From positions 1 through 64,000 of the IMG/VR virus record IMGVR_UViG_3300030109_002855: a DNA stretch of 64,000 nt; one strand, written 5' to 3'. Below are positions 1 to 64,000 of this stretch, one piece after another. Made by a program: the position numbers and the translations under genes. Source of the DNA: an uncultured virus (IMG/VR IMGVR_UViG_3300030109_002855). Taxonomy: Duplodnaviria; Heunggongvirae; Uroviricota; Caudoviricetes. Every line of letters begins with the position of its first letter. The stretch's first letter is position 1. Below the pieces are notes generated by a model. The model saw nothing but the letters and a program-made list of their open reading frames with translations. It did no database searches and was not told the origin of the DNA.

Positions 1-77
1 AATTTCTTTTTTTCTTTAGGTTCTAGTTTTTCTAACAAACCACTATCAGCCTTTTGAAGTGTATATTGCCAACTCAT
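1..77 (-). CDS. Partial ORF running off the window; N-terminus MSWQYTLQKADSG carries the W-x-x-x-L-(x)-K tag
   Basis: ATG at 77-75 overlaps the TGA of the upstream ORF (ATGA coupling); translated by hand. Confidence 0.7.
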   Translation of the reverse strand, partial: MSWQYTLQKADSGLLEKLEPKEKKK

Positions 78-1435
78 TCTAAATCCCCCATGACTTCTCT
101 TAATATAGCAAACTTTTCAGGTAAAGACTCAACTTCAACAGTATGTACATCATTTCGTAAGAACGACTTATCTAAAGAGATTTCCCTTAATTCTGCTAAA
201 TAATACATAAATGCATATAATTCAGTAGTTCTTTTTAATTCCATACGATAATCCTCATCTTTTATGTCTGCTACACCTATACTAACATCTTTAGGTAAAC
301 CTTCTTCATCAAACATAGGGTCAGGTTCAGCCAAGTAATAGGATTCTTTAGCCTCTTCATCATCTAGTAAATCACCAAGTCTTATTTCTATTGCATCAGC
401 ATAATCAATAATCTTAGACTCTTTCATTTCAGTAAATATTTTTACCTGTGATTTAGTGGCATCAGGATTCATTGCTTGTTTAATATCTGTTGCTACCTTT
501 CTATAATTTAAATCTATAAACCCTCTTAATCGTTTTGTGTCTCCAACTTTTATCTGTTCTAATTTAAATCCTTTCTTAGTAAATATTTCTTTCAACAATT
601 CTATTCCTGTTTTACCAGAATACTCATCATTTAATACTTCTAACAATCTAACAGGGTGTCTACCTTGTTCATATTTATCTAGAAATTTAAATATATTTTT
701 TTGGGAAAATAGTCTAGACTCACTTTGTAATGTATCCAATTCACCTCTATAATTTTCTATTCTAGAGTCTTTACCATATCTATTAAGTAAATTAGTTAAT
801 GTGGAGATAAAAGAGTAATCACTAGAAGAACCTCTTTCCTTTCTAGATAGTTGGTCTTCTAACTTATCGAGCGTAGATATAGCAGTTTCTAATTTGCTGA
901 ATATATTTTCATCGGCTACAAACGCATCATAGATAGCCTTTTCATCTGAACCTTCTTCTAAATTTTCTACAAAATTATCTAATTGTTGTTGATTTTCTTC
1001 TGAACGCATATCATCAGACATACCTGCTAATAAAAACATAGCAGCATTATCTTGTTTAATTTTTAGAATTTGTTTAAACACTTTACGATGTGCTGTAATG
1101 GCTACAAATATTTTACTCATATCTATCTTAGGTTCTCTTACAGGTTCTCCTGAATCTCGATTAAATCTTTGTGAACCTAATCTAGTATATCCACCTGAAG
1201 CAGTCATCAAATCATCAGATAAAGATTCTCGAAGTCTATCTTTCCAATTACCATCAGTGACTCTAACAACATTTTCCAAATTGTTAACGAAGTTATCAGG
1301 AACTTTACTAGACAATAAATCTTTTACTTTAGGAGAAAATGTTTTTTTAATTTGGTCTAATACAAAAGCAGTTTTAGCCGTAGGCTCTTTATGACCGCGA
1401 ATATCTGCTTTCAATAGTATAGACACACTTACCAC
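74..1435 (-). CDS. Hypothetical protein in the head-morphogenesis block
   Basis: 453 aa ORF, co-oriented with and coupled to its neighbours. Confidence 0.75.
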   Translation of the reverse strand: MVSVSILLKADIRGHKEPTAKTAFVLDQIKKTFSPKVKDLLSSKVPDNFVNNLENVVRVTDGNWKDRLRESLSDDLMTASGGYTRLGSQRFNRDSGEPVREPKIDMSKIFVAITAHRKVFKQILKIKQDNAAMFLLAGMSDDMRSEENQQQLDNFVENLEEGSDEKAIYDAFVADENIFSKLETAISTLDKLEDQLSRKERGSSSDYSFISTLTNLLNRYGKDSRIENYRGELDTLQSESRLFSQKNIFKFLDKYEQGRHPVRLLEVLNDEYSGKTGIELLKEIFTKKGFKLEQIKVGDTKRLRGFIDLNYRKVATDIKQAMNPDATKSQVKIFTEMKESKIIDYADAIEIRLGDLLDDEEAKESYYLAEPDPMFDEEGLPKDVSIGVADIKDEDYRMELKRTTELYAFMYYLAELREISLDKSFLRNDVHTVEVESLPEKFAILREVMGDLE

Positions 1436-1641
1436 TTATTTTCTGTATTTCTTTTTCTCTTTGGCATTAAAATTACGTCAGGAATATCATTGCTGTCAGG
1501 AATTTTCTTTTCTACTGTTCTAGACAAATCGATACCTACTGCATCTAAATCTCTATTCACTTCTACCTTACGTGCATTATACACTTTTGCTCTTGCTTCT
1601 GCTAGTTCTCTTTCTAATTGTCTTACACTTTTTTCAGTCAT
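1429..1641 (-). CDS. Small hypothetical protein downstream of portal
   Basis: 70 aa ORF with AGGTGA RBS upstream. Confidence 0.7.
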   Translation of the reverse strand: MTEKSVRQLERELAEARAKVYNARKVEVNRDLDAVGIDLSRTVEKKIPDSNDIPDVILMPKRKRNTENKW

Positions 1642-1684
1642 TTAATCACCTTTTTTTAAATATGCTAGAATAACAACTCCGGCA

Positions 1685-3331
1685 CTAACCTACCCTTCTT
1701 TCAGTTCTTTTATCAACATTTTGATTTCCGGCTGCTTCAGGTAAACCACTAAATCTTTTATCAGGCCCACTATCCATACTAGGTTTATTTCTAGTTGTAG
1801 CAGGATTTTCTTGTCTCTTACTTTGATTCATCATCTCTTCTTGCATTTGTCCTAATTGACTTGCATCAATATTTGTACCTGCATACGGGTCTAACTCAAC
1901 CTTTTCTTCTTGCTCTCCACCTGCACCTTCTTGTTCAGGTTTTGGTTCAGGTTTACTATAAGAGAACCTACCTTCATCATCCATATCTATTTCAAATCCT
2001 AAATTTTTAATTGATGCAGCAATATTAACTTCAAGTTCTCTTTTTCTTAGTTTAGCAACTTCATCCTCTTCTTCCGATGGTGGAAGTTTTAGAACCCAAT
2101 CGGTAATTCCAAACTCTTTTGTTACAAAAGGAAATACATAATTATTCCAAATTGTCTGAGCCATTTCTACTGCTCTATTAGTAACAAGGATTTGCATACC
2201 TTCATTATTTAATCCTCCACTAGAAGAATTATCAGCCATAAATATTTTACTTACTCCATAGAACCCTGATACTCTATCTCTCAAATCATCTTTGACTGAG
2301 ACATAATCCATTTCTTTTAGACTATCCATAAACTTAATCCATTCAATAGAACCTTTACCACCTTCTGATTCAATACCCATTACAGGTATAAAGTGTGGGT
2401 CTTGTTCCATCTTTTCTTTTACGCCTTTCCAAAAAGATTTCATAGATTCTATATTTCTAGTCTGTACTGCAAGTAATCCTCTAGGCATCCTTGCCTTAGT
2501 GTATGATGAATTAATATAATTATCCATAGCAATAAGTGTTGTAACACTATTCCATAAAGTAATTAGTGGTGATAGACCATATAACCTACTAGGTGTATAT
2601 TTACTAAAATGTAAGACTTCACCCTCTAAGAAATATTGTTCTTCACCATTTACTCTATTAACATAATGTATAGGATATAATTCAGATGTACCACAATGAG
2701 GACAAGACCCTACCGGAGTATCACTAATGAAATCTCTATGCCTTAAACAGGTAAATCCCTCATTACCTCTTTCACCTAACTCATCAGCATAAATATGCAT
2801 ACCAACTGGGTCGCCTCGATAGATTTCTTTTATACGGTGCATCATTACTTCTGAATCGTTATCTAAGAAATATTCCTTAACTAAGACTAAGTATGCGTCA
2901 TCCATTATGTTCAAATCATCTTCCAACTCCTTAAGCACATCAATAAACAATTGTTCTGATTTGTTGACATACCCCTCCATGAATGATAATGCGTATTTTA
3001 GTTGGTCACGATTAGGTTTAGACAAATTTGTAGAGCCGCAATCTACACATTCGATTGTTGGAGTTTTATGTTCTTTACCGCAGTCATCACACTTAGCGAC
3101 AAACTTTTCTTCCCAAACATACCCTCTTCTAAATATTTCATTTTTTAATTGAGTAACGCAAGTTCTAACTATTATAGATTGATTTGCTATATGATAGATA
3201 ATAGGTGCAGTTAACATATAGGAATTATCTTTCTCCTGAATACCCGGATTAAACACCTTACGGTCAGCAGGTCTTGGGGTTGTTCTTCTGAATAGATTCG
3301 TTATGCTGAATCTTCTTTTTTCTTCTACCAT
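1685..3331 (-). CDS. Portal protein with Zn-ribbon insertions
   Basis: Size, position near terL, portal-like segments (DAYLVLVK, EVLHF...YGLSPL, PRGLL); CxxC pairs CDDC/CVDC and CLRH/CPHC. Confidence 0.85.
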   Translation of the reverse strand: MVEEKRRFSITNLFRRTTPRPADRKVFNPGIQEKDNSYMLTAPIIYHIANQSIIVRTCVTQLKNEIFRRGYVWEEKFVAKCDDCGKEHKTPTIECVDCGSTNLSKPNRDQLKYALSFMEGYVNKSEQLFIDVLKELEDDLNIMDDAYLVLVKEYFLDNDSEVMMHRIKEIYRGDPVGMHIYADELGERGNEGFTCLRHRDFISDTPVGSCPHCGTSELYPIHYVNRVNGEEQYFLEGEVLHFSKYTPSRLYGLSPLITLWNSVTTLIAMDNYINSSYTKARMPRGLLAVQTRNIESMKSFWKGVKEKMEQDPHFIPVMGIESEGGKGSIEWIKFMDSLKEMDYVSVKDDLRDRVSGFYGVSKIFMADNSSSGGLNNEGMQILVTNRAVEMAQTIWNNYVFPFVTKEFGITDWVLKLPPSEEEDEVAKLRKRELEVNIAASIKNLGFEIDMDDEGRFSYSKPEPKPEQEGAGGEQEEKVELDPYAGTNIDASQLGQMQEEMMNQSKRQENPATTRNKPSMDSGPDKRFSGLPEAAGNQNVDKRTERRVG

Positions 3332-3387
3332 ATCTTATCCCCCTAATTATTAATTATCCGATTTCCCAAACGCATATTAAAGTTCCT

Positions 3388-4755
3388 TTATGTGCTATTT
3401 ACTCCTATCAGATTTGAGGCATCATCTCTCTCTAACTTATCCATCCAACTCATTTTAGAATTTTCTTCTAGTTTACTTATAGAATCCAAATCAATATCAA
3501 AAGCAGAAAAGTCAAAGTTTGCATTATCCCTATGATTATGATATTTCATTAATTTAAATAATTCTCCCATTCTACCTTTAGCCCAAGGTTGTTTCTTAAA
3601 TCCTTTTTTGATTCTAACTAACTCTAGTAATATATCTGCATTCGGGCCTTTCATTCTAAAGTGTGGCCTACATTTAGTCAATAATTCATGCACATCTTTT
3701 TGGGAATAGAAGTTTAATCTGTTTACAGGTCTAGTATCTTGTGGAGATTTTTGGTCTAAATGTAATCTACCCATACCTAAACACTTGTGTAACTCTAACA
3801 TGAAAGCCTTACCTCTATCTCCCGTAGCAACTAAACCAACTCTAGGATTGTTATTTCTATCCATAGTAATATATCCATCAGAATCTATGAATGCCGCAGT
3901 ATAGGCCCAAACATTCTTTTTGATATCATCATTTATCTTATAGTATGCTCCATCCACATTAGTAATATTTTGGCTAATTGCTAATTTAGAGATAATTTGA
4001 GGAGAAGACATTTTCTTAAGATTATCAGGCAATGCTTCATGTATTTCTCTAGAAGATATTCCCGGTGAATTACAAACAGATTTCAAAATGTTTTCTTTAA
4101 TTCTTTTCTTAATTCCTTTTGTAGAACTTTGAGATTTTATAATTCTCTTAAAATCTTTTTTTGCTGATGTCATTTCTTTACTAATAGAAATATATTGTTT
4201 ATTTAAAGGCATGTCCTTTATTTCTAATTTATGTTCCCAATACTTACAAAGAGAATCTATAACCTGTCTTTTGGTATCTATATCTTGAATTTTACTAAGT
4301 TTAATTATTTGTGATTCTGAGCAAGTCATATCTTTAATTACAGACTTATATGGACTAGCCCAATAAATTTTATCAATACTTTTATCTAAATGGTCTGCGT
4401 AGGCATCTATTAAATTATCAATAGATTTACTCATATCCAATCTTTTTTCACCTTTAAGAGTTCTTCTAAACATTCTCATATCTTTCACCAAATCAGGAAT
4501 GTTCTTACTCTCTATTGTATATTCCTTAAGTGATAAATCTAATATTCTATCTGCCTTTGTATATGACATGTTGAAATCTTCTGCAAATTCTTTTACTAAA
4601 TCACTATGACTAGATAATGGTCTACCATCAAGCCATAACATCTTGGCTTCTAGTTCCATCTCCTGCTCTAGTTGACGTTGTTCGGCAGTAAGTTCTTCAA
4701 CTTCCTTTACTTTGTCTGTTAATGCTTGTAGTTGTTCAGAATTAGGAGTCGCCAT
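3388..4755 (-). CDS. Protein with C-terminal LAGLIDADG endonuclease-like domain and central wHTH-like segment
   Basis: WAYTAAFIDSDGYITM matches the LAGLIDADG helix, followed by typical beta segments; SPGISSREIHEAL is wHTH-like. Confidence 0.75.
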   Translation of the reverse strand: MATPNSEQLQALTDKVKEVEELTAEQRQLEQEMELEAKMLWLDGRPLSSHSDLVKEFAEDFNMSYTKADRILDLSLKEYTIESKNIPDLVKDMRMFRRTLKGEKRLDMSKSIDNLIDAYADHLDKSIDKIYWASPYKSVIKDMTCSESQIIKLSKIQDIDTKRQVIDSLCKYWEHKLEIKDMPLNKQYISISKEMTSAKKDFKRIIKSQSSTKGIKKRIKENILKSVCNSPGISSREIHEALPDNLKKMSSPQIISKLAISQNITNVDGAYYKINDDIKKNVWAYTAAFIDSDGYITMDRNNNPRVGLVATGDRGKAFMLELHKCLGMGRLHLDQKSPQDTRPVNRLNFYSQKDVHELLTKCRPHFRMKGPNADILLELVRIKKGFKKQPWAKGRMGELFKLMKYHNHRDNANFDFSAFDIDLDSISKLEENSKMSWMDKLERDDASNLIGVNST

Positions 4756-4770
4756 AATATTTACCTCTTT

Positions 4771-6207
4771 TTAAAAATTTAATCCCATCAATCCTGTGTT
4801 CATATTTATAGATGGCTTTTGTGGCGCATCAAACACTCCGAGGTCATCTAGTAGTATAAAGGAGTCAGTAGGAGACTGAGTAGCAGCATTAGCCAATGCT
4901 AACCCCATAACTAAGTCATCATGCGCCCCTACACCCTCAAATCTGCCGGATTCTGTTATAGAAAACATAGATAATTCTTCAATTAATGCAGTAGTCATAC
5001 TCCTACTGTTATTATCACCATAAGGAAAGTTAATTTTACCATTTTCTATGTTCATTTGCAGATTTAATATGATTTCTTGCTTCTTTTTTCTTGTTGTGTT
5101 GAAATCTTTGATGTTCATATCAGTTAAACTGCGTAATTCTTGTGTAAATGCCTTAGCAAATGTATTTGTTTCATATAATATCTGCTCAGGCTCAAAAACT
5201 TGACCTATTATTCTTATTTTTTCAATATTTTCTCTAAATTCAACATTTTTTGCTCTATCAACATGAACAATTGTTTTATTTTTCTCTTCATCTACTTCTA
5301 AAACAACAATTACATTATAATCACCATCAGTAGAGATAGCAGGGTCAACTCCAACGTAATATTTGTATCCTTTATCTTTACGATGACCTAATTTTAACAC
5401 ATATTCTTTATTTTTACATTTATTTACATAATCAGGGTCAAAAAGTGCAGTTCCGGTTGAAACTGGTATACATAAATACTCTCTAGTAAATTTTAATGAC
5501 CCTATTTCCGATTTTCTTTGCATTAATGCATCATAGTCCCATCTTTCAGGCCAAAGAGGTTTATTCATTGAATTTAAGCATGGATATTTTCTAACAGTAT
5601 AAGCATCATTCTCTTCTAACTGTGAAAATATATCAGTATATGTAAAAGGAGTACCAATCATTCTCAAACTTGCAGTATGATGTAATGTCGGTATCATGTC
5701 CCCAAAGAACCAATCTGTAACTCTTTGAATACCTGATAAACTAAACTCTTTCAAAGGGTCATCAATAATTATTTCTTGAGGGTGAAGTCCTCTAATTTGA
5801 GAACCAACAGAACGCTCTAAAATTGCATTACCATTAGTCAGTTGAATATTACCAATAGCCCAACCTCTAGAAGGTCTGAATTTTTTTAATTGTGGTATGT
5901 TAAAATATTTATCTATTTCACGCATATGTACTAAAGTCTGTTTTTGGTTAGAAGATATGTATAACATCTGAAAAGGTGGCTCTTGAAACACAAGATTCCA
6001 TACCACCCAACTGTGCATAAAGACAGATTTCCCGTGGTCACGACTACAAACAATTACTGTTCTATCTGTATTTTGCATCAATTCTAACCATTCTTGCATA
6101 TATTCAGGATACATCATTCCTAATACATTCTTAAAAAAATACGGAAAAGAGTTCTTGGATAATTCCATATCCATAGAAGTCATAAAATCCGTACTATCTA
6201 ATTTCAT
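4771..6207 (-). CDS. terL: Terminase large subunit
   Basis: Walker A variant SRDHGKS, Walker B IIIDDP, motif III IGTP, RNase H motifs VGVDPA and HDDLVM; start placed at MKLDST (6207) by the GGTGA RBS. Confidence 0.93.
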   Translation of the reverse strand: MKLDSTDFMTSMDMELSKNSFPYFFKNVLGMMYPEYMQEWLELMQNTDRTVIVCSRDHGKSVFMHSWVVWNLVFQEPPFQMLYISSNQKQTLVHMREIDKYFNIPQLKKFRPSRGWAIGNIQLTNGNAILERSVGSQIRGLHPQEIIIDDPLKEFSLSGIQRVTDWFFGDMIPTLHHTASLRMIGTPFTYTDIFSQLEENDAYTVRKYPCLNSMNKPLWPERWDYDALMQRKSEIGSLKFTREYLCIPVSTGTALFDPDYVNKCKNKEYVLKLGHRKDKGYKYYVGVDPAISTDGDYNVIVVLEVDEEKNKTIVHVDRAKNVEFRENIEKIRIIGQVFEPEQILYETNTFAKAFTQELRSLTDMNIKDFNTTRKKKQEIILNLQMNIENGKINFPYGDNNSRSMTTALIEELSMFSITESGRFEGVGAHDDLVMGLALANAATQSPTDSFILLDDLGVFDAPQKPSINMNTGLMGLNF

Positions 6208-6211
6208 TATA

Positions 6212-6475
6212 TCACCAATCTCTACAAGCCATACATCTAGCAGAGTAATCACTTCTTTTACATGTAGAACAATTATGCCTTGCCCTAAACGATTTCCTTC
6301 TCTTACCTTTTCTTTTACCTGAAACAGTTACTCCTCTTTGACCCCAATGTACTCTCTTATATCCACCCTTACCATTAGGAACACATTTCATCCATTTCTT
6401 ACCCTTACGAGTAGATGATGTTTTTTTTGTAGCCCTAGTACATTGCCCTTCTTTAATTACTTCAAACCAAGTCAT
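6212..6475 (-). CDS. Small basic Cys-rich viral protein
   Basis: KRVHWGQRG...RRKSFRARHNC resembles a motif common in marine myovirus proteins; N-terminal MTWFEVIK tag. Confidence 0.75.
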   Translation of the reverse strand: MTWFEVIKEGQCTRATKKTSSTRKGKKWMKCVPNGKGGYKRVHWGQRGVTVSGKRKGKRRKSFRARHNCSTCKRSDYSARCMACRDW

Positions 6476-6909
6476 GTTGTACCCTTCCTTCTTTTATATG
6501 TTTTACATGCTGCACATGTTGGTCTACATCTTCTTTTAGTACCTTTAGATGCATCCTTTCTACCACAAGGTTTTGGCCCACCTTTTTGACCACAACTAGA
6601 ACAATCTATCCAACCTCTTTGAGTTTTACCACCTTTTTCTTTTCCACCTCTTCTAGAAAACCAACCGTGTAATCCTTCATCTTTTTCTCTCTTGAAATTG
6701 TCTCCACCTTTCTTTACAGAATTACCCCAGTTCTTTGCTCCCACTTTTCTACACTGAACTAAAGCACCACTTGCATAGGCAGAAGGCCATTTCTTGTAAC
6801 GCCTCCTAACTTTATAATAACAAGCATCTTGTTTTTTACCCGACCTTTGAGTTTTACGTCTGCGGGGTTTTTTCTTCTTAGCCTTTAAAACATCAAACCA
6901 TACATCCAT
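6472..6909 (-). CDS. Basic Cys-rich viral protein (DUF5872-like)
   Basis: DACYYKV...WPSAYASGALVQCRK and GLHGWF motifs; N-terminal WFDVLK tag. Confidence 0.75.
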   Translation of the reverse strand: MDVWFDVLKAKKKKPRRRKTQRSGKKQDACYYKVRRRYKKWPSAYASGALVQCRKVGAKNWGNSVKKGGDNFKREKDEGLHGWFSRRGGKEKGGKTQRGWIDCSSCGQKGGPKPCGRKDASKGTKRRCRPTCAACKTYKRRKGTT

Positions 6910-7469
6910 TATATCACCTCAGTTTTTATTGCAGCCCACCAACTAGAATTATGAACATAATATTTTTCTAATGTACCTACATTACCATTTGCTGCACCAA
7001 TAGAAATCTCATTAATTAGTTCATCAGGTAATTCTGATTCATCCAATTGCCTAAATCCTTCTGATAGATAATGTTTCATAGCAACTTTACTTGAAAAATT
7101 TACTATAAGTTTTTTATTACCCTTTACTCTAATCATTTCACGGAATAATAATTTCATTAATCCTCTACCTCTAGAAGTATCTCTAACATGGATTCCTGAA
7201 CCTAATAAAAACTCTTTATATGGGGCATAACCAATCACACCTACTGGCTTATCTGTATCTTTTTCATATGCAACATGATGTACTGAGGGTTGTGTTGCAA
7301 ACTTACCATCGGAAGGTATATTTCTAAACCTATTAACGCGAGATTTAAATCCAGTATAGCCATCTTTTGTGAAAACTTTGACTGCTTCATCTTCTGACAT
7401 TGTTTTAAAATAAATATCATCAGCAGTATAATTAGTGGAGGGAAGTTCGGGATATTTTTCTTCTTCCAT
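6909..7469 (-). CDS. GNAT-family acetyltransferase
   Basis: Acetyl-CoA motif A IHVRDTSRGRGLMKLL and motif B AMKHYLSEGFR. Confidence 0.8.
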   Translation of the reverse strand: MEEEKYPELPSTNYTADDIYFKTMSEDEAVKVFTKDGYTGFKSRVNRFRNIPSDGKFATQPSVHHVAYEKDTDKPVGVIGYAPYKEFLLGSGIHVRDTSRGRGLMKLLFREMIRVKGNKKLIVNFSSKVAMKHYLSEGFRQLDESELPDELINEISIGAANGNVGTLEKYYVHNSSWWAAIKTEVI

Positions 7470-7473
7470 TTAA

Positions 7474-10242
7474 TCACCTAAAGTTACCTTTCAAATAATA
7501 TACTGCCTCTTCAGATATACCATGCTTCTTAGCAATGTTCGACATTGAATCTAATTCAGTAACAATGGATTCTATATCATTAGCAGTCAATTCTATCTTG
7601 TGCATATCATGTACATTATTGATGGCACTATTAACATGATAGAAATTATCTAGTTTAGATATACCATAATACACAGGCTTATTCAGCATTTTTCTAATAG
7701 AGTCATGTGATTCTAATAAATTAACTTCAATATTACTTTTGATAAGTAATCCCTTAGTTGTTAAATTATCATAACTTTGTAAAAATGAAGACACTAAGTT
7801 TTTACTTGCAGATGTACCTTCTTCAGTTTTACCATATCCTGATGAAGCCAATCCTGAATCTTTTGCTCTAGGATTCAACAAAGCATCTCCCTGATAATCA
7901 CCTCTTCTTTTTCTAATATGTTTAACTAATACCGCCAAAGGATATAATTTATCGTTGTTATATTCTTTTGCTAATTCCTCAACAGGAGTACCATTAAACT
8001 CTACATCTATATTCAAATTATTTTTTTCCTTTATTTCTTGAAGTGCTGCACCAAACTCAATATCTATGTCTTTGGTATGTTGTGTTTCAAAAATTAAATC
8101 TAATTGTTTAGCGGCAAGTTCCATTTTAGATTTTATTCCTGATAATCTTGAGCCGGGTGCAACATTTCCAATCTCTTCTAATAATTCAGTTAATCTTGTC
8201 AATGCCTTAACTGATAATGTTGCAGTACCCATTTCAGCATAACGCGCTAATAATGTTGTGAATGCAGTAGGTTCTTTTCCTTCCTGAGACATGAAAAAGT
8301 CCATCACCTTATTAGTTACATATTCAGGCTCATCATCGAAAGGCATATTTTCACTAAGTAATGGTCTAATTACATAATCTATTAATCCATCAACATAGTC
8401 ATCATACTCATTTTCAATTTCAGTCAAAACTTCCTTTAACTTAGTCCCTTTCCTTCCAGTAAATAAAGAAGAATATGTTTGTTCCTTTGCTCTTGATGTA
8501 TCATCTTTACCAGTTCTACCTGCACTTGTTCTTGCGCCAGTAGGCATAGCAGCCTTTTCTGATGCAGTTCCTAAGTTTAGAATATCATACATTATATCAA
8601 AATGTTCTAATAATTTTTTATTTAGACCTTCTTTATTTTCTAAATTAAACTCATCAACTAATTTGTTTGTTAATGGGAGATAATAGAAGTCCTTTACTTT
8701 ATCTTCCGTAGCAAACTCTTCTAAATCATCTATGTAATTTTCCAATTTATTAAAATCAGAATCATTTAGTTCTACATCTATTTTAGTAGCATACTTTTTT
8801 GCTCTACGCTTTAATGATTGAATATCTTTCTTGAACGCAGCGACTCTTCCAAAAGCACCTTGTTCCCAAACATATTGAAATAGTGGGTCAACTTCCTTTA
8901 GAGTTTTGAAAGATTCTATATCTTGGAATAATGCGGTTTCAGTTTTATTACCAAACGCTTCTCTAGTTGCTAAATCTGTTTGAGTTTTTGTAGATTGTTC
9001 TGCAAACTCAGGTTCTATCCTAACATCCATTGAATCATAATCACTCGCAGCAGAAGTAGCAGTATCTAATTCAATACTTTGAAACGCCTCTTGGTCTTTC
9101 AAATACCCTTCTAAAAAGTCCCCTAACAATAATATCGCCTGAATACTTCTATCATCTTTTTCAATACGCTGCTTAGGTACTTTAACAATATAATTATCTT
9201 CATTAGTTAAACGATTATCCTTGAGTTGTGCGATTCGTTGAAGAATGCTAGGCATATTCTCCTCAGACACTCTTTCACTAGAAAGATATTTTTCATATGC
9301 TTCTATAAACTCATCTTGAGAAGAAATATATTTTTCAAAATCAGAATGTTTCTTTTCCCAATAATCATATATCTTATCTCTTCTATCTAATGACTTTAAA
9401 GATAGAGAACCAACTAATAAATCAACACTTACTTTCCTAATATCCTCTTGCCCTGAAACATTAATAGATTTCAATTTCCTAAGAATTGTTGATAATCGTG
9501 TTTTCAAATGTGAATAATTATTAGTCAAATCTTCTAGTTGTGAAATATGAGCGTTTAACTTTACAGGGTCGCTCAAATAATTATCTCTTCCTTCATCAGA
9601 TAAAGATATTTTATTAATTGGAGTTTTAATTCCTTTGATTGCAGTTTTAACTGTGACACTTTTACCATCAAAGAGTAGGTTTCTTAAAATAGGTCTTAGG
9701 GTATCTTTAATGATTGTATCTGTCGAGGCAATATCCCCAAAGGCAACCTTAAGTCCTTCTGATGAGGTTCTAGCATAATCATAGAATAAATCTAACACTT
9801 TTCTTTTGGTTGATTCAGGAAATTTTGCAAACCCTTTGTATTTACTTATCTCATCTCTTACTGCATTTTTATACGATGTTGGTGTAAACTCTCCTGTTTC
9901 TTTATCTGCTGTACTTCCAAAAAATTTAGGATTAATTTTAATATCTTGTGTTCTGCCTATTTTACCCGCCATACCAGTTTCAGGATTATCTTGTTTTTCT
10001 GCTAATAAAATTGCGTATGCTACATCATTAGGAGGTGTAGTTTCTCTTACATGTTGTATAAATTCCCTTCTTATAGGTTTAATATCAACATCTTCTTGTT
10101 CAGAACCACCTGTAACATAAGGCATTAATATTGAGTTTAATGAAATAGTTTTACCTCTTATTATCGCATCCATAACTTTATCAAAGAAATCTATATCTTC
10201 TAACCAAGTATCAAACTGCTCACTCATCCGATTCCACCTCAC
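7474..10242 (-). CDS. Large hypothetical protein, possibly an internal virion protein
   Basis: 922 aa charged helical ORF in the structural block; HTH-like C-terminus. Confidence 0.7.
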   Translation of the reverse strand: MRWNRMSEQFDTWLEDIDFFDKVMDAIIRGKTISLNSILMPYVTGGSEQEDVDIKPIRREFIQHVRETTPPNDVAYAILLAEKQDNPETGMAGKIGRTQDIKINPKFFGSTADKETGEFTPTSYKNAVRDEISKYKGFAKFPESTKRKVLDLFYDYARTSSEGLKVAFGDIASTDTIIKDTLRPILRNLLFDGKSVTVKTAIKGIKTPINKISLSDEGRDNYLSDPVKLNAHISQLEDLTNNYSHLKTRLSTILRKLKSINVSGQEDIRKVSVDLLVGSLSLKSLDRRDKIYDYWEKKHSDFEKYISSQDEFIEAYEKYLSSERVSEENMPSILQRIAQLKDNRLTNEDNYIVKVPKQRIEKDDRSIQAILLLGDFLEGYLKDQEAFQSIELDTATSAASDYDSMDVRIEPEFAEQSTKTQTDLATREAFGNKTETALFQDIESFKTLKEVDPLFQYVWEQGAFGRVAAFKKDIQSLKRRAKKYATKIDVELNDSDFNKLENYIDDLEEFATEDKVKDFYYLPLTNKLVDEFNLENKEGLNKKLLEHFDIMYDILNLGTASEKAAMPTGARTSAGRTGKDDTSRAKEQTYSSLFTGRKGTKLKEVLTEIENEYDDYVDGLIDYVIRPLLSENMPFDDEPEYVTNKVMDFFMSQEGKEPTAFTTLLARYAEMGTATLSVKALTRLTELLEEIGNVAPGSRLSGIKSKMELAAKQLDLIFETQHTKDIDIEFGAALQEIKEKNNLNIDVEFNGTPVEELAKEYNNDKLYPLAVLVKHIRKRRGDYQGDALLNPRAKDSGLASSGYGKTEEGTSASKNLVSSFLQSYDNLTTKGLLIKSNIEVNLLESHDSIRKMLNKPVYYGISKLDNFYHVNSAINNVHDMHKIELTANDIESIVTELDSMSNIAKKHGISEEAVYYLKGNFR

Positions 10243-11830
10243 TACTTTCTACTTTCTTGGTTGCTATTTTTAAATTTTCTAATACCTTTATAGGTTCAGT
10301 AACACCTTTAATATTTATTCGATAATTATCTTCTACAACTCTTTTCATAGACTCATAAATCATTTTTCGCAGACCTTGGCGTATCTTACTATACATGCCG
10401 TTATTAATTAGTTCTTTTAACATTAACTCATATTTTTCTTCTCTAGTTTCACTATCTTTTGCCTTTCTAAACTTACTATAATGATTACCAAACCCTTTAT
10501 TACTATCTACAATATCTAATTCTAAACCTATATCATATAACATAGGAATTAAATCTTTAAACATTCTAAATCTTTTATCATGCTGACCAAGTTCCTTTTT
10601 ATCTCTTTCTTGTATTTCAAAAAGAGTCTGTTTTATATCAATATCTTCTTCGGTAAATAATTTAGATAAATGTTTTAAATCATTTACAGATGACAATACA
10701 TAAACACCACCTCTTAATTCCATAGCAGAAAAAGCCTGTTCTCTTTCATCATAAGCAGTTAACCAATCTTCAAAATCTTGAGCATCTTCAAATCCATATT
10801 CATCATACGTTTCGTTATCTTCTTCACTTGATAAATTATTATAATCTTGAGCAGGTATTTTATTCAAAGTTACACTTGCAGATAACCTCCTTACATACTC
10901 TTCAAATTGTTTCTTTAAATCTACATCTTTAGCAATAGATTCTAGGAACTTATTATCTTGATATACCTTTTTATTTTTAATATTCTCTTTAGTGGTACTT
11001 ATTATGTTACTCATTATTTTTCTTAATCCTTCGGGAGCGTCACTACCTCTCAACCCTTTCAAAGCCTGTTTAGTAGCAATTGATAGTTTGGTTTTTTTTC
11101 TTTGAAAACCTCTAGATTCTAGATTACCCGAAGAATCAATAGGTAAGTCTTTAGTTTCTATAATGTAAATTAGAGTAGGAAATAACTCATTATAATTATC
11201 CCCAAGTAATTCTGTACTACCAAACATCTCTCTTTTATTTCTTTTTGGTATATTACTACTAGTAACAACTTTTCTCAAATATGCAATCATTTTTTGAGAG
11301 TTAGGTCTAGCACTTATTGTATATGTATCGGGTGCAGGTTTGTCAATTTTGTATGTATTTTTCAGCATTTCATATGCTTGAGTTTGTTTTGCTTCATCAA
11401 AATTTTTGATTGCATCAAACAATTTTGTTTTATTATCTCTTACATCCTTTACTCTATCTGCTTTTGTCTGAGGAGTTTTAGCAGATTCAGTCCAATCTGA
11501 TAAAGATTCTATGTCTCCTGATTTGAACTTCTCTAATATAGACGGGAATTGACTTCCTTTACTGCCACTAACTTGTTGACCTGTTTTGATATTCTTTATT
11601 GCCTCCAGTATTTTCTTAGCCCTATCATCTACTCCATCAATGGCTCTAATCTCAGCAAATGATTCAGGATTATCTAAAAAATATTGTATTGCTTTTCTTC
11701 TACCTGCAACATTTGCCGCAACAGTCTCCGAAATCAATTTATCCATTTGTTTATCAGTATAGAGATTGACTAAAATTCTCCTATAATCATCAGCAGTCTT
11801 TCTCGGAAGGGCTTTCAATAAATTAGTCAT
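10220..11830 (-). CDS. Hypothetical protein
   Basis: 536 aa ORF with AGGAGA RBS. Confidence 0.75.
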   Translation of the reverse strand: MTNLLKALPRKTADDYRRILVNLYTDKQMDKLISETVAANVAGRRKAIQYFLDNPESFAEIRAIDGVDDRAKKILEAIKNIKTGQQVSGSKGSQFPSILEKFKSGDIESLSDWTESAKTPQTKADRVKDVRDNKTKLFDAIKNFDEAKQTQAYEMLKNTYKIDKPAPDTYTISARPNSQKMIAYLRKVVTSSNIPKRNKREMFGSTELLGDNYNELFPTLIYIIETKDLPIDSSGNLESRGFQRKKTKLSIATKQALKGLRGSDAPEGLRKIMSNIISTTKENIKNKKVYQDNKFLESIAKDVDLKKQFEEYVRRLSASVTLNKIPAQDYNNLSSEEDNETYDEYGFEDAQDFEDWLTAYDEREQAFSAMELRGGVYVLSSVNDLKHLSKLFTEEDIDIKQTLFEIQERDKKELGQHDKRFRMFKDLIPMLYDIGLELDIVDSNKGFGNHYSKFRKAKDSETREEKYELMLKELINNGMYSKIRQGLRKMIYESMKRVVEDNYRINIKGVTEPIKVLENLKIATKKVESSEVESDE

Positions 11831-11845
11831 TGTAGCATCTCCTTC

Positions 11846-11917
11846 TTAATAATTATTTAATATGCTTTGCACTTGTTTTGATTGTGAATTCTGTTTTAAT
11901 ATTCTTTTCCAACTCAT
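11846..11917 (-). CDS. 23 aa micro-ORF MSWKRILKQNSQSKQVQSILNNY, in frame with the downstream 536 aa ORF
   Basis: ATGA overlap with the upstream gene; carries the tag motif. Confidence 0.5.
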   Translation of the reverse strand: MSWKRILKQNSQSKQVQSILNNY

Positions 11918-12204
11918 TTCAATTGCCCCGCTAACCTATTTAATAGTCCAACAATACTACGAATCAAAAATTCGTCATGTCTTGGAAGTTTACCTCTATT
12001 TTCTTCCAACACCTGAACATACTCTTCTATGTATTTTGCAAATAATTCATACTGTGAGTCAATAAGAACTTGAGGGTATTCATAAGAATCCCCAGCGTGT
12101 TCTTTAACACTTTTTTCAAAATTAGTAATTATATTATTTGCTTCTGTATAATATTGCATCATATCTGGCCTACTACCACTCTTTAGTGTGTCTTGCCAAC
12201 TCAT
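11914..12204 (-). CDS. Hypothetical protein with MSWQDTLK tag
   Basis: ORF track; ATGA coupling. Confidence 0.75.
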   Translation of the reverse strand: MSWQDTLKSGSRPDMMQYYTEANNIITNFEKSVKEHAGDSYEYPQVLIDSQYELFAKYIEEYVQVLEENRGKLPRHDEFLIRSIVGLLNRLAGQLK

Positions 12205-12857
12205 TGTAACTTCTCCTCCATTTTATTTCTAACATCTAACCAAACATCAGGATGGTTTTGTGCTAATACTTCTTGCACTATTTGCATTTGTGCAACTATA
12301 ATTGTATCTTGCCTCTTATGCACAAGTTTACCTTTGAACTCCATAACATATTTTAGACTCTCTCTAATTTCTCTAGCGAGTTTGGTTAAACTATCAATAG
12401 ATTTTGGGTCTGTACTTCCTTCATCAAATAATGATTCTATCATAGTATCTAATCTACCAATGTTTCTTTCTAATGTTTCTATCTCATCTATTTCCTTCAC
12501 AGCAATTATATTTGCTGCGGATTGTTGAACTAAGGGCTGTAAATGATTTTTTACATGACGCACTATTTGTTCTTCTGAGCATCCTACAATTTCTGCGGCC
12601 TTAAGTGGAGTCATATTACCGGCATGTAATTGTTCTTCCAATTCTTTTCTAATAGGACTAACACATAACCCACACTTAGGATTAGATGAGTTAACGTATT
12701 CCCCCATATGATTTCTTTGGTGTCTAGAAGTTGTACCACTAGGCCAATCATATTCTCTATCTATAATGTCTGTACTAACATGTAATTCTTCGACTCTATG
12801 TTCAATCTCGTACCTGTCCTCATGATTACATAAGACACAACGCTTTCTAGTTACCAA
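12201..12857 (-). CDS. Putative terminase small subunit (duplicated Zn/HTH unit plus helical region)
   Basis: Two CxxC...HTH...HxxxH units (CVLCNH...RHQRNH; CGLC...RHVKNH) followed by coiled-coil; lies upstream of terL. Confidence 0.55.
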   Translation of the reverse strand: MVTRKRCVLCNHEDRYEIEHRVEELHVSTDIIDREYDWPSGTTSRHQRNHMGEYVNSSNPKCGLCVSPIRKELEEQLHAGNMTPLKAAEIVGCSEEQIVRHVKNHLQPLVQQSAANIIAVKEIDEIETLERNIGRLDTMIESLFDEGSTDPKSIDSLTKLAREIRESLKYVMEFKGKLVHKRQDTIIVAQMQIVQEVLAQNHPDVWLDVRNKMEEKLQ

Positions 12858-12865
12858 GTGAACAC

Positions 12866-12979
12866 CTATCTATTTTCTCTCAATTCTTTGAAATCTTCTG
12901 CGTCAATGTCTCCATCGTCATCAACATCTAGTTCCTTTTGTTTTCCTTTTAATTTTAGTATCTCTTGCCACTTAGTCAT
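12866..12979 (-). CDS. 37 aa EF-hand-like microprotein MTKWQEILKLKGKQKELDVDDDGDIDAEDFKELRENR
   Basis: Translated by hand; DxDxDGxIxxxDF loop; GAGG RBS. Confidence 0.7.
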   Translation of the reverse strand: MTKWQEILKLKGKQKELDVDDDGDIDAEDFKELRENR

Positions 12980-13148
12980 AGTTAAACCTCTCATTCAAAT
13001 ATTCTTTTCTTGCGGAACACCCACAATCTACACCTGTTTTTTCTGAAACATAATCAACGGCTTTTTTGATTCCTGTTTTTGTTGTGATTCTTTCAACGGT
13101 ATCACCTAATCCTCTATCTTGCCTTTTAAGATATCTTTTCCAACTCAT
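12972..13148 (-). CDS. 58 aa protein MSWKRYLK...GLGDTVERIT...DCGC
   Basis: Translated by hand; GLGDT...TGIKK...DCGC resembles a recurrent small phage protein pattern. Confidence 0.7.
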   Translation of the reverse strand: MSWKRYLKRQDRGLGDTVERITTKTGIKKAVDYVSEKTGVDCGCSARKEYLNERFNYD

Positions 13149-13158
13149 TTCTCATCCC

Positions 13159-13695
13159 TCATATTTTATCCAACATCGTATCAAATTCTTTTACATCTTC
13201 AAACTCAAAATCTTCCATCATAAATAAATCATCTAAATAAGTTCTAAAATCTACTAGCCGTTTAGCAATATCTCTCAAAGTTCTTTTCATTGCATCATGG
13301 TCTTCTTGATTCTTTTCAGTTCTAGGAGTTTTTCTAAATTGTTCTTGAATAACCCTAATAGTATCAGCCACATTTTTCATATGTCCTTTTAATTCTTGCA
13401 TTGCTTCTGCTGATAATTTTGCCTTTATCACGGTAGTTTCTTTACTTAGATGTTTTAATGCTTCTTGACTCAACTCATAAAAATGATACAATTTTTTACT
13501 TTCACCTTCAACATGTTCTTTACCACTCATTAAAGTTCCATCAGGATGCTTATGTGTTTCACCAATATACTGCTTTCCATCTTCAAAGAAATGTCTTTCA
13601 CCTTTTCCTTTCTTTACTTCTACAATCATACCATAGGTTTTGCATGGGTCTTCCCCACAACCACAATTTTTCTTAAGTACATTTTCCCAAGTCAT
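13159..13695 (-). CDS. Hypothetical protein (MTWENVLK tag; CGCG..PC and HKHPDGTLM motifs)
   Basis: ORF track; start reassigned to the ATG overlapping the upstream stop. Confidence 0.7.
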   Translation of the reverse strand: MTWENVLKKNCGCGEDPCKTYGMIVEVKKGKGERHFFEDGKQYIGETHKHPDGTLMSGKEHVEGESKKLYHFYELSQEALKHLSKETTVIKAKLSAEAMQELKGHMKNVADTIRVIQEQFRKTPRTEKNQEDHDAMKRTLRDIAKRLVDFRTYLDDLFMMEDFEFEDVKEFDTMLDKI

Positions 13696-14783
13696 ACTAC
13701 CACCTTCATTATAGTTCTCCAATCTTTAACTTCTCTATCACTACTTGTTAATTTTTCATCTTCTTCAGGTTCTTCTTTAACAGGAGGTTTCCAACCTGCA
13801 AGTTTAGCCATATGATTAACTTGTCTTCTAGAAATATAAATATAGAAATCTTCAACAAAACCCGGAGTACCTTTAGCATTCAACAAGGTTTTAACTTTCT
13901 CACTTTCAGTATTATTTTGTACATTTATTGGTGTACCCATTAAACGGGTTCTAGCCCTAGTAGTAGCAAAGTTTCCTGCCTTTGTGGTAAACTCATCATC
14001 CCTAACCATAACTTTCATCATTTGTCTAATTTCTGAAATACCCTCATATGCAAACTTTGCTGCACCTGCCTGTTCTATTTTTACAGGAGCATCTTCTTCA
14101 ATATGATGTACTACATTTTTTATTGCTTTAGCACCTGCGGTTACAACAGCAACTAACCCCGGCTTATTAAATGGTGAAAGGCTGCCATCACCATAAATTG
14201 CTTGCCACATTGGTGGTGTAGCCTCACCCTTACTTGTATCCCACCAAGAATCATCTGCTGCTCTAACACTTTCTACTTTGTTTTTATAGTCGGTTCTATA
14301 TTCAATATAATCATCAGTTCTATAATGACCATATATTGTTTTCTTTACTGGTTTTTTAGTTCTAGGTCTAATACCTACAATACCCTCGAATGCAATATTT
14401 CTAGGATTCAAATCACTATCAGTTGCACCATGCTTCATTAGTACACCTATTATCGCTTCAAACTCTTTAGATTCCTGTGGGCTGAAAGTAGGTTGTTTCG
14501 CCATCCTTTCTAAAAGTTCTATCTCTTTAGCCAAACCCGGTGTTTCTTTCGGGCCGGAATTACCCATTATTCTACCATCAATACCATGTTGCATTAGAAT
14601 ATCATAAAGAGTTCCCTTGAATCTAGTTACTCCCATACTTGCTGCTGAAACTCCTTTAGCGGCAGTTTTCCAATCATTAAATAATTTAGAAAACTCTTCG
14701 CCTGAATACTCTACGCGAGATTTACCATTACCCATTGAAATAACAGGTTCAACTTTCTTTAGTGGTTTTTTTCTTTTTGCCAC
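13692..14783 (-). CDS. Hypothetical protein
   Basis: 363 aa ORF; C-terminal DWRTIMK. Confidence 0.75.
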   Translation of the reverse strand: MAKRKKPLKKVEPVISMGNGKSRVEYSGEEFSKLFNDWKTAAKGVSAASMGVTRFKGTLYDILMQHGIDGRIMGNSGPKETPGLAKEIELLERMAKQPTFSPQESKEFEAIIGVLMKHGATDSDLNPRNIAFEGIVGIRPRTKKPVKKTIYGHYRTDDYIEYRTDYKNKVESVRAADDSWWDTSKGEATPPMWQAIYGDGSLSPFNKPGLVAVVTAGAKAIKNVVHHIEEDAPVKIEQAGAAKFAYEGISEIRQMMKVMVRDDEFTTKAGNFATTRARTRLMGTPINVQNNTESEKVKTLLNAKGTPGFVEDFYIYISRRQVNHMAKLAGWKPPVKEEPEEDEKLTSSDREVKDWRTIMKVVV

Positions 14784-14958
14784 GCTTTAACCTCCTATTA
14801 ACAGTTTTATTATTAAAAAGAGGACTTGTAGCAGCAGAAGTAGTAGAAACTGTACCTGACATCTTTAATTCTTTTATTTCTTTTTCTAAGTTATCTAAAA
14901 AAACATTTGCATCTTGTTCTTTCTTAATAGAATCGAACCAATAAGATAATTCTTTCAA
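14749..14958 (-). CDS. Small hypothetical protein
   Basis: GAGGTGG RBS; YWFDSIKK tag. Confidence 0.6.
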   Translation of the reverse strand: MKELSYWFDSIKKEQDANVFLDNLEKEIKELKMSGTVSTTSAATSPLFNNKTVNRRLKRGKKKKTTKES

Positions 14959-15104
14959 ATTACCACCTCATTATACTAACTAACCATCTCCAAACTGTTT
15001 TGTTTTCATTTTTATCTTTAATTATCATATTGGCGTTGGTTTCTTCATCAAATAAAGAATCCATGATTTTATCATGGTTGTGACATTCTAACATTGAATC
15101 CAAT

Positions 15105-15818
15105 TTACTCCCTCTTAATGGTATCTTTCCAATCTAATGATTTGTATTCTCTCATTTTATCCTGCCAAGTTTCTACATCTTCTATAACAAACTTGTCTGA
15201 TACGTCTTTTAGGGGTTCAGGGTCTTTAGCAGTTAAATCCTCTAATCCACCCATATCTTTTATTTGCTCAACAATTAACATATCGTATGCTCTAATGAAG
15301 GTATGTCCTACATAATTCTTAAACTCAGATGATTCTGACAGTTGTTTTAAAGCATGGCTAATAAGTCGCTTTAAGTCAAGTTGCTCAGTATTAGATAGTT
15401 CCCCTTCCATAACTTTTTGTAATATTTTTTCTCTTATCTTACCATCCATTTCTGCTGTTGCTGCATCAAATAGACCTATTTCTTCTAATTGTTTTATTGT
15501 TTCTTCACTTAAATCCTTAGTTGATGTGTCTAAAGACATAGGTTCTTCATTTTCATCTAATTCTTCCATCTGCTCTTTAGCACCTTGTAAAGAAAGGGTT
15601 AATGGTTCTCCTAGTATTGGTACAACGAATGAAACTAAGGTTTCTTCTGTTAGTTTACCAACAGCAAATTTATTAAAATCTTCTAACGCTAAACCCGATA
15701 AATCCAAAGCAGTTTCTTCTACAAATCCACCTAATCTATTGAATATAGGTAAGAAGCCAGTAGAAGATAATACAGTACGATAATCAACCATTACACCACA
15801 ACCCGCTATCACTAGCAA
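15105..15818 (-). CDS. Acidic hypothetical protein
   Basis: 237 aa ORF; C-terminal DWKDTIK. Confidence 0.7.
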   Translation of the reverse strand: MLVIAGCGVMVDYRTVLSSTGFLPIFNRLGGFVEETALDLSGLALEDFNKFAVGKLTEETLVSFVVPILGEPLTLSLQGAKEQMEELDENEEPMSLDTSTKDLSEETIKQLEEIGLFDAATAEMDGKIREKILQKVMEGELSNTEQLDLKRLISHALKQLSESSEFKNYVGHTFIRAYDMLIVEQIKDMGGLEDLTAKDPEPLKDVSDKFVIEDVETWQDKMREYKSLDWKDTIKRE

Positions 15819-15851
15819 ACGGTCAACATTGGCTAAAGGATATAATGCTGT

Positions 15852-15998
15852 CTATTCTTCTTCCAAAATATGATACATTCCTAACCATTCTAAGAAAGCA
15901 ACTTTCATAGGTTTTTCTGTATTCCAATTCTTTTTACTTTCAATATAATAAGGGTTTGAAAAACCTAATAATTGTGCTTCCCAATAATCCCAATCCAT
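15852..15998 (-). CDS. 48 aa microprotein MDWDYWEAQLLGF...
   Basis: Translated by hand; starts immediately after the stop of the preceding gene. Confidence 0.5.
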   Translation of the reverse strand: MDWDYWEAQLLGFSNPYYIESKKNWNTEKPMKVAFLEWLGMYHILEEE

Positions 15999-15999
15999 A

Positions 16000-16767
16000 C
16001 TAATTCCATTTAATTTCTATTTTTTTATAATGGTCTAAAATTTCTTTTATAGCAACATCAAGCCCATACTCTTCTACTGGCATATCCCCATAATCATCTA
16101 TAAACACTGCTATACTATTACTCATATGAAACTCATAGGGATATTTTTCTGAATGTATGTGAAGACCTTTTCTTTTACTTACACCACCCCACTCATTAAA
16201 TTCTAAATTTCCTGCACCATTATATTCTCTAGGGTCATAATGTATTTCCCAATCACCAACTCTATATGGGTCTTTGATAAACATACCACCATTGACGACA
16301 GTAGATACTTGAGCAATTAAATCTAAAGCGCGACAATAAACTTCTTCAGGTATTTTCTCTGCCTGTTTATTCATTATATATCTTGATTCCTCTACTGTTA
16401 TTTCAAAATGATTTTTATTCTTAACACCTTTAGTCTCTACATTTGTACCAGTCATAGGATATAGATAAAATTGAGATACAAAATGGTCAGGGCCACGTAG
16501 TTCATTATAACCTGTGGGAGATGGTTCTCTAATAATACGATAATATTCAGTTCCTCCTCTATTCCCTTTATCACGAACTTTATCGAATATACTATTATCA
16601 TCATACAGTGGGGTATTTTTTATTTTATTTTGTAGTGCGAACATTCTATCTTTACAGTCATCTTTATCTTCATCAGGTTTGTTTACATCAAAAGGTTTCA
16701 CTTTGAACTTAGGTAAGTTAACTGTTCTCATCTCATTTTTCAAAATATCAAACCACATTATTTTCAC
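16000..16767 (-). CDS. Tandem paralog 5 (WF.ILKN...NLPKFKVKPF family)
   Basis: Shared leader and IPEEVYCRALDL motif. Confidence 0.85.
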   Translation of the reverse strand: MKIMWFDILKNEMRTVNLPKFKVKPFDVNKPDEDKDDCKDRMFALQNKIKNTPLYDDNSIFDKVRDKGNRGGTEYYRIIREPSPTGYNELRGPDHFVSQFYLYPMTGTNVETKGVKNKNHFEITVEESRYIMNKQAEKIPEEVYCRALDLIAQVSTVVNGGMFIKDPYRVGDWEIHYDPREYNGAGNLEFNEWGGVSKRKGLHIHSEKYPYEFHMSNSIAVFIDDYGDMPVEEYGLDVAIKEILDHYKKIEIKWN

Positions 16768-17525
16768 TCCGTAAACTTAATATTAATATTATTTATATAT
16801 TCTGCAATTAAATCTAACCCGTCTCTAATCACTTCCTGTTTGAAAGTATAGTTATTCTTGTACATATCAGACTTTTTAGTATTATATTTTAGGTCTACAT
16901 CTAAATCACAATCCATTCTACTGAGGATACTATTATTATTGTGTACTAATCCTCTTACTCTTTCAAAACTGTCTACCACACTAAAAAAACCATTTCTAAC
17001 ACCAAATGTACCATCATTATCGTTTCCAGTACTATCCTTAGTAAAATATATTATAGTACCATCTTCTGACTTAAATTCTACATCACGTTGTAGTACATCT
17101 AATATTCTGCAATAACTTTCTTCACTTATTTTAGTTTCACCAAAAGTTTTGGCTTCAGTGTCGTCACCAAAAGTTTCAGCAAATGACGCATTGTCAATTA
17201 CAACACGTATTCTAAAATAATAATTTCCAGTATAATTAGGATACATTTCAGGTTTTGGTATATATGTTATGCTTAATCTATGCAGATGGGCGTAACTTTT
17301 TTTGTAAATAAGCACATTAAAGTATGGGTTTTTTATTTTCTCTTCTAATGAACTTAGTTCCGATTGGTTAAAAAATTGCCTATCATAAAACTTCTTTTCT
17401 ATCTCTTTGACTTTTCGTTCGCAATCATCATCTTCTTCATCAGGTTTATTCGCATTAAAAGGTTTAACTTTAAATTTGGGTAAGTTAATACTCCTCATTT
17501 CATTTTTTAAAATATCAAACCACAT
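16764..17525 (-). CDS. Tandem paralog 4
   Basis: Shared leader and ISEESYCRILDV motif. Confidence 0.85.
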   Translation of the reverse strand: MWFDILKNEMRSINLPKFKVKPFNANKPDEEDDDCERKVKEIEKKFYDRQFFNQSELSSLEEKIKNPYFNVLIYKKSYAHLHRLSITYIPKPEMYPNYTGNYYFRIRVVIDNASFAETFGDDTEAKTFGETKISEESYCRILDVLQRDVEFKSEDGTIIYFTKDSTGNDNDGTFGVRNGFFSVVDSFERVRGLVHNNNSILSRMDCDLDVDLKYNTKKSDMYKNNYTFKQEVIRDGLDLIAEYINNINIKFTE

Positions 17526-17529
17526 ATAA

Positions 17530-18294
17530 TCACCATTCTATTTTTACGTCTTCAAAATGACTTTCTATTTTACTCAATGCCGCAGCAACACCTTTAGCAG
17601 TATCCCAACCAATTGGGGCGTTATCTTGACCTGTCTTCCACATATTTCCAAAATCTGACGTACGTACTGATAACGCGTTCCAAAGTGTAATATAATCTAC
17701 TTCACCCTTTGTTATAGTAATCGTTAGAAGTTTTCTTATACGTATCCCTGTCGGGTCTTCCATCACAAGGTCATTATTTTTATATTGTATTTTCCAATCG
17801 CCTACACTCTCACGGTCATATTGTCCAAACCTTTGTGGAGAACCCTTACTAATCATATCTAACGCCTTACAATAAACTTCTTCGGGTATTTCGTTCACAT
17901 CTTGGTCTATATCTTGATGGCTATCTTCCGTTATATATACCTCAACATGTGTATCAGGGTCGGCAAACCCATCACTTAGTGTAGGATATAAATGTAATTT
18001 TGCATAAAAAAGTTCGTCATCATCTATCATGCTATCCATTCCAAGATATTGAAATCTACCCTCATCTGCCATTTTTTCAATCTCATCAAATAAACTTTGT
18101 ATGCTACCTTTTGGATTATTGTGAACAAGTTTTATTTGCTCTGATTTTTTCAATACTTCATTTAAGAATCTATCTTTACAATCATTATCTTCTTCATCAG
18201 GCTTATTTACATTGAAGGGTTTAACCTTAAACTTGGGTAAATTAATACTCCGCATTTCATTTTTAAGAATATTAAACCAACTCATATAGACCAC
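17530..18294 (-). CDS. Tandem paralog 3
   Basis: Shared leader and IPEEVYCKALDM motif. Confidence 0.85.
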   Translation of the reverse strand: MVYMSWFNILKNEMRSINLPKFKVKPFNVNKPDEEDNDCKDRFLNEVLKKSEQIKLVHNNPKGSIQSLFDEIEKMADEGRFQYLGMDSMIDDDELFYAKLHLYPTLSDGFADPDTHVEVYITEDSHQDIDQDVNEIPEEVYCKALDMISKGSPQRFGQYDRESVGDWKIQYKNNDLVMEDPTGIRIRKLLTITITKGEVDYITLWNALSVRTSDFGNMWKTGQDNAPIGWDTAKGVAAALSKIESHFEDVKIEW

Positions 18295-18917
18295 TTCATT
18301 CTTTCAATAACCTCTGGAAGTCCTTCAGGAATATCATCATTACCAACCCACACTAAACCTAATTCTACTTTGATATACCTATCTTCGTTATAATTAACAT
18401 TATCTGTTAAAAAAAAGTATTGGTTAAATTCATTTATATAATGCTCGTTATAATCTTCTATGTTTGTAATCAACTTATGTTTAAGAAAATTTTCATATCG
18501 CATCTGATGTGATGTTCCGTTTGCATAAAAATTTTGATAATAAAATTCTTTCTTCGTTGAAGGTTGATTACTTTTCTCTTGAAGCAAATCTAATAACCTA
18601 CAATACGCCTCTTCAGGTAATAAATCTACATTTTTACTATGAACATTTTGTTGTAATCTAATAAATTTTTTAGCATCTTCTTTATGGTAATAGGTAATAT
18701 AACCCGTACCACTAGGTTTGTAAGAATCATACTCTTCCGATATCTTAGTTGGGGGTTGAAATCTTTTAGCAGTATTATACAATTCCATAATTTTATCTTT
18801 ACATCTAGTTTCTTCGTCTTCAACTTTTGGTTTGTCAAAGGGTTTGACCTTGAACTTAGGTAGATTAACAGCCCTTGCTTGGTTTTTTAAAACACCAAAC
18901 CAATTCATATAGGCCAC
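18282..18917 (-). CDS. Tandem paralog 2
   Basis: Shared leader and LPEEAYCRLLDL motif. Confidence 0.85.
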   Translation of the reverse strand: MAYMNWFGVLKNQARAVNLPKFKVKPFDKPKVEDEETRCKDKIMELYNTAKRFQPPTKISEEYDSYKPSGTGYITYYHKEDAKKFIRLQQNVHSKNVDLLPEEAYCRLLDLLQEKSNQPSTKKEFYYQNFYANGTSHQMRYENFLKHKLITNIEDYNEHYINEFNQYFFLTDNVNYNEDRYIKVELGLVWVGNDDIPEGLPEVIERMKWSI

Positions 18918-19522
18918 CTCATATTATCTGTTTCCTGTCTAAGTGCCTGACCAATCTTATCTGTTTCCTCAGAACTTAGTGGTGGGGTTTCATCGTACAT
19001 TCCATCTTTCCAATTATACCAATCATACCATAAAAGAGACAACCTTAAATTCAGTATATTATGACTCGTTTGTTTCGTGATAGCCAATTTTTGCATATAA
19101 AAATCTTCATTGTCACTTAAATCAACATTAATGTTATAATCCATTAAAGTAGTCTTACCTTCACCGGCTTTAAGTAAATCTAACGCTGTACAAAATACTT
19201 CTTCAGGTATATTATCTATGTCACCAACAGCATAAAAACGGTCAATCGTCACTCCCGTTCCTGTTTTTTTACCACCATAATACATCGAAGTATAACTACT
19301 ATCTTCTATTCTATGAATAGGGTTAATTTCTTTTTTAACTCTAACAAATTCACCACCTATTTCACTAGGAAACTGATACCTTCTAACAAAATCAGCAATT
19401 TCCATAATTTTATCTTTACATCTAGTTTCTTCTTCGTCCGGCTTTGCAGCATTGAACGGTTTGACTTTGAACTTAGGTAAATTAACTAAACCTTGGTTTT
19501 TTAGAATATTAAACCAAGTCAT
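18905..19522 (-). CDS. Tandem paralog 1
   Basis: Shared leader and IPEEVFCTALDL motif. Confidence 0.85.
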   Translation of the reverse strand: MTWFNILKNQGLVNLPKFKVKPFNAAKPDEEETRCKDKIMEIADFVRRYQFPSEIGGEFVRVKKEINPIHRIEDSSYTSMYYGGKKTGTGVTIDRFYAVGDIDNIPEEVFCTALDLLKAGEGKTTLMDYNINVDLSDNEDFYMQKLAITKQTSHNILNLRLSLLWYDWYNWKDGMYDETPPLSSEETDKIGQALRQETDNMRWPI

Positions 19523-20286
19523 TGTTCTGCCTCCTTTTCTGCTTCAGGTGTAAGATATGTGGGTAATTTACTATTGTTTGTTAGTCTTTCCTTCATTTTC
19601 CCATGAAACTTAGAAGCATCAGTATCTCCTTCTACTCTCTTCCTAGTCATCATTCTAGCATGATACTTTCGTTTTTCTTCATCTGTGAAATCATCGTATT
19701 CACTAACATCTCTATGTTGTAAATCTTTATACTCATTTCCTATTGATTCATCCCCTTCAAATGGTGGAGTATAGTTTGGATTATTCTTCATTCTCATATA
19801 CATTCTAAAAGCAATGTTACTTTTATCAGACCTTCCGTGTTCTGTAATTTCTTTATGATACAATCTAGCCCAATATTTGTGTTTCTCATCTCTTGAATAA
19901 TTATCATACATTTCTTTAGTAGTAGAAGGCATTCTCTCAATTGCATCATATTGTGGTTTAACCATAAATCTATTCTGTTCGTCTTCTAAAGAATAATAGA
20001 TTTCTTTAGTGGAATCACGTTTCGTTCTTTGCAATTGTCTATAATGAAATCTCTCTAATTCTCTAAGCCTTCTAATTTCGTCGTCTTGTAAAGGTGGGGC
20101 TTGAACTGCTCTTTCAACTTGTCTCCTATAATGGGCACGCATAGATTCATGATACTTTTCTTTATTTTTATCATCCATTCTATAATATTCATCCTTAGTT
20201 AAAGTAGACCATCTGCCGCCATAAGGATTAGGCATTTTTAGAATACTAAACCAACTACTACTCATGAAATCTACCCACAAAATCAA
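19519..20286 (-). CDS. Protein with three internal helical repeats and WFSILK tag
   Basis: Repeats EYYRMDDKNKEKYH / MYDNYSRDEKHKYW / EYDDFTDEEKRKYH. Confidence 0.8.
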   Translation of the reverse strand: MILWVDFMSSSWFSILKMPNPYGGRWSTLTKDEYYRMDDKNKEKYHESMRAHYRRQVERAVQAPPLQDDEIRRLRELERFHYRQLQRTKRDSTKEIYYSLEDEQNRFMVKPQYDAIERMPSTTKEMYDNYSRDEKHKYWARLYHKEITEHGRSDKSNIAFRMYMRMKNNPNYTPPFEGDESIGNEYKDLQHRDVSEYDDFTDEEKRKYHARMMTRKRVEGDTDASKFHGKMKERLTNNSKLPTYLTPEAEKEAEQ

Positions 20287-20354
20287 TTACCCAAATCGCC
20301 CAATTAGGCAATATGTGAATGAAGGCGGCAGGTATCATACTTTAGCCTCTTCTA

Positions 20355-20370
20355 TCCGGTATAAAATGTT
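20355..20370 (-). promoter_or_regulatory. Putative TATA box (TTTTATA) for the leftward structural operon
   Basis: TATA-like element upstream of the first gene of the block. Confidence 0.35.
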
Positions 20371-20794
20371 AACCCCGTGATTTGTCGAAAAATGGGCGGT
20401 CATTTTTTTGCCACTTGCGATTTTTTTTATTTTTAAATTAATGCATTCCCGATATAAGATTGTACAGTTAGCACATTTTATAGTTCCTACAAATACCACA
20501 ATTAGAATTTTGTTGCTACAAACACCACAATTAGATTATGCCTGTATCTTTATGCAAGAGCGTTTTTTTATTCTATTATATTTATATTCCCTTCTATTTA
20601 ATTAAATATAGTGCCTTTTGTACTAAATAAGATAAGATTAATCACAGTAAAAAAATCTTTTTGATTATTTTATAAAAAAAAATTTGAACCCTGCTACGCA
20701 CCCATACCCCAATTACTACCCATATGGTACGGTATAAAAAACGTACAACCATATGGTATGCGCTTTGCCGCAGACCTCATAAAAATAAAGAAAA

Positions 20795-21300
20795 ATCGGG
20801 TTAAGAGGTTAAACACACTTAATGAAAAGATAATCTCCTACCGCCGCGAACTCGGAGATTCAATCTTAACTAGTAAATGCTTTTGTTTAACATTAACCGT
20901 CTTTTCTTAGGTTGGTGCTTGCACCTTAATCGCTGCTTACAGACCTTGGAAATGTTAAGGTCGGGACTTACATAGGATAGATTGGATATGCCATTCTTGG
21001 TTGTTACCAAGTTGGCCTTCGGTTTATTCTCTATCAGACTTCACGAAGTTATTGTGTCGCTCCTCTATTGCCCGTTATGTTAATGGAGTAAGGAAGAGGC
21101 TGCGTACTATCCTCATCTTATTATACACGACTTCGCTGTCAATACCTTACTCCGTAGGAGTTTACATAAGGCGGTACTGCTTTCATATACTATTGTTCCT
21201 AAAGCACTCATGCATTAGTGGTTTACCTTTCGGTTAGGAACTCATAAACGTGGTTCAGTTTTAAGGAGTATCACCTCTTTAATACTCACACCTTATTCGA
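20795..21300 (-). ncRNA. Candidate ~500 nt structured non-coding RNA
   Basis: Higher GC than flanks, no convincing ORF, many stems, two long-range pairings, GAAA tetraloop and U-rich tail on the minus strand. Confidence 0.5.
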
Positions 21301-21303
21301 ATC

Positions 21304-21567
21304 TTATATTCCACCTGCTGACTGATTACGATAAATTGTAATAGCCTTTCTAAACTTAGAAGGTTGAAAGTTCTTATTTGTTTTTGTTAGTTTTTCAATT
21401 ATGATATCTACCTTATCAGGTGATATATCTACGTCAACAATCATACATACTAACCATTCAAAATGTTTCTTTGTGAATAATGAATACATATTATTCCCCC
21501 GTATATCCATCAAACCAACCATCACCACTTGTTTCAGGGTCTTGGCAATGTTCTTGTGCTTCTTCAA
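21304..21567 (-). CDS. Small hypothetical protein
   Basis: ORF track; true start is probably the internal MYSLF. Confidence 0.55.
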   Translation of the reverse strand: MKKHKNIAKTLKQVVMVGLMDIRGNNMYSLFTKKHFEWLVCMIVDVDISPDKVDIIIEKLTKTNKNFQPSKFRKAITIYRNQSAGGI

Positions 21568-21623
21568 GAGTTAATCCTCTCTTGATTGTTCTATTATTCC
21601 CATTAAATCTAAATCTAATTATT

Positions 21624-21818
21624 TTATACATTTAATACATCTCCCGTTGGTATTTTAACTAAATGACTCATCTCTAGACCTGCACATATAACCGAAGTAT
21701 CAAAGGTTTTCTTAACAGTATAGTATTCACCGTTTACTTCTAAAATAATCGTATGCAACGATATATATTCATCTCTAAAATCTATCATTATCTTCATCTC
21801 CACATTCTTTACAATCAC
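21624..21818 (-). CDS. Small hypothetical protein
   Basis: ORF in a coupled string of small genes. Confidence 0.55.
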   Translation of the reverse strand: MIVKNVEMKIMIDFRDEYISLHTIILEVNGEYYTVKKTFDTSVICAGLEMSHLVKIPTGDVLNV

Positions 21819-22113
21819 CTATACGGTTCTCTGAATCATAAAACTCATCACAAATATTACATAGAAAATAACCACAACCATTTAATAATTCTAAAGCATC
21901 TTTTAGGGTTTTCTTAGTCATTCCTCTTCATCCCCCTCAAAGTATTCATCTAAATATTCATGGTCGTACGAAGTCATACTATCAGGATAAGGCATTATTC
22001 CTCACCTTTCCCAACAGATGATAAGATTTCTTGGTAATCCTCAAGTAGATTCTCACTACATTTACGACAATATAGTTTATTTGCTGATATTATTTTACCA
22101 CACATACATTCAT

Positions 22114-22890
22114 TCATTCTTCATCACCATGTTTTAATCTTGCTTCTCTAGTTAATGCTACAATATCAGGACTACATTCTGTCTTTGATTCTGTAACATG
22201 CTCAAAATAACATTCTAGTTCAGGTTCTTGTGAAAAAGTAATTTCTCCGTCTGCAACATCTCTAAAACATTGTTGTAAAGCACTTTCAAATATATGTTGA
22301 ATTAAACCAACATCAGAAATAACATTATCAACCATTCTTTCTTTAATAGTGGCGGCTTTCTTTACTCTTGCAGATTCCCAACTAATATTAAATGTTAATA
22401 TTAGACCATCATTTGAATTTGTAAGTTTAGAAACTAAAATAACTTCTTCATCCTCAGGAATAGAATATTGAAGAAAATGTCCTTTAATATAATCACGATT
22501 AGAATTACCTACAAACTTAGATAATTCCTCAGTAGGCATATTTGTAAAATTAATTTGATTACCTTTTGGTTCATGCCAAACTGTGTTGATAATTTCTTCA
22601 GTAGTAGTAGTTAACTCAACATTTTCCCATCCATTATCTTTCATATTTTCAACTATACCAGCAGATAAATATTGATATGGTGAAGTAAACATTATTCTAC
22701 CATCAACTACACATTCAGATACAACAGTTGATTTTATTTTATCATATTGACCAACAGGAGATGTTTCATATATATTAGATACATTAATACCCCAATCATC
22801 TAATGAATGTAATAACTCATAATAATGATAATCTTTCAGTTTCGTGTTTGCATATTTCATGTTCATTGTTCTTTTGTATGTTATACTCAT
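22114..22890 (-). CDS. Hypothetical protein
   Basis: 258 aa ORF. Confidence 0.75.
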   Translation of the reverse strand: MSITYKRTMNMKYANTKLKDYHYYELLHSLDDWGINVSNIYETSPVGQYDKIKSTVVSECVVDGRIMFTSPYQYLSAGIVENMKDNGWENVELTTTTEEIINTVWHEPKGNQINFTNMPTEELSKFVGNSNRDYIKGHFLQYSIPEDEEVILVSKLTNSNDGLILTFNISWESARVKKAATIKERMVDNVISDVGLIQHIFESALQQCFRDVADGEITFSQEPELECYFEHVTESKTECSPDIVALTREARLKHGDEE

Positions 22891-23085
22891 TTATTTCAAC
22901 TCCATTGTTTGAAAGGCTTTCAACCCTGCTGATAATTCAGAAAAACATTCTGCGAAATCATCACCTTGTACAGTCAATTCTTTAATGACTAATACTTGGG
23001 CTGAACCTGATTTCATGTGTCCTACTGATAACTTATATTTGTAGGGTTTTGTTTCTTGTATTGTATTATTAGTTGTTTGCGTCAT
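22891..23085 (-). CDS. Small hypothetical protein
   Basis: 64 aa ORF downstream of a TTAAATA box at 23116-23122. Confidence 0.7.
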   Translation of the reverse strand: MTQTTNNTIQETKPYKYKLSVGHMKSGSAQVLVIKELTVQGDDFAECFSELSAGLKAFQTMELK

Positions 23086-23183
23086 AATTTATCACTTTAT
23101 ACATCCGTCATAGGGTATTTAACTGGTAGCAGTCAAAGCACTACCATATGGTTGTAATATTTGCTTTGCGGTATTATAACCTT

Positions 23184-23203
23184 AAAAAGGGCATTTCTGC
23201 CCA
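23184..23203 (-). terminator. Hairpin plus U-tract terminator
   Basis: GGGCA-GAAA-TGCCC-TTTTT on the minus strand. Confidence 0.65.
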
Positions 23204-23237
23204 ATTAAGGTGTTAAGTAGGGTTGAATCTACCTAAC

Positions 23238-23765
23238 TTATTCTTCATCTTCCCCCTGAGAAGAACCATTTACCAAAACAACGGGTGATTCCCCGTCCCA
23301 AAGGTAAGGTGCGTTATCTGTATTTTTGGTAAAATCTGAATATGCTTTATTCATCATTTGTCTACGGCTTGCGGTATTTGCATCAGCAAACTCAGTTGCA
23401 TCAGTATAATTTCCGCCACCGGATTTACCGTGTCTCATTTCTAGTGTGCGTATTGATTCGTTTTCATTGAAAAGTGTAACCATTGCAGCATGATAAGCGG
23501 ATAAAACCGCATCTCTTGCAATAAGTACAGCATCAGGCATAGTTGAACCTCTACCTGACCTAAATGGCTTATCTGCGATATCAGCGAAACATGTTCTGAT
23601 AGCACCGTAAAGTGCATCTCTAGACTCAGGTTTCTTATCAGCAGCAGCGATTAATTGCGGTACTGCAATTAACTCAATATTCTGTTGCCAATCAGGATGG
23701 CTTTCAAACCATGCCTCAATTAGTGTTTTCTTACTTTCCCATTGTTCATTTGTCATATCTGTCAT
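23238..23765 (-). CDS. Hypothetical protein, paralog A of a divergent pair
   Basis: Shares QLIA..D.KPE, HGKS, WDG and SSQ.EE with 24018-24491. Confidence 0.8.
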   Translation of the reverse strand: MTDMTNEQWESKKTLIEAWFESHPDWQQNIELIAVPQLIAAADKKPESRDALYGAIRTCFADIADKPFRSGRGSTMPDAVLIARDAVLSAYHAAMVTLFNENESIRTLEMRHGKSGGGNYTDATEFADANTASRRQMMNKAYSDFTKNTDNAPYLWDGESPVVLVNGSSQGEDEE

Positions 23766-24017
23766 AATAATTCCTCTTTTTATCTCCTTTGTTAAGTATC
23801 TATTCAACCCCACTTAACATAATATATAGTGGATATAGGGTACTTAAGGGTGTTCTCAAAGTACCACACCATATGGTTGTAATACATAATATTTCATTAT
23901 ACATTTAAATAAATACTACCATATGGTTCTACTTTGATAGAACCCTTTAATAAGCCCTACATCGGCTATTATTATGCTCACAAAGGCAATCAGTTAATGA
24001 TAATAAAGGTGTTAAAA

Positions 24018-24491
24018 ATGGAAACATGGGAAGATACAAAAAAGAAAGTTGAAACAATGATAGCGGCAGATGATAGAGGTTCACTCGATGAAGGTCTAAA
24101 AGTTGTAGCCGTACAATTAATTGCAACAGGAGATAGTAAACCTGAGATGCAAGAACAAATGACTAAGACTCTAAAAGAGGCTCTTAGAGGATGTCACGGA
24201 TATCCTTGGAGAAGAGGTGGTGGAGGTATTCTTTCTGCTGCTGCTCTTAGTACAGTGGATGCAATAGTAGCAGATGTTGAAACAGCATTTGCAAATGCAT
24301 TCGATTCTTGTGTCGGTGTTCAAGCATTACTATTGCCTCACGGTAAAAGCAAGAATACTCATTTCGCAAATGGTGCAGATTATGCAAGCACACTCACAAA
24401 GACAATTCGTAAAAACGCAACTACGCTTTACAAAGCAGGTTGGGATGGTTCTCTAGATGGTCTAGGGATTTCTTCACAGGAGGAAGAATAA
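24018..24491 (+). CDS. Hypothetical protein, paralog B of a divergent pair
   Basis: ATG at 24018 after AGGTG RBS; motifs shared with paralog A. Confidence 0.8.
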   Translation: METWEDTKKKVETMIAADDRGSLDEGLKVVAVQLIATGDSKPEMQEQMTKTLKEALRGCHGYPWRRGGGGILSAAALSTVDAIVADVETAFANAFDSCVGVQALLLPHGKSKNTHFANGADYASTLTKTIRKNATTLYKAGWDGSLDGLGISSQEEE

Positions 24492-24520
24492 AACGGATTG
24501 ACTCTTTGTGAGTACTAATT

Positions 24521-24564
24521 GGGGGAATAGGGCTTTAATGCCTTATTCCTCCTTTTTTTATTTT
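24521..24564 (+). terminator. Hairpin plus T-tract terminator
   Basis: GGGGAATAGGGC...GCCTTATTCCTC followed by a T run. Confidence 0.7.
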
Positions 24565-24880
24565 AAGGTCTTAAACTGACAAAGCGTTTAATACCATATG
24601 GTTGTGTATTGTTTTAAAATAGAGGCTGGCGAAAACTTGACCGTATCCTTTATATACCCTCCTAGCCGACTTGATTTGTAGGAACTGACTAAACATCATT
24701 CGTGTACAAGAATAACCTAATTAATACTTAAAGCAGTATTATTCAAAGGATAAATATTTTACTACCAATATGACATCAGTTATTATTACTAATGATTAAA
24801 GAATCATTATTAATACAATATGTATTATTTGATAAAAATATCAGTATCTAGTATCCTATATAATATAAGATAACTAAATA

Positions 24881-25175
24881 ATATCTTACTCATTTTGATT
24901 AACATTCTTCCTTTTCACTTAAGTGGAAACGAGAGGTAGGACAAAATGAATAAGATATACAATATATGTATATCATTATAATATACATTATCATTTACTA
25001 CATTTACATACATACATACATACTTTTTTTCTCTCTCTCTTTATTTATTTCTCTCTCTATGAAAAACAGTGGAAACGAGAGAAACGAATAAAGTAGAGCA
25101 AAGTGGTAAACATATACTAACATATGTATATCATTGTGTCATTTCCAACAAGTGTAAACGAGTGGAAACAAGAAT
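24881..25175. other. Candidate replication origin with ORB-like AGTGGAAAC boxes around an AT-rich segment
   Basis: AGTGGAAACGAGAG at 24922 and 25068, AGTGGAAACAAG at 25161, 16/17 bp inverted repeat at 24881/24942; close to the strand switch. Confidence 0.5.
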
Positions 25176-25193
25176 AGCATTAAAAAAAATAAC

Positions 25194-25622
25194 GTGATTA
25201 ACATGGATAAAGAAATTAAAAGAACAAATGAAGAAGATAACAAAGAAAGAAAGATAACAATGTTTAGTGGAAAGAGTGATGTCAAATATACACCTCCACA
25301 AACAATGCATCAACCTTACACAAGAAAACCTCTTGAAGGTGTAGCACTATTAATACATGAGAAGTGTAATGATATCAAAGGAATGCTTATTGAAAAGAAT
25401 GAGCAGTATGGAGATTCAGCATTGAATCCAATTAGAATATTTTCAACATCTAATACAGATGAACAACTGCGAGTTAGGATAGATGATAAGTTAAGTCGTT
25501 TATCTCGCGGTAATGATTCATTAGAATCAGATGATGATATAATTAATGACCTAATAGGTTACTTAGTTTTATTATCAATACATAAAGACACTCACCCCGT
25601 AAGTGGAGAAGTTGTAGAATAG
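25194..25622 (+). CDS. Nucleotide-modification-associated domain 1 (DUF1599-like) protein
   Basis: KNEQYGDSA...RIDDKLSR...DLIGYL motif. Confidence 0.75.
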   Translation: MINMDKEIKRTNEEDNKERKITMFSGKSDVKYTPPQTMHQPYTRKPLEGVALLIHEKCNDIKGMLIEKNEQYGDSALNPIRIFSTSNTDEQLRVRIDDKLSRLSRGNDSLESDDDIINDLIGYLVLLSIHKDTHPVSGEVVE

Positions 25623-25689
25623 TCTTAGCGGGCTATCCTACAATACTTTAGGGTGTTATAATAAGGGTTTAATCCAACATAAAAAAGTA

Positions 25690-26555
25690 AAAAGATATAG
25701 TGGATGAGTGATGTCAAGCATAAAAGTCGCTTGATGCTAATTCTAGATTAGCAAAGTAATTCAATATAGAGTAGTAGGCTATCACAAGTATTATGCTTGT
25801 AATAGTCGGTCAGGTTTGTGTGAAAGCACTTGCTTTACTTGAAAGTTGTCATATTACCAAAACTTGTAAAACTAATGTATCTGTAATCTCAAACAGATAA
25901 TCAGTAAGAATTGTTTCCGCTAGAGGCAATGGTCTGCTGATGACTTACCCACGTGGTGACGGCATAGAACGGTTACTTTCCCTTATAACATTCAATAGTC
26001 AATGAAGACTTTAAAATAAAAACACTCAAAATATCAGACGGGAGAATACGGTAAGGCTTATCGCTTAGTCTAGTTTATTTGTTTCCCGTTCCATTGCTGC
26101 CGTATGCATAATTGGTGTTTCTGATATTTCTATGAGTAGAGTTTACTGAAATAAAAAAGACAAATCGAGGTGGATTAGATTTCCATCCAAAGCAGTGATT
26201 AAATGACCTGCCCAATCTTGATATGATTCTTTTCTTACTACCTCTGAGGACTAGAACAAAAGAATCAATTAATTTTCGAGTATCAGTAATGTGGTTTTCG
26301 CCCATGTCTTTCTCTACTATTCACACTCATGACTACTTATGTAGTTCACAATTAAGGTTTTATCTTAATAATAAAATCTTCTAGTTTCTCTTGCTTAGGG
26401 GTATATCATTCTTTTATGTGGTGTTTTGGAATGGTAAATGCGTCATGCGACCTCAGTTTATTAGAACTAGAAAATTTTTCCTTAGTTGAGAGTCGGGTTT
26501 GTCAGTTAATACATCGCGGGTAACTGAGCAAGAGCCAAAAGATGTTCCCGACTAA
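25690..26555 (+). ncRNA. Candidate large structured non-coding RNA or RNA cluster (~650-860 nt)
   Basis: About 950 bp gap without a credible ORF, dense in nested and crossing stems; GUGU-GAAA-GCAC tetraloop hairpin on the plus strand. Confidence 0.55.
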
Positions 26556-26582
26556 TCACATTCCAATATGGAGATAATTAAA

Positions 26583-27131
26583 ATGAATATATTTATACTA
26601 AGTAACACACCAAAAGAATGCGCTAAACAAATGTTAGATAAACATGTAGTCAAAATGCCTACTGAAAGTATGCAGATGATTTCAACGATTTTACATCATC
26701 ATGGTATAGATTCACCTTACAAACCTGTAATGTTAAATCACCCCTGTACTATTTGGGCTAGAAAAAGTAGACAAAACTTTAGTTTTCTTTGGGAACATTG
26801 CTTTGAATTGTGCAAAGAATATACAAAGCGTTATGGAAAAGTACACAAAGTCGAAGAAACTTTACAAGAGTATGCAAGTAAAATTGCAGAAATGTACATT
26901 TTGTTACCTGATATTGGACTAACACCGTTTGCTCAAGCAATGCCTGACAAATACAAAAATGAAGATGCAGTGAAAGCATATCGTGAATACTATCTAAACG
27001 AGAAATACACTTTCGCTACATGGAAAACACAAAAGCCTGATTGGTGGCCTGATAACCATTACAACAATATGATAGACTTAAGAAAGAAACAGTTTCAAGA
27101 TAAAATGAGGAGAAATAAACATGCCATATAA
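26583..27131 (+). CDS. Pyrimidine-dimer DNA glycosylase / endonuclease V-like protein
   Basis: MNIF...DKHVVKMPTE..QM, NHPCTIW, TPFAQAMP and AYREYY motifs. Confidence 0.8.
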   Translation: MNIFILSNTPKECAKQMLDKHVVKMPTESMQMISTILHHHGIDSPYKPVMLNHPCTIWARKSRQNFSFLWEHCFELCKEYTKRYGKVHKVEETLQEYASKIAEMYILLPDIGLTPFAQAMPDKYKNEDAVKAYREYYLNEKYTFATWKTQKPDWWPDNHYNNMIDLRKKQFQDKMRRNKHAI

Positions 27132-27654
27132 TAATTGCCAAAAAATAATGGAAGACGGACACAGATGTAATAAACAGTTTAGAGTGCCTTCACATAAATG
27201 GAGATTAAAATTCTGTCCTGAGTGTGAAACTAATCCTAGACATAAAGGGAATAGGATGCATGCTCTAGCAAGTGATTTGGAAATTAAAGAATATCTTGTA
27301 GCGTTAATGAAAGAATATCCTAGCATTAAAGATATAGTACCTAGTCAAACTCAAATAGATGAAATACGCAAAGTATTGAAGAGTTTTAGTGATGAATTAG
27401 ATGGGATGAGACTCAAAAGAGGAGATATTGATAGGGTACTTAGTGCTAATAAAACTCATGTATCTAAGAAGTTAAACGAATATAGTAATATGGTTAATGA
27501 AGAACTAAACAATGCTAAAAAAGATTTTTTTCGTTTAACTGAACCTGAATCAGAAAAGTTACAGAGACAATTACTAACGCTAAGTAATAGACTTACTAAG
27601 TTAGAGAAAAGGCTAAAAGCAATAGAAGATGATTGGAGTGATGTTGATTGCTGA
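27121..27654 (+). CDS. Zn-finger plus coiled-coil protein
   Basis: C...C...CPEC followed by a heptad-rich region. Confidence 0.7.
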   Translation: MPYNNCQKIMEDGHRCNKQFRVPSHKWRLKFCPECETNPRHKGNRMHALASDLEIKEYLVALMKEYPSIKDIVPSQTQIDEIRKVLKSFSDELDGMRLKRGDIDRVLSANKTHVSKKLNEYSNMVNEELNNAKKDFFRLTEPESEKLQRQLLTLSNRLTKLEKRLKAIEDDWSDVDC

Positions 27655-27768
27655 AGTGTGATGAATGTCATGATACTGGCATAGTAGTTAAACAAGATGC
27701 AACGGGTGAAATGGATATTGAAATGTGTATTTGTAAATCACATGTGTATAAGGATTGGTTGATTAAAT

Positions 27769-28002
27769 ATGGACTTAAATGATATTAAGAATTTTGAAAT
27801 GATGAAGCACCATTTTAATCAGATGATAGAGTTCTATGAGAAGATGCCACCATTGGTAAGTAATATTCATAGAACAATAATTGAAGATTCATTGACTTCA
27901 ATAGCAGCCGTTATGGAAGGAGTAACAGCACAGTTATTAGAAGTAATTGATGATGATTCAGTAATAGTAGATGTGAAAAATATGATGGAGGATGAATTAT
28001 AA
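27769..28002 (+). CDS. Small hypothetical protein
   Basis: ORF track. Confidence 0.6.
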   Translation: MDLNDIKNFEMMKHHFNQMIEFYEKMPPLVSNIHRTIIEDSLTSIAAVMEGVTAQLLEVIDDDSVIVDVKNMMEDEL

Positions 28003-28318
28003 TGGAGTTCTTTCTAATCATGTTAGTAATATTTATTAGTTTGCGTTTATTGGGGTTTAAGATATGAGTATCATGGTCAGAAGATGTAAAATTTGTGGTA
28101 AAAACCACCGCATCAAAGAACAATATACTAGTAGGATTTGTAAAGAATGCTACAAAGAAATGGAAGGAGAAGAATAAATATGAAATTATTATGTAAAGGG
28201 TGTCTATATGTTATGGAACACCATAAAAGTAAAATTAGCAACAGGTGGCTTTGTGATAGATGTAACAAGCCATTTATACCGGAAGGTAGTACACATCTAA
28301 AAATTAGGAGAAATAAAA

Positions 28319-28510
28319 ATGAAAATGAAATTGAAAACAACAACAGGTGAAACGACAATAGATTGGTCAGAAGTTTGTGCAGTAACAGTCTGCCAAGTTT
28401 GGTCAACTGAATTTGAGATGATGCTAGAAGAATATCATGTGCATCTTAAATCAGGTACGATTTTTGTAACGCAAGATGCAAAGATTAAATCCGTAGGATG
28501 GTGGGCTTAG
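28319..28510 (+). CDS. Small hypothetical protein
   Basis: AGGAG RBS; ORF track. Confidence 0.6.
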   Translation: MKMKLKTTTGETTIDWSEVCAVTVCQVWSTEFEMMLEEYHVHLKSGTIFVTQDAKIKSVGWWA

Positions 28511-28765
28511 ATGAATACATTTCAAATGGAAATAGAAACTAAATTAATTAATGATATTGATTTACCACCATTGATTGTCAAGATGGATGAAAATGATTAT
28601 CCTAAGATATTAATTAATACAGCACACAAGACTTGGTTGATGTTATATCGTAAAGAAATAGCAGGATGTGCAGAACATTTATTTAAACAATTAGACAGAG
28701 TTCTTACAGCGCACCTACAAGAAATGCGCTCATTTGAGAAAATGGAAGATGAGCAAAATGACTGA
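28511..28765 (+). CDS. Small hypothetical protein
   Basis: ORF track; adjacent to the upstream stop. Confidence 0.6.
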   Translation: MNTFQMEIETKLINDIDLPPLIVKMDENDYPKILINTAHKTWLMLYRKEIAGCAEHLFKQLDRVLTAHLQEMRSFEKMEDEQND

Positions 28766-29315
28766 TGATAGTTTTCTTCTAGAGTTAAAAGAAGGGGCAA
28801 CTGAAAAAGGTAAACTGAATATTGCATTATTGAGAAACACTTACTATCTATCAATCAAAGCAGGATTAAGTGATGCTTTGTGTATGACTTGTCATGACCC
28901 TATTGATATAAATCAAATTTTAGGTTGTGGTCAGAAGTATAATTTGTTTTGTTCGCCTGAGTGTAGGAAAGAATTGTATGATAGTCGTAAACCACAGTTC
29001 CCTCCAACAACTAAACATTGTGAAAATTGTGGAGTACATTTTACGGTGTATAGTGCAAAAATGCTAGGAGTAAGAAAATATTGCAGAGAAAAATGTCGGG
29101 TTGAAGCAAAGAACAAAAGAAAATTAATTAGGAGAATAGATGACATACAGAATTTCAATGCTCTTAAAAATAGATTAGAAAGAAACATAGCATCATTCAA
29201 AAAAGGTAAAGGTGTTGAATGTTTGGAGTNNNNNNNNNNNGGTCAAGTAAGAAGTTTTGTTCAGACCAACCTTGTGGTCAAACATATAGAAGAAGACAAA
29301 AGAAAAACGGAATGA
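28734..29315 (+). CDS. Protein with repeated CxxC...CxxxC Zn fingers; 3' end spans an assembly gap
   Basis: CMTC..FCSPEC and CENC..YCREKC; N run at 29230-29240. Confidence 0.65.
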   Translation: MRKWKMSKMTDDSFLLELKEGATEKGKLNIALLRNTYYLSIKAGLSDALCMTCHDPIDINQILGCGQKYNLFCSPECRKELYDSRKPQFPPTTKHCENCGVHFTVYSAKMLGVRKYCREKCRVEAKNKRKLIRRIDDIQNFNALKNRLERNIASFKKGKGVECLEXXXXGQVRSFVQTNLVVKHIEEDKRKTE

Positions 29316-29321
29316 GATAAA

Positions 29322-30497
29322 ATGATAGAAGAAGAATACAAATATAAAAGAGAATTAGGTGAAGGAAAGTGGGACAAGATTCTGAAAAGAAAATTGGTAG
29401 AACTATCCGTTGCTGATAATTATGATGAAGCAAAGCATGAATGGATAGCAACAGGTGAATGTTGGTGGAGTGGATTAAGTGAGATGCCTGAATGGGTTAC
29501 AACTCATCCACGCAAATGTTTATGTTCACACAATATTGTATATCATTTTGAGATATTAAATACTGAAAATGGTATACGAGAGTGTGTAGGTTCAGACCAT
29601 ATTAATTCATACTTAATCTTGAGAGCAATTGCAGAAGATACTGGATTAGATATTGACTCAATATCAGAAGATATGATTGAGAAATGGATTAATGTTAGAG
29701 TCGAATCTATGAAGAAAACTGCGTGGTGGCATACTAATGGTGATGCATTTACAACAATGTTTGACCATGTTAAAGATTTAGATATGAGAGTGAATGTTCG
29801 TAAAGTAGGTAAATACTATAATCATGAATATAAACAGTATTTTGATAATACTAAAATTCGTAAATCTAGTAAAGGTACTTATGGCGCACCAACATATAAG
29901 ATGGCTAGTATCGTTTGGAGATGGAATAGTCCTGAAAACCCAAAGAGACAGATTTTAACAAGGGGTTATCCAACTGAGAAGTTGATGAATGATTTAACAT
30001 TGTTTTATGCTATGTTTGAAATGCATAAGACATTAACAGAGAATGAGGATAAGAAACTTGCTGAAAGGCTTCTTGAGGTTCAAAAAGAAAAAGATGACTT
30101 AATATCAAGAAGACAAAGATATATTGAAATAGAGAGAAATAAAATGATTGCTTCTAATATTGAAGAGAATCAAAATGATTCAGAGTTTGAGGACAAATGT
30201 AACTATTATGGTATCAGAATGTTTTCAGAATTGGATGGTATTAATGATTGGGAACGTAAGTTCTTAAGTAGCATTAAGGATTGGATTATGTCGGGTAAAG
30301 AACCTACTGAGGCACAACGCCAATCACTAGTAAAAATTCTAAACAGAGACAATGGAGATGTTCAAATGGCAACAGAAAAACAATGTAGTTATTTGAGGAA
30401 CTTAGGTTATGAAGGGGACTTTGCAAGCCTAAGTAAGCACGATGCATCAGCAGCCATTTCTACTCTTTTAGAAGAAAGGAGGAAAGGATATGAGTAA
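29322..30497 (+). CDS. Hypothetical protein with N-terminal Zn site and C-terminal (P/A)TE.Q repeats
   Basis: CLCSH...VGSDH; PTEAQ and ATEKQ..YL..LG segments. Confidence 0.75.
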   Translation: MIEEEYKYKRELGEGKWDKILKRKLVELSVADNYDEAKHEWIATGECWWSGLSEMPEWVTTHPRKCLCSHNIVYHFEILNTENGIRECVGSDHINSYLILRAIAEDTGLDIDSISEDMIEKWINVRVESMKKTAWWHTNGDAFTTMFDHVKDLDMRVNVRKVGKYYNHEYKQYFDNTKIRKSSKGTYGAPTYKMASIVWRWNSPENPKRQILTRGYPTEKLMNDLTLFYAMFEMHKTLTENEDKKLAERLLEVQKEKDDLISRRQRYIEIERNKMIASNIEENQNDSEFEDKCNYYGIRMFSELDGINDWERKFLSSIKDWIMSGKEPTEAQRQSLVKILNRDNGDVQMATEKQCSYLRNLGYEGDFASLSKHDASAAISTLLEERRKGYE

Positions 30498-30580
30498 GTT
30501 AGGAACATTAGCGAGATTCGCAGTAGGTGTAGTAGTGATAACAACATTATGGCCTATTGGTTTATTCGGAGATGAGTAAA

Positions 30581-30790
30581 ATGAGTAAAAAGAAAAGTGT
30601 AAAAACAGAAGACGCAGAAACAACGAAAGCAGAACCAACTGTTGAGGATTATATTGCCGAGATAAATAAGGCACAAAATATAATCAATCAACTAGTTGCA
30701 GATTTGAACAACCATAAGGCATTATGTGTTCAATATGAAAATACAATAAACGCTTTAACAGGCCGTTTATTAGAGGGAAGGTCGCAATAA
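30581..30790 (+). CDS. Small coiled-coil protein
   Basis: ORF track; start reassigned to the ATG after the GGAGA RBS. Confidence 0.6.
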   Translation: MSKKKSVKTEDAETTKAEPTVEDYIAEINKAQNIINQLVADLNNHKALCVQYENTINALTGRLLEGRSQ

Positions 30791-30836
30791 TTATAGACCT
30801 ATAAAAATGTAGAGAGAATACAAGGAAAGTGAAAAT

Positions 30837-31046
30837 ATGAAATTAACAATAGCAAATGAAACCGGACACACGGTAATGGAAAATATGACAGTAGATGATA
30901 TGCTTGACCAAATACAAGACCATCCAACACATTGGATATATCTTGATGGGATTCAAGTACCTAAAGAAACAATTACAGCAACAGACTGGGACTCAGTAGC
31001 AGATGTACTGCTAATGCCCGGTATGCAGGGTGGAGGCAACCAATAA
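30837..31046 (+). CDS. Ubiquitin-like (beta-grasp, ThiS/MoaD/SAMP-type) protein with masked C-terminal GG
   Basis: 69 aa; MKLTI first strand, TVDDML helix, IYLDG strand, terminal VLLMPGMQGG followed by GNQ. Confidence 0.7.
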   Translation: MKLTIANETGHTVMENMTVDDMLDQIQDHPTHWIYLDGIQVPKETITATDWDSVADVLLMPGMQGGGNQ

Positions 31047-31076
31047 ATACCATTTAGGTATTTATGTCTCTACAAT

Positions 31077-31123
31077 TGAGGTGGCAGCATTCCCTCACAA
31101 TTTGCTGCCCCTCATACCTTTTT
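31077..31123 (+). terminator. Hairpin plus T-tract after the Ubl gene
   Basis: TGAGG.GGCAGCA / TGCTGCC.CCTCA followed by TTTTT. Confidence 0.65.
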
Positions 31124-31137
31124 AGGAGAGGAATCCT

Positions 31138-31518
31138 ATGTTATGCGATTATGCGAATATATTACCGGCTGGAATATTACCAGTCTTTTTGAAATCACAA
31201 GGTTGGCTTTACCGTGATAGTAAAAAATATGAAGATTATACTTTAATGAAGCCCGACTTTTATCCTGTTGGATATGTTCTAGCAGTGAGTATGAAAGCAG
31301 TTATTATTTGTGATGGGGAAACTCTGATTGAATATAACAATAAACAATATAAAGACGTAGATGATTTAATTTCAGAATATGGAATTGATGTAATTTCTAC
31401 CTTCCCATCTTGGAACTTTTTGGTCGAGAGAGAATGGGTCGTAAAGAAGAATGGTGAATATGTTCATTCATTCTCTTCATTTGACCAAATAGTAGAAAGA
31501 AAAAAAATAAGGTGTTAA
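31138..31518 (+). CDS. Hypothetical protein
   Basis: ORF with AGGAGAGG RBS. Confidence 0.7.
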   Translation: MLCDYANILPAGILPVFLKSQGWLYRDSKKYEDYTLMKPDFYPVGYVLAVSMKAVIICDGETLIEYNNKQYKDVDDLISEYGIDVISTFPSWNFLVEREWVVKKNGEYVHSFSSFDQIVERKKIRC

Positions 31519-33404
31519 AGATGAAAGAAATGGAACTACAAAATAAAGTGCTATCAGAGTTTAATGTATTTACGAAGTATGCTAAATATAAAGCAGATGA
31601 GAATAGAAGAGAAACGTGGGATGAGATTTGTGAAAGAAACAAACAAATGCATCTAAAAAAATATATTAATAGAGGTAATCCTCAATTGATTGAAGAGATA
31701 GAAAATGTATATGAGAACTTTGTTAAACCTAGAAAGGTAGTTCCATCAATGAGGTCTTTTCAATTTGCAGGTAAACCCGTAGAACTATCACCTAATAGAT
31801 TATACAATTGTGCATATATGCCAATAGATTCTTTGGAGTGTTTTTCTGAGTCTATGTTTTTATTGTTAGGTGGAACGGGTGTAGGTTATTCTGTACAGCG
31901 ACATCATGTAGAACAACTACCAACTATTAGAAAGCCTAATCCTGATAAGTTTAGAAGAATATTAATTAATGATTCTATTGAAGGTTGGGCTGATGCAATT
32001 AAAGTTCTTTTTGAATCATACTTTGGTATGAGAACATCTTCACCTAATTTTGATTATGATGATATTAGACCTAAAGGTGCGCCACTAAAAACTAGTGGTG
32101 GAAAAGCACCCGGCCCTGCACCACTAAAAATAGCATTAGTTAAAATTGAAACAATGTTATTACAAAAAGAAGAAGGTACACAACTAACTCCTTTAGAGTG
32201 TCATGATATATTATGTCATATTGCTCATGCAGTTTTATCGGGTGGTATTAGACGAGCAGCATTAATATCTTTATTTAGTGCTGATGATAATGAAATGATT
32301 AATTGTAAAGCAGGTAAGTGGTATGAACAGAATCCACAAAGAGGTAGAGCAAATAACTCAGCATTCTTACTTAGACATAGAATAGAAAAAGGATTCTTTG
32401 AGGATTTATGGGAAAGAATTAGATTATCTAACTCAGGAGAACCGGGAATATATTTCTCCCATGATAAAGATTGGGGAACAAATCCTTGTTGTGAGATTGC
32501 TTTACGCCCTTATCAGTTCTGCAACCTGTCAGAGTGTAATGTTTCTGATGTTTTATCTCAAGAAGATTTAGAAGAGAGAGTAAAAGCAGCCGCTTTCTTA
32601 GGAACTTTACAAGCAGGTTATACAGATTTCCACTATTTACGGGAAGTTTGGCAGAAAACTACTGAAAAAGATGCACTTTTAGGTGTGTCTATGACGGGAA
32701 TAGGTAGTAATAAAGTAACTTTATTAGATATTGAACAAGCAGCAATCGTTGCAAAGAATGAAAATGAAAGAGTTTCTGAACTACTTGGGATAAATAAAGC
32801 AGCAAGAGTTACTTGTGTTAAACCATCAGGAACGGCTAGTTGTGTATTAGGTACTTCATCAGGTATTCATCCTTGGTATGCTCCATTCTATAATAGAAGA
32901 GTTAGAGTAAACAAAGTAGAACCTGTATATCAATATCTATTAGATAGAGTACCTGATTTAATAGAAGATGATTACTTTAGTGCAACTGAGGCAGTATTCT
33001 CTATACCACAAAAAGCACCTAAAGGTGATGTAATAACTAGACATGAGTCTGCAATTAATATGTTAGAACGTGTAAAGCGTTTTTCTGTTGGTTGGGTTCA
33101 ACGTGGTCATAGAGATGGATTGAATACTCATAATGTATCTGCAACTGTTCAAATTCGTGAAGATGAATGGGAAGATGTAGGTGCATGGATGTGGTTGAAT
33201 AGACATTATTACAATGGTCTAGCGGTTTTACCATATGATAATGGTTCTTATAAACAAGCACCATTTGAAGAAATAACAGAAGAAGAATATAATAGTATGA
33301 GGTCTAAACTATACGATTTAGACTTTACACACGTAATAGAATTAGATGACAATACCGATTTACAAGGAGAGATTGCTTGTGCAGGTGGAGTTTGTGAAAT
33401 ATGA
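31512..33404 (+). CDS. nrdJ: Class II (B12-dependent) ribonucleotide reductase
   Basis: PSMR, YNC, GGTGVG, NPCCEI, KPSGT and C-terminal CAGGVCEI motifs. Confidence 0.93.
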   Translation: MLKMKEMELQNKVLSEFNVFTKYAKYKADENRRETWDEICERNKQMHLKKYINRGNPQLIEEIENVYENFVKPRKVVPSMRSFQFAGKPVELSPNRLYNCAYMPIDSLECFSESMFLLLGGTGVGYSVQRHHVEQLPTIRKPNPDKFRRILINDSIEGWADAIKVLFESYFGMRTSSPNFDYDDIRPKGAPLKTSGGKAPGPAPLKIALVKIETMLLQKEEGTQLTPLECHDILCHIAHAVLSGGIRRAALISLFSADDNEMINCKAGKWYEQNPQRGRANNSAFLLRHRIEKGFFEDLWERIRLSNSGEPGIYFSHDKDWGTNPCCEIALRPYQFCNLSECNVSDVLSQEDLEERVKAAAFLGTLQAGYTDFHYLREVWQKTTEKDALLGVSMTGIGSNKVTLLDIEQAAIVAKNENERVSELLGINKAARVTCVKPSGTASCVLGTSSGIHPWYAPFYNRRVRVNKVEPVYQYLLDRVPDLIEDDYFSATEAVFSIPQKAPKGDVITRHESAINMLERVKRFSVGWVQRGHRDGLNTHNVSATVQIREDEWEDVGAWMWLNRHYYNGLAVLPYDNGSYKQAPFEEITEEEYNSMRSKLYDLDFTHVIELDDNTDLQGEIACAGGVCEI

Positions 33405-33688
33405 GATATAGGTCAAAACTAAATAGAGAAGAGTTTCTAGAAATAGAACAAGAAATATATGATATGTTTTCTAATGATACAGTTAAAAACAATGTGCATA
33501 AAAGATTCAATCAGTTGAGGGATGGTAATATGACTCCCCTAACATTTATGCATAACTTGCTACGGACATTGAATACTATCAACAATATAACGAGGAGTGA
33601 AGCCCTCACAAAAATAGTGGAAACACACGAATATAAAAAATATAAAGAGAGGAATATAAATGAAGATAATTTACGAGAACATACCTAA
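33401..33688 (+). CDS. Hypothetical protein
   Basis: ATGA-coupled ORF. Confidence 0.6.
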   Translation: MRYRSKLNREEFLEIEQEIYDMFSNDTVKNNVHKRFNQLRDGNMTPLTFMHNLLRTLNTINNITRSEALTKIVETHEYKKYKERNINEDNLREHT

Positions 33689-33917
33689 GAGCAAAATAAT
33701 AAAAGCATATAGAAATAAACTGAAAGAATCAGGAGATTATACTAATCGGTATAATACATCTGATTGTGTACCATCTTTAGTACGGCCTAATGTTATGGGT
33801 TTTACAATGAGTTGGGTTGACTTTCGTAGGCTGCCTAGAGAAATGGTTGCAATGCATTGTTTTATGCAAGGTCTAACTATTGATGGTGTTCAAACTATTG
33901 CGGAGGAAGAAGAGTGA
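33660..33917 (+). CDS. Hypothetical protein
   Basis: GAGG RBS; ORF track. Confidence 0.6.
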   Translation: MKIIYENIPKSKIIKAYRNKLKESGDYTNRYNTSDCVPSLVRPNVMGFTMSWVDFRRLPREMVAMHCFMQGLTIDGVQTIAEEEE

Positions 33918-35134
33918 AAGTTAAGTTATATGTTCCAAGAGCAGATGATAGTCAGATAATGGATACAACAAGTTTTCTATATCGCACTACTGATTTGAAA
34001 CGTAATTATCGTAGTAAACTAAATAGATTTGGTGAATATAAAGTAGTAAGTAGACTTGACCTAGATAAAAAAAATAGTTTAGACCCTATTTATACAGGAA
34101 TTAGTCAAGCACTAAATAAATTTCTATTTATGTCAACCAATGATACTGTTACAACTATTATTACCCTTAAGTATGATGATGGAGACACAACTATTGTTTT
34201 CCAAAAGAATAAGCCTCACTTTTTCTTAAATGGTGAGAAAGATAGTAAAGGTATCATTATAGATAATTTAAGTAAGATTTTGTATCGTTCTTGTTTTGAG
34301 AATAGCAGTACTAAGATGGATAGATATATTCGTAGATTGTTATTATTCCCACCGAATGTAATGCATTCAGTAGAAAATAGAACACCTTATTCATTTTATA
34401 GTAATGATGGGTCAATGGTGAAACAGAATGTTAGGATTAAAACAAAGATTATTTCTGATAAAGAATGTGCATTAGAAATTTCTGATGGTGTTTGGGCTAG
34501 TATTACAATAAAAGATTTAAATTCATTTGTTAATTACCATAGGCATGGTCACAAACGCTCTGAAAAATGGGGAGTTTCACCTGAAAACCTATGGAAAAAA
34601 TTGTTAAGTTATGAACCTAGTAAGTCTCAAATAAAACTAATGTATGCTTTTTTAGAACAAAATAGAACTAAATCATTAGTTGAAAAGAGAGCCGAAGAAC
34701 TATTAGCAGAATTAGAAACTAAGTTTCCTAGTAAAATTAAAGTCTTTAAGTTGGGTAAACGTAAGCAAACTATTATGTTAGTTAGAGGTCAGAGATGTGA
34801 TTGGGTATTAAAAGAAAGTCCTTCTTCATCTGATACTCAGAAAGTTAATACTCATAGATTTGTAGAAAATAATGATGGTGAAGCAAGTTCCAAAGGGGCT
34901 TTAATACATCCTTATAATTCTACGATACTAGGTACTTTATCAGGAGTATGTATAGATAATGTTCATAAAAATTCTAGTCTAGGCGACCAATTTGCTGCAA
35001 GGGCAATGTTTCTTATGAATGATGTTACATCAAGTTCACAAATTAATACTATGAGACTACCCGACAAGGAACATAGAATACCTGATGTATATTGGGATAA
35101 CTTAGATGAAATTGTTACGAGGGGAAAATTGTGA
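33914..35134 (+). CDS. Hypothetical protein; C-terminal region possibly E2-like
   Basis: 406 aa ORF is clear; the E2 call rests only on IHPY...GVCID resembling HPN...GxICLD, plus gene context. Confidence 0.4.
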   Translation: MKVKLYVPRADDSQIMDTTSFLYRTTDLKRNYRSKLNRFGEYKVVSRLDLDKKNSLDPIYTGISQALNKFLFMSTNDTVTTIITLKYDDGDTTIVFQKNKPHFFLNGEKDSKGIIIDNLSKILYRSCFENSSTKMDRYIRRLLLFPPNVMHSVENRTPYSFYSNDGSMVKQNVRIKTKIISDKECALEISDGVWASITIKDLNSFVNYHRHGHKRSEKWGVSPENLWKKLLSYEPSKSQIKLMYAFLEQNRTKSLVEKRAEELLAELETKFPSKIKVFKLGKRKQTIMLVRGQRCDWVLKESPSSSDTQKVNTHRFVENNDGEASSKGALIHPYNSTILGTLSGVCIDNVHKNSSLGDQFAARAMFLMNDVTSSSQINTMRLPDKEHRIPDVYWDNLDEIVTRGKL

Positions 35135-36042
35135 AATGTATAGAATGTGAATCAGAAAGAAATATGTTTGATGAAAGATTGGGTGAGCAAGTTTGTTTAG
35201 ATTGTGGACTTGTCTTGGTAAAAAATATATTTGAAGAGACTATTAGAAATGTAGATTATAATATATCAAACATAGATTATAAAGGCGCACCTAACAAGTC
35301 TTGGGATTTAGGTTCAACTATTCATAAAGGAGATGTGAATAAGTTTGGTGTTATGGGTAGAAAATTATTCTTTACTCAAAGACACAACAACCCATTGAAT
35401 GAATCTTATTTGAGAATGCTGAAGTTATCTAATATGAATCTATCATATTATAATGTAGCACCTGTACTAAAGAGTAGAGTAAGTAAATATTATAATTTGC
35501 TAAATAAAAAACAAGCATTAAGAGCAGTGCCTATTGATAATAGAGCAGCAAGTTTAACTTATTATATATTGAAAGAAGCAGGTATTGCAGTAACAGTACA
35601 GAAGCATTCTAATGTAACTAAGATATCTAGAGGCGAAATATCAAAATATGCTAGAGTGATAGCAACTCATTTAGGTAAGCCTTGGGTCTTTTCTCAAATG
35701 AACATTGAAGGTTTGATTCAAGAAGTTGGGTCGAAATTATATTTACCTAACCCTCAATATATTGGGGATGTAAGTAAATTATCAGAACACGTTTATCAAA
35801 AACTAGATGCTCATGGTGTGCAGTTTACAATAGCAACTTTGTCTGCATGTTTTTATTTAGTGTCAGTATTTAGACGGGAAAATTATACACAACAAGAGGT
35901 TGCTAAATTAGTTGGTACTACCGAAGTATCACTAAGAAAGAACATGAAAAAGATTTTACAATTATATAATGTGGATAAAAATAAATTAAATTATATGGTA
36001 TTAAATGATTTTATTAATGGAATAAAAATAGGAGAGAAATAA
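35131..36042 (+). CDS. tfb: Transcription initiation factor IIB (TFB) homolog
   Basis: Zn ribbon CIEC...GEQVCLDCGLV; two cyclin repeats ending in the TQQEVAKLVGTTEVSLR HTH. Confidence 0.9.
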   Translation: MKCIECESERNMFDERLGEQVCLDCGLVLVKNIFEETIRNVDYNISNIDYKGAPNKSWDLGSTIHKGDVNKFGVMGRKLFFTQRHNNPLNESYLRMLKLSNMNLSYYNVAPVLKSRVSKYYNLLNKKQALRAVPIDNRAASLTYYILKEAGIAVTVQKHSNVTKISRGEISKYARVIATHLGKPWVFSQMNIEGLIQEVGSKLYLPNPQYIGDVSKLSEHVYQKLDAHGVQFTIATLSACFYLVSVFRRENYTQQEVAKLVGTTEVSLRKNMKKILQLYNVDKNKLNYMVLNDFINGIKIGEK

Positions 36043-36044
36043 GA

Positions 36045-36620
36045 ATGAAAAGAAAGATAATGATAATAGGTGCAGGTGGTATAGGTAGTATGTTAATACA
36101 TAATTTAGAAAGATTAGGTATTTATGATATAACTGTCTATGATGATGATAAAGTAGAATATAAAAATATATTTTATCAACATTATGAGTCTGCTCATATA
36201 GGTTTAAACAAAGCAAAAGCAATTAAGAAACAATTTACAGATGTTAAAGCAGAACCGTATTTAGTTTTAGTACCTAAACAATTGAAAGGTTATGACCTAG
36301 TTATTTGTTGTGCAGATAATTTAGATGTAAGACGCTTGCTTTATAGGCAAGGTACAGGTGATGATGCTAACGTGAAGTGGTTAGATTTACGAGCGCAAGG
36401 CAGAAATGCTACGCTAATATCATATATGCTTAACCCTGATTTAGTGGATACTGTATTAACAGGAGAAGAAGGTTCTTTTTCCTGTCAAGCACAGTCTTGG
36501 GATGGTTCTGCTGAGGGTGTTAATATGATGAATAATGTAATTGCTTCTGTCGCTGCTCAATGGATTCAGAAATGGTTCAATAAGCAGGAAGTATCTGCAA
36601 GTATGGTGTATAATATATGA
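36045..36620 (+). CDS. ThiF/E1-like adenylyltransferase
   Basis: IIGAGGIGS, YDDDKVEYKN..Q, NKA, DLVICCADN..R; candidate catalytic Cys in GSFSCQ. Confidence 0.9.
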   Translation: MKRKIMIIGAGGIGSMLIHNLERLGIYDITVYDDDKVEYKNIFYQHYESAHIGLNKAKAIKKQFTDVKAEPYLVLVPKQLKGYDLVICCADNLDVRRLLYRQGTGDDANVKWLDLRAQGRNATLISYMLNPDLVDTVLTGEEGSFSCQAQSWDGSAEGVNMMNNVIASVAAQWIQKWFNKQEVSASMVYNI

Positions 36621-36859
36621 ACGATAAAGTTGATGACGATTTAGAATTATCAGATGAGGATATAGGTGAAATAATAAGTATTATTTCTAAGGATGGGATT
36701 TATCTTAGGTCTGAAATAGTTAGAGTGTGTTGTCATATTTGCGGTGAAGAGTTTATAGGAACAAAAAGACATGCAGGAGGTTTTCTAAGTGGACATCAAG
36801 TATATCATGAGTCTATTATTAAAGAGAGTATTAGAGCATCCCAACAAGGAGGAGTCTAA
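36617..36859 (+). CDS. C2H2-like Zn-finger protein
   Basis: CHIC...HQVYH. Confidence 0.65.
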   Translation: MNDKVDDDLELSDEDIGEIISIISKDGIYLRSEIVRVCCHICGEEFIGTKRHAGGFLSGHQVYHESIIKESIRASQQGGV

Positions 36860-36860
36860 T

Positions 36861-37151
36861 ATGGGATTAGAAGATTGGAAACCTTCTAAAGAAACATCTG
36901 AAATTGATGTGGTTAATGTTGTATCAAATTGGACTGATGAATATCCAACAGAGTTTGGTATGACTAGTTTCCTAAGAGATAAGATATTTGCTGTATCTAA
37001 TACAGGTAAGAGTGTGTTGGTGCATATGATGAATGGTCAAACATTTACAATAACTATTAAAAATAGCCCAATTCCTTTTTTTAAGGATGATAGGCTTACT
37101 AATGAAATTGTAATCAAAGAATTAAAAGGTGAGAAAAATGAAAAAGAATAA
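36861..37151 (+). CDS. Hypothetical protein
   Basis: ATG after GGAGGAG RBS (MGLEDW). Confidence 0.6.
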   Translation: MGLEDWKPSKETSEIDVVNVVSNWTDEYPTEFGMTSFLRDKIFAVSNTGKSVLVHMMNGQTFTITIKNSPIPFFKDDRLTNEIVIKELKGEKNEKE

Positions 37152-37509
37152 AGTTAAGAAAGGAAAATGGGATGAACATGAAGTAAAGTTACTTTGTGTT
37201 TGTTTGGATGAGGGTTTGGATGTTGAAGAAATAGTATTACGATTTGATGGTACTAGAACTTCAGCACAAATTAAAAGTAAAATTTCATCCAAAGCAATAA
37301 GAGAGCGTCATGTTGATTTAGATATAGAAGAGATGCATGAGGACTTAGTTAAAGAAGAAGAAATGGAAGAACATCTAGAAAAAGTAAAAGATGTTCTCGA
37401 CGAGAAAATAGCAGAAGTTAAGAAAACTAATAATAAAATGGTATTTAGATTAATTCTAATTACCGCAATAATTGTTGGTGTGTTAATAGAAACAGGGGTA
37501 ATAGAATGA
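37129..37509 (+). CDS. Myb/SANT-like HTH protein with C-terminal transmembrane helix
   Basis: KGKWDEHEVKLL...G...I...F..RTSAQIKSK; hydrophobic tail LILITAIIVGVLI. Confidence 0.6.
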   Translation: MRKMKKNKVKKGKWDEHEVKLLCVCLDEGLDVEEIVLRFDGTRTSAQIKSKISSKAIRERHVDLDIEEMHEDLVKEEEMEEHLEKVKDVLDEKIAEVKKTNNKMVFRLILITAIIVGVLIETGVIE

Positions 37510-38063
37510 AAATAAAGAATAGTGAAGAAGAATATGATAAGAATGATAAATTATATGTAGATATAATGGAAAAGGTTGTTAAAGATAACGAATGGAAAAA
37601 ACCTATTAGAGAATTATGGGAAGTATGTTCTGATAGTATGGAATGGGTGTATCCTGATTTTGGTACAGAAGCATTCCTAAGTCAAATATACAAGCAATCT
37701 ATTGAATATTTTGATATTCCTAGAGAAGTTCAGGTGTTAGTAGATGATAATAACAATTTATTTATGAGTGTCGGGACACCCGGATTTGTATCTTTTGCAA
37801 ATCAAGATGATGAGTTGTATGGTAGTGAAGAACCAATGAAACTACCTATTAGATGTTGGATTCATACTCATCCTAATATGTCAGCATATTTCAGTGGAAC
37901 TGATTGGGCAACTATTGATACTTGGAAAGGTAATTTAGATAGTGCAATTGTTTTAGGTCAAGGTGAACTGTGGGCTTATGATTGTAAAACTGAAATAGGT
38001 AAACACGTATCATTTATTAAGACTAATAGTGGTAGGTATTCTGTAACGGAAGGTGAAGAGTGA
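37506..38063 (+). CDS. JAB/MPN+ (JAMM) metalloprotease
   Basis: Catalytic E in PREVQ and HTHP-x5-FS-x2-D (WIHTHPNMSAYFSGTD). Confidence 0.88.
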   Translation: MKIKNSEEEYDKNDKLYVDIMEKVVKDNEWKKPIRELWEVCSDSMEWVYPDFGTEAFLSQIYKQSIEYFDIPREVQVLVDDNNNLFMSVGTPGFVSFANQDDELYGSEEPMKLPIRCWIHTHPNMSAYFSGTDWATIDTWKGNLDSAIVLGQGELWAYDCKTEIGKHVSFIKTNSGRYSVTEGEE

Positions 38064-38548
38064 TGGATATTCTTAATTCAAGACAAACTACATTAAGAGA
38101 ATTTGGGTTAGTATTTCTAATAACAATTATGTTAGCAGGATGTACTATACCATCTCCTGATGAAGTATTTGCAGAGGAAGAAGAATGTATAAAAGATTGG
38201 TCTACAATGAATGGTTCATTCACATATTTAATCAATGATTTGAATAACTCAACACAAGAAACAGTAGTGTTAGATTTTAACTCAACTTATGGTTTAATTG
38301 AATTAGATTATTTCTATTACAACTTGACTCATCTGAGTTTTGATATTGTAAATAATACTGTAATATTTAATAATTTTACTTTTAATGTAGAAGGTTATGC
38401 ACAACAAGGAACTCATTTATGGTCTAATGGGTATGCACCTCAATTTGGTAGTGCTACCTTAGTATTTCCTGTATTTCCTTTTGATGTAACAGTTGAATAT
38501 GAAGTTAAATATAGAGTGTGGAATGGTAGAGAATGCAGCCAACAGTAA
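38060..38548 (+). CDS. Putative lipoprotein
   Basis: Hydrophobic signal ending in the lipobox MLAGC; several N-x-S/T sequons. Confidence 0.7.
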   Translation: MMDILNSRQTTLREFGLVFLITIMLAGCTIPSPDEVFAEEEECIKDWSTMNGSFTYLINDLNNSTQETVVLDFNSTYGLIELDYFYYNLTHLSFDIVNNTVIFNNFTFNVEGYAQQGTHLWSNGYAPQFGSATLVFPVFPFDVTVEYEVKYRVWNGRECSQQ

Positions 38549-38934
38549 CCGTAACTTTCCCTGCCCCATTACCCGCAGAAGTTCCTTGTCCTATTTGTGA
38601 AGGGAATAAATGTAAGGTTTGTGAATGGAGTGGTAAATTACATATTACTGTTGATGCAAAAATACCTATACAAAGAGCGCATATCGTAAAGTTTGTAGCA
38701 GAAAATATGAGTAGTATGTCAACTCTATTAAACAAACAGTATGGTTTAAGCCCTGAAATAGAAACAGAAGAGATGATTCAATATCAAGGCGGTGTGTATG
38801 AAGTTGTCAGGATTAGTAGTCTTGGTGGTGCAATGTGGATGGTGCATAGAGTAGATAAACTAGAATCTCCTAGATATTTTAAAACATATAAAGAATTAAA
38901 AACATTCAAAGGAGGATTGGCGTATGAAGAATGA
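38533..38934 (+). CDS. Zn-binding hypothetical protein
   Basis: CPIC...CKVC..SG. Confidence 0.65.
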   Translation: MQPTVTVTFPAPLPAEVPCPICEGNKCKVCEWSGKLHITVDAKIPIQRAHIVKFVAENMSSMSTLLNKQYGLSPEIETEEMIQYQGGVYEVVRISSLGGAMWMVHRVDKLESPRYFKTYKELKTFKGGLAYEE

Positions 38935-39166
38935 AAGAATCGTAGTAAGAATACCTAGAAATGCTACGTCAGAATTACTTGTAGTAACAGGTAATTATTG
39001 GAATATTGATGTATTAGATATTCGATGGTATGATAATGGTAAACCTACCAAAAAAGGTGTTAGAATGAATATAGACGAAGCCGAGTCTCTAAATAAGGCA
39101 TTAAGGAGAGCGTTAAATGATAATATCAATAAGAACAATGAAGAAACAATTGAAGAGGAAGATTAA
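38924..39166 (+). CDS. PC4/p15-like ssDNA-binding protein
   Basis: LDIRWY...PTKKGV motif. Confidence 0.8.
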   Translation: MKNERIVVRIPRNATSELLVVTGNYWNIDVLDIRWYDNGKPTKKGVRMNIDEAESLNKALRRALNDNINKNNEETIEEED

Positions 39167-39350
39167 ACAAGGAACATATATTAGTGCAGATGTTTATTCT
39201 GTTATAGAAAAGTATATGCATTGGAGTTTAAGTGAACTAAATTTAGAAATTGCTAAGATATATACTGAAAGTGGTGACAGAAAAATCACTACTGCCCATG
39301 TAGAAAAAGCAATACTAAATTTAGTCTTAACTAGGTCAGAAGAGGAATAA
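39117..39350 (+). CDS. Histone-fold-like protein
   Basis: ISADV, long alpha2 helix, and SGDRKITTAHVEKA resembling archaeal histone AGRKTVKAEDIELA. Confidence 0.6.
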   Translation: MIISIRTMKKQLKRKIKQGTYISADVYSVIEKYMHWSLSELNLEIAKIYTESGDRKITTAHVEKAILNLVLTRSEEE

Positions 39351-39450
39351 TTATGGATAAAGAAAGAAGAGAGAATATGAAAATACTCATGAAACTTATG
39401 AATAGAAATAAGAAACATGATGCTGAAAGATTAGCAAGATTGGAGGAAGA

Positions 39451-41013
39451 GTGATGTATGCTGTTCAAGCAGGTACTCTAAGTAATTTTGCGAATGTTTG
39501 TGAGATTCTTGAGTTTCAAACACCTAAAGAAAAGGCAAAAACTATCTCTGATAATCTAAGTGCATTTAGGTCTAAGCCATTGGTGATGCAAGTATTTTCT
39601 TTATCGTATCCTACTAATAATATTGGAAACATCAAAGCAGTATCTTGGATTGCTTCTGCATTAGGTTTGTTCGATGATGAAGTTAAATCTGCTGCTAAAA
39701 TGTGGGGGGATTTAGGAGAAGGTCTGTATCAAATGTATGAAGGTGAGAATAATCATTCTGATATTACATTTGGAGAGTTCTATTCTTTATTGCTTTTAGA
39801 TTGTTCTTCTATTAGCAATTCTTCATACGAAACATTTGCTTCGGCACTTAGGCAAATGTCTGCTTTAGAGTTAAAATGGTTTGTGAGATATTGGTTAAGG
39901 AAACCTAGAAATGGTGTAAATAATAAAATACCATTAAAGGCATTAGCATTGCATTATAGAAATGATGATACTACTATATACAAATATGCTCAATATAATT
40001 CAGCAAGTGAAATCTGTTCTAGCCTAGAGTTAGGTCAGACTCCTGAATGTAGATTATCTCATGGACAGTTTGTACAACCGATGTTAGCGAAAGCACGTAA
40101 AGGTCAAGAAAAACCTGATAATTATTATGTTGATGCTAAGTATGACGGGAACAGATATCAGATACATAAGAGTCAAGATTTATCTGTAATAATTTTTAAT
40201 CGTAAAGGTAAAATTGTAACAGAACAATTTCCTGATGTTGAAGACCAAATGCTAGAACTAGAAGTGGATGATTTCATAATAGACACGGAAATATATCCAA
40301 TCAATATAGATGGTACACCTGCACCTCACAAGAAGATGGGTAAGAGAGTTCATAAATTAGATAAAGAAGAAGCCGTAAGAGAATGCCCTGTTAAAATGGT
40401 TGCATTCGATATATTATATTGGAAGAATGTAAGTTTCTTAGATTTAGAATTTAAAGATAGGTTAGAAAAATTATCGTGGCTGTTATCAAAGGATTTGATA
40501 GCACAAAGTTTTCCAAACCAAACAATACAAGGTGCATATAATAGTGCAATTAGTTTAGGTTTTGAAGGCATAATGATAAAGGATTTGGATATGGTATATC
40601 AAGCAGGTAAAAGAAGTAATGCTTGGTTAAAATATAAACCTGCTAGAATAAGTTTAGATGTTGTAATAACAAGTGCGACTTATGGTACAGGAGATAGGTC
40701 AGATGTATTTGGTTCATTTGGTATATCATTGAAACAAGATGAAGAATATGTTTCTATTGGTTCTGTTGGTACAGGACTTTCTAGATTGGATTTGTTAAAC
40801 TTAACAACAGACTTGAAGAAGAATGTATCTTCATATGAAAAAGGAGTATTTACTTTCTTGCCGAGAATAGTACTAGAAGTAACTGCTGATTTGGTAACAC
40901 AAGATGCTGATGGTAACTATGGCCTTAGATTTCCTAGAGTAGTTAGAATAAGAGATGATAAGTTTGCTAAAGATATAGATACGCTGCAAAATGCACAGGG
41001 GATGATACTTTGA
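39451..41013 (+). CDS. lig: ATP-dependent DNA ligase
   Basis: PMLA, KYDGNR, FDIL, EGIMIK, WLKYK and LRFPR motifs. Confidence 0.95.
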   Translation: MMYAVQAGTLSNFANVCEILEFQTPKEKAKTISDNLSAFRSKPLVMQVFSLSYPTNNIGNIKAVSWIASALGLFDDEVKSAAKMWGDLGEGLYQMYEGENNHSDITFGEFYSLLLLDCSSISNSSYETFASALRQMSALELKWFVRYWLRKPRNGVNNKIPLKALALHYRNDDTTIYKYAQYNSASEICSSLELGQTPECRLSHGQFVQPMLAKARKGQEKPDNYYVDAKYDGNRYQIHKSQDLSVIIFNRKGKIVTEQFPDVEDQMLELEVDDFIIDTEIYPINIDGTPAPHKKMGKRVHKLDKEEAVRECPVKMVAFDILYWKNVSFLDLEFKDRLEKLSWLLSKDLIAQSFPNQTIQGAYNSAISLGFEGIMIKDLDMVYQAGKRSNAWLKYKPARISLDVVITSATYGTGDRSDVFGSFGISLKQDEEYVSIGSVGTGLSRLDLLNLTTDLKKNVSSYEKGVFTFLPRIVLEVTADLVTQDADGNYGLRFPRVVRIRDDKFAKDIDTLQNAQGMIL

Positions 41014-41498
41014 TTGGTGTAGATATGATGACTATAATTGATGACTACCCATATAGATGTATTAGGATTTATCAAAATACAGCAGTATTACAACCAGTGG
41101 GTAATCCAAAGAGAACTATTGAAGTTGATATTGATACTTGTCCGTATATAGATTCTGAATCAAAGAAACTAATTACACCCGATAAGGCATTAGTAATTAA
41201 AGCAAAGATTAAGAAACAAAAAAGGCACAAAGCAAAGACCATTAATATAATGAAAATTATAAAGGATGATGTTGATATGTCAATATCTAGGGATTTAGTT
41301 TATTTTGTACGCGACCATATTGAAACCCTTATTGCTAACTTAGCACTTGAGGCTCAAAACAATGCAATTAGAAACGGTGATAAGCGACTAGCACCTAGAC
41401 ATTGGTACTGGTTGGAAGTTCCAATACACGGCACACAACATATTGTGCGAGAACAAGATGAAATTGCATCGGAAATAAAAGAGAATTATTGGGAGTGA
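41010..41498 (+). CDS. Protein with C-terminal histone-fold-like domain
   Basis: IMKIIK...ISRD...LALEAQNNAIRNGDKRLAPRH. Confidence 0.6.
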   Translation: MIGVDMMTIIDDYPYRCIRIYQNTAVLQPVGNPKRTIEVDIDTCPYIDSESKKLITPDKALVIKAKIKKQKRHKAKTINIMKIIKDDVDMSISRDLVYFVRDHIETLIANLALEAQNNAIRNGDKRLAPRHWYWLEVPIHGTQHIVREQDEIASEIKENYWE

Positions 41499-41502
41499 TA
41501 TT

Positions 41503-41901
41503 GTGTTTAACCGAAGCCAACTTGAAGGTATATTATTATCACATCCTAAATGTGAAATTAATGTGTCTAGAGATAAAGAAACACACATTGGGTATAGAGT
41601 TAGGCTAAAGGTTAGTTTTAGGGGTAAGAGTGAGTTCCTATTGGGTATTCAGCGTACTCTTTTGCAGCATGAGATAGTTGCTAAGTATAAAGAAGAAGAA
41701 CACAAGACAAGACCTAGACCAATATTAACTATAACAGGTAAAAAAAATCTATGGAACTTATGTAATATTGTTCCCGACAATTTACCTACTGCTAAAGGAG
41801 AATGGGAAACTTTCAAACAGGCAGTAATAATAGTTGATTCAAATCGACAACACACTGAAAAAGGTCTAGATGAAATCTTAGCATTAAAAGGGGTAATATG
41901 A
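41503..41901 (+). CDS. Degenerate LAGLIDADG-like protein
   Basis: GYRVRLKVSF strand and terminal HTEKGLDEILALK; first helix LEGILLS lacks the catalytic acidic residue. Confidence 0.6.
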   Translation: MFNRSQLEGILLSHPKCEINVSRDKETHIGYRVRLKVSFRGKSEFLLGIQRTLLQHEIVAKYKEEEHKTRPRPILTITGKKNLWNLCNIVPDNLPTAKGEWETFKQAVIIVDSNRQHTEKGLDEILALKGVI

Positions 41902-42245
41902 TGAGATGTCACCGTTGTAATGTTTTCGAGGTTGAAGAAAATCAGTTATGTAGCACTTGTAAAATTGCTGTAAACTTTTTGAATGAACCTAAAGAACGTG
42001 CAACGGATGAGCAAATACTAGAATCTTCTATGTTAATGAAAATGAAAGAAGGTTGTAGAGAGTGTGGTAGTAATGACTTTGGTTATAATGCCGGAGTATT
42101 AGAAGAAGGTAAACTAAAGTGGTTTATTATTCAAGTTAAGTGTCATAGTTGTGGTGCAGACTATGATGAAGCATTAGATGTGAGGATTAAAAATGAGTTT
42201 AATAAAAATGAAAAACAAGCAAAGGCCAATAATAATAGTAGGTAA
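41898..42245 (+). CDS. Multi Zn-ribbon protein
   Basis: Four CxxC pairs. Confidence 0.65.
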   Translation: MMRCHRCNVFEVEENQLCSTCKIAVNFLNEPKERATDEQILESSMLMKMKEGCRECGSNDFGYNAGVLEEGKLKWFIIQVKCHSCGADYDEALDVRIKNEFNKNEKQAKANNNSR

Positions 42246-43053
42246 ATCAAATAGGAATTGTATAGACAAGGCGTTAGAACTTTTATCTAGTTCTGATAAT
42301 CCTATTATACGATATGCAGATGAATATGATATAGAAGATAATTATTCTCTTCCTAGAAATAGGGGTCTAATTATTAGAGAAGTTAACATTAAACCTAAGA
42401 CGGAATTGATAATCAAATCTATCCTAGAGTATAGAGGAACTGTTATATTAACATCATCTAATCAAAAAGATGTTCCCAAATCCATACTTAAGTTAGTGAA
42501 GTTGACTAGGGCTACATCTGATTCAGAAGATATATTGAACATAAAGAAAATATCACCTAGAAGTAATCCACCAAAAGAATATGATTTAGATATTTTTAAG
42601 ATTATGATGGACTATTTGAAGAATCCTGATAGAGAAGATGTATTAGAGATTCTTAAAATAAACAAACCTTCTGATACTCAATTATTAAGTTGGTTAGCAC
42701 AAAATGTACATCCTAACAAATTAATGTATATTGATTCAGAAGTAAAAAGGAAATGGTCATCAGATTATTTCTATGAGTTATTGGCATATTCACATGAAGG
42801 AAAAACTCATGGTAAATTGGTTATGCCCAAAAGAAGACCGCAAAGTGAAATGCGGGATATATGTAGAAGATTAAAATTAAAGAGAGAGCAACAACATCTA
42901 CTAAAGTATTTATTAGAAGATGATGAATTTAGAAAATATGCTAAGTCTAGATTAGATAATAGACAATGCAGACTCCTAAAGTTAGGAGAAAAAAAGAAAA
43001 TAAAAACAAAGCAACCAACGGTTGTTACAACAACATTGGATAAGTGGTTATAA
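42193..43053 (+). CDS. Degenerate clamp-loader large-subunit-like protein
   Basis: Eroded P-loop (IIIVGKS); next to RFC small subunit; C-terminal TTLDKWL PIP-like box. Confidence 0.5.
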   Translation: MSLIKMKNKQRPIIIVGKSNRNCIDKALELLSSSDNPIIRYADEYDIEDNYSLPRNRGLIIREVNIKPKTELIIKSILEYRGTVILTSSNQKDVPKSILKLVKLTRATSDSEDILNIKKISPRSNPPKEYDLDIFKIMMDYLKNPDREDVLEILKINKPSDTQLLSWLAQNVHPNKLMYIDSEVKRKWSSDYFYELLAYSHEGKTHGKLVMPKRRPQSEMRDICRRLKLKREQQHLLKYLLEDDEFRKYAKSRLDNRQCRLLKLGEKKKIKTKQPTVVTTTLDKWL

Positions 43054-43301
43054 TGGCAAGAAACAATAAAAATTATTACAGGTATAAAGCGTTACACGAA
43101 ATTGGAAACGAAAGAGCAGAAGAAGAAATGAATATTCAGGAGATAATGACATTCATTAATAACTATAAAAATAGTAAAGGTCGTTTACATCGGCATGTTA
43201 ATTCTATGACTAATGTTATAGTAAATCTGATGTATCAAATGCCTGAATATGAAATAGTAAAAAGTGGGGTATGGGTATATACTCCTATCGGAGATGAATA
43301 A
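43044..43301 (+). CDS. Small wHTH-like protein
   Basis: ORF track; helix-helix-wing pattern. Confidence 0.55.
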   Translation: MVIMARNNKNYYRYKALHEIGNERAEEEMNIQEIMTFINNYKNSKGRLHRHVNSMTNVIVNLMYQMPEYEIVKSGVWVYTPIGDE

Positions 43302-44214
43302 AATGTTATGGACTGAAAAATATAGACCTCAACACTTAGATGAAATAGTGGGTCATTATAATTTAATAATGGATGCAGAAGAATGGCTACAAAATAAAGA
43401 GATGCCTAATCTTCTTTTATACGGTGTAGCGGGTACAGGTAAAACTGCATTCGCAGGAGCATTGGCTAATGATATATTAGGTGAGTTCAAAGATTCTAAT
43501 TTCTATGAAATTAACGCCTCAGATGATAGGAAACTTGAAACAGTTAGGACTAAGATTAAGGAAATAGCATCTACATCTAAAATAGGTGATGTACCATTCA
43601 AAATAGTTTTACTTGATGAGATGGATGGTATGACTAAAGATGCACAAAATGCATTAAAAAGGATTATGGAAAGGTATTCAGAAAATTGTAGATTTATAAT
43701 AACCTGCAATGAAAGAAATCGCATCATATACCCTTTACAATCTAGGTGTGCTAATTATCTGTTTATTAGGTTGAGTGATGAGAACATGTCATTCATATTA
43801 AACAGAATATTAACACTAGAAAAGGTAACAAGTGTTGATAAAGAAGAACTCGATTCTTTTATATTGGGGCTGCATGGTGATATTCGTAGAGGAATTACCG
43901 AATTACAAGCATCAATTTCTAGTAAGAGTCCTCTGTCAAAATTAAATCAAGAAAGCCTTGAGCCGTATGTTATTATAATTAATATGTTAAATGAAAATAA
44001 ATATGAACAAGCATTAGACGAGGTACATAAAATGATTTACAATTCTATTGACATGACATCGTTGTGTGTTAATTTACATGATGCTGTTGTAGCAAAAGAA
44101 ATGCAACACAAAAAGAAATTCCAATATCTGCGAGTAATCGGGGAGGCTGAATGGCGTAGTAAAACCATGACTCCAAAATTATTAGCGAGTTGGATGATAG
44201 CACAAATGATATGA
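43264..44214 (+). CDS. rfcS: Replication factor C small subunit (clamp loader)
   Basis: WTEKYRP, GVAGTGKT, EINASD, DEMD and SRC motifs. Confidence 0.93.
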   Translation: MGYGYILLSEMNKMLWTEKYRPQHLDEIVGHYNLIMDAEEWLQNKEMPNLLLYGVAGTGKTAFAGALANDILGEFKDSNFYEINASDDRKLETVRTKIKEIASTSKIGDVPFKIVLLDEMDGMTKDAQNALKRIMERYSENCRFIITCNERNRIIYPLQSRCANYLFIRLSDENMSFILNRILTLEKVTSVDKEELDSFILGLHGDIRRGITELQASISSKSPLSKLNQESLEPYVIIINMLNENKYEQALDEVHKMIYNSIDMTSLCVNLHDAVVAKEMQHKKKFQYLRVIGEAEWRSKTMTPKLLASWMIAQMI

Positions 44215-44235
44215 AAAAAAAGAAAAAAAGAAAAG

Positions 44236-45510
44236 GTGAAAAAAATGGAAAATAATGAAAATATTGAGAAATTAATGAAAGAAGTGGAATTGGGAGCAGG
44301 TCGAGTAGATTTAAGTCTAGAAGATGCTGTTCTAAAGATAGATGAAATCTGTCAACAAAATGGTTTAGATAAAAACGAAGAACCATTAGTTGTGATGAAT
44401 CTATGGAGACAATATGTTGCAAGTGTAATGATGTCAAGAAAGAAAGATTCTGCCGATAATAACGAAAGCCCAACCAATGCTCCTAGCAACGGTTGGTTAA
44501 AACAAGCATTTGGTATGTTTGTATCTTTAGATGAATCTAGAGATATGATGGAATGGAGTAGAGATAATGTATTCAATGAATATAATATGGATAAAGAAAC
44601 TACTCTTGAATCAGGTAAAGTAGCAGTAGTTAATCAAATGGAAGATGGTACTTATCAAGTAATTAGGTATCATGAAGGTGAAAGACAAGAAAGGTTTATT
44701 CAGAAATTACCTGCCGGAGCAATGGCGTTAGACTCTTCTGATTTAGCATGGATAGTACCTCTAGATGCAGTTGCTAAATACAGAGAAGACCCTAACCCTA
44801 ATTATGGTAAACCATTACCTAAAGAGGAGTTTAGAAGAAGTGGTGTATTTGTAGGTGAAGTTGATGGTAAGTTTGGTAAGTATTACTTTAATTATAAAGG
44901 TGATTCTTCTAAGGCTTTTGAACCAAAGACCTTTGATTGGGTATCATTTAACTGTATCATAAACAGTTTTGATGAAACTAAGATTCATGGTATAACTACA
45001 AGAACCCTTGCTTCATTAGTTGTTAATGATGAATTACCTGATGATGCTGATTCAAAGAGAGATATGAGTCAAACATCTAAACCTGATTTGATGATGGAAT
45101 ATGCTAGAGAGCATTATGTACCATTAAACGATTTAGATAGAGCGCATAGTATGAATCTATCTAAAACATATTTAGAAAGATTTGTAATTACTGATGGTAA
45201 TGTGGCAAGTATGATACTTACACCTACTGCTAACGGTAATAGAATAGTATCTATATCAGATTTGAATGCTGATTTTGAATATGATGGAGATGGCTATGTC
45301 GGTACAACTTGTTGGATACCAAGTGGCATTGAAATTGATTTCGGTGTAGGTTCTGATGTTATTGTAGTAGGTAGAACTTCACAACGTACAAATGATGATG
45401 GTTCTTTAGATGGAACTACACTAAATGTTAGTGGGTTGTTTGTAACTTCAAAGCGAGGTAAAGTTGTAGAAGTAGAGATTCCTGTTGAAGATGATACAGA
45501 TTGGTTCTGA
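44236..45510 (+). CDS. Putative RPA/SSB (OB-fold) protein
   Basis: Beta-rich C-terminal OB-like segments, acidic DDTDWF tail, replication context. Confidence 0.55.
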   Translation: MKKMENNENIEKLMKEVELGAGRVDLSLEDAVLKIDEICQQNGLDKNEEPLVVMNLWRQYVASVMMSRKKDSADNNESPTNAPSNGWLKQAFGMFVSLDESRDMMEWSRDNVFNEYNMDKETTLESGKVAVVNQMEDGTYQVIRYHEGERQERFIQKLPAGAMALDSSDLAWIVPLDAVAKYREDPNPNYGKPLPKEEFRRSGVFVGEVDGKFGKYYFNYKGDSSKAFEPKTFDWVSFNCIINSFDETKIHGITTRTLASLVVNDELPDDADSKRDMSQTSKPDLMMEYAREHYVPLNDLDRAHSMNLSKTYLERFVITDGNVASMILTPTANGNRIVSISDLNADFEYDGDGYVGTTCWIPSGIEIDFGVGSDVIVVGRTSQRTNDDGSLDGTTLNVSGLFVTSKRGKVVEVEIPVEDDTDWF

Positions 45511-45519
45511 GGACATAAT

Positions 45520-45789
45520 ATGTATCAGATATCAGGGCAGATAATACATAGTCATAGTTTTGCTGTTCCATTAGAAACAGTAGAATTTTTGACAGTTAGG
45601 TTAAATGAAGAAACTGGTGAATACTGGTTAAAAATGCATTTGCCTTCTAGTAAAGAAATAAGAATAAAAGTAAGTGAGGCAGAAGTCAATTCCATATTAG
45701 GAGAATGGGCTATGTCTAAGGGTAACGACGTTTATCCTGAATTTAATGGTGATAAAAATGAGTTGGAATACAGAAAAAATAGAAGATAA
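45520..45789 (+). CDS. Hypothetical protein
   Basis: GAGG RBS; ORF track. Confidence 0.6.
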   Translation: MYQISGQIIHSHSFAVPLETVEFLTVRLNEETGEYWLKMHLPSSKEIRIKVSEAEVNSILGEWAMSKGNDVYPEFNGDKNELEYRKNRR

Positions 45790-46627
45790 CAGCGACACTT
45801 TTGCAGAAGCAAAGGCGAGGATTAAGGCACAGATTAAGGCACGAAATGAAAGGGAGAAATCCTTTTTATTGTGTTCTATTACAGGTGAGCCAAAGGTAGG
45901 TAAAACAGGAACAGCAATGGATTGTAGAACCACCAAAGAAATTGAAGAAGGATATAAAGTATTTATTCTAGATTTTGATGATGGGGCAGAACCTACTTGG
46001 GATTCAGGATGGGATAGAGATGAAAACATAGTAATCTTTAACCCTATTGAAATGAAAGGTGATGGAACAGTTGATTGGAATGAGACATTTCAGAATGCAC
46101 ATTCTTTCATAACATATGTTAAGGAAGAAATTGCAGAAGGAATACCTGTTAAATCAATAATCTTTGATGGTGTTGATAAAGCATTTGAAGGTTCAGGTGA
46201 TGTATTAAGACAACACTTGGTAAGGTCTTCAAAGAGAGATGGTTTGATTATACATGATACTGATTCTGTAACCGTTAAACCTCTAGATTGGAAGATTAGA
46301 AATAGAGTTTATAATCGTCTTTTAGATGCGTTTATTGCTATTGATGCAGATAGGTTTTTGATAACGCATATGAAACCTATCTATGGTAACATAGTTAATC
46401 CAGTACCTATTGGTGTTGTACCTGATTGGCATAAATCTACACCTGCTAGATTTACTCAAATGATACACATTAATAAAATTAAGAGTGGAGCAACAACTAA
46501 TTATATTGCTGAATTACAAGCAAGTAAAACAAATCCCTCAATAGTAGGAAAGGAATGGACTGTATTTGTTACTAATGGTGAAAATGCATGGTCAGGTATT
46601 CCTGAACTACGTGAGGGGAAATTATGA
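45746..46627 (+). CDS. RecA-superfamily ATPase (RadA/Sak4-like recombinase)
   Basis: GEPKVGKT, ILDFD, IIFDG and LITH motifs. Confidence 0.75.
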   Translation: MVIKMSWNTEKIEDNSDTFAEAKARIKAQIKARNEREKSFLLCSITGEPKVGKTGTAMDCRTTKEIEEGYKVFILDFDDGAEPTWDSGWDRDENIVIFNPIEMKGDGTVDWNETFQNAHSFITYVKEEIAEGIPVKSIIFDGVDKAFEGSGDVLRQHLVRSSKRDGLIIHDTDSVTVKPLDWKIRNRVYNRLLDAFIAIDADRFLITHMKPIYGNIVNPVPIGVVPDWHKSTPARFTQMIHINKIKSGATTNYIAELQASKTNPSIVGKEWTVFVTNGENAWSGIPELREGKL

Positions 46628-47412
46628 GATTTGTAATAGATAATAAAAAGTTTATTGATGCATTAAGCGCAGTAGCATTGAGAGGTAAATATCCTAGTGG
46701 CGGTGCAACTAAGATTAAATCATTGTCAGATTATGCGTACATAGTTGCTGATATGGGTGGGGAACAACCATCATCAATTACATTGTATAATGCAAATGAC
46801 TCTACCGCTTGTTCTATTAAAGTACAAGATAACGAAAACTTGAACATGGTTCACATTGGGGGTGAATCTGTTCTTGATATTTCTAAGTTGAAGAAGTATC
46901 TTAAACCTATGAAAGGATTAGTTACTGTAAATATTGGTGAAATTATCACGTTGGATACTACAACTAAGCGTGCTACAATACCATCAGTAATTAATCATCC
47001 ATCATTCTCTATGATTCAATTGGTTAGAAATATTAATTTAGATGGTAAAGATGTAAATAACTTACCTACATTTGGTAAGGCTAATGTTCAGTTTGAGGCA
47101 GCAGTTATGTTAACTTCTGATTCATTGAAAGATGCTTGTACCACTTGTGATGTTGCTAATACATCTAGATACATATTAGAATCTACTTCTAATGATTTCA
47201 GAATAAGTATTCCTGAAGTTAATACAGAAAAGATTGTAGTATATCCTGAAACATTAACCGTTGAAGGTGAAGAAGCAATAGTAGAATTGACAGGTGAGTT
47301 TGCACATTTTTTAGATGGGATAACTACCATCTATCTTAAGGATGATTTTCCGGTATTAATTACATCCCCTAATAGGGTTTTAATTAAAGCACCTAGATTT
47401 AATCCGAGGTAA
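46624..47412 (+). CDS. pcn: DNA sliding clamp (PCNA-like)
   Basis: 262 aa, clamp-like alternating secondary structure, ends LIKAPR, lies directly before polB. Confidence 0.7.
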   Translation: MRFVIDNKKFIDALSAVALRGKYPSGGATKIKSLSDYAYIVADMGGEQPSSITLYNANDSTACSIKVQDNENLNMVHIGGESVLDISKLKKYLKPMKGLVTVNIGEIITLDTTTKRATIPSVINHPSFSMIQLVRNINLDGKDVNNLPTFGKANVQFEAAVMLTSDSLKDACTTCDVANTSRYILESTSNDFRISIPEVNTEKIVVYPETLTVEGEEAIVELTGEFAHFLDGITTIYLKDDFPVLITSPNRVLIKAPRFNPR

Positions 47413-47417
47413 TATAT

Positions 47418-49121
47418 ATGATAATTAGTGAAACAACAGAAGGAATATACACAGCATGGCGAGATGATACGGGTAAAAGGGAACGATGTATCACTCCCCA
47501 CTCTGTTTTTAGACCATATTTCTATATTTTAGCAAGTGATTCTAAACCTGAGAATATTATTAGTAGAGATAAATGGGGTAATAGTAAAGTATTAACTGTA
47601 TCTTATGAAGAAAGTCCAGCATATAAAAATCTACAAAACTTACCTTTAACTAGAGTTTACTGTAAAAACCCTCAAGAGATGAGGAAGGTAAAGGATGAGT
47701 TTACTACTACTTTTGAAGCAGACGTAAGATATACACATAGATATGCTGTTGATGTATTTAGCAAGGATAATAGTGAAGCGATACGTGCTTTTGGTGAAAA
47801 AGGATTTCCTGAATATGATTTAAGAAAGTGTTATTGGGATATGGAATGGATGCAAGGTGGAGAATATGATGGAGATATAACTTGTATAGTTATGTACGAT
47901 AATTTTGAAAAGAAGTTTTATAGATATAGTTGGTTTCCTACGAAAAGAAACTTAAGTGAAAATACTGTAAGAGAAGATACAGAAGAGTTTGTTTTTGATA
48001 ATGAGAAAGCAATGATACTTTATTTCCTAACAGTAATAAATAAACAAGACCCTGATATGTTAATATCTTGGTTTGGTAACAGATTCGACTTACCTAAGTT
48101 ATTAGAAAGATGTGCTGCACTTAATCTAGATGCTAGGCTATTATCACCTGTTTGGGAAGTTGATGGATTTAAGAATAATAAGAATAGTTATTCTTTTAAC
48201 AGAGATTTCTTTGGTCCTATCGAGCAACCTATTAAAGGTAGAATAACTTTAAGTTTGGATGTAGCATTTGAAAGACAATGGAATGATGCTCAACGTGGTA
48301 CTCTTCCTTCACTATCATTAGATTATGTATCAAACCTAGTTCTAGGTTCTAAGAAATTGGTTAGTGAAAAGTTTCCCGATAAGCAAGAGTTCTTTAGAAG
48401 AGGTTGGTTAGAAGATTCTGATACCTATTTGCAGTATGCCTTAATAGATGTTGAACTAATTAAAGAGTTAGATGAAACAAACTATTTGTCAGAAGCAGTA
48501 TTGTCATTACAGCGTTTAATCAAAGCCCCGTTTAATGCATGTTTTTATGCAAGTAATATGGGAGGAATATATTTTATGCGTAATGCTTGGTGGAAAGCAC
48601 CATCATCAACTGATGGAGTCAAGATTAACTACGAAGGTGCAATGATATATGACCCGTTGAAAGAAGGTACTAATGGTTTACATCAAGGTGTGGCAGCATT
48701 TGATTATGCACAACTATATCCATCAATGATGATAGCGCGTAATATATCTTGGGAAACTAAATCAGATGTTCCAACAGAATTTGCTGTAAACATTTCTACT
48801 CCTAGAGATTTCTCACCTGCTAAAACTAAAACAATGTTATATTACAAGACTGATGAATTAGGAATATTACCTAAATCAGTTTTAGAATTAAAAGCATTGA
48901 GAGATGAGTACAAAAAGAAAATGAAAGAAGCGACAACTAAAGATGATAAGGTTAAATGGAATAACAATCAGTTAGCAGTAAAGCGATTGATGGCGAGTTT
49001 CTATGGTATCATCGGGTATCAGGGTTTTGGTTGGTCTGATGTAGATATAGCCGCTAGTATTACTGCTAGTGCAAGACAAGCAATTAGATATGCTGCATTA
49101 AAAGTGGAGGGATTAGAATAG
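47418..49121 (+). CDS. polB: Family B DNA polymerase, N-terminal part (exonuclease plus motifs A and B)
   Basis: WDMEW, WFGNRFDL, YALID, FDYAQLYPS and KRLMASFYG motifs. Confidence 0.93.
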   Translation: MIISETTEGIYTAWRDDTGKRERCITPHSVFRPYFYILASDSKPENIISRDKWGNSKVLTVSYEESPAYKNLQNLPLTRVYCKNPQEMRKVKDEFTTTFEADVRYTHRYAVDVFSKDNSEAIRAFGEKGFPEYDLRKCYWDMEWMQGGEYDGDITCIVMYDNFEKKFYRYSWFPTKRNLSENTVREDTEEFVFDNEKAMILYFLTVINKQDPDMLISWFGNRFDLPKLLERCAALNLDARLLSPVWEVDGFKNNKNSYSFNRDFFGPIEQPIKGRITLSLDVAFERQWNDAQRGTLPSLSLDYVSNLVLGSKKLVSEKFPDKQEFFRRGWLEDSDTYLQYALIDVELIKELDETNYLSEAVLSLQRLIKAPFNACFYASNMGGIYFMRNAWWKAPSSTDGVKINYEGAMIYDPLKEGTNGLHQGVAAFDYAQLYPSMMIARNISWETKSDVPTEFAVNISTPRDFSPAKTKTMLYYKTDELGILPKSVLELKALRDEYKKKMKEATTKDDKVKWNNNQLAVKRLMASFYGIIGYQGFGWSDVDIAASITASARQAIRYAALKVEGLE

Positions 49122-49429
49122 GTAAAATAATATTTATTAGTAAAATATTTAAATGTAAATTGTGTAAGTTTCATAAAACGGATAATGCATTTACATTAGA
49201 AGAAGGCGGCATATGTTGTGAAGAATGTTGGGGTAATATGAATGAGAAATAGATTGATATGTAGATGGTGCAAAGCCAAAGTAACTTGGAAGCATGATAG
49301 ACGAAGACGATGTGACAGTTGTAAGGAATGATAATTATGAAAGATAAAATGTTAATAAGAATGATATATGTAATAGGTAAAATATCTACACTGATAAGTA
49401 GATTTAATAGTAGTAGGTGGAGAAAATGA
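49118..49429 (+). CDS. Three coupled micro-ORFs between the polB halves (49118-49252, 49242-49331, 49328-49429)
   Basis: Two are CxxC...CxxC Zn fingers; overlapping start and stop codons; the first lacks an ATG (possible ATA start). Confidence 0.55.
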
Positions 49430-50334
49430 AAGTAGTTTACGGTCATACTGATTCTATTTATGTTAAGTGTGAAAGTATTGAGAAAGGAGAAGAGATTTGT
49501 GCTATGTTGAATGAGTCTGTAAGAGAATATTTTCCTAATATTTTAGGGTTAAAAGAACATCCTGTAACACTAGAGTTTGAAAAGTATTTTGAAACACTAG
49601 GAGTCGGTGCAACAAAGAACAGAAATGCAGGAATGATTTCTTGGAAAGATGGTGATTTCTTAGATAATAAAGAGTTTGTTATGACAGGCTTTACCGCTAA
49701 AAGAATATCAGAAACGGCACTTGCTAAAGAGGTACAAATAAAGGTTTTGAAAATGTGGGTAATGAACAACTCAGAAGAAGAAATACTAGATTATTTAGTA
49801 TCTATTTACCAAGATACTTTACAAGGTAGATTAACACTTGATAAAATATTAAAGCGTAGTAGATACAAAGAAGAAAGATTTCATGTATATTGTACAGTTT
49901 GTAAAAAATCATATCATTTAGAGGATGTTAAATGTAGATGTACTTTACCTGCTACAAAAAAATCAGCATTAACCACTGCTATGAAAAGCGGTAAAGGTTG
50001 GAAATCAGCAGGTAAAAGACCCACTGTTGGCTCAGGAATATTAGGAGTATTGATGTATAATAAAACTAACACTACGCCAATAGAAGATACTTACTTGTAT
50101 CTTAAAATGAAAGACTATCCATCTATGATTAATCACCCAATAACAGGGAACTCATTTGTTCCTAATTATATGGCGGGATTAACAGAAGAGGATTTTAAAA
50201 CAATTACACCTGATTGGGAACATTATGCTCAATCAGTTGTTAAAAAAGCAAGCCCAATATTTGATGCTATGGATTGGGATACATCTAAAATAACAAAAGA
50301 TGTACATCAAAGAACACTAGATGAATGGTGGTAA
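49426..50334 (+). CDS. polB: Family B DNA polymerase, C-terminal part (motif C, thumb)
   Basis: VVYGHTDS, LEFEK and KNRNAG motifs; Zn insert CTVC..CRC; PIP-like QRTLDEWW. Confidence 0.92.
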   Translation: MKVVYGHTDSIYVKCESIEKGEEICAMLNESVREYFPNILGLKEHPVTLEFEKYFETLGVGATKNRNAGMISWKDGDFLDNKEFVMTGFTAKRISETALAKEVQIKVLKMWVMNNSEEEILDYLVSIYQDTLQGRLTLDKILKRSRYKEERFHVYCTVCKKSYHLEDVKCRCTLPATKKSALTTAMKSGKGWKSAGKRPTVGSGILGVLMYNKTNTTPIEDTYLYLKMKDYPSMINHPITGNSFVPNYMAGLTEEDFKTITPDWEHYAQSVVKKASPIFDAMDWDTSKITKDVHQRTLDEWW

Positions 50335-51218
50335 AAAATATGAATGAATACACATACCAATGGAATGCAGAACAATATGAAGACAGTGAAGACAGAACAG
50401 AACCAATATTGAAGATTTCTAAATCTTCTTTAGGTTCTTTTCAATGGTGTCCTCAAAGATATGAATATCAGTATCCACTAAGGATGCCGATAGACCAAAC
50501 CGATGTAATGAGAAAAGGTAGCATAATACATAATGCTAGAGAAGATTGGTTCAAAGATGTAGATATCAAAAAGGCTGAAACACTATCAGGTGATGAACTT
50601 GCTAGTTATTTTTTGAGTGTATATCCTATTGATGATTATAGTGATATGTATCAAATAATGGCTATTGATGATGCTAACAGATTTATGGATTCTAAGATGG
50701 AAGAGAAAGTAGAAGAGTTCTTGCCTGTTGTTAATGAGATAATGTTAGATGCTGAAATAGTAATACCTAGAGATATCATGGGTGATAAGTTCACACTTGC
50801 ACACGATTATGTTGTACACTTACAAGGTATTATTGATAGAATGTATGTAGAGGATGGGGGCTATATTCCTATGGAATTAAAAACAGGTGGTTGGAAAGAC
50901 TGGAAAAAGACTATGATGAGAAAAGAAATGGCATTTTACCAAATACTATTTGAAAACTGCCCTAGAGAAACTTTGTTATCACACAATATAGACCCCGATA
51001 TTAGTATGACTCATTGGGGTTGGTATTATCCTGCTTCAAATTATACTTATGTTGAAGAAGTAAAGAAGTCTAGTAAAAAAGCAGTCATGAAAGGCATAGC
51101 AAAACTATTACATTCATATGAACAAAGGGACTTTGAGGCTAAATTTTATGCAAAGACTTGTATCAATTGTAGTTTTTATGGTATATGTCCTGCTGCAACA
51201 AATGATGGGTGGAATTAA
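50325..51218 (+). CDS. Cas4/AddB-like PD-(D/E)XK nuclease with Fe-S cysteines
   Basis: WCPQRY, GIID, ELKTG and CINCSFYGIC motifs. Confidence 0.85.
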   Translation: MVVKNMNEYTYQWNAEQYEDSEDRTEPILKISKSSLGSFQWCPQRYEYQYPLRMPIDQTDVMRKGSIIHNAREDWFKDVDIKKAETLSGDELASYFLSVYPIDDYSDMYQIMAIDDANRFMDSKMEEKVEEFLPVVNEIMLDAEIVIPRDIMGDKFTLAHDYVVHLQGIIDRMYVEDGGYIPMELKTGGWKDWKKTMMRKEMAFYQILFENCPRETLLSHNIDPDISMTHWGWYYPASNYTYVEEVKKSSKKAVMKGIAKLLHSYEQRDFEAKFYAKTCINCSFYGICPAATNDGWN

Positions 51219-51425
51219 AATGAATGTAGATGAAAGAATAAAGATGATTTGGTTAGAGTCCTGTGGAACAGGAAATACAAGGTCTTTGGAGGATTGGTTA
51301 AATGAAATGGAAAGAATATTTTAGAAGAAAGAAAGAATATAAAGAGAGGAATAAAAAATGAAAATAATAGATATATTTTATAATCAGGGTAGTATGTATT
51401 ATCCTAAAAGAAAAGGTGATGTTAA

Positions 51426-51782
51426 ATGAGAGATTTAAGATATCCACCGGATAATCAAAATGCTAAAGAAGATAATTGTCCTATATGTAGTATTCCTTTG
51501 AGAGATGATGCAAATTATCAAGCAAGAGAGGCTGTATCAAGATTTGATAATACTACTATGGTTTGTTGCCATTGTGGTAATGCAGAAGCAGTAGGTCACA
51601 TAATGGCTGGTACATTAACAAAACACATGGTTGCTTTCTTACTCAAGGCTAATTCAAGTGGATTAACTGATTGGGAATGGCACGTTATGATAACATTACT
51701 TCGTAGAGGTTCAATGTTAGGTTATGCACATCAAGGAGATATGCTTAGGAAAAAAATGATTAAAAAAATGGAGGAAGAGTAA
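51426..51782 (+). CDS. Zn-finger protein
   Basis: CPIC...AVSRFDN...CCHCG..EA. Confidence 0.7.
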   Translation: MRDLRYPPDNQNAKEDNCPICSIPLRDDANYQAREAVSRFDNTTMVCCHCGNAEAVGHIMAGTLTKHMVAFLLKANSSGLTDWEWHVMITLLRRGSMLGYAHQGDMLRKKMIKKMEEE

Positions 51783-51980
51783 ATGAATAAAACATATTTT
51801 ACAATAGCATTTAGATATACAACAGATAGTAATGACCCCTGTAATCCACCGCCTCATTTTGAAGAAAGATTAGCAATGGTTATGAGTATTTTACATGAGA
51901 AAGGATTTGCTATGGATGTAATTTACGGTCAGGCTACTGATAAAACATTCACTAAATTAGATGAGGAGATGCACAAATGA
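51783..51980 (+). CDS. Small hypothetical protein
   Basis: ORF track. Confidence 0.55.
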   Translation: MNKTYFTIAFRYTTDSNDPCNPPPHFEERLAMVMSILHEKGFAMDVIYGQATDKTFTKLDEEMHK

Positions 51981-52357
51981 AAATGCAAGATAGAGTGGAA
52001 CAAATATTAAGTTCTAAGAATTGGACTTTTGCAGATTTGACTAACATGAGTCAATTGGTAAAAGATTTTTCAGAAGATATATATGGTCAATTAGATGCTA
52101 AAGAAAAACTAACTATTGTATGGGAAAAAGACATAACTGATATACAATCGTTTGGAAGTTTTTTTCAGAACCTAGTAATAGAAGAAATACAAATACAAGT
52201 AGCAAGTACATTGCAAGAACAATTACTTAAAGCAAATGTAAACTTTAGTAATAATAAAAATAAGGAGGAAATTGGAAATGAAATACCCGAAGGAAGTATG
52301 GGCGGGAAGCCATCTGAAAAACGCAAGACAGATGAAGCGGCACATAGTGAAGAATAA
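51977..52357 (+). CDS. Hypothetical protein
   Basis: ATGA-coupled ORF. Confidence 0.65.
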   Translation: MKMQDRVEQILSSKNWTFADLTNMSQLVKDFSEDIYGQLDAKEKLTIVWEKDITDIQSFGSFFQNLVIEEIQIQVASTLQEQLLKANVNFSNNKNKEEIGNEIPEGSMGGKPSEKRKTDEAAHSEE

Positions 52358-53306
52358 AAATGAAATGATAGAGTGGATTAATCAGTATAATGGTAAGATG
52401 AATTGCTATTATACTATCTACGATTTTACGTTCTTTTCTGAAAAGGAAAAGATAGAATCTTCTGTAATCAAAGATAGAGCATTTTTAGATTTAGATGCTC
52501 ATGGAGATATGCCCCTCAGTAGAGCATACTTCGATTTACAACTCTTAGCAAGAAAGTTTTTAAAACAAGATATATTATTTCAAATGTATTTTAGTGGTAA
52601 AGGGTTTCATGTTATTGTACACGGTGAGATTGCTAATGATATAAGACAAATCCAATCTTGGTATAGACAAACTAAGAATCATGATGGATTTGTTTTAGAG
52701 TCTTTAGATGATAGCGGAATACAAACTAACAGATTAAGGAGAATACCAAATACAGTTAACTTGAGTAGTAGTGATGAGAATGGTGAGCCGTATTTCTGTA
52801 TTCCTATCTTAAAAGAGGATTTAGATAGACCGTTAGAGTATATTACTGAATTAGCAAAAAAGCCTAGATACATCCAAAGTAAATACGGACACAAACTAAC
52901 AAAGTGGCCTGATGTTAAACCATTTGAAATGTCCGATATAGAAGTTGAAGCAGTTAGACCAATTGGTAATTTACCAATATTACCTTGTTTACACAATGCT
53001 ATAATGGTTCAAAATCCGGGGCATTACGCTAGAGTATATCTAGTTCAATGGTATAGGGACATACTAACTATGGGAAATAAGAATCTTTCTTTAGATGATA
53101 AAAAAAGAGTAGCGAAAACTATTATGGATGAACTAACTAAAATAGCAGAAAAAGATGATATATGGTTAGATTGGAATGCTAATAAGACTAAAAACTATGT
53201 ATGGGGTATAGTAAATAAAGGGTACAATGCACCTAGTTGTTATAATGTACTAATCCCTGACGGTTATTGTATCGGCAAATGTTGGAGGTATCACGATGTC
53301 AACTGA
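52272..53306 (+). CDS. priS: Archaeo-eukaryotic primase, PriS catalytic domain fused to a PriL-like Fe-S domain
   Basis: FLDLD, SGKGFH and RRIPNT motifs; C-terminal LPCL...SC...C...C. Confidence 0.88.
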   Translation: MEMKYPKEVWAGSHLKNARQMKRHIVKNKNEMIEWINQYNGKMNCYYTIYDFTFFSEKEKIESSVIKDRAFLDLDAHGDMPLSRAYFDLQLLARKFLKQDILFQMYFSGKGFHVIVHGEIANDIRQIQSWYRQTKNHDGFVLESLDDSGIQTNRLRRIPNTVNLSSSDENGEPYFCIPILKEDLDRPLEYITELAKKPRYIQSKYGHKLTKWPDVKPFEMSDIEVEAVRPIGNLPILPCLHNAIMVQNPGHYARVYLVQWYRDILTMGNKNLSLDDKKRVAKTIMDELTKIAEKDDIWLDWNANKTKNYVWGIVNKGYNAPSCYNVLIPDGYCIGKCWRYHDVN

Positions 53307-53414
53307 TGAAAGAATAAATAGAATATGGAAACTAGATGAAAATGGTGGAATATCAGAAGAGTATCTTAAGGAAATAAAAAAGATTCAGAAATCAATAGGT
53401 GCGGAGGAAGAGGA

Positions 53415-54107
53415 ATGAAATTGATAATTGATAGTAGAGAAAATTCTTCTTTAACTGAGTGTGTTGAAATAGAAGCACTTGGACTTAAGATTGATACTCA
53501 AAAAGAGTGGTTAGAAATAGGAGATTATGTCTTTGATGATGTTTGTTTTGAAGCAAAATCTTCATTTGATTTCTTACAGTCTGTAATAAATAAAAGAATT
53601 TGGAGTCAAATTGACAACATGGATAGGGCATTTGAAAATAATAATGTGATTATTTATGGAAGTCTTGACAAGGCTATCAAAGAATATCGTAAAAGAGTAA
53701 CCGATGGTACTTATGGAAGACCTAGTTTTTTACATAACAAGTTCATGGGTGCAATAGGTAAAATAATATTAGATACTGATTGTAATATTATATTAGTAGA
53801 TAACGAAAAAATGGCGGCTAAAGTTATATGTGCTGTATGCAAAATGAAGCCAATTGATAGGTCTGTATATCAGCCTAGAATAATAAAACAAAAGAAAATC
53901 AGCACAGCAGATTTGCGTATAGACGTATTGATGACTATAAAAGGTATCAGTGAAACAAAAGCACAAATGTTAATTGATGAATATGGTTCAATAATGGAGA
54001 TAGGTGAATCAACTATCAAAGAAATATCTATGATAGATGGTTTTGGTAGTACATTAGCAAGAAGAGTAATAGACACTCTTAACTCTGAAGAAAAACAGGT
54101 GATATAA
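53415..54107 (+). CDS. ERCC4/XPF (Hef-like) nuclease with HhH motifs
   Basis: IDSRE, GDY, EAKS..DF; IKGIS and IDGFG HhH. Confidence 0.88.
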   Translation: MKLIIDSRENSSLTECVEIEALGLKIDTQKEWLEIGDYVFDDVCFEAKSSFDFLQSVINKRIWSQIDNMDRAFENNNVIIYGSLDKAIKEYRKRVTDGTYGRPSFLHNKFMGAIGKIILDTDCNIILVDNEKMAAKVICAVCKMKPIDRSVYQPRIIKQKKISTADLRIDVLMTIKGISETKAQMLIDEYGSIMEIGESTIKEISMIDGFGSTLARRVIDTLNSEEKQVI

Positions 54108-54109
54108 AA

Positions 54110-55582
54110 ATGGAAAATGTAAAGAATATGAAAATAGAAAATGAAGAAGATAGTGTGTATTATGGTTTTATTGAAGACGATAATATGGATAGGAGTGAAA
54201 GCCATAGGGTTAGATTACCTACGTTTATACAAGAATATGTAGCAAATGCAGTTCAAGTATCAAAGTATAATAATATCCCTGCTGCACTTACTGCATTTAA
54301 TTTATTAGGACAATTATGTAAAGATAAGGTGGTGATAGTTAGAGGTCAAGGCAGAGAAGATACTAGAGTTCCAGTATTGTGGTTACAAACTTCAGGTACA
54401 GGTAAGTCTGAAATGTACAATTTCTATGGGCCTATATCTAGAAAAACCTTTGAGATTTTAAATGAAAAGCATGGTACTAATTTTACTATTTTTGATGTAA
54501 CAGAAACAACAGATGCAGCATTAATAGGTTCTATGAAACAAGAACAAGAAATTGTTGAAGATGAAGATGGTAATACTCGTACTGTCTATGTAGATGTTCA
54601 GACTAAAGGTGCATTTGAAGGAGATGGCCTTATTGTTTATGATGAGTTTGAGTATTCAGGTGTCTTTAAACAGTCTCAACATAAAGAGAATATTATTTTA
54701 TATTTGAATAAGTTGATGAACAGTATTCACGGTGAAAACTACATAATTAAAAAGAAATTAAAAGATGGTGATGAAAATATTATTTGTGATAGTAAGCGTT
54801 CTCCTTATGCTACTTCTTATATTCCTAAAGGGTTGACAACAGTTATTGCGGAAAAAGGAGTACTACAAAGAATGTTAATATTCATTTGGGAAGTACCACC
54901 TGAAATACAAGATGAAATAAGGAAATCAGTAATAATGGAAGTAGGTAAAGAAGTTAATAGGATTGCACCTGTTAACAAGTTTGCAAATGGGTTTGTTAAA
55001 ATTTATGAAACTTTAGATGAAAGATTTAAAGAAGTAAATGAAAATCCTAAAGAAGTTGTTAGTATTTCGGAAGATTATACTGATGCATTAATGCGTGAAT
55101 ATGAAAACATGAAAGCATATGTGGCAGATAGTAGACCTGAAGTATTTGAAATTGCAAATAATTTTATCACTAGAATGAACAACCAAATAATTAGAATGTC
55201 AGTATTATGCTGTATAGCAGAAGCCCCAAGTATTAGTGATAAATCTAAAAGGTATATTGTGAATAGTAACCACGTTTTACAAGCATCTTCATTAGTCCGT
55301 CAATGTTATAAGAGTCTCGTATCGTGGTTAGATGTAGCCCTAAAGGTGCAAAAGGAGACTCTGCAAGAAAGAGCCAATATCGGTGCGTTCAAAGAATCGT
55401 ATTTAGAACTAAAAGATAGTGACGGTTGGGTAAATAAAACAATGCTACTAGCGGAAGTACGTGTAAAAACAAGAAAAGGTAGTAGCACAATTTACAAATG
55501 GTGGAGAAAAATTGAAGATAATTTTGAAGAGAACCGAGTGCATAAGAAAGTCTACGTTAAACTAAAGGAGGAAAAGAAATGA
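54110..55582 (+). CDS. AAA+ ATPase, putative MCM-related replicative helicase
   Basis: TSGTGKS, TDAALIG, YDEF and LQRM arginine finger; C-terminal wHTH. Confidence 0.7.
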   Translation: MENVKNMKIENEEDSVYYGFIEDDNMDRSESHRVRLPTFIQEYVANAVQVSKYNNIPAALTAFNLLGQLCKDKVVIVRGQGREDTRVPVLWLQTSGTGKSEMYNFYGPISRKTFEILNEKHGTNFTIFDVTETTDAALIGSMKQEQEIVEDEDGNTRTVYVDVQTKGAFEGDGLIVYDEFEYSGVFKQSQHKENIILYLNKLMNSIHGENYIIKKKLKDGDENIICDSKRSPYATSYIPKGLTTVIAEKGVLQRMLIFIWEVPPEIQDEIRKSVIMEVGKEVNRIAPVNKFANGFVKIYETLDERFKEVNENPKEVVSISEDYTDALMREYENMKAYVADSRPEVFEIANNFITRMNNQIIRMSVLCCIAEAPSISDKSKRYIVNSNHVLQASSLVRQCYKSLVSWLDVALKVQKETLQERANIGAFKESYLELKDSDGWVNKTMLLAEVRVKTRKGSSTIYKWWRKIEDNFEENRVHKKVYVKLKEEKK

Positions 55583-55857
55583 AAACAATGAAAGAAATAA
55601 AAGAATTTACCTTTGAGGATTTAGAACTATACTATTTCCTACAAAAGTCATTTAATGAATTGAAAAAATTTGTTGATTTAATTAAAGGTAGAGATAAAGA
55701 TAGTGAGGAGTATTTGTATGGTAGGTATTATTTAATGCCTCACAGCGAAAGAAAGGTTGTAGATGGTGTAATCAGTCGTGCTAAAAAATGTACTCATCAT
55801 GACAATGTTTATGCAGCAATGTCCGTTCTAAGTGATGCGATACACTCAACGGAGTAA
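55579..55857 (+). CDS. Hypothetical protein
   Basis: ATGA-coupled ORF. Confidence 0.6.
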   Translation: MKTMKEIKEFTFEDLELYYFLQKSFNELKKFVDLIKGRDKDSEEYLYGRYYLMPHSERKVVDGVISRAKKCTHHDNVYAAMSVLSDAIHSTE

Positions 55858-55867
55858 GTGAAAAACT

Positions 55868-56107
55868 ATGCGAAAATATGAAACCCAATACATTATATTT
55901 GATGTAAAGGATGGCCCTAAAACTATAACTGAGTCAATCAATACTCTAGGAAAAGAAGGTTGGTGGCCTAGTTCGATGCTACCTGTTGGAGGTAGTAAAC
56001 TATGTCTTTGGCTTACAAAAGATATATCATCTAAATCTCCTGACCCCGCAGAAGCGGAAAAGAGTAGACTATCTGAATTATGGTCTGATATTACAGGTGA
56101 TGATTGA
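55868..56107 (+). CDS. Small protein (DUF4177-like)
   Basis: KYE...INTLGKEGW pattern. Confidence 0.55.
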   Translation: MRKYETQYIIFDVKDGPKTITESINTLGKEGWWPSSMLPVGGSKLCLWLTKDISSKSPDPAEAEKSRLSELWSDITGDD

Positions 56108-56700
56108 TGAGTGTTCTAGCATTAGACATAGAAACTAAAAACTTATCTCATGAAATCGGTGGTTGGCATAATACTCATATGTTTAAAGTGTCAACAATTT
56201 GTACATGGGATGGAGATATAGGAACAATTTATATTGATAAAGCAGTAGATGATTTAAAAAAATCTAATGTACAAATTAAACCAATATCACAACTAAAGTT
56301 TGATTTAGATGACCATTTTGAAAAGGGTGGAACTTTATTAGGACACAATATTGTAGGATTTGATTTAAAAGTCTTAAAGGATGCTTTAGATATTTACTGC
56401 ATTAAAAAATATTTAGATAATAAAGCATACATAGATACTAGTCTTTATCTTCAAAAAGAATATGGTGAAAGAATTAGATTAGATAATTTAGCACAAAATA
56501 CATTAGGCTCGGAAAAACTAATGGATAGTGCTGATGCACCCGCAGTTTGGAAAGCAGGTAGATATTCGGAGGTTGCAGAATATTGTTTAAAGGATTGTGA
56601 GTTGGTGTATGACTTATGGAAGTATGGTCAAAAAGAAGGTGTAGTTAAATGTCTATCCTTCAACAAAGAAGAAATAATTGATTTAAAAGTGAGGTGGTAA
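56104..56700 (+). CDS. DEDD/RNase H-like 3'-5' exonuclease (YprB-like)
   Basis: LDIET, GHNIVGFDL and YCLKD motifs. Confidence 0.85.
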   Translation: MMSVLALDIETKNLSHEIGGWHNTHMFKVSTICTWDGDIGTIYIDKAVDDLKKSNVQIKPISQLKFDLDDHFEKGGTLLGHNIVGFDLKVLKDALDIYCIKKYLDNKAYIDTSLYLQKEYGERIRLDNLAQNTLGSEKLMDSADAPAVWKAGRYSEVAEYCLKDCELVYDLWKYGQKEGVVKCLSFNKEEIIDLKVRW

Positions 56701-56702
56701 TT

Positions 56703-56858
56703 ATGGATACCGTAGAAATTATGGTATGGATTATCTTCGTCGTAATAATTTCTTTATTATTTTTCGCAGCATTTGGAAATTCTAAATATTCAGAATCTTC
56801 AATAGAAGAATATATGCAGAAATTAATTGACGAGGAAAAACGTAATGACTCTCCGTGA
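56703..56858 (+). CDS. 51 aa single-pass membrane protein
   Basis: MDTVEIMVWIIFVVIISLLFFAAFG; GAGGTGG RBS. Confidence 0.65.
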   Translation: MDTVEIMVWIIFVVIISLLFFAAFGNSKYSESSIEEYMQKLIDEEKRNDSP

Positions 56859-56994
56859 GCAATGTTTCTTGTGTGGTGAATATACCATACCAAAAAGAAT
56901 ACATGGTATATACATCGGCTCTGCATCATCAATTAAAATTTGGGAATGTAGAGAATGTAAAGCCTTGTGGTCGGAAAAAACTAAAATCGATTAG
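56845..56994 (+). CDS. 49 aa Zn-ribbon microprotein
   Basis: CFLC...WECREC. Confidence 0.65.
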   Translation: MTLREQCFLCGEYTIPKRIHGIYIGSASSIKIWECRECKALWSEKTKID

Positions 56995-57013
56995 TTTATC
57001 CGGCTGCTTGGCT

Positions 57014-57066
57014 ATTTTTTTTTAATTTTTTTTTAAAATTTTAAACTTTTTAATGAATATTTTTAT
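57014..57066 (+). terminator. T-rich termination region at the convergence of the two arms
   Basis: Multiple long T tracts after the last plus-strand gene. Confidence 0.55.
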
Positions 57067-57261
57067 TCTGTTCTAAACTTTCTCGATATAAAGTTTCTAC
57101 AAGATAAATAATTTGAATACCCATAATAACAAAAAATGTATTTACATAATACATAGACAATTCTATATCATATGGTTGAGATAAAATGTGTTCTAATGTT
57201 ACCATATAACTTTCCCCAGTGTAGTTCTAACACTAGGTAGTTAATTTACATTGTGATTTTT

Positions 57262-57567
57262 TTAGCAATCTACACCGCTAGTAAAACCATCTTTGGTTTT
57301 TAAATCTTCATAACATTGTTTAATTATATTGTATTGAGTTTTAGTAGCAGATTCACTCATCAAAAATCTACCATTGAAACCACCAACAGGAGATGCATTG
57401 TCAGCATATGCTTCTGCGTTTGCATATATTTTACCATTGTATTCAATAGGGAATGTTTTATTTCCTTCTTCATCTACTTCTTTATTACATCTAGTATCGA
57501 ATATCACACATATTGCATCCCTACATAATATCCCAAAGTTTGTATTATAATCAATCTCTAAAGCCAT
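57262..57567 (-). CDS. Hypothetical tail-region protein
   Basis: Start MALEIDY after GGAGA RBS. Confidence 0.65.
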   Translation of the reverse strand: MALEIDYNTNFGILCRDAICVIFDTRCNKEVDEEGNKTFPIEYNGKIYANAEAYADNASPVGGFNGRFLMSESATKTQYNIIKQCYEDLKTKDGFTSGVDC

Positions 57568-57599
57568 CTCAATTTCTCCGTGTTCTTTCTTTTTTATAA

Positions 57600-58172
57600 T
57601 TATTGGGGTTGGGGTATAGATTCCCAATTACCCATTGTTGTAACATAATCTCCATATTTTTCATACATTAAGTCTTTGTATTGTCTTATGTTCATTGGGT
57701 TATCTACTAACCAAGTATCAAACCAACCATAATCCCAATGACTATCTTCGGGTATTTCCCACGTTTCTATATCTGCTGTAATTAAAGTAAAGGTTTCATC
57801 TTTAGCACAATGTTCCCAAACTAAATCTATTACATCTTGACTGTTTTCTATTATAGTTACAGATGTTACATTAGGATTATCAATTAATTTTTGATGCACC
57901 ATTCCTATACCTAATCCACCTATCAATACATCTCCTGTTGCATTATCCCAAAGTTGTTGGTGTTCTCTATATTCAGCGTAAGAATCTTGCATTATAGGCC
58001 AAGGGCAACTTTCTTTGGTTAATACGGTATATTCTTCTGCGGTTTCATTCTTCATCATCAAATATCTTTCCCAATTATAATCAGTAGTTTGACCGTTAAA
58101 ATGTCTAATCGCAAAGTCTCCCGAAGTTCCTTCCGGTATTATTACACGTTGTCTTGTTGCCATATTAATCAC
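57600..58172 (-). CDS. Class I SAM-dependent methyltransferase-like protein
   Basis: VLIGGLGIG, VTIIE, ADI and WFDTW motifs. Confidence 0.8.
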   Translation of the reverse strand: MINMATRQRVIIPEGTSGDFAIRHFNGQTTDYNWERYLMMKNETAEEYTVLTKESCPWPIMQDSYAEYREHQQLWDNATGDVLIGGLGIGMVHQKLIDNPNVTSVTIIENSQDVIDLVWEHCAKDETFTLITADIETWEIPEDSHWDYGWFDTWLVDNPMNIRQYKDLMYEKYGDYVTTMGNWESIPQPQ

Positions 58173-58750
58173 TATTGGTTAACAAAATCAAACACCATAC
58201 TAAGGCTATTTGCTGCTGTACTACCTGCTGAATTAGTAGCAGTACCCGCTAATCCTATTATTATTTCATCACCTGCTGATGGATAGGTTACACCACCTCT
58301 ACCACCACCAAAGGATATAACTAAATCTCTATTAAGACTACCTGAATCTAATCTTGCGTTTTGGTCGGTTGTTATTGTTCCTGTTAATGCTGCACTTGAG
58401 CCTGTTAAAGATTGAGATACAATTGATAATTGCCATGAAAATGATGTAGCGCCTGTGGCTCTAAGATACGCGCCAAACTCGGTAGTATAACCACTATCAC
58501 ATCCTTCAAAATGAGCAGCGTAGCCATCTACAATTACGCTAACTGTAACTCTATCATTTACACCATCACTATTAGTATCGGTAGTAAATGCACCATCAAA
58601 AGTACCTTCTGTAAAACTGCAATTATTTACATTTGAAACAAAAGCATTGTTATGATTTCCACTTGAAGTTGTAGCAATAGAAACACCTGTTGGTGCTGAA
58701 CCTGCTTGTGCTGCTTGTGCAACAACTCCAACTACACCAATAAAACTCAT
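58172..58750 (-). CDS. Beta-rich tail-associated protein
   Basis: G/S/T-rich ORF directly after the fibre gene; start MSFIGV. Confidence 0.65.
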   Translation of the reverse strand: MSFIGVVGVVAQAAQAGSAPTGVSIATTSSGNHNNAFVSNVNNCSFTEGTFDGAFTTDTNSDGVNDRVTVSVIVDGYAAHFEGCDSGYTTEFGAYLRATGATSFSWQLSIVSQSLTGSSAALTGTITTDQNARLDSGSLNRDLVISFGGGRGGVTYPSAGDEIIIGLAGTATNSAGSTAANSLSMVFDFVNQ

Positions 58751-58755
58751 TTGAA

Positions 58756-61700
58756 TTAACCTACCTGAATCCAAGTATTAGCAGTAACACAAACAAACGA
58801 GGCTAATTCGTGGTCTGATATTGCTGTTGTTGCGTTCGTTGCACTTGTAAAACCTGCCACCATAGAACAGTTACTACCATTAACTGCAACAGTAGCAGAA
58901 CCACCTGTATTATTAATTACAGTATATTGAGTTCCTACTGTACCGCTTGCAGGTAAAGTTAGTGTACCTGCTGTCCAATAAATGTAAGCACCTGTTTGTG
59001 CTAGTGTTAATGTTGTATTACCTGATACTGCTACAACTTCTGCTTTAGAATTAATACCACCGGATGAATTACCTGTAATCCAAGTAACTCCACCATCACC
59101 GGAACTTATTGATAATTGGTCGTCTCCTGTTGCACTTGAAACATCTGCTGCACCAATTACTACGTTGTTATCTCCGGTAGTAATATTATCACCTGCCGAA
59201 TACCCCAAAAATATATTATCTGAACCTGTGGTTACTGCAATACCTGAATATCCACCGACAGATGTATTTTTATCTCCTGTTTCAATTACTTTTAATGCCG
59301 CATTTCCTATTGCCGTGTTTCTTTCTGCTGTTTTATCACCATAAGTTATCATGGCTTCTGCGCCTATTGCTACATTGTAATTTGATAAGTTATTGCGACC
59401 TGCATAATAACCAATATAAGTTGATTCCACACTTGTAGAAGATTTACCTGCTTCAAAACCAACCATAGTGTTGCTTGCTTGGGTTGTTAATGCCGAACCC
59501 GCATAATGCCCAATTGCTACGTTATTATCAGCAGTAGTCAAAGCATCAAGTGTGTAATTTCCAATTGCTACGTTATATTCTCCACCATTAACAGCACCAC
59601 CTAAAGAATCATAACCAATTGCTATGTTATCACTATCGTTAGAAGCACTATCCATTGCTTGATAACCAATAGCAATATTTCTTGCACCTGTTCCAATATT
59701 GTACCCTGCGTCTTTTCCAATGGCTATATTTCCTGAACCCGAAGTTAAGTTATATCCGGCAGAAGAACCTATACCAATAGTATAATCTGCCGTAGTGTTA
59801 AACAATGCGTTTCTCCCAACTGCTACTACTTTTTCAGCATTCAAAGCATTACTATCAAAATAACTTCCAATAATTACTGAATACCCTTTATTACTTGCCA
59901 ATGCGTGACCCGCATAAGCACCAACAGCCACGCTACCGTAATTACTGTTAATTAATAGGGCATCTTTTCCAATAGCGGTATTGTCTTGACCGCCCGTTGC
60001 ACCACTTAATGCTTGATGACCTAATGCAGTATTTCTATCACCCGAAGTTAATGCGTCTAATGCCCCTATTCCTACACCTGTATTATGACTTGCACTACTT
60101 AATGTTCCATGAGTTTGATGACCTATTAACAAAGAGCCTGTAAAATCAGTCCCTCCCGATTTAGCATCCGATAAACCGTCTAAGTCAGAAGCACCGCCAC
60201 TTGAAGCAGCAGCCCATGTTAAACCGCCTGTATTACCCGATTGTGCAGTTAAGACATAACCATTAGTAGGTGCATTTGAAACTTGTAATTTTGCTTCATT
60301 AATTGCTTGGTCTGCTATGTAAGCCTGTGCAATAGCAGTACCTTGCCATGTTCCTGTTCCTATTGTTCCTAATGTTGTAAGGCTTGTACTACCTGCTATA
60401 ACACCATATTTATCATTAATTGCAGCAGAAGTCATAATATGTGCATCATCATCAGTAAACTCTCCTGAATCATCAACACCTGTAATTGTATTACCATCTA
60501 AAACAAACCCTGCTAAAGTTGCATTCTCATTAAATGTCTTTGCTCCTGTAAAGGTTTGAGTAGTTGATAGATGAGCAGTATCCGAATCTAAATAAGCAGA
60601 TGCAATAACACTTCCATTCCATGTTCCTGTTCCAATAGTGCCTAGTGTAGTAATACTTGTAGTACCTGCTGCTGCTATTGCAGTACCACCAATAGTAATA
60701 GCATCTGCTTCTAATGTACCATCAATATCTGCATCACCGGATATATCAAGACTTGTTGCTTCTATTTCTCCTGATGTTTTAAATGTAACACCATCTGCAT
60801 TACCCACTCTAAATATAATTTGGTCATCAGTACTAAACTTAATTTGATTATGTGCATCTCTACCAACTACTAAACTTGCATTCAATACAGAAGTAATTCC
60901 TGTTTGTGCTGCTGTTACTGCAATATCATCAGCATTAGCAGTTATACCCGTTCCTCCTACAACATCTAATGTTGGGTTAACTGTATTTGTGCCGCTTTGA
61001 GTCATACCGTCTCCGGCTGTAACAGAAGTGACAGTTCCACTTCCACCACCTAAAGTAACCCATGCTCCATCACCTCTCAAGAACTTAGCAGCATCACCTG
61101 TACCTGCATAAGGTACTAATCCACCTGCTAAATCAGTAGCATTACTAGAATCAGCACCTTCAAACTGTTTAACTTCTAATGTTCTTGAGCCACCTAATGT
61201 AATTTGTTTTGCATATTCAACTTTAAGACTCGCATTTGCATTATGAGTTGCAGCACTTGTTCCTTTATGGCCTCTAACTAACCCTGTTAAAGTTTGACTT
61301 GTTTTACCAGTGTATTTTATTTTCTCACTGCCAATCTCAACAACCCCTGAAGTTGGGAAAGTATCTGCTTGCGCTTGAGTGTTTAAAGTAAGAGCAGTTG
61401 CAGAAGAACCTAATTCAACCGATAAAGTACCTGCACCGACTTGTGCATTAGCAATAGCAAACCCACTAACCTTAGCACCTGTTACAGCATCATCAGCAAT
61501 CTTTGCTTCTACAACTGCATTAGCATTTATTTGGTCTGATTCAACTGCATTATCGGCTAATTCTGTTGTATCAATAGCATTAGTACCTACTTTAGCATTA
61601 GTAACTGCATCATCTGCTAATCTTGCAGTTGAAATAGCACCTGTTCCTATTCTTGATGCAGGTATAGTACCTGTTGTTAATTTAGTAGCAGAAATACCAC

Positions 61701-64000
61701 TAGCAATATAATCATTACCAATTGCAGTACCATTCCAAACACCAGTTGTAATTGTACCAACTGTTGCTAAATTAGCAGCACTTGTTATTGATGCTTGAGT
61801 ACCACCTGTAACAGTTGCAGCAGTACCACTAACATTACCTGTAACATCTCCTGTTAAACTACCTGTAATTGTTGCTGCCTTTAAATTAGCATAACCCGCT
61901 ATTGTTACATTACCTGCTGTTGTACCTGTATCTGTTGTTGTAATAGCCGACCAAGTATCTGCTGATTCATCCCAAATAAAACCAACATTGGTTGAAGAAC
62001 CCCTTTCTCCTATTATTCCTATATCAACAGATGGTGTTCCCGATTGTCCATTAGCCAAATATACTAATGGGTCTTCTACACTTAATGTTGCAGTATTTAC
62101 AGTTACAGTATCTCCACTTACAAGCAAATCACCTGTTACAGTTAAATCACCTGCCATAGTTACAGTTACATCAGTAGCATCACCAATTGTAACATTTTCA
62201 GTAATTTGAGGTAATCTTGCAGTTAAATTTGATACATTAACATCTACATCAGTATTTGTTATTGCACCTGATGCTGCACCTAAATAGCCCCATTGTGTTG
62301 CTGAAATTGTTGTAGAACCAATATTTTCTAATTGCTCTCCTTCTGCTGCTGTCAAATTAGAAAGTTCAGTTACTTGAGATATAGCAATTGTTTTATTTGA
62401 AAGAATATCTGAACTAGATGCAGTAATAAAACTAGCACCATTAGTTAATTGATTATTATTAGTTGGTATTGTTGTTGAGTTAAAAGCATTAGAGCCGAAT
62501 ATCTCAGATGATAGTTTTCTCTTTTGAGTTCCATTATCAAGAACAATAAATTCATCTTCACCTGTTACCCAAGATTGGTCCATATCTGCAAGGTCTCCTA
62601 AAGCAAGAGATAAATTACCCGAACCTGTAACTGTTCCACTTAACCCTGTATTAGTTCCTACGGATGTAACTGTTCCTGTATTTGTAGTATAATTATAACC
62701 TAGAATCTTATCTTGAATAGCGGCAGAAGTCATTAAATGATTATCTGAATCTACAAACTCGGTTGATATGTCTATATCATCAACCGCATGACCTCCTAAT
62801 GTAATAGAACCTGCTGTTGTAAAACCCGCAGCAGTTATTGTACCTGTTGTTGTATCGTTAGCGTTATTGACTAAGAAAGCATCATCCACATTGAAAGTAG
62901 TACCACTTAATGAGATGTTAGTACCTGCTGAGTAAGTAGTATCCGTGTTAGTATCTGTTGATGCGATTGTTACTGCACCCGCACTTTCAGTAATTGTAAC
63001 ATTAGAACCTGCTGTAAAGGCAAGAGTTTCAGATGAACCAAGAGTGTTGCCACCTGCGGTTATGGTTCTAAATGTGTTAGTATCAGCAGATGCTATTGTA
63101 ATTGTATCGCTTGCTGCGGTTGTAGTAATAGTTACATTAGAACCTGCTGCAAAGGTTAGAGTATCTGTTGTTGTATCTGCAACTACATTATCTTGACCAC
63201 TTACTGAAATTGTCTTAAATGAAAATTCATTTGCTTCACCACTTGAACCTGTTTGAACATATCTTCCATCTAAATCTACGGTTACTGTACTAGTATCACT
63301 ACCTGCTCTTGTTAAAGTCAATACTCCTGTACCTGTGTTAAATGCAGCAGAATTAACATACCTATCAGTATCAGTATAATTATTTGCATGAATTACTTTA
63401 GAAGCACTTGTTTGGTCGCTAGCCCAATCTATTATTTCATCGTCAGCGATTCCTAAATCACTTCTTACTTGTGCAGCAGTTCTACCTTCAATTTCTGTGC
63501 CATCAACTCTTAAGAAATCATTGTCTGCTAAAGCATCATTAGCCACTAATACATTTCCATCTGATATTCCTGATGTTAATCCTTTTACAAATGCAAGATT
63601 AGTTACTTCTGAATCCATCAATGCACCTGCTGCTGTAACATTTGCTGTGTCTGTAACATCAGCACTACTTTCAACAGAATCTAATTTGGTTTCTTGAGCA
63701 TCTGTCATTAGTCTTTTATTAGTTGCATCTGTAAAATTAGTAGTTGTAAATGTAGGTGTTGCCCCACTAATAACAGATTGGTCTAATGCTTTAACATGAG
63801 CAATTGCTGTTAATTCGCTGTCCATTAATGCACCTGCTGCTGTTACACTACTTGCATTAATTGTATTTGCAGTAGCATTCGCTTCTCCGGCAGGGAAACC
63901 TATTGACTCCCATTCTCCTGATGTAACTTGGTCAGCAGTTGCAGAAGCCGCAATATACATTCTATTGCTATCATCAGAATCAAACCATAAATCACCAACA
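58756..64000 (-). CDS. Large tail fibre/adhesin, 5' end beyond the window
   Basis: More than 1734 aa, T/G/A/S-rich; ~14 aa NxAIGxxA repeats, AVTxAKIADD repeats, TLGTIGTGTW repeats. Confidence 0.85.
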   Translation of the reverse strand, partial: VGDLWFDSDDSNRMYIAASATADQVTSGEWESIGFPAGEANATANTINASSVTAAGALMDSELTAIAHVKALDQSVISGATPTFTTTNFTDATNKRLMTDAQETKLDSVESSADVTDTANVTAAGALMDSEVTNLAFVKGLTSGISDGNVLVANDALADNDFLRVDGTEIEGRTAAQVRSDLGIADDEIIDWASDQTSASKVIHANNYTDTDRYVNSAAFNTGTGVLTLTRAGSDTSTVTVDLDGRYVQTGSSGEANEFSFKTISVSGQDNVVADTTTDTLTFAAGSNVTITTTAASDTITIASADTNTFRTITAGGNTLGSSETLAFTAGSNVTITESAGAVTIASTDTNTDTTYSAGTNISLSGTTFNVDDAFLVNNANDTTTGTITAAGFTTAGSITLGGHAVDDIDISTEFVDSDNHLMTSAAIQDKILGYNYTTNTGTVTSVGTNTGLSGTVTGSGNLSLALGDLADMDQSWVTGEDEFIVLDNGTQKRKLSSEIFGSNAFNSTTIPTNNNQLTNGASFITASSSDILSNKTIAISQVTELSNLTAAEGEQLENIGSTTISATQWGYLGAASGAITNTDVDVNVSNLTARLPQITENVTIGDATDVTVTMAGDLTVTGDLLVSGDTVTVNTATLSVEDPLVYLANGQSGTPSVDIGIIGERGSSTNVGFIWDESADTWSAITTTDTGTTAGNVTIAGYANLKAATITGSLTGDVTGNVSGTAATVTGGTQASITSAANLATVGTITTGVWNGTAIGNDYIASGISATKLTTGTIPASRIGTGAISTARLADDAVTNAKVGTNAIDTTELADNAVESDQINANAVVEAKIADDAVTGAKVSGFAIANAQVGAGTLSVELGSSATALTLNTQAQADTFPTSGVVEIGSEKIKYTGKTSQTLTGLVRGHKGTSAATHNANASLKVEYAKQITLGGSRTLEVKQFEGADSSNATDLAGGLVPYAGTGDAAKFLRGDGAWVTLGGGSGTVTSVTAGDGMTQSGTNTVNPTLDVVGGTGITANADDIAVTAAQTGITSVLNASLVVGRDAHNQIKFSTDDQIIFRVGNADGVTFKTSGEIEATSLDISGDADIDGTLEADAITIGGTAIAAAGTTSITTLGTIGTGTWNGSVIASAYLDSDTAHLSTTQTFTGAKTFNENATLAGFVLDGNTITGVDDSGEFTDDDAHIMTSAAINDKYGVIAGSTSLTTLGTIGTGTWQGTAIAQAYIADQAINEAKLQVSNAPTNGYVLTAQSGNTGGLTWAAASSGGASDLDGLSDAKSGGTDFTGSLLIGHQTHGTLSSASHNTGVGIGALDALTSGDRNTALGHQALSGATGGQDNTAIGKDALLINSNYGSVAVGAYAGHALASNKGYSVIIGSYFDSNALNAEKVVAVGRNALFNTTADYTIGIGSSAGYNLTSGSGNIAIGKDAGYNIGTGARNIAIGYQAMDSASNDSDNIAIGYDSLGGAVNGGEYNVAIGNYTLDALTTADNNVAIGHYAGSALTTQASNTMVGFEAGKSSTSVESTYIGYYAGRNNLSNYNVAIGAEAMITYGDKTAERNTAIGNAALKVIETGDKNTSVGGYSGIAVTTGSDNIFLGYSAGDNITTGDNNVVIGAADVSSATGDDQLSISSGDGGVTWITGNSSGGINSKAEVVAVSGNTTLTLAQTGAYIYWTAGTLTLPASGTVGTQYTVINNTGGSATVAVNGSNCSMVAGFTSATNATTAISDHELASFVCVTANTWIQVG

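Follow-up and report, generated by a model that had tools for sequence, protein, structure and literature searches.

The window, by which we mean the whole stretch of 64,000 nucleotides that was analysed, covers the first 64 kb of a virus record 71.5 kb long. It encodes a portal, a terminase, a split family B polymerase and a clamp loader, together with an ATP-dependent ligase, a TFIIB-type zinc-ribbon protein and an ERCC4 nuclease. Going by this gene content and by background knowledge we take the genome to be magrovirus-like, that is, a virus of marine group II archaea; the host is probably a marine archaeon. The leftward early operon finishes with a 61-aa ORF that has relatives in 18 rows when the ORFs of 51 loci are compared, and no named family in Atlas. 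Directly after it lies a stretch with 5–20 stop codons in each of the six frames. Three overlapping ORFs within it (78, 46 and 50 aa) find no counterpart (E up to 0.01) when searched against the ORFs of those 51 loci, so no conserved ORF explains the region: it is non-coding. The next ORF begins ∼500 nt beyond the terminal hairpin and U tract that close the stretch. A first-pass annotation had read the region as one large pseudoknotted RNA; the features recognised here are as follows.

21304..21489, minus strand: last small ORF of the early operon, 61 aa, with its stop codon immediately before the array
21298..21299, minus strand: empty slot, occupied by the 136-nt unit B in L007, L010, L011 and L019, and without B in the window and L009
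21167..21295, minus strand: unit C, member of a new ten-member family, C/H
21295-21291/21171-21167, minus strand: P1 of C
21287-21281/21272-21266, minus strand: P2 hairpin of C, with an A-rich linker after it
21275-21273 with 21254-21252, minus strand: pseudoknot of C, made by the P2 loop
21259-21256/21179-21176, minus strand: P3 of C
21241-21195, minus strand: P4 domain of C, variable
21154..21166, minus strand: short C/A-rich linker that forms the left-hand junction of the E+D insertion (alignment with relatives, flank listing)
21085..21153, minus strand: unit E, a new three-way junction (covariance, model search)
21153-21145/21093-21085, minus strand: P1 of E
21141-21138/21131-21128, minus strand: P2 of E
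21114-21111/21099-21096, minus strand: P3 of E
21136-21134 with 21104-21102, minus strand: invariant loop-loop match of E, 3 bp
20959..21076, minus strand: unit D, 118 nt with sharp bounds, common to distant viruses
21074-21071/20965-20962, minus strand: closing stem of D
21048-21044 with 21021-21017, minus strand: local pairing of D
21016-20990, minus strand: covarying hairpin of D
20948..20958, minus strand: short C/A-rich linker that forms the right-hand junction of the E+D insertion
20797..20925, minus strand: unit A, composed of a small hairpin with covariation (20925-20914) and, terminally, a long irregular one (20898-20799)
20781..20796, minus strand: U-rich tract, seen in the sequence and kept in relatives
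20749..20785, plus strand: one copy of the palindromic DNA motif characteristic of early regions in these viruses

We hold with confidence that the region is a minus-strand row of four units, in the order C (21295-21167), E (21153-21085), D (21076-20959) and A (20925-20797), and not one 500-nt RNA. Each unit is closed by a stem of its own, short C/A-rich linkers stand between them, and among magrovirus-like genomes units are gained, lost and exchanged one at a time. Five close relatives hold the region (L007, L009, L010, L011 and L019; L008 ends short of it), and in all five the middle 214 nt (20952-21165), which comprise E and D, are missing: the window lineage has both units between two linkers where the relatives have neither. 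Seven nucleotides of the right-hand linker repeat the linker between E and D. Unit B, carried by four of the five relatives, is a further variable element.

The two middle units also travel separately between distant viruses. With the window, L140, L124 and L101 have only 21076-20953 in common. Over unit D the identity is 96.6% with the L140 copy and 90.9% with the L124 copy (91–97% overall); the DNA of the neighbouring 64-aa gene is 53.8% and 58.2% identical, respectively. At the very position that D occupies in L140, the related L163 has no copy. The core of D is invariant and the unit nearly so, with four sequence types in all. Unit E, of which there are five sequence types, was found by covariance-model search in 5 of 49 records; in the stretches compared, D is absent from these five, and E from the distant D carriers.

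These comparisons draw on several searches. A DNA search of 40 records returned five real matches (C and A only) and three short chance rows, and a metagenome scan returned 63 stretches of which four were real: L140, L124, L101 and L148, the last a near-identical strain of the window virus. In four exact-pattern searches, that metagenome scan among them, 5/5, 2/7, 59/63 and 5/6 of the matches were discarded as chance; an exact-pattern search of genome contigs, including an 18-nt pattern of D, found nothing, and blastn against 50,697 annotated phages gave no match. A short C/A-rich stretch usually comes after a unit. The linker pattern is present at 10 of 21 unit ends and at 4 of 20 ends of viral tRNAs (background 0.8%), figures that are suggestive only, because the pattern was drawn post hoc from these same flanks and overlaps the tRNA end.

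Unit B (12545-12685 in L007; also L010, L011 and L019) has covarying-looking stems, and its loop resembles the loop of E's P3.

A model from five close C copies had a single match in 685 kb, which is exactly unit H of L166 (18.4 bits, E 0.26); in a smaller search the L212 copy scored E 0.00065 and the L166 copy E 0.013. Rows for L207 and L124 were judged chance, and L238 (E 2.1) was kept after its sequence had been read. A structural descriptor, written after the model, found eight sites in 1.72 Mb, all of them in these arrays, and none in one shuffle; it missed L184 and L238, which were added to the family by reading. Across the ten members of C/H, paired cells number 49/50 in P1, 60/60 in P2 and 38/40 in P3, with double changes at 3 of 5, 4 of 6 and 3 of 4 positions. 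These counts lean to the favourable side, since helix placement relied on a script fitted to the fold and five members are closely related to one another. In the pseudoknot the two-pair GG/CC core never varies and so is not proven; beside it, one pair shows a double change and another position is unpaired in six of the ten. The junctions differ between members. Unit D is at most a possible member of this family: it shares a short 5′ stretch and its 3′ end with the L166 type, and both model and descriptor missed it.

The three helices of E have 93.6% of 94 cells paired and four pairs with double changes; seven of 500 shuffles were as high on percent paired, and slid controls reached at most 45%. 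The three loop-loop pairs never vary and therefore are not proven; they could form within or between molecules. For the helices of C and A together the figure is 94.8%, equalled by none of 500 shuffles, and six of the nine helices have no unpaired cell. Unit A is found only in the five close relatives.

The seven stems and the GAAA hairpin of the first-pass annotation all lie where it had placed them, and its view that the leftward early operon finishes, on the minus strand, in structured RNA that codes for no protein is supported. Its stem 21195/21234 is preserved, with 8/8 pairs kept in 6/6 sequences and one double change, and the P4 stem of C appears in the minimum-energy fold; its pairing 21085/21145 persists as the closing stem of E, and its hairpin 20996/21006 is kept, with two doubly changed pairs. 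Others fare less well: the outer 5′ strand of stem 20942/20957 is present in one of six sequences, the outer tested pair of the ACC-GAAA-GGU hairpin is broken in three of six, and stem 20832/20854, although present, is partly broken in relatives. The pairings that had made one RNA of the region, 21044/21130 and 20974/21107, join D and E. They are not conserved, because the two units occur apart, both paired segments are changed in E copies elsewhere, and D has a local partner (pairing probability 0.92, against 0.00 and 0.05 for the E–D pairs). Pseudoknots are present and have comparative support inside single units, and it is the crossings between D and E that fall; covariation is seen inside C/H, E, the D hairpin and A.

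The absence of known RNAs that had been noted also stands. ARAGORN reports 0 tRNA genes in the window, and the region has no Rfam match at gathering score or at E up to 10. Readings by eye against general features of RNase P, SRP, group I/II introns and bulge-helix-bulge introns, and of hammerhead and hairpin ribozymes, were dropped; none scores in Rfam.

Folding adds to this picture. The region has 14 perfect stems of at least 7 bp, compared with 7.2±2.9 in 40 shuffles, and folds as a whole with z −2.63 on the minus and −2.09 on the plus strand (2 of 100 shuffles as good on each): the excess is real and modest. At 58 tested pairs, G-U types outnumber A-C types by 11 to 3, which favours the minus strand (extra G-U positions there: five in E, one in D), and in the contexts read D, E and H run in the sense of the upstream ORF. 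Against the minus strand, the isolated E unit reaches a better fold on plus (z −3.41 versus −1.87), and the palindrome at 20749 directs its promoter-like arm at the array in antisense. A nested ensemble of the whole array gives the covarying helices of C and E probabilities of only 0.01–0.10, so folding may need processing or a co-transcriptional order, or the model may be incomplete.

Metatranscriptomes were drawn from 23 runs, 6 of them RNA (shares 0.13–0.16); four RNA runs (X15, X17, X19 and X20) were used and two small-share runs (X16 and X18) left out. All four have contigs over C or D, evidence that carries no strand, ends or level and in which DNA is possible. Contigs of 304, 392 and 861 nt in X17, X19 and X20 cover C in the B-bearing form; a 596-nt contig in X15 holds D with L124-type indels. 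Those of X15 and X20 cross ORF-side sequence and array, and would equally fit an unprocessed trailer. The late genes at 18000-20170 have sparse contig cover in the RNA runs, which we do not count as a finding.

As had been noted, the minus strand finishes in U tracts (20796-20781). This tract is likely the transcript end, and the arrays of L124 and L205 likewise finish in a long hairpin and a U tract. The window array thus presents several distinct structured RNAs clustered in one non-coding stretch, and we are equally sure in calling it a structured-RNA island, a row of small self-contained RNA units in what would be the 3′ trailer of a transcript made early by the virus.

The palindromic motif overlapping the U tract consists of an 8-bp core and two 5-bp arms, followed by a TATA-like stretch; the promoter-like arm of the copy at 20749..20785 points at the array, antisense to it. 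Copies in the window start at 20720, 20749, 23144, 23869, 23919 and 24594. The motif also occurs in L024–L029 and 47 stretches, with up to about 20 copies per early region, and sits ahead of early genes and RNA arrays in these viruses; it is likely a binding site for a putative dimeric viral regulator. In another group of these viruses (L206, L221, L224 and L226), gene-poor stretches of 1–1.7 kb are cut by many palindrome copies and probably hold more RNA units. A sigma-70 promoter scan (4 sites, 8.2 expected) was uninformative.

Several proteins of the neighbourhood deserve mention. A 258-aa protein (22114-22890, minus strand) is kept beside arrays in many records and has no Pfam or PHROG family and no Atlas match; its model, though confident (pLDDT 79, best structural Z 5.5), has no clear fold match, and a role as processing enzyme was dropped for want of either family or fold. 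Five tandem paralogues of 205-255 aa occupy 16000-19522 (minus strand), with a common N-terminal motif and divergent bodies, in copy numbers that differ among relatives; a scan of one of them (16000-16767) assigned it to neither a Pfam nor a PHROG family. A further paralogue pair, divergently transcribed (23238-23813, minus strand; 23934-24491, plus strand), is 25% identical and of no known family. Directly upstream of the D-bearing array, under a promoter-like motif of its own, lies an 81-aa basic ORF (L124, 2046-2291; also L205), a possible RNA-binding partner.

In other records the matching place holds arrays of further units: G, H, F, manA and a unit shared by L124, L101 and L205. Some records have a single unit there or none; the first slot is vacant in L227, and L028 has no array. 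Unit F, about 160 nt (2470-2630 in L140), also occurs in L163, L166, L172, L175, L176, L184, L213, L216, L227, L228 and L212; it is the most constant unit of the clade's arrays and has no Rfam match. One set of 38 loci gave 14 strong rows for it, part of them from the same records. Unit G, a 30-nt candidate H-type pseudoknot with an A-rich loop, lies just past the stop codon in L140 (2301-2328), L163, L172, L213, L216 and L228.

Rfam models run on the window and the relatives' arrays gave only manA and one tRNA at gathering score; weak snoRNA and sRNA rows were taken as chance. In L025–L027 manA occupies the same early region (83–86 bits), with a promoter-like motif of its own upstream of the array; the L238 copy is divergent and, at 42 bits, under the gathering score. 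The window is without manA (RF01745), with no match at the gathering score of 55.2 bits or at E up to 10. The minus-strand sites are 902-1106 in L027, 5085-5291 in L025, 5405-5610 in L026 and 388-624 in L238. In these probable archaeal viruses manA heads arrays of 600–900 nt with further units, some having C/D-box-like stretches. In L238 (38-624) two arrays converge: one strand bears a C/H unit, the other manA with an F-like unit, and the palindromic motif lies between them.

How might such arrays work? The early transcript would run through the small ORFs into the array and terminate where hairpin A and the U tract lie. Cutting or trimming at the linkers by host nucleases would leave stable RNAs of 70–130 nt. 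Release of the units as separate RNAs is, on balance, probable. Once released they would work in trans at an early stage of infection: as decoys or mimics they would bind RNA-binding proteins of the host, most likely defence nucleases or toxins, and host–virus conflict would drive cassette turnover through recombination at the linkers. This complete reading, release followed by decoy action on the host, we favour tentatively. It is suggested by four circumstances: there is no downstream gene to regulate, unrelated folds interchange, D is nearly identical across distant viruses, and there is precedent. Against it, a host target or partner protein was not found, the function rests on analogy, and known RNA antitoxin mimics repeat one unit rather than a mix. 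Exact patterns found no host counterpart of the units in genome contigs; the one 14-nt antisense match elsewhere in G000 was taken as chance.

It is conceivable, if rather speculative, that in viruses of marine group II archaea there are counter-defence islands made of RNA only. These would be collections of small folded RNAs unrelated to one another, each directed against a different host defence protein or able to join in RNA-only particles, and shuffled by recombination at short linkers as anti-defence protein genes are.

Alternatively, the units could work in cis within the early mRNA: stacked in its 3′ trailer, they would block nucleases or stabilise the message, much as flavivirus 3′ UTRs carry tandem exonuclease-resistant folds. 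Such a role fits the compact pseudoknots, the RNA contigs that span ORF and array, and the sense orientation and 3′ placement of the units seen in the window, in L140 and L124 and in the L163 group. We nonetheless think it unlikely, given that many unrelated folds occupy the same slot, that the slot can be empty (L227) or the array lacking altogether (L028), and that the manA array of L025–L027 follows its own promoter-like motif.

A further reading takes its cue from manA, described in the available part of one report as forming 8-, 10- and 60-mers in vitro through kissing loops (10.64898/2026.07.01.735769): the units might build RNA-only assemblies, cages or oligomers, by intermolecular loop-loop contacts. 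The presence of manA in these arrays, the complementary and invariant loops of E, and the self-complementary stretches of 6–8 nt that recur in C and A point the same way; yet the window is without manA and the loops of E can pair within one molecule, and we regard assembly as improbable.

Lower still we place the proposal that the array, or the end of the mRNA, is cut by a new self-cleaving ribozyme formed by at least one of the units. The succession of elements in C/H recalls pistol, and D is nearly invariant, but no known family (hammerhead, HDV-like, twister, pistol, hatchet or hairpin) is listed within the E limits used (up to 10, 10, 5 and 2), the C/H junctions vary, and RNA contigs cross unit C with no listed break.

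What remains of the original proposal is one large RNA with optional peripheral domains and long-range pairs. One transcript is likely, C and A occur together in 6/6 close genomes, and a C loop is complementary over 7 nt, invariantly, to the 3′ end of A. The same loop, however, serves the C/H family's own pseudoknot, C-family units occur without A, D without E and E without D, and the pairing probabilities given above favour D's local partner. This makes the large RNA very improbable; for E–D it is already largely refuted. No more credible are riboswitch-like aptamers that soak up small molecules such as immune signals, for although sizes and folds are aptamer-like and manA was proposed as a riboswitch candidate (PMC2864571, as far as the text was available), there is neither an expression platform nor a downstream gene, nor any Rfam riboswitch match.

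Overall, the sequence comparisons indicate a viral structured-RNA island with two or more new families that show covariation, and with a mobile unit that hardly varies. A single doubtful RNA is replaced by small, bounded families (C/H with ten members, E with five types, D with four) for which synthesis, probing and structure determination are feasible, and their cassette behaviour supplies natural presence/absence variants and implies that units work alone. That manA stands at array sites with no metabolic gene to regulate argues against a riboswitch and, taken with the cage structures, makes its function newly testable. Were counter-defence islands real, manA and its neighbours, without a role since 2010, would gain a testable one; were the units decoys, they would point to RNA-binding defence systems not yet known in abundant, uncultured ocean archaea.

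In the literature searched, with most subscription journals outside its scope, arrays of this kind in these viruses were not found described. Two magrovirus papers (PMC5434244, PMC11706807) report tRNAs and, in the parts available, use no non-coding RNA terms. Short candidates of 35–93 nt from marine viruses with euryarchaeal hosts are listed in PMC10690425 (available in part), and some of the units may already stand in its catalogue without description.

Resemblances to known systems are partial. The SRP Alu domain is a three-way junction with loop-loop pairing, as is E, but the junction sequence is not conserved in E and there is no Rfam score. The pistol ribozyme has the order hairpin, A-rich linker, crossing helix and pseudoknot; C/H shares it, and differs by an extra closing stem, a pseudoknot of 3–4 bp and the lack of an Rfam score. 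GOLLD, ROOL and OLE are likewise virus-borne, non-coding and pseudoknotted, at a total of 500–640 nt; the window, in contrast, matches none of their Rfam models, has no conserved long-range core or whole-length pairings, and consists of parts that move separately.

Other parallels are the pseudo-ToxI repeats of phage PhiTE (PMC3475682) and abiF, whose motifs neutralise a toxin (10.1101/2025.04.15.648962): to judge from the available parts of these sources, both are phage-borne tandem small RNAs whose number changes by recombination. Such antitoxin mimics repeat one unit that copies a known host antitoxin, whereas the window units differ from one another. manA itself, proposed in PMC2864571 as a cis-regulatory candidate, is marine, viral and compact, with several stems and loop-loop contacts, and has the same genomic role in L025–L027 and L238; no window unit scores as manA, and sizes and folds differ. 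In the T4-like cyanophage S-CREM1, wcaG, manA and abiF lie within 9745-10567, about 800 nt (PMC9964418, Table 4). Unit-by-unit gain, loss and linker exchange, seen in the window viruses, do not figure for that cluster in the available part of the paper. Here too several structured RNAs share less than 1 kb of a marine virus, and manA stands in the matching region of other magrovirus-like records; in the window, by contrast, the host is probably archaeal and no unit matches any of these families.
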